A stretch of 30,013 nucleotides of DNA from a virus (lineage: Duplodnaviria; Heunggongvirae; Uroviricota; Caudoviricetes). A program made the position numbers and the translations under genes. This document shows positions 1-30,013 of the stretch, in pieces. The stretch is taken from the IMG/VR virus record IMGVR_UViG_3300000358_000074. One strand, written 5' to 3'. Every line of letters starts with the position of its first letter. Positions within the stretch are counted from its first letter, which is position 1. Under the pieces are notes generated by a model. The model was not told where the DNA came from and searched no databases. It saw nothing but the letters and a program-made list of their open reading frames with translations.

Positions 1-984
1 TTATCGAATCGTTAAACCACCCTTTAGTGGGTTTAACGCTACTGCGTTTTGCAGGTAATCAGGCGCAAGGTGCGCATAGGCCATCGTCTGCTGAATGCTC
101 GCATGCCCCAGAATCTGTTGCAGTGCAATTATGTTGCCCCCATTCATCATGAAATGACTTGCGAATGTATGTCGCAGGATATGGGTTGCCTGATTGGGTG
201 GTATATCAGGTTTCACTCTGCGTAAAATCCCGCAAAACTTCTCATAATCAACTTTGAATAATTTGGCACTGGCCTCCTCTTTAACTTTTTTCTCCAGTTC
301 CTCAGAAATCGGCACGGTTCGCTTTTTACCGTTTTTGGTTTTCAGGAAGGTAACCCTGCAATTTGTAATCTGTGCTGGTTTTAGCGTGGCAACTTCCGTC
401 CATCTTCCTCCAGTGCTCAGACATAAAAGCGCGACAAGTAAGTCATCACCAGCCAAAACATTTAACAGTTTTTCGATTTCTGCTTTTTCCAGGAACGTCA
501 TTTCAGGGTTGGCCTCCGTCAGTGGCGGCAGTCCGTGAATTGGGTGTTGCCCGGAAAATTCATCCAGTTGAATTAATTTTGTGAACATGCCGGATAATCG
601 GTATATGTCACGATTTATCGTTGCAGCACTGATGCCATCACGCAGTCGCATGGAGCGATAATCCATCAAAGCCCTTTTGTTCATCCGGCTCACCGGTATA
701 TCACCTATACCGCTGATGGTTTTGAGTAGATGATTAAACTCTTTTGTCCCATGCTCGTGGTTTTGCCCGTGATATTTCCACCAGATGTCGAGCAATTCTG
801 TCAAAGTTCGGCGGTCTGCTCGCTGGCCTGCCCATTCTTTCTGACTGGCATTGGCGATTGTGTATCGCTCAAATGCTACAGCCTCAGCTTTTCTTTCAAA
901 CTTCCTGCGGATGCGTTTTCCGTCGCGACCGCGAGGTCTAATGTCCACTTCATAGCGTCCATCATCGAGCTTCTTAATTGACAT
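1..984 (-). CDS. int: Tyrosine site-specific integrase, P2 Int family
   Basis: The ORF translation contains the tyrosine-recombinase motifs HILRHTFASHF and MAYAHLAPDY. The six-frame ORF runs to 1014, but the internal Met (MSIKKLDDGRYEVD) has a GAGGG Shine-Dalgarno about 9 nt upstream and matches the P2 Int N-terminus as recalled, so the start is set at 984. The stop is at window position 1-3. Confidence 0.88.
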   Translation of the reverse strand: MSIKKLDDGRYEVDIRPRGRDGKRIRRKFERKAEAVAFERYTIANASQKEWAGQRADRRTLTELLDIWWKYHGQNHEHGTKEFNHLLKTISGIGDIPVSRMNKRALMDYRSMRLRDGISAATINRDIYRLSGMFTKLIQLDEFSGQHPIHGLPPLTEANPEMTFLEKAEIEKLLNVLAGDDLLVALLCLSTGGRWTEVATLKPAQITNCRVTFLKTKNGKKRTVPISEELEKKVKEEASAKLFKVDYEKFCGILRRVKPDIPPNQATHILRHTFASHFMMNGGNIIALQQILGHASIQQTMAYAHLAPDYLQNAVALNPLKGGLTIR

Positions 985-1053
985 AAGAAAGCCCTCTGAC
1001 GCTGTATTCACCATCTTGGTAACAAATGGTGAAAATGTAATGTTTATAGAGTG

Positions 1054-1347
1054 TTAACCAGTCTGTTTCCCGGAGTGGTCTGATTCTGTTGGTTTTTGCC
1101 CAATGTGTGCGAGAGCCGGCGCGATCTGACCAGCTTGTGGTGACGTATCACCAGTCATTAACCAGAGCGTATATTTTTTAAATAAAGGTGTATTTGTGAC
1201 TCGCATCACGATGCTGAGACCTGGGTCTTTATGCCCACTTTCGTAATTTTTGACTGTTCCTAGAGCTATCCCGCTAATTTCGCTGAATTTAGCCTGTGTT
1301 AAGCCTTCTGCTTTCCTAATCGCTTTCAGTTTTTCGAATGTCTGCAT
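1054..1347 (-). CDS. C: Immunity repressor, P2 C-like
   Basis: 97 aa, helix-turn-helix N-terminus (LTQAKFSEISGIALGTVKNYESG); the C-terminal KYTLW...SGQIAPALAH segment resembles P2 C as recalled. Divergent from cox, upstream of int. Confidence 0.85.
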   Translation of the reverse strand: MQTFEKLKAIRKAEGLTQAKFSEISGIALGTVKNYESGHKDPGLSIVMRVTNTPLFKKYTLWLMTGDTSPQAGQIAPALAHIGQKPTESDHSGKQTG

Positions 1348-1499
1348 TTGACAGTAACCTATTGGTGACTTATATTCCCGTCAAAAGGTTGTGTATTGGT
1401 GACCTTTTGAGTGTGTTAGCCAGTCCCTAGAAAGGACAGGGGCGACCTAGAAGGGACTGGATCTAATAAGGGTAACACGAAAGCAAAAAGGGCTAATCA
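1348..1499. promoter_or_regulatory. Divergent Pc/Pe promoter-operator region between C and cox
   Basis: Two direct repeats, cctagaaaggacagg (1426-1440) and cctagaagggactgg (1446-1460), 20 bp apart, flanked by the inverted pair ccagtccc/gggactgg; a second inverted repeat tcaaaagg(14 nt)ccttttga at 1381-1410. P2 C is known to bind direct repeats at Pe. Confidence 0.5.
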
Positions 1500-1772
1500 A
1501 TGGAAGTCAATGACTATGTGATTCAGTACCCTATTGATGCGGTACATACGGTTAAGTTTGCAGAGTTACTTGGTAAGCCAGAAACGGCTGTAGTCAAGAT
1601 GGTAAAAGAGAATAAATTGCCAGTTATTGAGCTTCGTGATCCAAGTAAGCCGAACGCTCGTGCCGGTGAAAAATGGGTTTTCATTCCTGAGTTTAATCGC
1701 GCTGTACGTGAGGCGTTTTATAACCGACCGGTTGAACAGCGTGATGCATGGCTTTTGTGGATGGGGTTGTGA
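1500..1772 (+). CDS. cox: Cox excisionase / lysogeny-lytic switch regulator
   Basis: 90 aa, position immediately divergent from C, P2 Cox-like length and the conserved C-terminal W..W.GL tail. Confidence 0.8.
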   Translation: MEVNDYVIQYPIDAVHTVKFAELLGKPETAVVKMVKENKLPVIELRDPSKPNARAGEKWVFIPEFNRAVREAFYNRPVEQRDAWLLWMGL

Positions 1773-1774
1773 TT

Positions 1775-1945
1775 ATGAATGAGCCGCGTTGTATTGCTCA
1801 GTTACTGCGTAACGAAAGCCCCAGGGCGATTGACTTCACCATCACCCACGGGAAGGGGCGCAAGGGAATCATTATCCGCACCAAAAAACAGAGTCCGTTA
1901 AAGAAGGCTCTGACCTTTCTGAAAAGCCGGAGGGTATGGAAATGA
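1775..1945 (+). CDS. Small hypothetical early protein (P2 orf78 position)
   Basis: ORF in the early operon between cox and B; start chosen at the internal ATG (MNEPRC...) just after the cox stop. Start uncertain. Confidence 0.4.
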   Translation: MNEPRCIAQLLRNESPRAIDFTITHGKGRKGIIIRTKKQSPLKKALTFLKSRRVWK

Positions 1946-2442
1946 CAGTGATGACGCTTAATCTCGTTGAAAAACAGCCAGCAGCTATGCGCCGGATAAT
2001 TGGTAAGCATCTTGCCGTCCCTCGCTGGCAGGATACATGTGATTATTATAATCAGATGATGGAGCGCGAACGGTTAACGGTTTGCTTTCATGCGCAGTTA
2101 AAACAGCGTCACGCAACGATGCGTTTTGAAGAAATGAACGACGTCGAACGTGAACGGCTGGTTTGTGCAATTGATGAATTGCGTGGGGCATTCTCAAAAC
2201 GCCGTCAGGTTGGCGCAAGTGAGTATGCATATATTAGTTTTTTAACAGTCAGTCAGCGTCGTACTTTATTTATGCATGCCGGATTGACTGAAAAAGAATT
2301 CAACCAGCCATACTGGCGAATTAATGAAGAATCATGTTACTGGCGTGATGCTTTATTCCGTGCATTACGTGAATTATTCAGCCTGTTTGAGTACGCACCG
2401 ACAATTCTGACGTCGGTAAAACCAGAGCAATATCTGCATTAA
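1936..2442 (+). CDS. B: Replication protein B (helicase-loader-like)
   Basis: 168 aa at the P2 B position with P2 B-like length. Confidence 0.75.
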   Translation: MEMTVMTLNLVEKQPAAMRRIIGKHLAVPRWQDTCDYYNQMMERERLTVCFHAQLKQRHATMRFEEMNDVERERLVCAIDELRGAFSKRRQVGASEYAYISFLTVSQRRTLFMHAGLTEKEFNQPYWRINEESCYWRDALFRALRELFSLFEYAPTILTSVKPEQYLH

Positions 2443-2505
2443 ATAATTAACCAGAGTTTTTAACGCACTTAATCGTGCGGGGCTTCTTTTTGCCTGGAGA
2501 AAGTC

Positions 2506-2730
2506 ATGCATACAGTTTCTGAAAATCAGTGCGGTATATACGCATTACTGCTGCAACAGGCCAGAACCGAAGCACAGGCCGACGCTGCGACGCGCTTTTC
2601 TTCTCATCTTGACGCCATGATTCGCCACATCACAAAGGCGGAGTTATCCCGCGTGGAGATAGTCGAGCTGCTCAGTCAGGAGTCGGAAAAATTTCACAAT
2701 ATCGGATTATCTCGCGGGGAGGTGCTTTGA
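2506..2730 (+). CDS. Hypothetical early protein (P2 orf80 position)
   Basis: 74-aa ORF, translationally coupled to the next ORF (ATGA overlap). Confidence 0.5.
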
Positions 2731-3032
2731 TGTCCTGTTCTCATTCAGTTGTATTACTGAATAACGCCTTAAAAATCGCCGTTATGAAAAATGGCGATTT
2801 GTCTCTTATTCGACTTGGTCTTGATAAAGAAAAACGCGAAATAACTGAATCTGTTTTCGCGATTTATCAGAACGAATTAAATCTCCTGTCTGATGTGGTC
2901 AATTTACTTGTTAAACGCGCTGTATTTCATAAGCAAATTTCATCCGTGGATGAACTGACAAAATTAACGACAGAAATCGCCAGCTATTGCGCTGATGAAT
3001 TTAAGAAGCTGAACGACAAAAGGAGCTGGTAA
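2727..3032 (+). CDS. Hypothetical early protein (P2 orf81 position)
   Basis: 101-aa ORF in the early operon. Confidence 0.5.
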
Positions 3033-3256
3033 TGCCGGACAACGTAGATTTTATTCAGGAACAACAGGCTGAATTACTGGAGCGCCAGATTAACGCGGCA
3101 AGGGTAAAGCATTGCGGTGTTTCTGCGCTGGTTTGCGAAGAGTGTGACGCGCCAATACCTGCTGCCCGTCGTGCGGCTTATCCGTCAGCCACGCGTTGTG
3201 TTTCCTGCCAGTCAGTCTTTGAAGCAAAAAACAAGCATTACCGGAGAATGGCATGA
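3032..3256 (+). CDS. TraR/DksA-type C4 zinc-finger protein (P2 orf82-like)
   Basis: 74 aa with a CxxC(17)CxxC arrangement (CEECDAP...CVSCQ), typical of TraR/DksA zinc fingers. Confidence 0.7.
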   Translation: MPDNVDFIQEQQAELLERQINAARVKHCGVSALVCEECDAPIPAARRAAYPSATRCVSCQSVFEAKNKHYRRMA

Positions 3257-3528
3257 GTATTCGTATTGAAATTGGCGAACGTTATGTCGTTACCAGTGAC
3301 AGCTTTCAGTTTATTCTCCACGAGAAAAAGAGAGCTGAAAGCGGTAAAAACGCCGGTCAGGAATGGCTGGCGGTGGTTGGTTATTACCCGAAATTAAGCC
3401 AGCTCGTTTCCGGCATGATGCATCACGATATTCTGACCGGAAGCGCAAAGTCTTTTGCTGATTTAAACGCGCAGGTTGAGCAACTCAGCAAGCGTTGTTC
3501 AGAGGCTTTTGGCTCATATGGCCGTTAA
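3253..3528 (+). CDS. Hypothetical early protein (P2 orf83 position)
   Basis: 91-aa ORF whose 3' end overlaps the start of A. Confidence 0.5.
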   Translation: MSIRIEIGERYVVTSDSFQFILHEKKRAESGKNAGQEWLAVVGYYPKLSQLVSGMMHHDILTGSAKSFADLNAQVEQLSKRCSEAFGSYGR

Positions 3529-5794
3529 AGCCTCCGGGCGTTTTGTCCCTCCGTCAGCATTTGCCGCAGGCACCGGTAAGGCGTTTACCGGTGCTTATGC
3601 ATGGAACGCGCCACGCGAGGCTGTCGGGCGCGAAAGACCCCTTACACGTGACGAGATGCGTCAGGTGCAAGGTGTTTTATCCACGATTAACCGCCTGCCT
3701 TACTTTTTGCGCTCGCTGTTTACTTCACGCTATGACTACATCCGGCGCAATAAAAGCCCGGTGCACGGGTTTTATTTCCTCACATCCACTTTTCAGCGTC
3801 GTTTATGGCCGCGCATTGAGCGTGTGAATCAGCGCCATGAAATGAACACCGACGCGTCGTTGCTGTTTCTGGCAGAGCGTGACCACTATGCGCGCCTGCC
3901 GGGAATGAATGACAAGGAGCTGAAAAAGTTTGCTGCCCGTATATCATCGCAGCTTTTCATGATGTATGAGGAACTCTGCGATGCCTGGGTGGATGCGCAT
4001 GGCGAAAAAGAATCGCTGTTTACGGATGAGGCGCAGGCTCACCTCTATGGTCATGTTGCTGGCGCTGCACGTGCTTTCAATATTTCCCCTCTCTACTGGA
4101 AAAAATACCGTAAAGGACAGATGACCACGAGGCAGGCATATTCTGCCATTGCCCGTCTGTTTAACGATGAGTGGTGGATTAGTCAGCTTCAAGGCCAGCG
4201 TATGCGCTGGCATGAGGCGTTACTGATTGCTGTCGGGGAGGTCAATAAAGACCGTTCTCCTTATGCCAGTAAACATGCCATTCGTGATGTGCGTGCACGC
4301 CGCCAGGCAAATCTGGAGTTTCTTAAATCGTGTGACCTTGAAAATAAGGAAACCGGCGAGCGCATTGACCTTATCAGTAAGGTGATGGGCAGTATTTCTA
4401 ATCCTGAAATTCGCCGGATGGAGCTGATGAACACCATTGCCGGTATTGAGCGTTACGCCGCTGCAGAGGGTGATGTGGGGATGTTTATCACGCTGACCGC
4501 GCCGTCAAAGTATCACCCGACACGTCAGGTCGGAAAAGGAGAAAGTAAAACCGTCCAGCTTAATCACGGCTGGAATGATGAGGCATTTAATCCAAAGGAT
4601 GCGCAGCGTTATCTCTGCCGTATCTGGAGCCTGGTGCGCACGGCATTCAAAGATAATGATTTACAGGTCTACGGTTTGCGAGTCGTCGAGCCACACCACG
4701 ACGGAACGCCGCACTGGCATATGATGCTTTTTTGTAATCCACGCCAGCGTAACCAGATTATCGAAATCATGCGTCGCTATGCGCTCAAAGAGGATGGCGA
4801 CGAAAGAGGAGCCGCGCGAAACCGTTTTCAGGCAAAACATCTTAACCGGGGCGGTGCTGCGGGATATATTGCTAAATACATCTCAAAAAATATCGACGGC
4901 TATGCACTGGATGGTCAGCTCGATAACGATACCGGCAGGCCGCTGAAAGACACTGCAGCGGCTGTTACCGCATGGGCGTCAACGTGGCGCATCCCACAAT
5001 TTAAAACGGTTGGTCTGCCGACAATGGGGGCTTACCGTGAACTACGCAAATTGCCTCGCGGCGTCAGCATTGCTGATGAGTTTGACGAGCGCGTCGAGGC
5101 TGCACGCGCCGCTGCAGACAGTGGTGATTTTGCGTTGTATATCAGCGCGCAGGGCGGGGCAAATGTCCCGCGCGATTGTCAGACTGTCAGGGTCGCCCGT
5201 AGCCCGTCGGATGACGTTAACGAGTACGAGGAAGAAGTCGAGAGAGTGGTCGGCATTTACGCGCCGCATCTCGGCGCGCGTCATATTCATATCACCAGAA
5301 CGACGGACTGGCGCATTGTGCCGAAAGTGCCGGTCGTTGAGCCTTTGACGTTAAAAAGCGGCATCGCCGCGCCTCGGAGTCCTGTCAATAACTGTGGAAA
5401 GCTCACCGGTGGTGATACTTCGTCACCGGCTCCCACGCCTTCTGAGCACGCCGCAGCAGTGCTTAATCTGGTTGATGACGGTGTTATCGAATGGAATGAC
5501 CCGGAGGTCGTGAGGGCGCTCAGAGGTGCATTAAAACACGAACTGAGAACACCAAATCGTCAGCAGAGAAACGGAAGCCCGTTAAAACCACATGAAATAG
5601 CGCCATCGGCCAGACTGACCCGGTCGGAACGAATGCAAATCACCCGTATCCGCGTTGACCTTGCTCAGAACGGTATCAGGCCTCAGCGATGGGAGCTTGA
5701 GGCGCTGGCGCGTGGCGCGACAGTAAATTATGACGGAATAAAATTCACGTATCCTGTCGCTGATGAGTGGCAGGGATTCACAATGGACCATTGA
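3518..5794 (+). CDS. A: Replication initiation endonuclease gpA (rolling-circle nickase)
   Basis: Large ORF (six-frame start 3476). Start set at the internal ATG 3518 (MAVKASGRFVPP...), which matches the P2 A N-terminus as recalled; contains HUH-like (PHWHMML) and YxxK-type (YIAKYISK) motifs of rolling-circle initiators. Confidence 0.9.
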   Translation: MAVKASGRFVPPSAFAAGTGKAFTGAYAWNAPREAVGRERPLTRDEMRQVQGVLSTINRLPYFLRSLFTSRYDYIRRNKSPVHGFYFLTSTFQRRLWPRIERVNQRHEMNTDASLLFLAERDHYARLPGMNDKELKKFAARISSQLFMMYEELCDAWVDAHGEKESLFTDEAQAHLYGHVAGAARAFNISPLYWKKYRKGQMTTRQAYSAIARLFNDEWWISQLQGQRMRWHEALLIAVGEVNKDRSPYASKHAIRDVRARRQANLEFLKSCDLENKETGERIDLISKVMGSISNPEIRRMELMNTIAGIERYAAAEGDVGMFITLTAPSKYHPTRQVGKGESKTVQLNHGWNDEAFNPKDAQRYLCRIWSLVRTAFKDNDLQVYGLRVVEPHHDGTPHWHMMLFCNPRQRNQIIEIMRRYALKEDGDERGAARNRFQAKHLNRGGAAGYIAKYISKNIDGYALDGQLDNDTGRPLKDTAAAVTAWASTWRIPQFKTVGLPTMGAYRELRKLPRGVSIADEFDERVEAARAAADSGDFALYISAQGGANVPRDCQTVRVARSPSDDVNEYEEEVERVVGIYAPHLGARHIHITRTTDWRIVPKVPVVEPLTLKSGIAAPRSPVNNCGKLTGGDTSSPAPTPSEHAAAVLNLVDDGVIEWNDPEVVRALRGALKHELRTPNRQQRNGSPLKPHEIAPSARLTRSERMQITRIRVDLAQNGIRPQRWELEALARGATVNYDGIKFTYPVADEWQGFTMDH

Positions 5795-5903
5795 TGATTA
5801 ACATGAAAGAATTATGGAGCTTGCTTATATCGTGTTATGTCAGTTTACTGGATACAGGGCAAGTGAATGCCCCTTTCCATGAATTAGATTAAAGGCTTGC
5901 AAA

Positions 5904-7235
5904 ATGAACAATAACAGTCAGAAAGCTTTGAGTAAGAAGAAAACCAAGAAAACCAAAAAGAAGTCGCTTACCCCTGAACAAAAAGCATTGCAAGCAGAAC
6001 AAGCAGCAAAAAAAGCGCAAATTATAGAGAATAGGCGCTCTATTACAGCTCATGCTATTAACCTTTTTCAGCAATATACAGCACTCCGTAAAAAAGGATT
6101 AGATAGTTCCACTGCTACTTTGCAAGCTTATGCTGATTATGAAAAAGTACATGGACATAAATTCCTTAGTTCTATCTCTATGTGGACAAAAATCAAAACT
6201 GAAGCAGGGATTCGGATCTATGATCGTGAGAGACAAGATAGTCGTAAATCGCTTAATCTTGCTAAGATCCCAACCCGTTTAGAGGCTAAGCGTAGTGTAC
6301 TGACACAGAATCAAAAGAAAGTACATAACCAGAATGCAAATACATTACGCTTAATCGGTGGCAAAAAGCTACCTGTAACATCTATGGGGCTTATTGTATG
6401 TCCTGTCTGCGAGATACATATAAAAGATAGTGCTATAGAGTGGCATTTACGACACAACCACGTAGATCATATAGATAACCCGTTTACTAACCCTATAGTA
6501 GCTCCGGTTGATACTTTAGAAGAGGCTGTAGAAATACGAGACCTACTAATTGGTGATAAAACACTTCCGATTAAATCTAGTACTATTAATATGGGGAGTG
6601 ACAAGAAAGATAAACGTTATTTTAATAAGCAAGTTTATCAAACGGCATTGCTAACAATGACACAATCAGAAGCGTGGAAACTCGCGACTGATGAAGAATC
6701 TAGTATGACTTTTTTAAGCAATCAGTACATAAGTCCATTAACATCACCGGAACCCAATAATGAAATATCTCTTATCATGGATGGAACAGCTATAGCCATT
6801 AATGAAGGTCTAACTAATCCTTTAAAAGCCGCAAACGATACCTGTGCTACAGGACGAACAGTCGAGGTTACTCATAAAGTCCGTCATGCTGGAGATCAAG
6901 CTGATTTCAAACGCCGTGTTTGGGATAACTTCAATGGCAGATGTGCTATTACTGGCTATCCATTGCCAGAGGGGATATTGGAAGCCGCACATATTGAAGC
7001 AATAACAGAAGCGGCAAATAATAACACATCTAATGGCCTGTTACTTGAAGTAAGTTTGCACCGAATGTTTGATAAAGGATTGATGGGGATTAATCCAGAG
7101 GACTTAACGGTTCATTTCTCTATTAATTGTATCCACAAAACTATGTTTGAGGGTAAAACTCTACAACCACATCATGTAGAACTTGATGCTGACAAGTTGA
7201 TGACAAAATGGAAAAAGTTCAATGATAAGCGTTAA
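5904..7235 (+). CDS. Cargo protein with C-terminal HNH-type nuclease motif, lysine-rich N-terminus and a C2H2-like zinc finger; candidate anti-phage defence effector
   Basis: 443 aa. The C-terminus carries CAITG...LEAAHI...NGLLL...LHRMFDKGLMGI, the hallmark spacing of HNH (HNH_2-like) endonucleases. N-terminus is KKKTKKTKKKS; mid-region has CPVCEIHIKDSAIEWHLRHNH. The gene is AT-rich and sits where P2 has orf91/tin/old. Confidence 0.75.
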   Translation: MNNNSQKALSKKKTKKTKKKSLTPEQKALQAEQAAKKAQIIENRRSITAHAINLFQQYTALRKKGLDSSTATLQAYADYEKVHGHKFLSSISMWTKIKTEAGIRIYDRERQDSRKSLNLAKIPTRLEAKRSVLTQNQKKVHNQNANTLRLIGGKKLPVTSMGLIVCPVCEIHIKDSAIEWHLRHNHVDHIDNPFTNPIVAPVDTLEEAVEIRDLLIGDKTLPIKSSTINMGSDKKDKRYFNKQVYQTALLTMTQSEAWKLATDEESSMTFLSNQYISPLTSPEPNNEISLIMDGTAIAINEGLTNPLKAANDTCATGRTVEVTHKVRHAGDQADFKRRVWDNFNGRCAITGYPLPEGILEAAHIEAITEAANNNTSNGLLLEVSLHRMFDKGLMGINPEDLTVHFSINCIHKTMFEGKTLQPHHVELDADKLMTKWKKFNDKR

Positions 7236-7326
7236 CATGACTTCTTCTGGCGCAGCGAGGCATTAGATTTAATTATGTATTATGATTTAATTTGGGGCGT
7301 GATTTGTTATATGGGGAATAGATTAT

Positions 7327-7746
7327 ATGGTGACGCTTGATACTGTTTATTGGAAATTTGGTTATGCTTCGGAAGCAGCTCAATTACTGGAGACTGAGTT
7401 GATAAATATTATCACTGAGTATGATATGAGTCAGGGGAAAGATATACAGTCGCTGAAAAAACAGTTTTTAGAAATGGATAAATACACGCTGGGTAGATTG
7501 AATTACGCACTGAAGTCTAGGATGGTGGAGGATGCTGATACACTGGAGCGTGTGTCTGATGCTCTTAAAGCCAGAAACTACTTAGCACATGACTTTTATC
7601 GCAAACATGCTGAAGGTAAATTCACTCCGGAAGGAAGGCAGAGAATGCTTGCCGACTTAAATAGTGTACATCACATAATTTTTGAGGCTTACCGCAAGGT
7701 TCTGCAACTAAGCGACATTGAAATTCCTCCTTTAGAGCATGATTAA
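7327..7746 (+). CDS. Hypothetical protein, co-oriented partner of the HNH cargo gene
   Basis: 139-aa ORF 91 bp downstream of the HNH gene, same strand, same AT-rich composition, no motif I recognise; mildly acidic. Confidence 0.6.
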   Translation: MVTLDTVYWKFGYASEAAQLLETELINIITEYDMSQGKDIQSLKKQFLEMDKYTLGRLNYALKSRMVEDADTLERVSDALKARNYLAHDFYRKHAEGKFTPEGRQRMLADLNSVHHIIFEAYRKVLQLSDIEIPPLEHD

Positions 7747-7761
7747 ATCTTGCATGCATTA

Positions 7762-7800
7762 GATGCATTGGTTTGCATGCATCATTCGTTATTTTCATTT
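7762..7800 (+). terminator. Putative terminator / ATGCAT palindrome cluster after the cargo operon
   Basis: Inverted repeat gatgcat(8 nt)atgcatc at 7762-7783 followed by T-rich cattcgttattttcatttt; additional TGCATGCA palindromes at 7751-7758. Confidence 0.35.
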
Positions 7801-7874
7801 TCGAGTGCCGTCAGTGTCGGCATGGTTTTGACGGATTCATACATGTGCATTAAAACCTCCCCATGAAGCGGGCG

Positions 7875-7893
7875 GGCGAGGCGGGGAAAGCAC
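7875..7893. other. cos: cos cohesive-end site (P2-type 19-nt sequence)
   Basis: GGCGAGGCGGGGAAAGCAC at 7875-7893, which is the P2 cohesive-end sequence as I recall it, at the expected place between the old-locus and Q; flanking GC-rich region has repeated gcgtgatg motifs. Confidence 0.6.
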
Positions 7894-8034
7894 TGCGCGC
7901 TGGCGGTGGTGCTGATTTTATTTTTTCAGCGTCTGAGCGCGTCGTGATGGCGTTTAGATTGTGCGCCGGGGCGTTGGTTTGTCTGCGGGCTGTTTTGCGC
8001 GGTGGTGAGCGTGTGAGGGCGTGATGACGGGTTG

Positions 8035-8057
8035 TAAAAAAGCCGCCCGCAGGCGGC
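8035..8057 (-). terminator. Rho-independent terminator downstream of Q
   Basis: On the minus strand GCCGCC-TGCG-GGCGGC followed by TTTTTT, immediately after the Q stop. Confidence 0.55.
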
Positions 8058-8062
8058 GATGT

Positions 8063-9097
8063 TCAGCCGTTGTCAGTGTCCAGTGAGTAGTTTTTAAAGC
8101 GGATGACCTCCTGACCGAGCCAGCCGTTTATCTCGCGGATCCTGTCCTGTAACGGGATAAGCTCATTGCGGACAAAGACCTTTGCCACTTTCTCAATATC
8201 TCCCAGTGACCCGACGTTCTCCGGCTTGCCGCCCATCAACTGAAAGGGGATGCGGTGTGCGTCCAGCAGGTCTGCGGCGCTGGCTTTTTTGATATTAAAA
8301 AAATCGTCCTTCGTCGCCACTTCACTGAGCGGGATAATTTTAATGCCGTCGGCTTTCCCTTGCGGGGCATAGAGAAACAGATTTTTAAAGTTGTTGCGGC
8401 CTTTCGACTTCACCATGTTTTCGCGGAGCATTTCGATATCGTTGCGATCCTGCACGGCATCGGTGACGTACATGATGTATCCGGCATGTGCGCCGTTTTC
8501 GTAATACTTGCGGCGGAACAGCGTGGCCGACTCATTCAGCCAGGCAGAGTTAAGGGCGCTGAGATATTCCGGCAGGCCGTACAGCTCCTGATTAATATCC
8601 GGCTCCAGCAGGTGAAACACGGAGCCGGGCGCGAAAGGTGTCGGCTCATGGAAGGACGGCACCCACCAGTAAACATCCTCTTCCACGCCACGGCGGGTAT
8701 ATTTTGCCGGTGAGGTTTCCAGTCTGATGACCTTACCGGTGGTGCTGTAACGCTTTTCCAGAAACGCATTACCGAACACCAGAAAATCCAGCACAAAGCG
8801 GCTGAAATCCTGCTGGGAAAGCCACGGATGCGGGATAAATGTCGAGGCCAGAATATTACGTTTGACGTAAATCGGTGAGCTGTGATGCACGGCAGCACGC
8901 AGGCTTTTTGCCAGACCGGTAAAGCTGACCGGTGGCTCATACCATCTGCCGTTACTGATGCACTCGACGTAATCCAGAATGTCACGGCGGTCGAGTACCG
9001 GCACCGGCTCACCAAAGGTGAATGCCTCCATTTTCGGGGCGCTGGCGGTCATTTTTTTTGCCGCAGGTTGCGGTGTTTTCCCTTTTTTCTTGCTCAT
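8063..9097 (-). CDS. Q: Portal protein gpQ
   Basis: 344 aa, matching P2 Q length; position adjacent to cos and transcribed away from the capsid genes, as in P2. Confidence 0.9.
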   Translation of the reverse strand: MSKKKGKTPQPAAKKMTASAPKMEAFTFGEPVPVLDRRDILDYVECISNGRWYEPPVSFTGLAKSLRAAVHHSSPIYVKRNILASTFIPHPWLSQQDFSRFVLDFLVFGNAFLEKRYSTTGKVIRLETSPAKYTRRGVEEDVYWWVPSFHEPTPFAPGSVFHLLEPDINQELYGLPEYLSALNSAWLNESATLFRRKYYENGAHAGYIMYVTDAVQDRNDIEMLRENMVKSKGRNNFKNLFLYAPQGKADGIKIIPLSEVATKDDFFNIKKASAADLLDAHRIPFQLMGGKPENVGSLGDIEKVAKVFVRNELIPLQDRIREINGWLGQEVIRFKNYSLDTDNG

Positions 9098-10869
9098 CAG
9101 TAAAACTCCAGAATGGTGGATGTCAGCGGGGTGCTGATACCGGCGGTGAGTGGCTCATTTAACAGGGCGTGCATGGTCGCCCAGGCGAGGTCGGCGTGGC
9201 TGGCTTCCTCGCTGCGGCTGGCCTCATAGGTGGCACTGCGTCCGCTGCTGGTCATGGTCTTGCGGATAGCCATAAACGAGCTGGTGATGTCGGTGGCGCT
9301 GACGTCGTATTCCAGACAGCCACGGCGGATGACGTCTTTTGCCTTGAGCACCATTGCGGTTTTCATTTCCGGCGTGTAGCGGATGTCGCGCGCGGCGGGA
9401 TAGAACGAGCGCACGAGCTGGAACACGCCGACACCGAGGCCGGTGGCATCAATACCGATGTATTCGACGTTGTATTTTTCGGTGAGTTTGCGGATGGATT
9501 CAGCCTGGGTGGCAAAGTCCATGCCTTTCCACTGGTGACGCTCAAGTATTCTGAATTTGCCACCGGCCACCACCGGCGGTGCCAGCACCACGCATCCGGC
9601 ACTGTCGCCACGGTGTGACGGGTCGTAACCAATCCAGACCGGGCGGGAGCCGAACGGATTGGCGGCAAACGGCGCATAGTCTTCCCATTCTTCCAGCGTG
9701 TCGACCATGCAGCGTTGCAGCTCCTCGAACGGGAACACCGACGCCTTGTCGTCAACAAATTCACACATGAACAGGTTTTTAAAATCGTCGGCGCTGTTTT
9801 CGCGTTTGAGCTGCTCAATGTCGAACAGCGTGCAGCCGCCTTTCAGGGCGTCCTCAATGGTGACAATCTGCCGCCACTGACCGTCCGCACAGAGAAGACC
9901 ACCGGAAAGGGCGTTATGACTGACGTCGATTTCCACGCGTTCGGCGGCGCTGGCGCGTCCCCGGTTGAACAGTTCACCCGACCAGAACGGATAGGCGTCG
10001 TGCGCCAGCGTGGACGGGGTGGAGAAATAGGTCGAGCGCAGGTGACTCTGTGAGGCCATACCTGATGCCACCTTACGCAGTACCTGAAAATTCGGGATCC
10101 AGAAAATCTCATCGACGTACAGGTCGCCGTTATGACTCTGTGCGGTGTTGGAGTTGGTGCCGAGAAAAATCAGTTTTGCGCCGTTATTGCCCAGGACAAT
10201 CGGGTCACCGGTCAGGTCAACGTCAACCAGACGGGCAAAGGCGATGATGTATTCACGGAATACATACGCCTGCGTTTTACTGGCCGACAGAAAAATCTGG
10301 TTATGACCGGTTTTCAGGGCGCGCAGCAGCGCCTCGCGGGAAAAATAAAACGTTGCGCCAATCTGACGGGATTTCAGGATATCGCGGATGCGGTGCTCAA
10401 GCCCGGCGCGATACCAGTGCAACTGATAGTCGAAAGACTGCTCAAAGAAAATCTGCTCCAGCTTTTCGATGGCCTCGTCACTGAAAAAATTCTTTTTCGG
10501 TTTGCGCCGCCCGCCTTTGTTGCGGTTAGCGACGTTCGGATTAAGGTCTGCCTCGTTGCCGGTCTGGCTGTAACGATTTACCCGTGCCAGTCGTTCAATC
10601 TGGCGTCCCAGCAGGTCAATTTCCTTGAAGTCACCGCCGGTTTTCTGCGGTTTGATGATGAGCTGGGTCAGTCGCGCTTCCAGACTCATTTCGACACGGC
10701 TGATGGGGGCAACGCTGTCCCAGCCGTCGCGCTGTTTCCAGCTCTGCACCGTCGGGCGTTTCATCTGCAACATGGCGGCAATCTGCGGCACGGAAAACCC
10801 CTGCCAGTACAGCAGCGCCGCCTGACGACGCGGGTCGTGTAAAAGAGTGGTGTCTGTGGTGATGGTCAT
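9097..10869 (-). CDS. P: Terminase large (ATPase) subunit gpP
   Basis: Six-frame ORF 600 aa; start set at the internal ATG 10869 (MTITTDTT...), which has a GGCGAGG Shine-Dalgarno and gives 590 aa as in P2. Stop overlaps the Q start by 1 nt. Confidence 0.9.
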   Translation of the reverse strand: MTITTDTTLLHDPRRQAALLYWQGFSVPQIAAMLQMKRPTVQSWKQRDGWDSVAPISRVEMSLEARLTQLIIKPQKTGGDFKEIDLLGRQIERLARVNRYSQTGNEADLNPNVANRNKGGRRKPKKNFFSDEAIEKLEQIFFEQSFDYQLHWYRAGLEHRIRDILKSRQIGATFYFSREALLRALKTGHNQIFLSASKTQAYVFREYIIAFARLVDVDLTGDPIVLGNNGAKLIFLGTNSNTAQSHNGDLYVDEIFWIPNFQVLRKVASGMASQSHLRSTYFSTPSTLAHDAYPFWSGELFNRGRASAAERVEIDVSHNALSGGLLCADGQWRQIVTIEDALKGGCTLFDIEQLKRENSADDFKNLFMCEFVDDKASVFPFEELQRCMVDTLEEWEDYAPFAANPFGSRPVWIGYDPSHRGDSAGCVVLAPPVVAGGKFRILERHQWKGMDFATQAESIRKLTEKYNVEYIGIDATGLGVGVFQLVRSFYPAARDIRYTPEMKTAMVLKAKDVIRRGCLEYDVSATDITSSFMAIRKTMTSSGRSATYEASRSEEASHADLAWATMHALLNEPLTAGISTPLTSTILEFY

Positions 10870-11042
10870 GAATACCTCGCCGTGATGAATACACGGCAAG
10901 GCTACTGAGTCGCGCCCCGCGATTCGCTAAGGTGCTGTTGTGTCAGTGATAAGCCATCCGGGACTGATGGCGGAGGATGCGCATCGTCGGGAAACTGATG
11001 CCGACATGTGACTCCTCTAATCACTATTCAGGACTCCTGACA

Positions 11043-11897
11043 ATGGCAAAAAAAGTCTCAAAATTCTTTCGTATCGGCGTTGAGGGTGACACCTGTGACG
11101 GGCGTGTCATCAGTGCGCAGGATATTCAGGAAATGGCCGAAACCTTTGACCCGCGTGTCTATGGTTGCCGCATTAACCTGGAACATCTGCGCGGCATCCT
11201 GCCTGACGGTATTTTTAAGCGTTATGGCGATGTGGCCGAACTGAAGGCCGAAAAGATTGACGATGATTCGGCGCTGAAAGGCAAATGGGCGCTGTTTGCG
11301 AAAATCACCCCGACCGATGACCTTATCGCGATGAACAAGGCCGCGCAGAAGGTCTACACCTCAATGGAAATTCAGCCGAACTTTGCCAACACCGGCAAGT
11401 GTTATCTGGTGGGGCTGGCCGTCACCGATGACCCGGCAAGCCTCGGCACGGAATACCTGGAATTCTGCCGCACGGCAAAACACAACCCCCTGAACCGCTT
11501 CAAATTAAGCCCTGAAAACCTGATTTCAGTGGCAACGCCCGTTGAGCTGGAATTTGAAGACCTGCCTGAAACCGTGTTCACCGCCCTGACCGAAAAGGTG
11601 AAGTCCATTTTTGGCCGCAAACAGGCCAGCGATGACGCCCGTCTGAATGACGTGCATGAAGCGGTGACCGCTGTTGCTGAACATGTGCAGGAAAAACTGA
11701 GCGCCACTGAGCAGCGCCTTGCTGAGATGGAAACCGCCTTTTCCGCACTTAAGCAGGATGTGACTGACAGGGCGGATGAAACCAGTCAGGCATTCACCCG
11801 CCTGAAAAACAGTCTCGACCACACCGAAAGTCTGACCCAGCTGCGCCGCAGTAAAGCCACCGGCGGTGGCGGTGACGCCCTGATGACGAACTGCTGA
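11043..11897 (+). CDS. O: Capsid scaffolding protein gpO
   Basis: Start at the internal ATG (MAKKVSKFFRIGVEGD...), giving 284 aa as in P2 O. Confidence 0.9.
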   Translation: MAKKVSKFFRIGVEGDTCDGRVISAQDIQEMAETFDPRVYGCRINLEHLRGILPDGIFKRYGDVAELKAEKIDDDSALKGKWALFAKITPTDDLIAMNKAAQKVYTSMEIQPNFANTGKCYLVGLAVTDDPASLGTEYLEFCRTAKHNPLNRFKLSPENLISVATPVELEFEDLPETVFTALTEKVKSIFGRKQASDDARLNDVHEAVTAVAEHVQEKLSATEQRLAEMETAFSALKQDVTDRADETSQAFTRLKNSLDHTESLTQLRRSKATGGGGDALMTNC

Positions 11898-11955
11898 CCG
11901 GCGTCAGTCAGTCCGGGAAAACCTTCACGATTAACCCTTAATTTCAGGAAAAACT

Positions 11956-13029
11956 ATGCGCCAGGAAACCCGCTTTAAATTTAATGCCTACCTGTCCCGT
12001 GTTGCCGAACTGAACGGCATCGACGCCGGTGATGTGTCGAAAAAATTCACCGTTGAACCGTCGGTCACCCAGACCCTGATGAACACCATGCAGGAGTCCT
12101 CTGACTTTCTGACCCGCATCAACATTGTGCCGGTCAGCGAAATGAAAGGGGAAAAAATTGGCATCGGTGTCACCGGCTCCATCGCCAGCACCACCGACAC
12201 CGCCGGTGGCACCGAGCGTCAGCCGAAGGACTTCTCGAAGCTGGCGTCAAACAAGTACGAATGCGACCAGATTAACTTCGATTTTTATATCCGCTACAAA
12301 ACGCTTGACCTGTGGGCGCGTTATCAGGATTTCCAGCTCCGTATCCGTAACGCCATTATCAAACGCCAGTCCCTTGATTTCATCATGGCAGGTTTTAACG
12401 GCGTGAAGCGTGCCGAAACCTCTGACCGCAGCAGCAATCCGATGCTGCAGGATGTGGCGGTCGGCTGGCTGCAGAAATACCGCAATGAAGCCCCGGCGCG
12501 CGTGATGAGCAAGGTCACTGACGAGGAAGGTCGCACGACCTCTGAGGTTATCCGCGTGGGTAAGGGCGGTGATTATGCCAGCCTTGATGCACTGGTGATG
12601 GATGCGACCAACAACCTGATTGAGCCGTGGTATCAGGAAGACCCTGACCTTGTGGTGATTGTGGGACGTCAGCTACTGGCGGACAAGTATTTCCCCATCG
12701 TTAACAAGGAGCAGGATAACAGCGAAATGCTGGCCGCTGACGTCATTATCAGCCAGAAACGCATCGGTAACCTGCCGGCGGTACGCGTCCCGTACTTTCC
12801 GGCGGATGCGATGCTCATCACGAAGCTGGAAAACCTGTCCATCTACTACATGGATGACAGCCATCGCCGCGTGATTGTGGAAAACCCGAAACTCGACCGC
12901 GTGGAGAACTACGAGTCAATGAACATTGATTACGTGGTGGAAGACTACGCCGCCGGTTGTCTGGTGGAAAAAATTAAGGTCGGTGATTTCTCCACACCGG
13001 CTAAGGCGACCGCAGAGCCGGGAGCGTAA
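11956..13029 (+). CDS. N: Major capsid protein gpN
   Basis: 357 aa, P2 N length and position. Confidence 0.9.
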   Translation: MRQETRFKFNAYLSRVAELNGIDAGDVSKKFTVEPSVTQTLMNTMQESSDFLTRINIVPVSEMKGEKIGIGVTGSIASTTDTAGGTERQPKDFSKLASNKYECDQINFDFYIRYKTLDLWARYQDFQLRIRNAIIKRQSLDFIMAGFNGVKRAETSDRSSNPMLQDVAVGWLQKYRNEAPARVMSKVTDEEGRTTSEVIRVGKGGDYASLDALVMDATNNLIEPWYQEDPDLVVIVGRQLLADKYFPIVNKEQDNSEMLAADVIISQKRIGNLPAVRVPYFPADAMLITKLENLSIYYMDDSHRRVIVENPKLDRVENYESMNIDYVVEDYAAGCLVEKIKVGDFSTPAKATAEPGA

Positions 13030-13032
13030 CCG

Positions 13033-13776
13033 ATGACGAGTCCCGCACAGCGCCACATGATGCGGGTCTCGGCAGCGATGACCGCGCAGCGGGAAGCCGC
13101 CCCGCTGCGACATGCAACTGTCTATGAGCAGATGCTGGTCAAGCTGGCCGCAGACCAGCGCACACTGAAAGCGATTTATTCAAAAGAGCTGAAGGCCGCG
13201 AAAAAACGCGAACTGCTGCCGTTCTGGTTGCCGTGGGTGAACGGCGTGCTGGAGCAGGGCAAAGGTGCACAGGATGACATTCTGATGACGGTCATGCTGT
13301 GGCGTCTGGATACCGGCGATATTGCCGGTGCGCTGGAGATTGCCCGTTATGCCCTGAAGTATGGTCTGACCATGCCGGGTAAACACCGCCGCACCCCGCC
13401 GTACATGTTCACCGAGGAGGTCGCGCTCGCGGCCATGCGCGCCCACGCTGCCGGTGAGTCTGTGGCTCCCCGCCTGCTGACGGAGACCCTTGAACTGACC
13501 GCCACGGCAGACATGCCTGATGAAGTGCGCGCAAAGCTGCACAAAATCACCGGTCTGTTTCTGCGTGACGCTGGTGATGCCGCCGGTGCGCTGGCTCACC
13601 TGCAACGTGCGACACAGCTCGACTGTCAGGCAGGCGTCAAAAAAGAGATTGAACGACTGGAGCGGGAGCTGAAACCGAAGCCGGAGCCGCAGCCCAAAGC
13701 GGCCACCCGTACCCCGCGTAAGACCCGGAGCGTGACACCGGCAAAACGTGGACGCCCGAAAAAGAAAGCCAGTTAA
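13033..13776 (+). CDS. M: Terminase small (endonuclease) subunit gpM
   Basis: 247 aa, P2 M length and position, basic C-terminal tail. Confidence 0.85.
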   Translation: MTSPAQRHMMRVSAAMTAQREAAPLRHATVYEQMLVKLAADQRTLKAIYSKELKAAKKRELLPFWLPWVNGVLEQGKGAQDDILMTVMLWRLDTGDIAGALEIARYALKYGLTMPGKHRRTPPYMFTEEVALAAMRAHAAGESVAPRLLTETLELTATADMPDEVRAKLHKITGLFLRDAGDAAGALAHLQRATQLDCQAGVKKEIERLERELKPKPEPQPKAATRTPRKTRSVTPAKRGRPKKKAS

Positions 13777-13875
13777 CAACCGAATGCGCCCCGCGCCAGG
13801 GCGGCACGCCGGTCAGTGAGGGTGAATCACCTGACACTGCACCGGCGTCCACCGCCCGACTTTTCAGAGGTAGTC

Positions 13876-14385
13876 ATGATGACGCTGATTATTCCGCGAA
13901 AGGAGGCTCCCGTGTCCGGTGAGGGTACGGTGGTCATCCCGCAACCGGCAGGCGACGAGCCGGTGATTAAAAACACATTCTTTTTTCCCGATATCGACCC
14001 GAAGCGCGTCCGGGAACGTATGCGCCTTGAGCAGACCGTCGCCCCCGCCCGTCTGCGTGAGGCCATCAAGTCAGGCATGGCTGAAACGAATGCGGAGCTG
14101 TACGAGTACCGCGAACAGAAAATTGCCGCCGGTTTTACGCGTCTGGCGGACGTTCCGGCGGACGACATCGACGGTGAAAGCATCAAAGTTTTTTACTACG
14201 AGCGCGCCGTGTGTGCGATGGCGACCGCGTCGCTTTATGAGCGTTATCGCGGCGTGGATGCCAGTGCGAAAGGCGACAAGAAGGCCGACAGCATTGACAG
14301 CACCATTGATGAACTGTGGCGGGATATGCGCTGGGCGGTGGCGCGTATCCAGGACAAGCCGCGCTGCATCGTGAGTCAAATCTGA
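13876..14385 (+). CDS. L: Head completion/stabilisation protein gpL
   Basis: Internal start MMTLIIP with GAGG Shine-Dalgarno gives 169 aa as in P2 L. Confidence 0.85.
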   Translation: MMTLIIPRKEAPVSGEGTVVIPQPAGDEPVIKNTFFFPDIDPKRVRERMRLEQTVAPARLREAIKSGMAETNAELYEYREQKIAAGFTRLADVPADDIDGESIKVFYYERAVCAMATASLYERYRGVDASAKGDKKADSIDSTIDELWRDMRWAVARIQDKPRCIVSQI

Positions 14386-14588
14386 TGAAGACCTTTGCGC
14401 TACAGGGCGACACGCTCGACGCCATTTGTGTCCGGTATTACGGGCGCACTGAGGGCGTGGTTGAGACCGTGCTCGCCGCAAATCCGGGACTGGCTGAACT
14501 GGGTGCGGTGCTGCCACACGGCACCGCCGTCGAACTGCCCGACGTTCAGACCGCGCCCGTGGCTGAAACTGTCAATCTGTGGGAGTAA
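14385..14588 (+). CDS. X: Tail protein gpX
   Basis: 67 aa (MKTFALQGDTLDAICVRYYG...), P2 X length; start overlaps the L stop (TGATG). Confidence 0.8.
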   Translation: MKTFALQGDTLDAICVRYYGRTEGVVETVLAANPGLAELGAVLPHGTAVELPDVQTAPVAETVNLWE

Positions 14589-14591
14589 CGC

Positions 14592-14873
14592 ATGACAGCA
14601 GAAGAAAAAAGCGTCCTGTCGCTTTTCATGATTGGGGTGCTGATTGTTGTCGGCAAGGTGCTTGCCGGTGGTGAACCCATCACCCCGCGTCTGTTTATCG
14701 GGCGCATGTTGCTCGGTGGTTTTGTTTCGATGGTTGCCGGTGTTGTTCTGGTGCAGTTTCCTGACCTGTCACTGCCTGCGGTGTGCGGCATCGGCTCCAT
14801 GCTGGGTATCGCCGGTTATCAGGTGATTGAGATTGCCATTCAGCGCCGCTTTAAGGGCAGGGGGAAACCGTAA
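14592..14873 (+). CDS. Y: Holin gpY
   Basis: 93 aa, hydrophobic transmembrane segments, position before the lysozyme. Confidence 0.8.
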   Translation: MTAEEKSVLSLFMIGVLIVVGKVLAGGEPITPRLFIGRMLLGGFVSMVAGVVLVQFPDLSLPAVCGIGSMLGIAGYQVIEIAIQRRFKGRGKP

Positions 14874-15438
14874 TGCCGGTAATTAACACGCATCAGAATA
14901 TCGCCGCCTTTCTCGACATGCTGGCGGTGTCCGAAGGGACGGCGAATCACCCGCTGACGAAAAACCGGGGCTATGACGTGATAGTNNNNNNNNNNNNNNN
15001 NNNNNNNNNNNNNNNNNNNNNNNNNNNNNNNNNNNNNNNNNNNNNNNNNNNNNNNNNNNNNNNNNNNNNNNNNNNNAAATATTCACCGACTACAGTGACC
15101 ACCCGTTCGCGCATGGCCGACCGGCGAAGGTGTTTAACCGTCGCGGTGAAAAATCCACGGCTTCCGGTCGCTATCAGCAGCTTTACCTGTTCTGGCCGCA
15201 CTACCGCAAACAGCTTGCCCTGCCGGATTTCAGTCCGTTGTCACAGGACAGACTTGCCATTCAGTTGATCCGCGAACGCGGTGCACTGGATGACATCCGG
15301 GCGGGACGCATTGAGCGCGCCATTTCACGCTGTCGCAATATCTGGGCGTCCCTGCCGGGAGCCGGTTACGGTCAGCGTGAGCATTCACTGGAAAAACTGG
15401 TCACCGTCTGGCGTACCGCTGGCGGCGTACCGGCTTAA
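14873..15438 (+). CDS. K: Endolysin gpK (lambda R-like lytic transglycosylase), interrupted by an assembly gap
   Basis: N-terminal MPVINTHQNIAAFLDMLAVSEGT...GYDVI and C-terminal FTDYSDHP...IWASLPGAGYGQREH resemble lambda R / P2 K. The two parts are in different frames across the 91-N run, so the true gap length differs. Confidence 0.75.
14986..15076. other. Assembly gap (91 N)
   Basis: Uninterrupted run of n characters. Confidence 0.99.
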
Positions 15439-15452
15439 ACGGAGTAAACACC

Positions 15453-15878
15453 ATGAAGAAATTATCCCTTTCACTGATGCTGAACGTGTCGCTGGCGCTG
15501 ATGCTGGCACTGTCCCTGATTTACCCGCAGAGCGTGGCCGTCAATTTTGTCGCCGCCTGGGCGATTCTGGCGACGGTTATCTGTGTGGTTGCCGGTGGTG
15601 TCGGCGTGTATGCCACTGAGTATGTGCTGGAACGCTACGGGCGGGAGCTGCCGCCGGAATCGCTGGCCGTGAAGATTGTCGCGTCGCTGTTTTTGCAGCC
15701 GGTGCCGTGGCGCAGACGGGCGGCGGCTCTGGTGGTGATGGTGGCGACGTTTATCTCGCTGGTCGCTGCCGGGTGGATTTTTACCGCGCTGATTTACCTC
15801 GTGGCGTCGGTGTTCTTCCGGTTGATACGCACGGCCTGTCGTCAGCGTTTTGAGGGGCGGGAACCATGTCAAAGCTGA
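15453..15878 (+). CDS. lysA: Lysis regulatory membrane protein LysA
   Basis: 141 aa, multiple hydrophobic helices, position after K as in P2. Confidence 0.7.
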   Translation: MKKLSLSLMLNVSLALMLALSLIYPQSVAVNFVAAWAILATVICVVAGGVGVYATEYVLERYGRELPPESLAVKIVASLFLQPVPWRRRAAALVVMVATFISLVAAGWIFTALIYLVASVFFRLIRTACRQRFEGREPCQS

Positions 15879-16291
15879 TGATTGTGCTGGTTGTGTTGTT
15901 ATCACTGGCGGTGGCCGGTCTGTTTCTGGCGAAGCATGAAAACGCCAGCCTGCGCACCTCGCTGGACAGGGCGAACAACGTCGCCAACGGGCAGCAGACG
16001 ACCATCACCATGCTGAAAAATCAGCTTCATGTTGCCCTCACCAGAGCAGACAAAAACGAGCTGGCGCAGGTGGCACTGCGTCAGGAACTGGAGAACGCGG
16101 CGAAGCGTGAAGCACAGCGCGAGAAAACCATCACGAGGTTACTGAATGAAAACGAAGATTTTCGCCGCTGGTACGGCGCTGGCCTGCCTGATGCTGTGCG
16201 CCGGTTGCACCAGCGCCCGGCCTGCACCGACGCCAGTGATTGTCGCCAACGCCTGCCCGAAAGTGAGCCTTTGCCCGATGCCGGGCAGTGA
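15866..16291 (+). CDS. lysB: LysB, Rz-like inner-membrane spanin
   Basis: 141 aa, N-terminal transmembrane helix then coiled-coil-like region; P2 LysB length. Confidence 0.8.
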   Translation: MSKLMIVLVVLLSLAVAGLFLAKHENASLRTSLDRANNVANGQQTTITMLKNQLHVALTRADKNELAQVALRQELENAAKREAQREKTITRLLNENEDFRRWYGAGLPDAVRRLHQRPACTDASDCRQRLPESEPLPDAGQ

Positions 16292-16436
16292 CCCGGAGAC
16301 GAACGGCGATTTAAGTGCCGATATCCGACAGCTTGAGAACGCGCTGGCACGCTGTGCCAGCCAGGTAAAAATGATTAAACACTGTCAGGACGAAAACGAT
16401 GCTCAAACCCGACAGCCTGCGCAGGGCGCTGACTGA
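16146..16436 (+). CDS. lysC: LysC, Rz1-like outer-membrane lipoprotein spanin
   Basis: 96 aa with lipobox (LCAGCT), in the +1 frame overlapping the 3' end of lysB. Confidence 0.75.
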   Translation: MKTKIFAAGTALACLMLCAGCTSARPAPTPVIVANACPKVSLCPMPGSDPETNGDLSADIRQLENALARCASQVKMIKHCQDENDAQTRQPAQGAD

Positions 16437-16866
16437 TGCCGTCACGGTGCTGAAAACCAGTCCCGAGATGCTGCGGATATTCGTTGATAACGGGAGTATT
16501 GCCTCCACGCTGGCGACGTCGTTGTCATTCGAAAAGCGTTACACGCTCAATGTGATTGTGACCGACTTTACCGGTGATTTTGACCTGCTCATCGTGCCGG
16601 TGCTGGCGTGGCTGCGGGAAAATCAGCCCGACATCATGACCACCGACGAAGGCCAGAAAAAGGGCTTCACGTTTTATGCAGACATCAACAATGACAGCAG
16701 CTTTGATATCAGCATCAGCCTGATGCTGACCGAGCGCACGCTGGTCAGTGAGGTGGACGGCGCACTGCATGTGAAGAATATCCCGGAACCCACGCCGCCG
16801 GAGCCGGTCACCCGCCCGGTGGAGCTTTATATCAATGGCGAACTGGTGAGCAAGTGGGATGAATGA
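16399..16866 (+). CDS. R: Tail completion protein gpR
   Basis: 155 aa, P2 R length and position. Confidence 0.85.
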   Translation: MLKPDSLRRALTDAVTVLKTSPEMLRIFVDNGSIASTLATSLSFEKRYTLNVIVTDFTGDFDLLIVPVLAWLRENQPDIMTTDEGQKKGFTFYADINNDSSFDISISLMLTERTLVSEVDGALHVKNIPEPTPPEPVTRPVELYINGELVSKWDE

Positions 16867-17311
16867 GTTTAAGCGTTTTGAAGACCGGCTGACCGGACTG
16901 ATTGAATCGCTGTCACCGTCAGGGCGTCGGCGACTGAGCGCCGAACTGGCGAAACGTCTGCGGCAGAGTCAGCAGCGTCGGGTGATGGCTCAGAAAGCCC
17001 CGGACGGCACACCCTACGCGCCACGCCAGCAGCAGAGCGCCAGAAAAAAGACTGGTCGTGTTAAGCGAAAAATGTTTGCGAAACTTATCACCAGTCGTTT
17101 TTTGCATATCCGCGCCAGCCCGGAACAGGCATCAATGGAGTTTTACGGCGGAAAGTCACCGAAAATCGCCAGTGTGCATCAGTTCGGTCTGTCGGAAGAA
17201 AACCGGAAAGACGGTAAGAAAATTGATTATCCGGCGCGTCCCCTGCTCGGCTTTACCGGTGAGGATGTGCAGATGATTGAAGAGATTATTCTGGCGCACC
17301 TCGACCGTTAG
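16859..17311 (+). CDS. S: Tail completion protein gpS
   Basis: 150 aa, P2 S length and position. Confidence 0.85.
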   Translation: MNEFKRFEDRLTGLIESLSPSGRRRLSAELAKRLRQSQQRRVMAQKAPDGTPYAPRQQQSARKKTGRVKRKMFAKLITSRFLHIRASPEQASMEFYGGKSPKIASVHQFGLSEENRKDGKKIDYPARPLLGFTGEDVQMIEEIILAHLDR

Positions 17312-17377
17312 TTGTGCCATTCCCGACACCTCATCGTCACATTGCCGCCGGTATGACCCGGCGGCATCCTTCCCGTT

Positions 17378-18013
17378 ATGAACACTCTCGCAAATATTCA
17401 GGAACTCGCGCGCGCACTGCGCAACATGATCCGCACCGGCATTATCGTCGAAACCGACCTTAACGCCGGTCGCTGCCGTGTGCAGACCGGCGGCATGTGC
17501 ACCGACTGGCTTCAGTGGCTGACCCATCGCGCCGGACGTTCGCGCACATGGTGGGCGCCTTCCGTGGGGGAACAGGTGCTGATTCTGTCCGTGGGTGGTG
17601 AACTCGACACGGCGTTCGTTCTGCCGGGGATTTATTCCGGTGATAACCCCTCGCCGTCTGTGTCGGCGGATGCCCTGCATATCCGTTTCCCTGACGGGGC
17701 GGTGATTGAATATGAACCCGAAACCAGTGCACTCACGGTAAGCGGAATTAAAACGGCCAGCGTGACGGCTTCTGATTCTGTTACTGCCACGGTGCCTGTG
17801 GTCACGGTGAAAGCGTCAACCCGTGTCACCCTGGACACACCGGAAGTGGTCTGCACTAACAAACTGACTACCGGCACGCTGGAAGTGCAGAAGGGCGGGA
17901 CGATGCGCGGCAACATTGAACACACCGGCGGTGAACTCTCATCAAACGGTAAGGTACTGCATACCCATAAACACCCCGGCGACAGCGGCGGCACAACCGG
18001 GGGACCTCTATGA
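17378..18013 (+). CDS. V: Baseplate spike protein gpV
   Basis: 211 aa, P2 V length and position. Confidence 0.9.
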   Translation: MNTLANIQELARALRNMIRTGIIVETDLNAGRCRVQTGGMCTDWLQWLTHRAGRSRTWWAPSVGEQVLILSVGGELDTAFVLPGIYSGDNPSPSVSADALHIRFPDGAVIEYEPETSALTVSGIKTASVTASDSVTATVPVVTVKASTRVTLDTPEVVCTNKLTTGTLEVQKGGTMRGNIEHTGGELSSNGKVLHTHKHPGDSGGTTGGPL

Positions 18014-18357
18014 CTGCGCGTTATCTCGGAATGAATCGCAGTGATGGCCTGACTGTCACTGACCTTGAGCATATCAGCCAGAGTATCGGCGATATCCTGC
18101 GCACACCGGTCGGCTCACGGGTGATGCGTCGTGATTACGGCTCGTTGCTGGCATCAATGATTGACCAGCCGCAGACCCCGGCGCTTGAGTTGCAGATTAA
18201 GGTCGCCTGTTACATGGCGGTGCTGAAATGGGAACCCCGCGTCACCCTGTCATCTGTCACCACGGCGCGCAGCTTTGACGGGCGAATGACGGTCACGTTA
18301 ACCGGCCAGCACAACGACACCGGCCAGTCACTTTCGTTAACCATCCCTGTGAGTTGA
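18010..18357 (+). CDS. W: Baseplate protein gpW (gp25-like)
   Basis: 115 aa, P2 W length and position. Confidence 0.9.
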   Translation: MTARYLGMNRSDGLTVTDLEHISQSIGDILRTPVGSRVMRRDYGSLLASMIDQPQTPALELQIKVACYMAVLKWEPRVTLSSVTTARSFDGRMTVTLTGQHNDTGQSLSLTIPVS

Positions 18358-18361
18358 AACC

Positions 18362-19270
18362 ATGCCGATTATCGACCTGAACCAGCTACCCGCACCGGAT
18401 GTGGTCGAAGAGCTGGACTTTGAAACCATTCTTGCCGAACGCAAGGCGACACTGATTTCCCTTTACCCGGAAGACCAGCAGGAGGCGGTCGCCCGTACCC
18501 TGACGCTGGAATCCGAGCCTCTCGTCAAACTGCTGGAGGAAAATGCTTATCGTGAGCTTATCTGGCGTCAGCGTGTGAATGAGGCCGCACGGGCGGTGAT
18601 GCTGGCCTGTGCTGCCGGTAATGACCTTGATGTGATTGGTGCCAATTACAACACCACGCGCCTGACTATCACCCCGGCAGATGATTCGACCATCCCGCCG
18701 ACACCGGCAGTGATGGAGTCTGACACCGATTATCGTCTGCGTATTCAGCAGGCGTTTGAAGGTTTAAGCGTCGCCGGGTCGGTGGGTGCCTATCAGTATC
18801 ATGGTCGAAGTGCTGACGGGCGTGTCGCGGATATCTCTGTCACCAGTCCGTCTCCGGCCTGCGTCACCATCTCCGTGCTGTCACGTGAAAATAACGGTGT
18901 CGCATCCGAAGACCTGCTGGCCGTGGTGCGTAACGCCCTTAATGGCGAGGACGTCAGGCCGGTGGCCGACCGCGTGACCGTGCAGTCTGCCGCCATCGTT
19001 GAATACCAGATAAACGCCACGCTGTATCTTTACCCTGGTCCCGAAAGCGAACCCATTCGCGCTGCCGCCGTGAAAAAACTGGAAGCGTATATCACGGCAC
19101 AGCACCGGCTGGGGCGCGACATCCGTCTGTCTGCCATTTATGCCGCTTTGCATGTGGAAGGCGTGCAGCGTGTCGAGCTGGCCGCACCGCTGGCCGACAT
19201 CGTGCTCAACAATACGCAGGCGTCTTTCTGTACTGAATACAGCGTCGTGACGGGAGGCTCGGATGAGTGA
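18362..19270 (+). CDS. J: Baseplate protein gpJ
   Basis: 302 aa, P2 J length and position. Confidence 0.9.
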   Translation: MPIIDLNQLPAPDVVEELDFETILAERKATLISLYPEDQQEAVARTLTLESEPLVKLLEENAYRELIWRQRVNEAARAVMLACAAGNDLDVIGANYNTTRLTITPADDSTIPPTPAVMESDTDYRLRIQQAFEGLSVAGSVGAYQYHGRSADGRVADISVTSPSPACVTISVLSRENNGVASEDLLAVVRNALNGEDVRPVADRVTVQSAAIVEYQINATLYLYPGPESEPIRAAAVKKLEAYITAQHRLGRDIRLSAIYAALHVEGVQRVELAAPLADIVLNNTQASFCTEYSVVTGGSDE

Positions 19271-19874
19271 TTCGCGACTGCTGCCAACCGGCTCATCACC
19301 GCTTGAAGTTGCCGCCGCAAAAGCCTGTGCGGAAATTGAAAAAACACCGGTCAGTATTCGTGAGCTGTGGAACCCGGACACCTGCCCGGCAAATCTGCTG
19401 CCGTGGCTGGCGTGGTCATTTTCGGTTGACCGCTGGGATGATAAGTGGCCGGAAGCGACAAAACGCGCTGTTATCCGCGATGCGTATTTCATTCACTGCC
19501 ATAAGGGCACTATTGGTGCGATTCGCCGTGTGGTGGAGCCGCTCGGCTATCTGATTGAGGTGAGGGAGTGGTGGCAGCTCAACGAGGAGCCGGGGACGTT
19601 CCGCATCGTTGTTGGCGTGCTTGAGCAGGGTATTACCGAGGAAATGTATCAGGAGCTGGAGCGCCTCGTTGCTGATGCAAAACCGGCAAGCCGCCATCTG
19701 ACGGGACTGGCTATCAGTTTAAGTACAACCGGCAACATTTTTGCCGGTGCGGGATGCTATCACGGTGACGCCCTGACGGTTTATCCCTACACACCGGAGG
19801 CCATTATTGTCGGAGGGGATTATTTCCCGGCCTCGGCCATTCATTTAATTGATAACCTGAGAGTAAACGCATGA
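19263..19874 (+). CDS. I: Baseplate protein gpI
   Basis: 203 aa, follows J and precedes the tail fibre as in P2. Confidence 0.85.
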   Translation: MSDSRLLPTGSSPLEVAAAKACAEIEKTPVSIRELWNPDTCPANLLPWLAWSFSVDRWDDKWPEATKRAVIRDAYFIHCHKGTIGAIRRVVEPLGYLIEVREWWQLNEEPGTFRIVVGVLEQGITEEMYQELERLVADAKPASRHLTGLAISLSTTGNIFAGAGCYHGDALTVYPYTPEAIIVGGDYFPASAIHLIDNLRVNA

Positions 19875-21394
19875 CAGTGAAATACTACGCCATTCTGACT
19901 AATCAGGGCGCAGCACGGCTGGCTAACGCGACGATGCTCGGCAGTAAGCTGAATCTGACGCAAATGGCCGTTGGTGATGCGAATGGTGTCTTACCGACAC
20001 CAGACCCGGCACAGACAAAACTGATTAACCAGAAACGCATCGCGCCGCTGAATCTTCTGAGTGTTGACCCGAACAATCAGAGCCAGATTATTGCGGAGCA
20101 AATCATCCCTGAAAACGAGGGCGGATTCTGGATCCGTGAGATTGGACTTTATGATGATGAAGGCGTACTCATTGCGGTGGCGAACTGCCCGGAAACGTAC
20201 AAACCGCAGTTGCAGGAAGGCAGTGGTCGTACCCAGACTATCCGCATGATTCTGGTTGTCACGAACACCGAAGCCATCACGCTGAAAATCGACCCGGCTG
20301 TGGTACTGGCAACACGTAAATATGTGGATGACAAAATTTCTGAGCACGAACAGTCACGACGCCACCCGGACGCCTCGCTGACCGCAAAAGGTTTTACTCA
20401 GTTAAGCAGTGCAACTAACAGTACATCTGAAACACTGGCCGCAACACCGAAAGCGGTAAAGGCTGCATATGACCTGGCTAACGGGAAATATACCGCTCAG
20501 GATGCGACTACGGCACGAAAAGGCCTTGTTAAACTCAGTAGCGCCACAAACAGCACGTCTGAAACACTGGCTGCAACGCCAAAAGCGGTCAAGGCGGCGT
20601 ATGACCTGGCTAACGGGAAATATACCGCCCAGAACGCCACCACGACGCAAAAAGGGCTTGTTCAGCTCAGTAGTGCAACCAACAGCACATCTGAAACACT
20701 GGCTGCAACGCCAAAAGCGGTAAAGGCTGCATACGACCTGGCTAATGGAAGACAACCGGCAAACGCCATACTCACTGCTCTGGCAGGGCTTGCTACAGCG
20801 GCAGATAAACTCCCTTATTTTACAGGGGTAGATCGTGCCGCGTTAACTGCACTGACAAGTGTTGGTCGTGCAATTCTTAGTAAGCCCAGCACACAGGGAG
20901 TTCTTGATTATCTTGGTTTGGGAGAAGGCTCTGCATTGCCTGTTGGTGTACCTGTTCCGTGGCCCTCCGCAACCCCGCCAACGGGCTGGCTGAAATGCAA
21001 CGGCGCTGCCTTTGATAAGGTGAAATATCCCCATCTTGCTACAGCATATCCATCAGGGAAACTACCTGATCTCCGTGGTGAGTTTATTCGTGGATGGGAT
21101 GACAGGCGTGGTATTGATGCAGGACGTGCTTTATTGAGCATTCAGACTGGGATGCTGGAAAAACACCGCCATATTGTTGTTGCCAACGATGGGTATGATT
21201 CAAAAGAGGAATGGGAACTGGCGACAATCTTCAGAAGAGCATATACGCAAGGCCGGGGGCTTGATGCTGCCGATGCCGGAGGAACTCTGATTCCATCACC
21301 AACGCTACATACACGAGGGAGTATTGGTAACACAGGTGGGAGCGAAACCCGTCCACGAAATATTGCATTTAACTATATCGTGAGAGCTGCATAA
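19871..21394 (+). CDS. H: Tail fibre protein gpH
   Basis: 507 aa. N-terminus is P2 H-like; internal tandem 44-aa repeats; C-terminus has a collar-like PTGWLKCNGAAF...YP.L...LPDLRGEFIRG motif. Confidence 0.85.
   Translation: MTVKYYAILTNQGAARLANATMLGSKLNLTQMAVGDANGVLPTPDPAQTKLINQKRIAPLNLLSVDPNNQSQIIAEQIIPENEGGFWIREIGLYDDEGVLIAVANCPETYKPQLQEGSGRTQTIRMILVVTNTEAITLKIDPAVVLATRKYVDDKISEHEQSRRHPDASLTAKGFTQLSSATNSTSETLAATPKAVKAAYDLANGKYTAQDATTARKGLVKLSSATNSTSETLAATPKAVKAAYDLANGKYTAQNATTTQKGLVQLSSATNSTSETLAATPKAVKAAYDLANGRQPANAILTALAGLATAADKLPYFTGVDRAALTALTSVGRAILSKPSTQGVLDYLGLGEGSALPVGVPVPWPSATPPTGWLKCNGAAFDKVKYPHLATAYPSGKLPDLRGEFIRGWDDRRGIDAGRALLSIQTGMLEKHRHIVVANDGYDSKEEWELATIFRRAYTQGRGLDAADAGGTLIPSPTLHTRGSIGNTGGSETRPRNIAFNYIVRAA
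20405..20750 (+). repeat. Tandem 132-bp (44-codon) repeats, about 2.6 copies, inside gpH
   Basis: Units begin at 20405, 20537 and 20669 (SSATNSTSETLAATPKAVKAAYDLANGKYTAQ...); the copies differ mainly at synonymous positions. Confidence 0.85.
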
Positions 21395-21996
21395 TGGATA
21401 AAGCCGTATTAAATAGCGAACTTATTGCCACGAAGGCGGGGAATATTACCGTCTATAACTATGATGGTGAAACACGGGAATATATTTCCACTTCAAATGA
21501 ATATCTTGCCGTTGGTGTCGGTATCCCGGCATATTCCTGTTTAGATGCTCCTGGCACATATAAGGCGGGTTATGCTATCTGCCGTTCTATGGATTTAAAA
21601 TCATGGGAATATGTGTCAGACCATCGTGGTGAAATTGTCTATAGCACCGAAACAGGTGAATCAAAAGAAATCAAAACTCCGGGTGATTACCCTGAAAATG
21701 CAACCACTATCGCCCCGTCAACGCCATACGATAAATGGGATGGTGAGAAATGGGTGACGGATACCGAGGCACAGCATAGCGCCGCAGTAGATGCAGCAGA
21801 AGCACAGCGCCAGTCACTGATTGATGCAGCAATGGCTTCCATTAGTCTGATTCAGCTGAAATTACAGGCCGGGCGGAAACTGACGCAGGCAGAAACAACC
21901 CGGCTTAACGCTGTGCTGGATTACATTGACGCGGTGACGGCAACAGATACCAGCACCGCGCCTGATGTTATCTGGCCTGAACTGCCGGAGGCGTAG
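21394..21996 (+). CDS. G: Tail fibre assembly chaperone gpG
   Basis: 200 aa immediately after H with ATGA overlap. Confidence 0.8.
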   Translation: MDKAVLNSELIATKAGNITVYNYDGETREYISTSNEYLAVGVGIPAYSCLDAPGTYKAGYAICRSMDLKSWEYVSDHRGEIVYSTETGESKEIKTPGDYPENATTIAPSTPYDKWDGEKWVTDTEAQHSAAVDAAEAQRQSLIDAAMASISLIQLKLQAGRKLTQAETTRLNAVLDYIDAVTATDTSTAPDVIWPELPEA

Positions 21997-22006
21997 GCCA
22001 TTCAAT

Positions 22007-22049
22007 ATCTGGAGCACTGGAAATTTCGACAAGTTCCAGTGCTCCAGAT
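22007..22049. other. Perfect 16-bp-stem hairpin in the G-FI intergenic region
   Basis: atctggagcactggaa-(atttcgacaag)-ttccagtgctccagat; no T-run on either side. Confidence 0.5.
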
Positions 22050-22272
22050 AATCGACTGTGTGGGAACAGGCAGGACGATTGCTGGCTGCGAGGGAATCAC
22101 GTCAACGTGTGGCGCTGATTTTTGATATTGACCTGTCCACGCTCTATAAAAAATTCGCCTCATCAGCGACAAAGAATAAATTGTGCCACCCATCAGCCAA
22201 CCGGGACAAATAGCCTGACATCTCCGGCACACATGAAAATACCACTCACCCATTAACCACGGAGTTAAACGG

Positions 22273-23463
22273 ATGAGTGACTATCATCACGGCGTGCAGG
22301 TGTTGGAGATTAACGACGGCACCCGCGTCATTTCCACCGTATCCACTGCCATTGTCGGCATGGTCTGCACGGCCAGCGATGCGGATGCGGAAACCTTCCC
22401 CCTCAATAAACCTGTGCTGATTACCAATGTGCAGAGCGCAATTGCAAAGGCCGGTAAAAAAGGCACGCTGGCGGCATCGTTGCAGGCCATCGCTGACCAG
22501 TCAAAACCGGTCACCGTTGTCGTGCGTGTGGAAGACGGCACCGGCGAAGACGAGGAAACGAAACTTGCGCAGACCGTTTCCAATATCATCGGCACCACCG
22601 ACGAAAACGGCCAGTACACCGGACTGAAAGCCCTGCTGGCGGCGGAGTCGGTAACCGGTGTTAAACCGCGTATTCTTGGTGTGCCGGGGCTGGATACCAA
22701 AGAGGTGGCTGTTGCACTGGCATCAGTCTGTCAGAAGCTGCGCGCTTTCGGATATATCAGCGCATGGGGCTGTAAGACCATTTCCGAGGTGAAAGCCTAC
22801 CGCCAGAATTTCAGCCAGCGTGAACTGATGGTTATCTGGCCGGATTTCCTCGCATGGGATACGGTCACCAGTACCACCGCCACCGCGTATGCCACCGCCC
22901 GTGCGCTGGGTCTGCGCGCTAAAATCGACCAGGAGCAGGGCTGGCATAAAACGCTGTCCAACGTCGGGGTAAACGGTGTTACCGGCATCAGCGCATCTGT
23001 ATTCTGGGATTTGCAGGAGTCCGGCACCGATGCTGACCTGCTTAACGAGTCAGGCGTCACTACGCTGATTCGCCGCGACGGTTTCCGATTCTGGGGTAAC
23101 CGTACCTGCTCTGATGACCCGCTGTTCCTCTTTGAAAACTACACCCGCACCGCGCAGGTGCTGGCCGATACGATGGCTGAGGCGCACATGTGGGCGGTGG
23201 ACAAGCCCATCACCGCAACGCTGATTCGCGACATCGTTGACGGCATCAATGCCAAATTCCGAGAGCTGAAAACAAACGGCTATATCGTGGATGCGACCTG
23301 CTGGTTCAGCGAAGAATCCAACGATGCGGAAACCCTCAAGGCCGGAAAACTGTATATCGACTACGACTATACACCGGTGCCTCCTCTTGAAAATCTGACC
23401 CTGCGCCAGCGTATTACCGATAAATACCTGGCAAATCTGGTCACCTCGGTTAACAGCAATTAA
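22273..23463 (+). CDS. FI: Tail sheath protein gpFI
   Basis: 396 aa, P2 FI length and position. Confidence 0.9.
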   Translation: MSDYHHGVQVLEINDGTRVISTVSTAIVGMVCTASDADAETFPLNKPVLITNVQSAIAKAGKKGTLAASLQAIADQSKPVTVVVRVEDGTGEDEETKLAQTVSNIIGTTDENGQYTGLKALLAAESVTGVKPRILGVPGLDTKEVAVALASVCQKLRAFGYISAWGCKTISEVKAYRQNFSQRELMVIWPDFLAWDTVTSTTATAYATARALGLRAKIDQEQGWHKTLSNVGVNGVTGISASVFWDLQESGTDADLLNESGVTTLIRRDGFRFWGNRTCSDDPLFLFENYTRTAQVLADTMAEAHMWAVDKPITATLIRDIVDGINAKFRELKTNGYIVDATCWFSEESNDAETLKAGKLYIDYDYTPVPPLENLTLRQRITDKYLANLVTSVNSN

Positions 23464-23475
23464 GGAGCCTGACCG

Positions 23476-23994
23476 ATGGCAATGCCGCGCAAACTCAAGT
23501 TAATGAACGTCTTTCTGAACGGCTACAGCTATCAGGGCGTCGCGAAGTCCGTCACGCTACCAAAACTGACCCGTAAGCTCGAAAACTATCGCGGTGCGGG
23601 GATGAACGGCAGCGCACCGGTAGACCTCGGCCTTGATGACGATGCGCTGTCAATGGAGTGGTCGCTCGGTGGCTTCCCGGATTCGGTTATCTGGGAGCTT
23701 TACGCCGCAACCGGTGTGGATGCCGTACCGATTCGTTTTGCAGGCTCTTACCAGCGCGACGATACCGGCGAAACGGTGGCCGTCGAGGTGGTCATGCGTG
23801 GACGTCAGAAAGAAATCGACACCGGCGAGGGCAAACAGGGAGAAGACACCGAGTCGAAAATCTCCGTGGTCTGCACCTATTTCCGGCTGACGATGGACGG
23901 TAAGGAGCTGGTCGAAATCGACACCATCAACATGATTGAGAAGGTGAACGGCGTCGACCGGCTGGAGCAACACCGTCGCAATATCGGCCTGTGA
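23476..23994 (+). CDS. FII: Tail tube protein gpFII
   Basis: 172 aa, P2 FII length and position. Confidence 0.9.
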   Translation: MAMPRKLKLMNVFLNGYSYQGVAKSVTLPKLTRKLENYRGAGMNGSAPVDLGLDDDALSMEWSLGGFPDSVIWELYAATGVDAVPIRFAGSYQRDDTGETVAVEVVMRGRQKEIDTGEGKQGEDTESKISVVCTYFRLTMDGKELVEIDTINMIEKVNGVDRLEQHRRNIGL

Positions 23995-24050
23995 TTTTCA
24001 TCCGGTCAGCCTGGCTGACCGGTTAACCCCGATTCAGAAGTGAGAAAACC

Positions 24051-24326
24051 ATGAACAAAGAAAACGTCATTACCCTGGACAAGCCGGTCAAACGTGGTGA
24101 GCAGGTTATCGAACAGGTCACGCTGATGAAACCTAATGCCGGGACGCTGCGCGGTGTCAGTCTGGCTGCGGTCGCAAACTCCGAAGTCGATGCACTGATT
24201 AAAGTGCTGCCGCGCATGACCGCACCGATGCTGACCGAGCAGGAAGTCGCCGCGCTGGAACTGCCTGACCTTGTGGCGCTGGCCGGTAAGGTGGTCGGTT
24301 TTTTGTCGCCGAACTCGGTGCAGTGA
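24051..24326 (+). CDS. E: Tail assembly chaperone gpE
   Basis: 91 aa, P2 E position. Confidence 0.85.
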   Translation: MNKENVITLDKPVKRGEQVIEQVTLMKPNAGTLRGVSLAAVANSEVDALIKVLPRMTAPMLTEQEVAALELPDLVALAGKVVGFLSPNSVQ

Positions 24327-24478
24327 CGTTTCCGAAAAATCTCTCGGTCGATGACCTGATGGCGGATGTGGCAGTGATATTTCACTGGCCGCCATCAGAA
24401 CTGTATCCCATGAGCCTGACCGAACTCATCACATGGCGCGAAAAGGCGCTCCGGCGAAGCGGAAACACGAATGAGTAA
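24051..24478 (+). CDS. E+E': gpE+E' extended tail chaperone made by programmed -1 frameshift
   Basis: Slippery T TTT TTG at 24299-24305 in the E frame; the -1 frame then reads VAELGAVTFPKNLSVDDLMADVAVIFHWPPSELYPMSLTELITWREKALRRSGNTNE and stops at 24478, overlapping the T start (ATGAGTAA). Confidence 0.7.
24299..24305 (+). promoter_or_regulatory. -1 ribosomal frameshift slippery heptamer (TTTTTTG)
   Basis: X XXY YYZ-type heptamer placed 7 codons before the E stop; analogous to the lambda G/GT and P2 E/E' frameshift. Confidence 0.65.
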
Positions 24479-26918
24479 CAATGTAAAATTACAGGTATTG
24501 CTCAGGGCTGTTGACCAGGCATCCCGCCCGTTTAAATCCATCCGCACAGCGAGCAAGTCGCTGTCGGGGGATATCCGGGAAACACAAAAATCACTGCGCG
24601 AGCTGAACGGTCAGGCATCCCGTATTGAGGGGTTCCGCAAGACCAGTGCACAGCTCGCCGTGACTGGTCAGGAACTGAAAAAAGCCAGACAGGAAGCCGC
24701 AGCACTGGCTGTCCAGTTTAAAAATACTGAACGACCAACAAATGCACAGGCAAAGGCAATGGAAGCCGCGCGTAAAAATGTGTCGGAGTTACAGGCGAAA
24801 TATAACAGCCTGAGATTGTCGGTACAGCGCCAGCGTCAGGAACTGAGTCAGGCGGGTATTAATACCCGTAATCTGGCGCATGATGAACGAGGGCTGAAAA
24901 ACCGTATCAGTGAAACCACCGTACAGCTTAACCGGCAGCGTGACGCGCTGGCGCGTGTCAGTGCGCAACAGGCAAAACTTAACGCAGTAAAACAGCGTTA
25001 TCAGGCCGGAAAGGAACTGGCCGGAAATATGGCCTCAGTGGGCGCTGCCGGTGTGGGGATTGCTGCTGCGGGAACGATGGCCGGTGTTAAGCTGCTGATG
25101 CCCGGTTATGAGTTTGCGCAGAAAAACTCAGAATTGCAGGCTGTGCTCGGTGTCGCAAAAGACTCCGCCGAAATGGCCGCGCTACGCAAACAGGCGCGCC
25201 AGCTCGGCGACAATACCGCAGCCTCGGCAGATGATGCAGCCGGTGCACAGATTATCATTGCGAAAGCGGGTGGAGATGCTGCGGCTATTCAGGCGGCAAC
25301 GCCGGTCACGCTGAATATGGCACTGGCGAATCAGCGGTCGATGGAAGAAAACGCGCAACTGTTGCTGGGGACTAAAGCATCTTTTCAACTGTCAAATGAT
25401 GATGTCAGCCATGTGGGCGATGTGTTGTCGGCAACGATGAATAAGTCGGCGGCTGATTTTCAGGGACTCAGTGATGCACTGACTTATCTTGGCCCGGTCG
25501 CAAGAACGGCAGGTGTAAGTCTTGAGCAGGCAGCAGCCATGACCGGTGTGCTGCATGACAATAACATCAGGGGGTCAATGGCGGGTACTGGTAGTAGTGC
25601 CGTTGTCACCCGATTACAGGCTCCGACAGGGAAAGCATGGGAAGCACTCAAAGAGCTTGGCGTTAAAACCTCGGACAAAAAGGGAAATATGCGTCCGTTG
25701 TTCACCATTCTGAAAGAGATTCAGGCCAGCTTTGATAAACACAAGCTGGGAACGTCTCAGAAGGGGGAATACCTTAAAACCATTTTTGGTGAGGAAGCCC
25801 TGAAATCAGCGAACGTTTTACTGGCAGCGGCTGCAAGCGGAAAGCTGGATAAGCTGACCGCCACGCTGAAAGCCTCGGACGGTAAAACGGAAGAGCTGGT
25901 TAAAATCATGCAGGATAACCTCGGCGGTGACTTTAAGGAGTTTCAGTCCGCTTATGAGGCGGTGGGGACAGACCTGTTTGACCAGCAGGAAGGCGCACTG
26001 CGTAAGCTCACTCAGACGGCCACAAAGTATGTGTTAAAACTCGACGGCTGGATCCAGAAAAACAAATCACTGGCGTCAACCATCGGCCTCATTGTCGGTG
26101 GCGCGCTGGCGCTTATTGGCATCATCGGTGCCATTGGTCTTGTAGCCTGGCCGGTTATCACCGGCATCAATGCCATCATCGCGGCAGCAGGCGCAATGGG
26201 GGCAATCTTCACGACGGTTGGCAGTGCTGTTATGACCGCCATCGGGGCGATTAGCTGGCCGGTTGTGGCCGTGGTGGCAGCCATTGTCGCCGGGACGTTG
26301 CTTATCCGTAAATACTGGGAGCCTGTCAGCGCATTCTTTGGCGGTGTGGTTGAAGGGCTGAAAGCGGCATTTGCGCCGGTGGGGGAACTGTTCACGCCAC
26401 TTAAGCCGGTGTTTGACTGGCTGGGCGAAAAGTTACAGGCCGCGTGGCAGTGGTTTAAAAACCTGATTGCCCCGGTCAAAGCCACACAGGACACCCTGAA
26501 CCGTTGCCGTGACACGGGCGTCATGTTCGGGCAGGCACTGGCTGACGCGTTGATGCTACCGCTTAATGCGTTCAACAAACTGCGCAGCGGTATTGACTGG
26601 GTACTGGAAAAACTCGGTGTTATCAACAAAGAGTCAGACACACTTGACCAGACCGCAGCCAGAACTCATGCCGCCACGTATGGCACCGGTGGTTATATTC
26701 CGGCGACCAGCTCTTATGCAGGCTATCAGGCTTATCAGCCGGTTACGGCACCGGCTGGCCGCTCTTATGTGGACCAGAGTAAAAACGAATATCACATCAA
26801 CCTGACGGGTGGTACTGCGCCGGGGACACAGCTTGACCGCCAGTTACAGGATGCGCTCGAAAAATACGAGCGGGATAAACGTGCGCGCGCCCGTGCCAGC
26901 ATGATGCATGACGGTTAA
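24471..26918 (+). CDS. T: Tail tape-measure protein gpT
   Basis: 815 aa, coiled-coil N-terminus and hydrophobic Gly/Ala-rich central segment; P2 T length and position. Confidence 0.9.
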   Translation: MSNNVKLQVLLRAVDQASRPFKSIRTASKSLSGDIRETQKSLRELNGQASRIEGFRKTSAQLAVTGQELKKARQEAAALAVQFKNTERPTNAQAKAMEAARKNVSELQAKYNSLRLSVQRQRQELSQAGINTRNLAHDERGLKNRISETTVQLNRQRDALARVSAQQAKLNAVKQRYQAGKELAGNMASVGAAGVGIAAAGTMAGVKLLMPGYEFAQKNSELQAVLGVAKDSAEMAALRKQARQLGDNTAASADDAAGAQIIIAKAGGDAAAIQAATPVTLNMALANQRSMEENAQLLLGTKASFQLSNDDVSHVGDVLSATMNKSAADFQGLSDALTYLGPVARTAGVSLEQAAAMTGVLHDNNIRGSMAGTGSSAVVTRLQAPTGKAWEALKELGVKTSDKKGNMRPLFTILKEIQASFDKHKLGTSQKGEYLKTIFGEEALKSANVLLAAAASGKLDKLTATLKASDGKTEELVKIMQDNLGGDFKEFQSAYEAVGTDLFDQQEGALRKLTQTATKYVLKLDGWIQKNKSLASTIGLIVGGALALIGIIGAIGLVAWPVITGINAIIAAAGAMGAIFTTVGSAVMTAIGAISWPVVAVVAAIVAGTLLIRKYWEPVSAFFGGVVEGLKAAFAPVGELFTPLKPVFDWLGEKLQAAWQWFKNLIAPVKATQDTLNRCRDTGVMFGQALADALMLPLNAFNKLRSGIDWVLEKLGVINKESDTLDQTAARTHAATYGTGGYIPATSSYAGYQAYQPVTAPAGRSYVDQSKNEYHINLTGGTAPGTQLDRQLQDALEKYERDKRARARASMMHDG

Positions 26919-26932
26919 GGAGGTGATGAAAA

Positions 26933-27412
26933 ATGATGCTCGCGTTAGGTATGTTTGTTTTTATGCGCCAGACGCTGCCACACCAGACCATGCAGCGTGA
27001 ATCAGATTATCGCTGGCCGTCAAATTCCCGTATCGGTAAACGGGATGCCTACCAGTTTCTCGGCGTTGGCGAGGAAAACATCACGCTTGCCGGTGTGCTT
27101 TATCCCGAACTGACCGGCGGCAAGCTGACGATGACCACGCTCAGGCTGATGGCAGAGGAGGGGCGAGCGTGGCCGTTGCTGGATGGCACCGGCATGATTT
27201 ACGGCATGTATGTCATCAACAAGGTGAGTGAAACAGGGAGTATTTTCTTTGCAGACGGCACACCCCGGAAAATTGATTTTACGCTGTCGCTCACCCGCGT
27301 TGATGAATCACTGGCCGCGCTTTATGGCGATATCGGTAAACAGGCGGAGTCGCTCATCGGTAAGACTGGCAGTATGGCGACCAGATTCACGGGTATGACG
27401 GGGGCAGGATAA
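26933..27412 (+). CDS. U: Tail protein gpU
   Basis: 159 aa, P2 U length and position. Confidence 0.85.
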   Translation: MMLALGMFVFMRQTLPHQTMQRESDYRWPSNSRIGKRDAYQFLGVGEENITLAGVLYPELTGGKLTMTTLRLMAEEGRAWPLLDGTGMIYGMYVINKVSETGSIFFADGTPRKIDFTLSLTRVDESLAALYGDIGKQAESLIGKTGSMATRFTGMTGAG

Positions 27413-28575
27413 TGCTGGATGCGCTGACATTTGATGCAGGCAGTACGCTGACGCCGGATTACATGCTGATGCTCGACAGCAGGGATATTACCGGCAATAT
27501 CAGCGACCGTCTGATGAGCATGACTCTGACGGATAACCGGGGCTTTGAGGCTGACCAGCTTGATATTGAACTGAACGATGCCGACGGGCAGGTCGAACTG
27601 CCGGTTCGTGGCGCTGTCCTGACGGTGTATATCGGCTGGAAAGGTTTTGCCCTGGTATGCAAAGGGAAATTCACCGTTGATGAGGTTGAACACCGGGGCG
27701 CGCCGGATGTGGTCACCATCCGCGCCCGGAGTGCAGATTTCCGCGGGACGCTCAATTCCCGCCGTGAAGGCTCCTGGCATGACACCACGCTCGGTGCGAT
27801 TGTTGAGGCGATAGCCTCCCGTAACAGGCTGGAAGCCAGTGTCGCTCCGTCACTGGCCGGAATTAAAATTCCGCACATCGACCAGTCGCAGGAGTCTGAT
27901 GCGAAATTCCTGACCCGCCTTGCAGAACGCAACGGCGGTGAGGTGTCGGTAAAAATGGGAAAACTGCTGTTTCTCAAAGCGGGGCAGGGGGTGACGGCCA
28001 GCGGTAAAAAAATCCCGCAGATTACCATCACTCGCAGCGACGGCGACCGCCATCATTTTGCGATTGCTGACCGTGGAGCCTACACCGGTGTAACGGCAAA
28101 ATGGCTACACACCAAAGACCCGAAGCCTCAAAAGCAGAAGGTAAAACTGAAACGCAAAAAGAAAGAGAAACACCTGCGCGCACTGGAGCACCCGAAAGCG
28201 AAACCGGTCAGGCAGAAGAAAGCGCCTAAAGTACCGGAAGCGCGTGAAGGTGAATACATGGCCGGTGAGGCTGACAACGTTTTTGCCCTGACCACGGTAT
28301 ATGCCACGAAAGCGCAGGCCATGCGCGCCGCTCAGGCGAAGTGGGATAAGCTGCAACGGGGCGTTGCGGAGTTCTCCATCAGTCTGGCTACCGGTCGTGC
28401 TGATATTTACACGGAAACACCGGTTAAAGTGTCAGGCTTTAAGCGCGTCATAGACGAGCAGGACTGGACAATCACTAAGGTGACACATTTTCTGAATAAT
28501 AGCGGCTTCACGACGTCCTTGGAGCTTGAGGTCAGGCTTTCTGATGTGGAGTACGAAACAGAAGATGATGACTGA
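27412..28575 (+). CDS. D: Tail protein gpD
   Basis: 387 aa, P2 D length and position; contains a lysine-rich internal segment. Confidence 0.85.
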   Translation: MLDALTFDAGSTLTPDYMLMLDSRDITGNISDRLMSMTLTDNRGFEADQLDIELNDADGQVELPVRGAVLTVYIGWKGFALVCKGKFTVDEVEHRGAPDVVTIRARSADFRGTLNSRREGSWHDTTLGAIVEAIASRNRLEASVAPSLAGIKIPHIDQSQESDAKFLTRLAERNGGEVSVKMGKLLFLKAGQGVTASGKKIPQITITRSDGDRHHFAIADRGAYTGVTAKWLHTKDPKPQKQKVKLKRKKKEKHLRALEHPKAKPVRQKKAPKVPEAREGEYMAGEADNVFALTTVYATKAQAMRAAQAKWDKLQRGVAEFSISLATGRADIYTETPVKVSGFKRVIDEQDWTITKVTHFLNNSGFTTSLELEVRLSDVEYETEDDD

Positions 28576-28656
28576 TGTTATTATTTTATCTGTTTGTTTT
28601 ATAAGGATAAATTAACTAAAATGGCACCATCAACAAAACCGGAAGAGGTGCTCGCG

Positions 28657-28875
28657 ATGTTTCATTGTCCTTTATGCCAGCATGCCGCACATGCGCGTAC
28701 AAGCCGCTATATCACTGACACGACAAAAGAGCGTTATCACCAGTGTCAGAACGTGAATTGCAGCGCCACGTTCATCACTTATGAGTCGGTACAGCGATAC
28801 ATCGTGAAGCCGGGAGAAGTCCACGCCGTAAGGCCGCACCCGTTACCATCAGGACAGCAAATTATGTGGATGTGA
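28657..28875 (+). CDS. ogr: Late gene transcriptional activator Ogr (zinc finger)
   Basis: Start at the internal ATG (MFHCPLCQHAAHARTSRYITDTTKERYHQCQNVNCSATF...), 72 aa, with the CxxC...CxxxxC zinc-binding pattern of Ogr/Delta. The six-frame ORF begins earlier, at 28594. Confidence 0.85.
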   Translation: MFHCPLCQHAAHARTSRYITDTTKERYHQCQNVNCSATFITYESVQRYIVKPGEVHAVRPHPLPSGQQIMWM

Positions 28876-28886
28876 TCACAAAAATA

Positions 28887-28911
28887 GCCCCTCAGTTGAG
28901 GGGCTTATTTA
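28887..28911 (+). terminator. Putative terminator after ogr
   Basis: agcccctc-agtt-gaggggct followed by tattt. Confidence 0.5.
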
Positions 28912-29002
28912 TGGTCGATGTGGACGCTATGTGGACAGTGCTTGATATAAATCCATTTATATCATCAGGTTAGGTGCTTTTTTGTGACACCATCCCTGTC
29001 TT

Positions 29003-29029
29003 CCCCCACATGATGTGGGGGTTTTTTTT
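29003..29029 (+). terminator. Strong rho-independent terminator (probably host-side, upstream of fieF)
   Basis: cccccaca-tga-tgtggggg followed by a run of 8 T. Confidence 0.6.
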
Positions 29030-29110
29030 ATCCTCAATTTGCCTGCTGCTTAATGCATTGCAGATGATTTGCTTCCGTTATACTACCGTCAGTTGATAGC
29101 GGGAGTATTT

Positions 29111-30013
29111 ATGAATCAATCTTATGGACGGCTGGTCAGTCGGGCGGCGATTGCTGCGACGGCGATGGCTTCGCTGCTATTGCTGATTAAAATTTTTGCA
29201 TGGTGGTATACCGGGTCGGTGAGTATTCTCGCCGCGCTGGTGGATTCGCTGGTGGATATCGGCGCGTCGTTGACGAATTTACTGGTGGTGCGATATTCCC
29301 TGCAACCTGCCGACGATAATCACTCGTTTGGTCACGGTAAAGCTGAGTCCCTCGCGGCGCTGGCGCAAAGTATGTTTATCTCCGGTTCGGCACTATTCCT
29401 GTTTTTGACGGGTATTCAACATCTGGTATCTCCAACACCGATGACAGATCCAGGCGTCGGGGTTATCGTGACAATTGTGGCGCTAATTTGTACGATTATC
29501 CTTGTCTCGTTTCAGCGTTGGGTGGTGCGCCGGACGCAAAGCCAGGCGGTGCGGGCTGATATGCTACATTACCAGTCTGATGTTATGATGAACGGCGCAA
29601 TTCTGCTGGCGCTGGGGTTGTCCTGGTACGGCTGGCATCGCGCCGATGCTCTGTTTGCATTGGGGATCGGCATCTATATTTTATATAGCGCGTTACGCAT
29701 GGGATATGAGGCGGTACAGTCATTACTGGATCGCGCATTGCCTGATGAGGAACGGCAAGAAATTATTGATATCGTGACTTCCTGGCCGGGTGTTAGCGGC
29801 GCTCACGATCTTCGCACGCGGCAGTCAGGGCCGACCCGCTTTATTCAGATTCATTTGGAAATGGAAGACTCTCTGCCTTTGGTTCAGGCACATATGGTGG
29901 CGGATCAGGTAGAGCAGGCTATTTTACGGCGTTTTCCAGGATCGGATGTGATTATCCATCAGGACCCCTGTTCCGTCGTACCCAGGGAGGGTAAACGGTC
30001 TATGCTTTCATAA
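29111..30013 (+). CDS. fieF: Cation-diffusion facilitator family metal efflux transporter FieF (YiiP)
   Basis: 300 aa from the internal ATG ([51 protein letters not shown]...), with GGGAG Shine-Dalgarno; the protein reads as Escherichia FieF as I recall it. Host gene. Confidence 0.9.

What the first reader, a model, noticed from the sequence alone, without database searches (positions are those of the whole stretch)
5795..7850. Two-gene AT-rich cargo island replacing orf91/tin/old at the P2 A-cos hotspot: candidate undescribed anti-phage system
In P2-like phages the segment between A and cos/Q is a known variable hotspot that carries defence genes (tin and old in P2 itself). Here it instead holds two co-oriented genes, a 443-aa HNH-motif nuclease and a 139-aa protein of unknown function. 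The segment is visibly AT-rich against the GC-rich phage backbone, with its own likely promoter region (5795-5903) and a palindrome-rich terminator region (7750-7800). I recognise neither protein as Old, Tin or any other named defence protein, so the pair may be an uncharacterised defence module.
Basis: partly seen in the sequence, partly recalled or inferred. Interest (0 to 1): 0.88.

Follow-up and report, generated by a model that had tools for sequence, protein, structure and literature searches.

The report
Two separate cargo genes, P2 hotspot
The AT-rich segment between gene A and cos of this P2-like prophage is real, but it holds two unrelated single-gene cassettes placed side by side, a zinc-finger HNH DNA nuclease and a small helical protein that may be an RNase; both are plausible but untested anti-phage genes, and they are not one two-gene system.

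Summary
Window 5795-7850 has 38.3% GC against 53.7% elsewhere. It holds a 443-aa HNH_2 protein (5904-7235) and a 139-aa protein (7327-7746) between gene A and cos (7875-7893) of a P2-like prophage.

The "two-gene system" reading is not supported:
- DNA homology breaks sharply at 7247/7250.
- The HNH cassette (5816-7247, with 88 bp of leader) recurs alone in a Citrobacter island beside Gabija, a Pectobacterium mobile element, a Salmonella ICE, an E. coli island beside a PARIS-like pair and a Proteus-type prophage.
- The 139-aa gene recurs in P2-like hotspots alone or with other partners. It is gp38 in phage PSP3. It belongs to a family of about 1,900 clusters with no conserved neighbour.
- Synonymous divergence from one E. 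coli relative differs 4.6-fold between the two genes.

The HNH protein has a coiled coil, a C2H2 zinc finger and an intact HNH_2 motif whose nearest solved relative is the type IV enzyme VcaM4I. Rousset et al. 2022 already list it as untested P2-hotspot system 85. The small protein has an invariant RNxLxH motif placed as in HEPN RNases, but homology evidence is below threshold. Defence roles are inferred from context only.

Interest is moderate: two candidate single-gene defences, not a new system.

The parts
3476..5794 (+). P2 gene A (replication endonuclease); left border of the hotspot
   Evidence: 772-aa ORF. Annotated 'replication endonuclease' in matching E. coli prophages. Homology with other P2-like phages ends at about 5783-5807.
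5816..7247 (+). Cassette 1: the HNH gene with its 88-bp upstream leader, mobile as a unit
   Evidence: blastn at 83-86% identity to the Pectobacterium IME locus L094 and the Citrobacter island locus L090 spans window 5816/5821 to 7243/7247 and nothing beyond. GC is 0.381.
5904..7235 (+). ORF1, 443 aa: Lys-rich N-terminus, long helices (aa 24-143), C2H2 zinc finger (C166, C169, H181, H186), conserved helical segment (aa 242-275), C-terminal HNH_2 nuclease domain
   Evidence: ORF. Pfam HNH_2 at aa 347-397. phrog_20585 at E = 8.5e-178, function unknown. Conserved columns. C2H2 profile matches to solved zinc fingers at E = 6.6e-4 to 2.5e-3 and Pfam zf-C2H2_4 at E = 4e-4 in homologue P0043. AF2 secondary structure. 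dN/dS is 0.22-0.25 against E. coli alleles.
6942..7094 (+). HNH_2 catalytic core (aa 347-397); H363, N377 and H386 are invariant
   Evidence: Pfam match. Invariant columns R327, Q332, C347, L359-E365, N377, G378, H386, D390 across 38 homologues. The profile aligns LEAAHIE / NG(L)LL / LfD(a)G with the VcaM4I (6YEX) HNH domain at E = 1.3e-5.
6508..6526 (+). Scar of an in-frame deletion of about 183 bp relative to the 502-507-aa homologues, between imperfect direct repeats
   Evidence: Two blastn segments against L094/L090 overlap on window 6508-6526. The repeat sequences are shown. The gap of about 59 aa is in the protein alignment.
7250..7326 (+). Start of cassette 2: conserved leader of ORF2, shared between loci with different upstream cargo
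   Evidence: Homology with the ST131-type locus L001, Salmonella L096 and phage PSP3 L114 begins at 7250-7252. Alignment. No consensus sigma-70 site on the + strand.
7327..7746 (+). ORF2, 139 aa: all-helical small protein, candidate minimal HEPN-like RNase; homologue of PSP3 gp38
   Evidence: ORF. No Pfam, PADLOC or NCBIfam family. phrog_12893 at E = 1.4e-81, function unknown. AF2 pLDDT 90.6, five helices. 74% identical to PSP3 gp38. dN/dS is 0.11-0.31.
7573..7590 (+). Codons R83-N84-Y-L86-A-H88: invariant RNxLxH motif (fits the HEPN Rx4H pattern)
   Evidence: R83, N84, L86, H88 and F90 are invariant in 43 sequences down to 26% identity. The motif lies in the C-terminal part of helix 70-93, before the loop to the last helix. 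That is where Anantharaman et al. 2013 place Rx4-6H (PMC3710099).
7762..7783 (+). Hairpin followed by a T-rich tail; likely terminator of ORF2
   Evidence: Terminator-like site GATGCATTGGTTTGCATGCATC + ATTCGTTATT.
7875..7893 (.). P2 cos cohesive-end sequence; right border of the hotspot
   Evidence: Exact GGCGAGGCGGGGAAAGCAC. That this 19-mer is the P2 cohesive end is from my own knowledge.
8063..9097 (-). Portal gene Q (context)
   Evidence: 344-aa ORF. Annotated 'phage portal protein' in matching prophages.

Best explanation
The segment is a mosaic of two independently mobile single-gene morons stacked in the known A-cos accessory-gene hotspot of a P2-like prophage. Cassette 1 (5816-7247) encodes a solitary DNA nuclease. 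Its long N-terminal helices probably mediate oligomerisation. A C2H2 zinc finger and a conserved helical segment probably recognise nucleic acid. The C-terminal HNH_2 domain is of the kind used by modification-dependent (type IV) restriction enzymes and would cut DNA. With no methyltransferase partner, it most likely spares the host either because it recognises a feature of invading DNA or because it is kept inactive until infection, and so it would exclude superinfecting phages. Cassette 2 (7250 to about 7800) encodes a 139-aa helical protein. It most likely acts as a dimer that brings two RNxLxH motifs together, as HEPN RNases do, and cleaves RNA when triggered by infection; this is also a single-gene function. 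What is shown: the composition, the boundaries, the independence of the two genes, the intact HNH motif, purifying selection and the association with mobile elements and defence loci. What is inferred: nuclease and RNase activity, targets, triggers and any anti-phage phenotype.
For: Independence of the two genes: (1) blastn breakpoints fall at 7247/7250. (2) dS against the same E. coli prophage (L002) is 0.073 for the HNH gene and 0.335 for ORF2. (3) Among 5,426 complete E. coli genomes, the HNH gene is in 12 and ORF2 in 31: 12 with the HNH, 18 with a hyp+hyp+DUF2971 module and 1 with only DUF3850 plus a small ORF. (4) ORF2 is the sole cargo in IMG/VR locus L121 and has other partners in L116-L124, Salmonella, Klebsiella, Kosakonia and PSP3. 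(5) There is no conserved neighbour family in 73 distant loci. (6) HNH homologues are solitary in other elements.
Defence context: (1) The hotspot is documented, and many P2 hotspots hold more than one system (PMC9122126; PMC9519451). (2) HNH homologues sit beside Gabija-type genes (AAA_15/21 + OLD-like TOPRIM, UvrD) in Citrobacter and beside an AAA_15/21 + DUF4435 pair in E. coli. (3) Neighbours of distant ORF2 homologues include McrBC, a type I methyltransferase, a CBASS cyclase and phospholipase, HamA, DrmA, PD-Lambda-3_B and ParE, mixed with housekeeping genes.
HNH chemistry: Pfam HNH_2 is above threshold. H363, N377 and H386 are invariant. The nearest solved chain is VcaM4I, an EVE-HNH type IV enzyme.
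Confidence: 0.6

Rival explanations
1. The two genes form one obligate two-component anti-phage system, for example a sensor plus an effector or a nuclease plus its regulator.
For: They are adjacent, co-oriented and 91 bp apart, with similar GC of 0.381 and 0.385. Every P2-like locus found with this HNH also has ORF2 downstream: 12 E. coli genomes and 5 IMG/VR contigs.
Against: The homology breakpoint lies exactly between them. Synonymous divergence differs 4.6-fold. The HNH occurs without ORF2 in six other contexts, and ORF2 occurs without the HNH in at least eight. Rousset et al. also list the HNH as a single-gene entry. The constant pairing inside P2 follows if the HNH cassette was inserted once, upstream of a resident ORF2.
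Confidence: 0.07
2. The HNH gene is a selfish free-standing homing endonuclease. It cuts HNH-less relatives near its insertion site and spreads by repair, giving the host no defence benefit.
For: It is a free-standing nuclease gene with sharp cassette borders between conserved phage genes. It carries zinc-finger-type DNA-binding modules. The extra ~59-aa segment of the longer homologues looks AP2-like by eye, and AP2-like modules are known in homing endonucleases (my own knowledge).
Against: The same cassette, at 83-86% nucleotide identity, lies in unrelated flanks: a Citrobacter chromosomal island, a Pectobacterium IME and a lambdoid prophage next to lysis genes. More distant relatives lie in an ICE and in E. 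coli and Klebsiella islands. That is not the pattern of site-specific homing. The domain is HNH_2, whose closest solved relative is a type IV restriction enzyme, not the HNH_3/NUMOD type. Pfam did not detect AP2 in P0032.
Confidence: 0.12
3. ORF2 is not a HEPN RNase. It is a helical protein with another role, such as a metal-binding enzyme built from its conserved Glu, His and Asp residues, a regulator, or an anti-defence or phage-fitness factor native to P2-like phages.
For: No significant structural or profile match to HEPN was found. Many invariant residues lie outside the motif (E16, Q19, E22, E24, H94, D110, H115) and could form a different site. The gene usually holds the same position just before cos in diverged P2-like phages of several genera, like a semi-conserved phage gene. 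Many distant homologues lie among housekeeping genes.
Against: The RNxLxH motif, with Asn after Arg, is the only element invariant to 26% identity together with F90, L111 and A121. It sits where HEPN motifs sit. Two different HEPN Pfam models give sub-threshold matches centred on it. Tandem and HEPN-fused variants exist.
Confidence: 0.35
4. The HNH protein is a DNA-packaging accessory that assists terminase at cos, like the HNH proteins of HK97-type phages.
For: It lies about 640 bp from cos and close to the portal and terminase genes. HNH proteins that assist terminase are known in other phages (my own knowledge).
Against: Most P2-like phages lack it: it is in 12 of the 5,426 complete E. coli genomes, while 2,131 match the query's P2 flanks. 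It occurs in non-phage elements. It is 443 aa with an HNH_2 domain, unlike the small packaging HNH proteins.
Confidence: 0.03

Closest known systems
Entry 85 ('HNH_2') of the P2-hotspot catalogue of Rousset et al. 2022 (Cell Host Microbe; PMC9122126, Table S5B)
   Same: Essentially the same protein (the listed sequence differs at a few residues), in the same locus, listed as a single gene with 42 occurrences and the comment 'Likely a nuclease'.
   Different: It is a catalogue entry only. It is not among the systems the paper reports as tested. No domain analysis beyond Pfam, and no note of the zinc finger, the internal deletion or the non-P2 homes.
Type IV (modification-dependent) HNH restriction endonucleases such as VcaM4I (EVE-HNH, PDB 6YEX; PMC7897488)
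   Same: A solitary nuclease without a methyltransferase. The C-terminal HNH_2 domain shares the catalytic motif (profile match E = 1.3e-5). NCBIfam gives a sub-threshold hit to the phosphorothioate-dependent HNH enzyme model.
   Different: No PUA, EVE, SRA, SBD or winged-helix reader domain is detectable. The N-terminal two thirds are instead long helices, a C2H2 zinc finger and a helical segment. Dependence on DNA modification is untested.
P2 Old and Tin, the exclusion genes at this locus in P2 itself
   Same: Same hotspot, same prophage-moron logic, and independent single genes stacked side by side.
   Different: No sequence relationship. PADLOC and Pfam find no Old (AAA/TOPRIM) or Tin signature in either protein.
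HEPN superfamily RNases (HepT toxins, RiboL-PSP-HEPN, MAE_28990-type, Abi HEPN proteins; Anantharaman et al. 2013, PMC3710099)
   Same: A small all-helical domain with an invariant R-N-x3-H at the end of the third core helix. Tandem and fused variants suggest dimer function. It occurs on mobile elements and in some defence loci.
   Different: No above-threshold profile or structure match. No MNT or other antitoxin partner and no conserved neighbour. No Ex3[KR] motif was seen.
gp38 (orf38) of Salmonella phage PSP3
   Same: Orthologue of ORF2, 74% identical over the full length, the last gene before cos.
   Different: PSP3 has the small gp37 ORF directly upstream and no HNH. gp38 has no assigned function in the record.

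Membership tests
HNH_2 nuclease domain (Pfam PF13391) | Profile match above the curated threshold | tested here: met
   E = 1.1e-10, 41.6 bits against a cut-off of 21, aa 347-397 over the whole 66-position profile. The same holds in all homologues scanned.
HNH_2 nuclease domain (Pfam PF13391) | Catalytic His...Asn...His of the beta-beta-alpha-metal motif present | tested here: met
   H363, N377 and H386 (with E360, D390) are invariant in 38 homologues and align with the VcaM4I HNH motif.
Type IV modification-dependent restriction endonuclease | A modified-base reader domain (PUA/EVE/SRA, SBD, winged helix or similar) fused to the nuclease | tested here: not met
   No such Pfam or NCBIfam domain at E <= 1. 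The N-terminal part is helices plus a C2H2 zinc finger. A novel reader cannot be excluded.
Type IV modification-dependent restriction endonuclease | Cleavage depends on modified DNA | not testable with these tools
   Needs enzyme assays or plating of phages with and without modified DNA.
Restriction-modification system | A cognate methyltransferase encoded alongside | tested here: not met
   Only two ORFs lie between A and cos, and neither is a methyltransferase. None is adjacent in the other HNH loci.
   Breakpoint at 7247/7250. Each gene is found without the other in many contexts. dS is 0.073 against 0.335.
HEPN superfamily | Rx4-6H motif with a polar residue (N, D or H) after R, at the end of core helix 3 | tested here: met
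   R83-N84-x-L86-x-H88 is invariant in 43 sequences. It lies in the C-terminal part of helix 70-93, before the loop to helix 101-127. Criterion from PMC3710099.
HEPN superfamily | Four-helix up-down bundle, often with an insert between helices 2 and 3 | tested here: inconclusive
HEPN superfamily | Significant profile similarity to a recognised HEPN family | tested here: inconclusive
   HEPN_RiboL-PSP in 4 of 43 members, best E = 4.9e-4 at 20.5 bits against a cut-off of 28.4. HEPN_MAE_28990 at E = 0.053. In the four hits whose coordinates were checked, the stretch covers the motif. hhalign against a HepT-like alignment gave 1% probability. The window protein itself has no hit.
HEPN superfamily | Metal-independent RNase activity that depends on R and H | not testable with these tools
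   Needs biochemistry or mutant phenotypes.
HEPN-MNT or other toxin-antitoxin pair | A conserved adjacent antitoxin gene | tested here: not met
   No neighbour family is shared by more than 3 of 73 loci, and those three are Thalassospira housekeeping synteny. The small gp37-like ORF seen upstream in some P2-like phages is absent here and degraded in ST131 loci.
Homing endonuclease gene | Presence/absence polymorphism at one homologous site, with the target in the empty allele | tested here: not met
   Close copies of the cassette lie in unrelated flanking contexts. Cleavage specificity was not testable.
Named defence families in PADLOC-DB v2 (including PD-T4/T7/Lambda and the Rousset systems) | Full-length match to a system protein model | tested here: not met
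   ORF1 gives only domain-level hits to two generic 'HNH' models (profile positions 135-233 of 286 and 143-227 of 282). ORF2 gives none at E <= 1.

The most novel reading that the evidence does not exclude
ORF2 defines a large, uncatalogued family (about 1,900 clusters at 50% identity, no Pfam or NCBIfam model) of minimal stand-alone HEPN-like RNases that act as single-gene, antitoxin-less abortive-infection or exclusion factors on phages and chromosomes across many phyla. Independently, the coiled-coil, C2H2 zinc-finger, HNH_2 protein would be a new architecture of single-polypeptide defence nuclease that recognises invading DNA through a zinc finger instead of a PUA-type reader.
Probability: 0.25. 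Interest if true: 0.6.

Novelty: new variant of a known kind. Interest (0 to 1): 0.4.

Why it matters
The result corrects a tempting reading. Adjacency inside a phage hotspot does not make a system, and here the junction between two cassettes can be placed to within three bases. It also gives two concrete, cheap test candidates. One is a nuclease architecture that recurs beside Gabija-like and PARIS-like loci on several kinds of mobile element but has no validated function. The other is a very widespread small protein family without any database model. Its invariant RNxLxH motif makes an RNase hypothesis directly testable with two point mutants. If either protects against phages, it adds a single-gene defence to the P2 hotspot repertoire, where 19% of P2-like elements still show no recognisable defence gene (bioRxiv 10.64898/2026.02.27.708500).

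Tried and rejected
1. Pfam, PADLOC, NCBIfam and PHROGs on both proteins gave only the HNH_2 domain and two PHROGs of unknown function.
3. A profile of the ORF2 family against PDB sequences gave no HEPN hit.
4. hhalign of the ORF2 family against a HepT-like alignment, built from the C-terminal domain of the fusion protein P0160, gave 1% probability. This weakens the HEPN claim but does not exclude it.
5. The AF2 model of the HNH protein was too poor (pLDDT 57.5) for a fold search, so none was run.
6. The ~59-aa segment missing from the window's HNH looked AP2-like by eye, but Pfam did not detect AP2 in P0032, so no claim is made.
7. Consensus promoter scans found nothing above chance in either leader.
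8. Literature searches for the accession numbers, the PHROG ids, 'HNH_2' and HNH + C2H2 + anti-phage found no functional study. Motif searches found no similar protein in the held supplementary files of Vassallo et al. 2022 or in the tested-systems table (Table S2) of Rousset et al. 2022.
9. I considered the small gp37-like ORF as an antitoxin for ORF2 and rejected it, because it is absent here and in Kosakonia and is degraded in ST131 loci.
Full report
WHAT IS THERE. The window is a P2-like (Peduovirus) prophage. About 83-87% of window 1-25000 aligns at about 96.5% identity to P2-like phage records. The gene order is int, C, cox, B..., A (3476-5794, +), then the segment in question, then Q (8063-9097, -) and P (9097-10899, -). 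The P2 cohesive-end sequence GGCGAGGCGGGGAAAGCAC lies at 7875-7893. Between the A stop codon and cos there are exactly two sizeable ORFs, both on the + strand: ORF1 (5904-7235, 443 aa) and ORF2 (7327-7746, 139 aa). GC of 5795-7850 is 0.383 against 0.537 for the rest of the window. None of 477 other windows of equal length falls below 0.441. A hairpin with a T-rich tail follows ORF2 at 7762-7783. Only the 'promoter' at 5795-5903 lacks support from a consensus scan.

THE TWO GENES ARE SEPARATE CASSETTES. Four lines of evidence agree.

(1) Homology breakpoints. ORF1 with 88 bp of upstream sequence and 8-12 bp after its stop codon (window 5816/5821 to 7243/7247) is 83-86% identical in DNA to loci in Pectobacterium (L094) and Citrobacter (L090), and nothing outside that interval matches. 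Homology to ORF2-bearing loci that lack the HNH (E. coli ST131-type L001, Salmonella L096, phage PSP3 L114) begins at 7250-7252. The junction is thus defined to within about three bases.

(2) Divergence. Against the same E. coli prophage (L002), synonymous divergence is 0.073 for ORF1 but 0.335 for ORF2. In this window ORF2 is closer to the ST131-type allele (90.6% nucleotide identity) than to the allele linked to the HNH in other E. coli (87.7%). The two genes have different histories.

(3) ORF1 without ORF2. Close homologues (67-85% aa identity, 502-507 aa) are solitary in two places. One is a Citrobacter chromosomal island next to a resolvase and a Gabija-like pair (AAA_15/21 with OLD-like TOPRIM, plus a UvrD helicase). 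The other is a Pectobacterium integrative mobilisable element with three integrases and a relaxase. A 79%-identical copy lies beside lysis genes in a Proteus/Morganella-type prophage. More distant family members (about 25-37% identity) are solitary cargo in a Klebsiella aerogenes island, in a Salmonella ICE between transfer genes, and in an E. coli island beside an AAA_15/21 + DUF4435 pair (the PARIS-type domain pair).

(4) ORF2 without ORF1. Among 5,426 complete E. coli genomes, ORF1 is in 12 and ORF2 in 31. Eighteen of those 31 carry a different upstream module (two hypothetical proteins plus DUF2971), and one has only DUF3850 and a small ORF. In other P2-like or 186-like prophages ORF2 sits in the same hotspot in several arrangements:
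- after DinI and a 243-aa protein (Salmonella);
- almost alone (Klebsiella aerogenes);
- before a GmrSD_N protein (Kosakonia);
- as gp38 after tumA, tumB and gp37 (phage PSP3);
- as the sole cargo (IMG/VR locus L121).

Beyond enterobacteria, a genome scan returned 80 loci (the cap) in Acidobacteriota, Proteobacteria, Planctomycetota and others. Clustering the three genes on either side in 73 of them found no family shared by more than three loci, and those three are housekeeping synteny within Thalassospira.

The constant ORF1-ORF2 adjacency seen inside P2-like phages follows if the HNH cassette was inserted once, upstream of a resident ORF2. Rousset et al. note that many P2 hotspots hold more than one system.

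ORF1, THE NUCLEASE. Pfam finds one domain, HNH_2, at aa 347-397 (E = 1.1e-10, above threshold). In an alignment of 38 homologues the motif residues H363, N377 and H386 and their surroundings (LEAAHIE, NNNTSNG, LHR.FD) are invariant. A family profile searched against PDB sequences finds VcaM4I (6YEX), an EVE-HNH modification-dependent restriction enzyme, as the only nuclease hit (E = 1.3e-5, HNH domain only). That identity was confirmed in PMC7897488. NCBIfam gives a sub-threshold match to the phosphorothioate-dependent HNH enzyme model.

Upstream of the nuclease domain the family conserves a C-x2-C-x11-H-x4-H element (C166, C169, H181, H186). This element matches solved C2H2 zinc fingers (E = 6.6e-4 to 2.5e-3) and Pfam zf-C2H2 models in homologues. 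AF2 models it as a beta-hairpin plus helix. AF2 is confident only for long N-terminal helices (aa 24-143), the finger and a helical segment (aa 242-275). The overall model is poor (pLDDT 57.5), so no fold search was attempted.

The window's allele, like all the E. coli P2 alleles, lacks about 59 aa found in the 502-507-aa relatives. The DNA shows an in-frame deletion of about 183 bp between imperfect direct repeats at window 6508-6526. The gene is nevertheless under purifying selection (dN/dS 0.22-0.25).

No methyltransferase is present and no modified-base reader domain is detectable. The protein works like a solitary restriction-type nuclease, but it fails the membership test for type IV enzymes on the reader domain.

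ORF2, THE SMALL HELICAL PROTEIN. No Pfam, NCBIfam or PADLOC model matches it, and its PHROG (12893) has no function. An exhaustive profile search finds 1,941 clusters (50% identity) at E <= 0.001. Nearly all of the listed best hits are single-domain proteins of about 100-190 aa. AF2 gives a confident all-helical model (pLDDT 90.6).

Across 43 sequences down to 26% identity, the invariant columns are R83, N84, L86, H88, F90, L111 and A121. That gives an R-N-x-L-x-H motif. It lies in the C-terminal part of the third long helix, before the loop to the last helix. This is the position and form (a polar residue after Arg) that Anantharaman et al. 2013 give for the HEPN Rx4-6H RNase motif.

Supporting hints:
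- Four of 43 members give sub-threshold Pfam matches to HEPN_RiboL-PSP (best E = 4.9e-4), and one matches HEPN_MAE_28990. In the four hits whose coordinates were checked, the matched stretch covers the motif.
- One family member is a tandem duplication and another is fused to a HepT-like domain.
- Two loci carry adjacent paralogues. This fits the dimeric active sites of HEPN enzymes.

Against:
- Foldseek finds nothing significant.
- A PDB sequence-profile search finds no HEPN.
- hhalign against a HepT-like alignment gives 1% probability.

I therefore rate 'HEPN-like RNase' at roughly even odds. The main alternative is a helical protein with another active site or a non-enzymatic role. The gene is under purifying selection (dN/dS 0.11-0.31). 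There is no conserved antitoxin-like partner. A small gp37-like ORF precedes it in PSP3 and several prophages but is absent here and decayed in ST131 loci.

IS IT DEFENCE? The locus is the documented P2 defence hotspot (PMC9122126; PMC9519451). ORF1 relatives lie beside Gabija-like and PARIS-like genes and in cargo slots of several element types. Among 142 neighbours of distant ORF2 homologues there are McrBC, a type I methyltransferase, a CBASS cyclase and phospholipase, HamA, DrmA, PD-Lambda-3_B, MzaA, ParE and other HEPN proteins, but also many housekeeping genes. I did not compute a background rate, so this is suggestive only. No experimental test of either gene was found. The HNH protein is entry 85 in Table S5B of Rousset et al. 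2022 (42 occurrences, 'Likely a nuclease'), and it is not among the systems they report testing.

VERDICT. The segment is foreign cargo in the defence hotspot and matches no named defence protein. It is two stacked single-gene cassettes and not a two-gene system, and one of the two is already catalogued. Both genes are reasonable single-gene defence candidates from known superfamilies with unusual architecture (C2H2 finger + HNH_2) or no family model (ORF2). Novelty: new variant of a known kind. Interest: 0.4. A specialist would expect unknown cargo here. The value lies in the clean dissection and in two directly testable candidates.

Noticed in passing
window 6508-6526 (ORF1 codons about 202-208): The window's HNH allele carries an in-frame deletion of about 183 bp relative to the 502-507-aa homologues in Citrobacter, Pectobacterium and Enterobacter. 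The deletion lies between imperfect direct repeats (GTTGAT.CT.T.GAAGA). The lost ~59 aa look AP2-like by eye, but Pfam does not confirm this.
   Followed up: partly
L114 4249-4458 (PSP3 gp37); L003 5659-5865; L096 4660-4869; L102 4627-4863; remnant in L001 about 4790-4950: A conserved small ORF of 68-78 aa (MHRLPGEIPQHKTKSIKLMAIVHRLQ...PPPRRP) sits directly upstream of ORF2 in PSP3 and several P2-like prophages. It is absent in this window and in Kosakonia, and is N-terminally decayed in ST131 loci. Its function and its relation to ORF2 are unknown.
   Followed up: partly
P0252 (331 aa), P0160 (279 aa); loci L018 5390-6456 and L046 5534-6465: The ORF2 family includes a tandem-duplicated protein with two RN.LAH motifs. 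It also includes a fusion to a HepT-like domain (Pfam E = 1.5e-5) that appears to have lost its own R/H motif. Two loci carry two adjacent paralogous genes.
   Followed up: partly
window 5600-8000 against L085/L115 (IMGVR_UViG_2703718839_000009): An IMG/VR viral contig is identical to the window, with 0 mismatches in 2401 bases across the whole hotspot. The window probably comes from the same or a near-identical prophage.
   Followed up: no
window 21997-22272: The second P2 accessory hotspot (the Z/fun position, between the putative tail-fibre assembly gene G, 21394-21996, and the tail sheath gene FI, 22273-23463) is only a 276-bp gap here and carries no cargo gene. The G and FI assignments are from P2 gene order, not from a search.
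   Followed up: no
window 7863-8024: A 53-aa GC-rich ORF spans the cos site. Some P2-like records annotate a 'hypothetical protein' under the corresponding sequence. It is most likely not a gene.
   Followed up: no
L001 2174-4673 (E. coli ST131-type P2-like prophage): The alternative cargo upstream of ORF2 in 18 complete E. coli genomes is a three-gene block: a 380-aa protein with no Pfam hit, a 158-aa protein with only weak matches to membrane-protein families, and a 243-aa DUF2971 protein. The arrangement appears in the locus list (Table S5A) of Rousset et al. No function is known.
   Followed up: no
L089-L093 3658-4827 (Citrobacter island): A 389-aa protein without any Pfam match lies 173 bp upstream of the Citrobacter HNH homologue, co-oriented, in all five places read. 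It is not present in the Pectobacterium or P2 contexts. It might be a local partner or another separate cargo gene.
   Followed up: no
window 8042-8057 (minus strand): A strong GC-rich hairpin with a T run (GCCGCCTGCGGGCGGC TTTTTT) lies just downstream of portal gene Q. It is probably the terminator of the Q-P operon.
   Followed up: no

What the first reader, a model, noticed from the sequence alone, without database searches (positions are those of the whole stretch)
5904..7235. Unusual architecture of the HNH cargo protein: polylysine N-terminus, C2H2-like finger, C-terminal HNH nuclease
The C-terminal 70 residues show the canonical HNH_2-type pattern (CAITG...LEAAHI...NGLLL...LHRMFDKGL), which implies a metal-dependent DNA nuclease. 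The N-terminus is a low-complexity lysine tract (KKKTKKTKKK) encoded by an A-rich simple sequence, and residues ~168-190 read CPVC-x11-H-x4-H, resembling a C2H2 zinc finger. The ~200-residue central region has no motif I can name. A basic nucleic-acid-binding tail fused to a zinc finger and an HNH domain is not an architecture I can assign to a known family.
Basis: partly seen in the sequence, partly recalled or inferred. Interest (0 to 1): 0.7.

Follow-up and report, generated by a model that had tools for sequence, protein, structure and literature searches.

The report
Zinc-finger HNH nuclease on P2 prophage
A P2-like prophage carries, in its known slot for anti-phage cargo, an uncharacterised gene that joins a eukaryote-style C2H2 zinc finger to an HNH DNA-cutting domain. 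It is most likely a stand-alone defence nuclease, and its 139-aa neighbour is a separate module rather than its partner.

Summary
ORF 5904-7235 (+) encodes 443 aa with a Lys tract (aa 11-20), a C166-x2-C169-x11-H181-x4-H186 finger and an HNH_2 domain (Pfam E 1.1e-10). The finger ligands and the catalytic H363/N377/H386 are (near-)invariant across about 60 relatives.

The gene lies between P2 gpA (3476-5794) and cos/portal gpQ, which is the published defence hotspot of P2-like phages. It is low in GC (38% against 52-58%).

The family is small, confined to Enterobacterales and uncharacterised. PHROGs lists it as unknown function, no PADLOC system covers more than its HNH part, and the Rousset 2022 table lists the locus only as "HNH_2 + hypothetical". 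Relatives sit alone in other mobile islands, with no conserved neighbour; where neighbours had Pfam or record annotation, none is a methyltransferase.

The "200-residue central region" is predicted to be mostly disordered linker around one small helical domain. The HNH domain is closest to those of the modification-dependent enzymes VcaM4I and TagI, but no known modification sensor is present.

The 139-aa gene is separable: 18 of the 30 E. coli genomes that carry it lack the HNH gene, and its dS is 0.36 against 0.07 for the HNH gene.

Best reading: a single-gene defence nuclease with unknown trigger, a new variant of a known kind. No function was tested.

The parts
5904..7235 (+). ORF of the 443-aa zinc-finger/HNH_2 protein (stop codon included)
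   Evidence: for the ORF. N-terminus conserved in relatives. dN/dS 0.23 against the E. coli ortholog. PHROG phrog_20585 at E 8.5e-178.
5934..5963 (+). Lys tract KKKTKKTKKK (aa 11-20), containing 2.2 copies of the 9-bp unit AAGAAAACC
   Evidence: The number of K-rich units varies among close relatives (P0007, P0009), and other subfamilies lack the tract.
5973..6332 (+). Predicted N-terminal helical region (helices aa 24-63, 68-87, 91-116, 125-143). Possible dimerisation or scaffold module.
   Evidence: AF2 model with pLDDT about 86-96 for aa 31-110 and about 57-65 for the last helix. G65 is nearly invariant. No specific fold match.
6345..6461 (+). Single classical-type C2H2 zinc finger (C166, C169, H181, H186) with two extra beta-strands ahead of it (aa 148-186)
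   Evidence: Ligands conserved. AF2 gives beta-hairpin plus helix at pLDDT 77-88. Weak profile hits to C2H2 fingers in the PDB (E 0.005-0.01) and to Pfam C2H2 families in relatives.
6498..6614 (+). Predicted disordered linker (aa 199-237). The 500-512-aa relatives carry about 58 extra residues here.
   Evidence: pLDDT below 50. Alignment A3.
6621..6728 (+). Small conserved helical domain (aa 240-275; Y245 and A257 invariant in alignment A3, nearly so in the wider family), function unknown
   Evidence: AF2 pLDDT about 85. Conservation.
6888..7232 (+). HNH_2 (His-Me finger) nuclease domain with preceding helix and C-terminal extension (aa 329-443). Catalytic H363, N377 and H386.
7327..7746 (+). 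Neighbouring 139-aa ORF. All-helical, with an invariant R83-N84-x-L86-x-H88 motif (HEPN-like). A separable hotspot module, not an obligate partner.
   Evidence: Occurs without the HNH gene and the HNH family occurs without it. PHROG phrog_12893, unknown function.
3476..5794 (+). Left flank of the hotspot: P2-type replication endonuclease gpA
   Evidence: 98% identical to the annotated 'replication endonuclease' in L001.
7875..7893 (+). Right flank: 19-nt P2 cohesive-end sequence GGCGAGGCGGGGAAAGCAC. The sequence was recalled from memory; its presence here was tested.
   Evidence: Exact single match. The surrounding 7846-8062 is 97-98% identical to phage P2 records.
8063..9097 (-). Right flank: portal protein gpQ
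   Evidence: 99% identical to the annotated 'phage portal protein'.

Best explanation
The ORF encodes an intact member of a small, uncharacterised family found only in Enterobacterales. Its layout is a variable helical N-terminal region (here with a Lys-rich tail), one classical C2H2 zinc finger, flexible linkers around a small helical domain, and a C-terminal HNH_2 nuclease domain.

In this window it is a low-GC accessory gene in the cos-proximal gpA-gpQ hotspot of a P2-like prophage. That is the slot where P2 itself carries old and tin, and where other P2-like phages carry retrons, restriction enzymes and other anti-phage genes.

Most likely it is a stand-alone (single-gene) defence or exclusion nuclease expressed from the prophage. 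By analogy with VcaM4I, the HNH_2 domains would dimerise and be non-specific on their own. The finger, helical domain and N-terminal region would supply nucleic-acid targeting, auto-inhibition or both, so that only foreign DNA (for example hypermodified phage DNA) or an infection cue releases cleavage.

Shown here: location, domain content, conservation of metal and catalytic residues, absence of a conserved neighbour, and no methyltransferase in the neighbourhoods that carried annotation. Inferred: expression, dimerisation, target, and the anti-phage phenotype.
For: Location:
- The gene sits between gpA and cos/gpQ.
- This interval is the published P2 defence hotspot (PMC9122126 section 10).
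- That paper's locus table lists 'HNH_2 + hypothetical', including WP_023281582, the 139-aa protein annotated in L001.
- GC is 38-42% against 52-58% in the flanks.

Active-looking nuclease:
- HNH_2 at E 1.1e-10.
- H363, N377 and H386 are invariant.
- dN/dS is 0.23.

Stand-alone gene in mobile or defence contexts:
- Citrobacter island beside an AAA_15/OLD-TOPRIM protein plus a UvrD helicase pair (Gabija-like) and a resolvase.
- Cronobacter islet with an integrase.
- K. aerogenes island beside smpB, with NACHT, CbtA/CbeA and CdiI genes.
- Directly downstream of a P4-alpha-type primase in Pantoea and Serratia.
- No conserved neighbour across these contexts and no 139-aa homolog outside P2.
- No methyltransferase in the Pfam-annotated neighbourhoods or in the annotated E. 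coli record; L015-L021 were only sampled.

Prior: 6 of 8 randomly chosen unannotated loci from P4 hotspots gave phage protection (PMC13586616).
Against: - No experiment on this family was found.
- No PADLOC model of a known or candidate system covers more than the HNH part.
- No recognisable modification-sensor fold is present, so the type IV analogy rests on the nuclease domain only.
- Inter-domain confidence in the model is low (pTM 0.29).
- One finger cannot give much sequence specificity.
- The promoter-like sites upstream are no more frequent than in shuffled sequence.
- The gene is rare, in 12 of 5426 complete E. coli genomes, and is IS3-disrupted in one.
- The window's form lacks about 58 residues that the 500-aa relatives have, so it could be impaired.
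Confidence: 0.5

Rival explanations
1. Two-gene toxin/antitoxin or nuclease/immunity pair. The HNH protein is the toxic effector and the 139-aa protein neutralises or regulates it; alternatively the two act together as one defence system.
For: - The genes are adjacent on the same strand with a 91-bp gap, in the window and in 12 E. coli genomes.
- Rousset's table lists them together as 'HNH_2 + hypothetical'.
- An unrestrained HNH_2 domain is toxic in VcaM4I.
Against: - 18 of the 30 E. coli genomes with the 139-aa gene lack the HNH gene and carry hyp+hyp+DUF2971 instead.
- None of the non-P2 loci holding an HNH family member has a 139-aa homolog within 6-8 kb, and no other conserved neighbour exists.
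- Within the same cassette, dS is 0.07 for the HNH gene and 0.36 for the 139-aa gene, with a similarity break just after the HNH stop codon.
Confidence: 0.12
2. Free-standing homing-type (selfish) endonuclease. It would cut hotspot DNA of related P2-like genomes that lack it and spread by recombinational repair, rather than defending the host.
For: - HNH plus a small DNA-binding module is a common homing-endonuclease layout (general knowledge).
- The gene sits between conserved phage genes in a mosaic region with sharp similarity breaks.
- The family turns up in several unrelated mobile contexts.
Against: - The nuclease belongs to HNH_2 (PF13391), whose characterised members in the papers read here are restriction enzymes.
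- There is no full-length relative in 50,697 sequenced phage genomes.
- Many relatives sit in chromosomal islands rather than in collinear phage genomes.
- The gene is very rare in P2-like prophages, which is not expected of an efficient homing element.
Confidence: 0.1
3. Decaying or non-functional cargo: a deletion derivative of the 500-aa form that no longer works.
For: - About 58 residues between the finger and the helical domain are missing relative to the 500-512-aa relatives.
- One E. coli copy is IS3-interrupted.
- The gene is rare.
Against: - The reading frame is intact.
- All metal and catalytic residues are kept.
- dN/dS is 0.23 in every segment tested.
- The 443-aa form is shared at 96% protein identity by a 57-sequence cluster (P0001) and by 11 intact E. 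coli genome copies.
- More distant relatives (P0011, P0012, subfamilies B and C) also lack that segment.
Confidence: 0.08
4. cos-associated HNH accessory factor for terminase, as in HK97-type phages, helping DNA packaging.
For: - The gene lies about 640 bp from cos and about 1.9 kb upstream of the terminase gene, next to the portal and terminase genes.
- Many phages encode an HNH endonuclease next to cos and terminase (abstract of PMC3592412).
Against: - The gene is absent from almost all P2-like phages, which package without it.
- Relatives occur in non-phage islands.
- The cos-adjacent packaging enzymes are described as having a [CxxC]2 zinc site in the HNH domain (abstract of PMC3592412). 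This protein has only single cysteines there (C347, C409). That those enzymes are also small is from memory.
Confidence: 0.03

Closest known systems
VcaM4I (EVE-HNH) and TagI (SRA-HNH), modification-dependent type IV restriction endonucleases
   Different: The match covers only the nuclease domain. This family has no PUA/EVE/SRA sensor. It has instead a C2H2 finger, a small helical domain and long disordered linkers. Modification dependence is untested.
EcoKMcrA (e14 prophage-encoded HNH type IV enzyme; recalled from memory and cited in PMC7897488)
   Same: A prophage-borne, single-gene HNH nuclease with an N-terminal DNA-binding domain that restricts foreign DNA.
   Different: It has a different N-terminal domain (NEco, a 5mC reader). 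It was not retrieved in the PDB profile search at E <= 1.
Cargo of the P2 gpA-gpQ hotspot (old, tin, retrons, DUF4238, DprA+PRTase and others; Rousset 2022)
   Same: Same genomic slot, same low-GC moron character, and same modular swapping. The arrangement 'HNH_2 + hypothetical' is listed in that paper's locus table.
   Different: It is not named among the systems that paper cloned and reported and has no assigned name or phenotype.
Engineered zinc-finger nucleases and natural zinc-ribbon HNH endonucleases (PMC3592412)
   Same: A zinc-binding DNA-recognition element joined to a non-specific nuclease domain.
   Different: Here there is one natural classical C2H2 finger (two in P0018), not an array, and not a zinc ribbon. 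The nuclease is HNH_2, not FokI or the cos-associated HNH described in that paper.

Membership tests
HNH_2 (PF13391), His-Me finger nucleases | Score above the Pfam gathering threshold, and a beta-beta-alpha motif carrying the catalytic His, Asn and His/Asp | tested here: met
   41.6 bits against 21. H363, N377 and H386 are invariant in 61 sequences. AF2 places strands at 359-361 and 380-382 and a helix at 383-390.
Classical C2H2 zinc finger | C-x2-4-C-x12-H-x3-5-H with conserved hydrophobic positions and a beta-hairpin plus helix fold | tested here: inconclusive
   The four ligands are conserved and the predicted fold fits. Subfamilies B and C have the exact consensus. P0123, a distant hit that matches only the small helical domain of the query, passes the zf-C2H2_6 and zf-met cut-offs. 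The query itself has x11 spacing and reaches no Pfam C2H2 cut-off. Zinc binding was not measured.
Type IV (modification-dependent) restriction endonuclease | A recognisable modified-base sensor domain (PUA/EVE/SRA/YTH, SBD, NEco or winged helix) | tested here: not met
   No Pfam, NCBIfam or PADLOC hit outside the HNH domain and the finger. No such fold in the AF2 model or in the fold searches.
Type IV (modification-dependent) restriction endonuclease | Solitary nuclease gene without a cognate methyltransferase | tested here: met
   No methyltransferase family in the Pfam-annotated neighbourhoods or in the annotated E. coli record L001. No conserved neighbour. L015-L021 were only sampled.
Type IV (modification-dependent) restriction endonuclease | Cleavage depends on modified bases | not testable with these tools
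   Needs an enzyme assay or phage plating with modified and unmodified DNA.
NCBIfam NF045808, phosphorothioated-DNA-binding restriction endonuclease | Score above the curated cut-off over the full model | tested here: not met
   31.7 bits against 180, and only model positions 161-254 matched.
Known or candidate defence systems in PADLOC-DB 2.0 | Full-length match to a system protein model | tested here: not met
   Only partial HNH matches, to PDLC04132 and PDLC03546.
P2-like phage hotspot cargo (Rousset 2022) | Located between gpA and gpQ next to cos | tested here: met
   Definition of the hotspot.
P2-like phage hotspot cargo (Rousset 2022) | Demonstrated anti-phage activity | not testable with these tools
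   No report found.
Toxin-antitoxin or nuclease-immunity pair with the 139-aa gene | Conserved co-occurrence of the two genes | tested here: not met
Homing endonuclease | Cleaves the cognate gene-less allele and is copied into it | not testable with these tools
   Indirect evidence only. No full-length relative in sequenced phages, and the gene is rare in P2 prophages.
HEPN domain (for the neighbouring 139-aa protein) | Rx4-6H motif in an all-helical bundle of about 130 aa | tested here: inconclusive

The most novel reading that the evidence does not exclude
A natural 'zinc-finger nuclease' of bacteria and their prophages. In this reading, a eukaryote-type classical C2H2 finger (one or two per protein), not a PUA/SRA-type reader, is the element that recognises foreign nucleic acid, or an infection cue, and licenses an HNH_2 nuclease. 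That would define a new class of single-gene anti-phage system spread among P2 hotspots, P4-like elements and defence islands of Enterobacterales.
Probability: 0.25. Interest if true: 0.65.

Novelty: new variant of a known kind. Interest (0 to 1): 0.45.

Why it matters
If the protein protects against phages, it adds a compact single-gene system (1.3 kb) to the cargo of the P2 hotspot. It would also show a new way of directing an HNH_2 nuclease, through a classical C2H2 finger, a fold that is rare in bacteria. Separately, the locus is a clean example of module swapping inside the hotspot, because two adjacent genes have five-fold different divergence. In practice it is a cheap candidate for a plaque-assay screen. 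The finding does not overturn current views, since solitary sensor-nuclease fusions in defence hotspots are expected.

Tried and rejected
- Foldseek of the full model against the PDB found nothing at E <= 0.001.
- The afdb50 library was unavailable.
- A search with the non-HNH part (aa 21-330) against 1.84 billion representatives gave 7 hits. Most are family members or fragments; the weakest three (P0121-P0123) could not be placed.
- A profile of the finger-to-HNH region against 5.8 billion proteins gave 12 hits, again family members or fragments. No alternative effector fusion was found that would mark the N-terminal part as a portable sensor.
- I suspected that the 58-aa segment present in the 500-aa relatives is an AP2-like DNA-binding domain, from the look of '...KWFDTLEEAVEVRNLL'. 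Pfam gave no AP2 hit, so this stays an untested resemblance.
- The 139-aa ORF in the Cronobacter locus L004 looked like a possible partner homolog, but it is unrelated.
- Rfam found no RNA family in the window.
- There are no notable repeats around the cassette.
- Promoter-like sites are at the shuffled-sequence background level.
- Literature searches for a characterised HNH_2 or C2H2-HNH defence protein found none.

Full report
**What is at the coordinates**

The window is an almost complete P2-like prophage. ORF 5904-7235 (+) encodes 443 aa. It lies 109 bp downstream of the P2-type replication endonuclease gene gpA (3476-5794). A 139-aa ORF follows (7327-7746), then the 19-nt P2 cohesive-end sequence (7875-7893), then portal gpQ (8063-9097, minus strand) and terminase gpP. 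The cos sequence itself was recalled from memory; only its presence was tested. Annotated E. coli prophages with the same cassette confirm these gene identities.

GC falls to 38-42% across the two ORFs, against 52-58% in the phage backbone. This gpA-gpQ, cos-proximal interval is the published hotspot of anti-phage cargo in P2-like phages, where P2 itself carries old and tin (PMC9122126). That paper's locus table lists the arrangement 'HNH_2 + hypothetical', including WP_023281582, the 139-aa protein annotated in L001. It is not named among the systems the authors cloned and reported.

**Checking the observation**

- KKKTKKTKKK occupies aa 11-20, encoded by 2.2 copies of AAGAAAACC.
- The finger reads C166-x2-C169-x11-H181-x4-H186.
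- CAITG, LEAAHI, NGLLL and LHRMFDKGL start at aa 347, 359, 377 and 385.
- Pfam HNH_2 matches aa 347-397 at E 1.1e-10, above its gathering score.

Conservation shows these are functional features rather than chance strings.
- In an alignment of 56 sequences (the query plus 55 relatives), the four finger ligands are kept in 53-54.
- In a 16-sequence alignment of the central region, with only 15-20% identity to the query among distant members, the only invariant positions are the four ligands plus Y245, A257 and R327.
- The catalytic H363, N377 and H386 are invariant in 61 sequences.
- Other subfamilies carry the textbook classical pattern C-x2-C-x3-F-x5-L-x2-H-x4-H, and one member (P0018) has a second finger.
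- Members weakly match several Pfam C2H2 models (best E 4e-4).
- A family profile weakly matches classical fingers in the PDB (E 0.005-0.01).
- The Lys-rich tail is conserved only in the closest subfamily, with a variable number of units.

**Anatomy**

An AlphaFold2 model built on 61 sequences has mean pLDDT 65 and pTM 0.29. It predicts the following segments.

| Residues | Prediction | pLDDT |
|---|---|---|
| 24-116 | three long helices | about 86-96 over aa 31-110 |
| 125-143 | one further helix | about 57-65 |
| 148-185 | beta-rich unit ending in the finger's hairpin and helix | 77-88 |
| 199-237 | disordered linker | below 50 |
| 242-275 | small three-helix domain | about 85 |
| 275-330 | disordered linker | below 50 |
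| 329-443 | HNH domain with the expected beta-beta-alpha core | lower confidence |

So the 'unnamed 200-residue central region' is mostly linker around one small conserved domain. The 500-512-aa relatives carry about 58 extra residues in the first linker, and the window's form keeps only their tail, 'TLEEAVEIRDLLIGD'.

**Family and distribution**

- The full-length family appears only in Enterobacterales: Escherichia, Citrobacter, Pectobacterium, Buttiauxella, Enterobacter, Klebsiella, Cronobacter, Pantoea, Serratia, Salmonella and Edwardsiella.
- The non-HNH part has essentially no relatives outside the family: 7 hits among 1.84 billion representatives, and 12 family members or fragments in a profile search.
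- PHROGs holds the family as phrog_20585, 'unknown function'.
- PADLOC and NCBIfam recognise only the nuclease domain.
- None of 50,697 sequenced phage genomes has a full-length relative.
- Among 5426 complete E. coli genomes, 12 carry the gene at 97% DNA identity, all chromosomal. The one opened (L001) lies in the P2 hotspot, and all 12 match the window's whole cassette through cos. One copy is split by an IS3 element.

**Genomic contexts elsewhere**

| Organism | Context |
|---|---|
| Citrobacter | island next to a Gabija-like AAA_15/OLD-TOPRIM protein plus UvrD pair, and a resolvase |
| Cronobacter | integrase-bearing islet |
| K. aerogenes | island beside smpB, with NACHT, CbtA/CbeA and CdiI genes |
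| Pantoea, Serratia | immediately downstream of a 776-777-aa P4-alpha-type primase-helicase |

An all-against-all comparison of neighbouring ORFs found no partner conserved across these contexts. The only recurring neighbour is a serine recombinase, in three of them. No methyltransferase appears in the Pfam-annotated neighbourhoods or in the annotated E. coli record; L015-L021 were only sampled. The gene therefore behaves as a solitary mobile module.

**The 139-aa neighbour**

It is not an obligate partner.
- It occurs in 30 complete E. coli genomes. Eighteen of them lack the HNH gene and carry hyp+hyp+DUF2971 upstream instead.
- No HNH-family locus outside P2 has a homolog of it.
- Against the same E. 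coli cassette, the HNH gene has dS 0.07 and the 139-aa gene has dS 0.36.
- DNA similarity to the HNH-less hotspots starts at window position 7252, 17 bp after the HNH stop codon. The two genes were joined by recombination.

**How it most likely works**

Shown here:
- an intact gene under purifying selection (dN/dS 0.23);
- conserved metal and catalytic residues;
- a position in a defence hotspot;
- no conserved companion gene, and no methyltransferase where neighbours were annotated.

Taken from VcaM4I (PMC7897488): HNH_2 domains dimerise, cut DNA non-specifically and are toxic when isolated. The N-terminal part both targets and auto-inhibits them.

Inferred: here the finger, the small helical domain and the helical N-terminus take that targeting and restraining role. 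Because E. coli DNA carries Dam and Dcm methylation (general knowledge), any modification target would have to be something else, for example the hypermodified bases of T-even-like phages. Alternatively the enzyme could be released by an infection cue and act abortively. I put this single-gene defence-nuclease reading at about 0.5.

The rivals are a two-gene pair with the 139-aa protein (0.12), a homing-type selfish nuclease (0.10), a decaying gene (0.08) and a packaging accessory HNH (0.03).

**Comparison with what is known, and verdict**

The protein works most like the solitary sensor-plus-HNH restriction enzymes (VcaM4I, TagI, EcoKMcrA). It fails the membership test for them, because no known sensor domain is present. 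It is not in PADLOC as a system, and it has no name or phenotype in the literature I could search.

It is therefore a new variant of a known kind: a catalogued but uncharacterised family with an unusual classical C2H2 finger joined to an HNH_2 nuclease. Interest is moderate. It is a good, cheap candidate for experimental testing rather than a surprise.

Noticed in passing
window 7327-7746 (+): The 139-aa ORF has an invariant R83-N84-x-L86-x-H88 motif in a confident all-helical model, which resembles a minimal HEPN RNase. PHROGs lists it as unknown function. It sits at the cos-proximal edge of the hotspot in 30 complete E. coli genomes, with two different upstream cargos.
   Followed up: partly
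window 7236-7252 (between the two ORFs): There is a recombination junction here. Similarity to HNH-less hotspots begins at 7252. Against the same E. coli cassette, the HNH gene is 97.2% identical (dS 0.07) but the 139-aa gene only 86.9% (dS 0.36).
   Followed up: yes
window about 6500-6560 (aa 199-218); relatives P0002-P0006 and P0008-P0010: Relatives of 500-512 aa have about 58 extra residues between the finger and the helical domain, and the window's protein keeps only the tail 'TLEEAVEIRDLLIGD'. By eye the segment looks AP2-like, but Pfam gives no hit.
   Followed up: partly
E. coli O139:H1 W13-16, NZ_CP080235.1 2278-5881 (hits H10, H72): The orthologous HNH gene is interrupted by an IS3-family transposase in one of the 12 E. 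coli genomes that carry it.
   Followed up: no
L019:4568-6898 and L021:4391-6724: In Pantoea and Serratia, family members lie directly downstream of a 776-777-aa P4-alpha-type primase-helicase (Zn_Ribbon_Prim, Toprim_3, D5_N, Pox_D5). This suggests carriage on P4-like or related satellites as well as on P2.
   Followed up: partly
L095:2171-2869 (Salmonella phage SeKF_80; also phages 7-11 and SE131): A 232-aa protein of virulent Moazamivirus-type phages, annotated 'ParB-like partition protein', shares 46-48% identity with aa 317-439 of the query. The same HNH_2 module with its C-terminal extension is joined there to a different short N-terminus.
   Followed up: no
L013/L014:about 940-1760 and L019:9398-10147: Short proteins with a CdiA-CT RNase A domain recur near family members in K. 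aerogenes and Pantoea, and in K. aerogenes a CdiI_2 immunity gene sits beside them. This may be coincidence or a shared island type.
   Followed up: no
P0018 (460 aa; alignment A3, columns about 70-95): One subfamily carries a second C-x2-C-x11-H-x4-H finger after the first, so the number of fingers varies within the family.
   Followed up: no
window aa 347, 404, 409 (nt about 6942-7130): C347 is invariant, and H404 and C409 are (near-)invariant, outside the catalytic triad of the HNH domain. They may form a second, structural metal site. The geometry was not examined.
   Followed up: no
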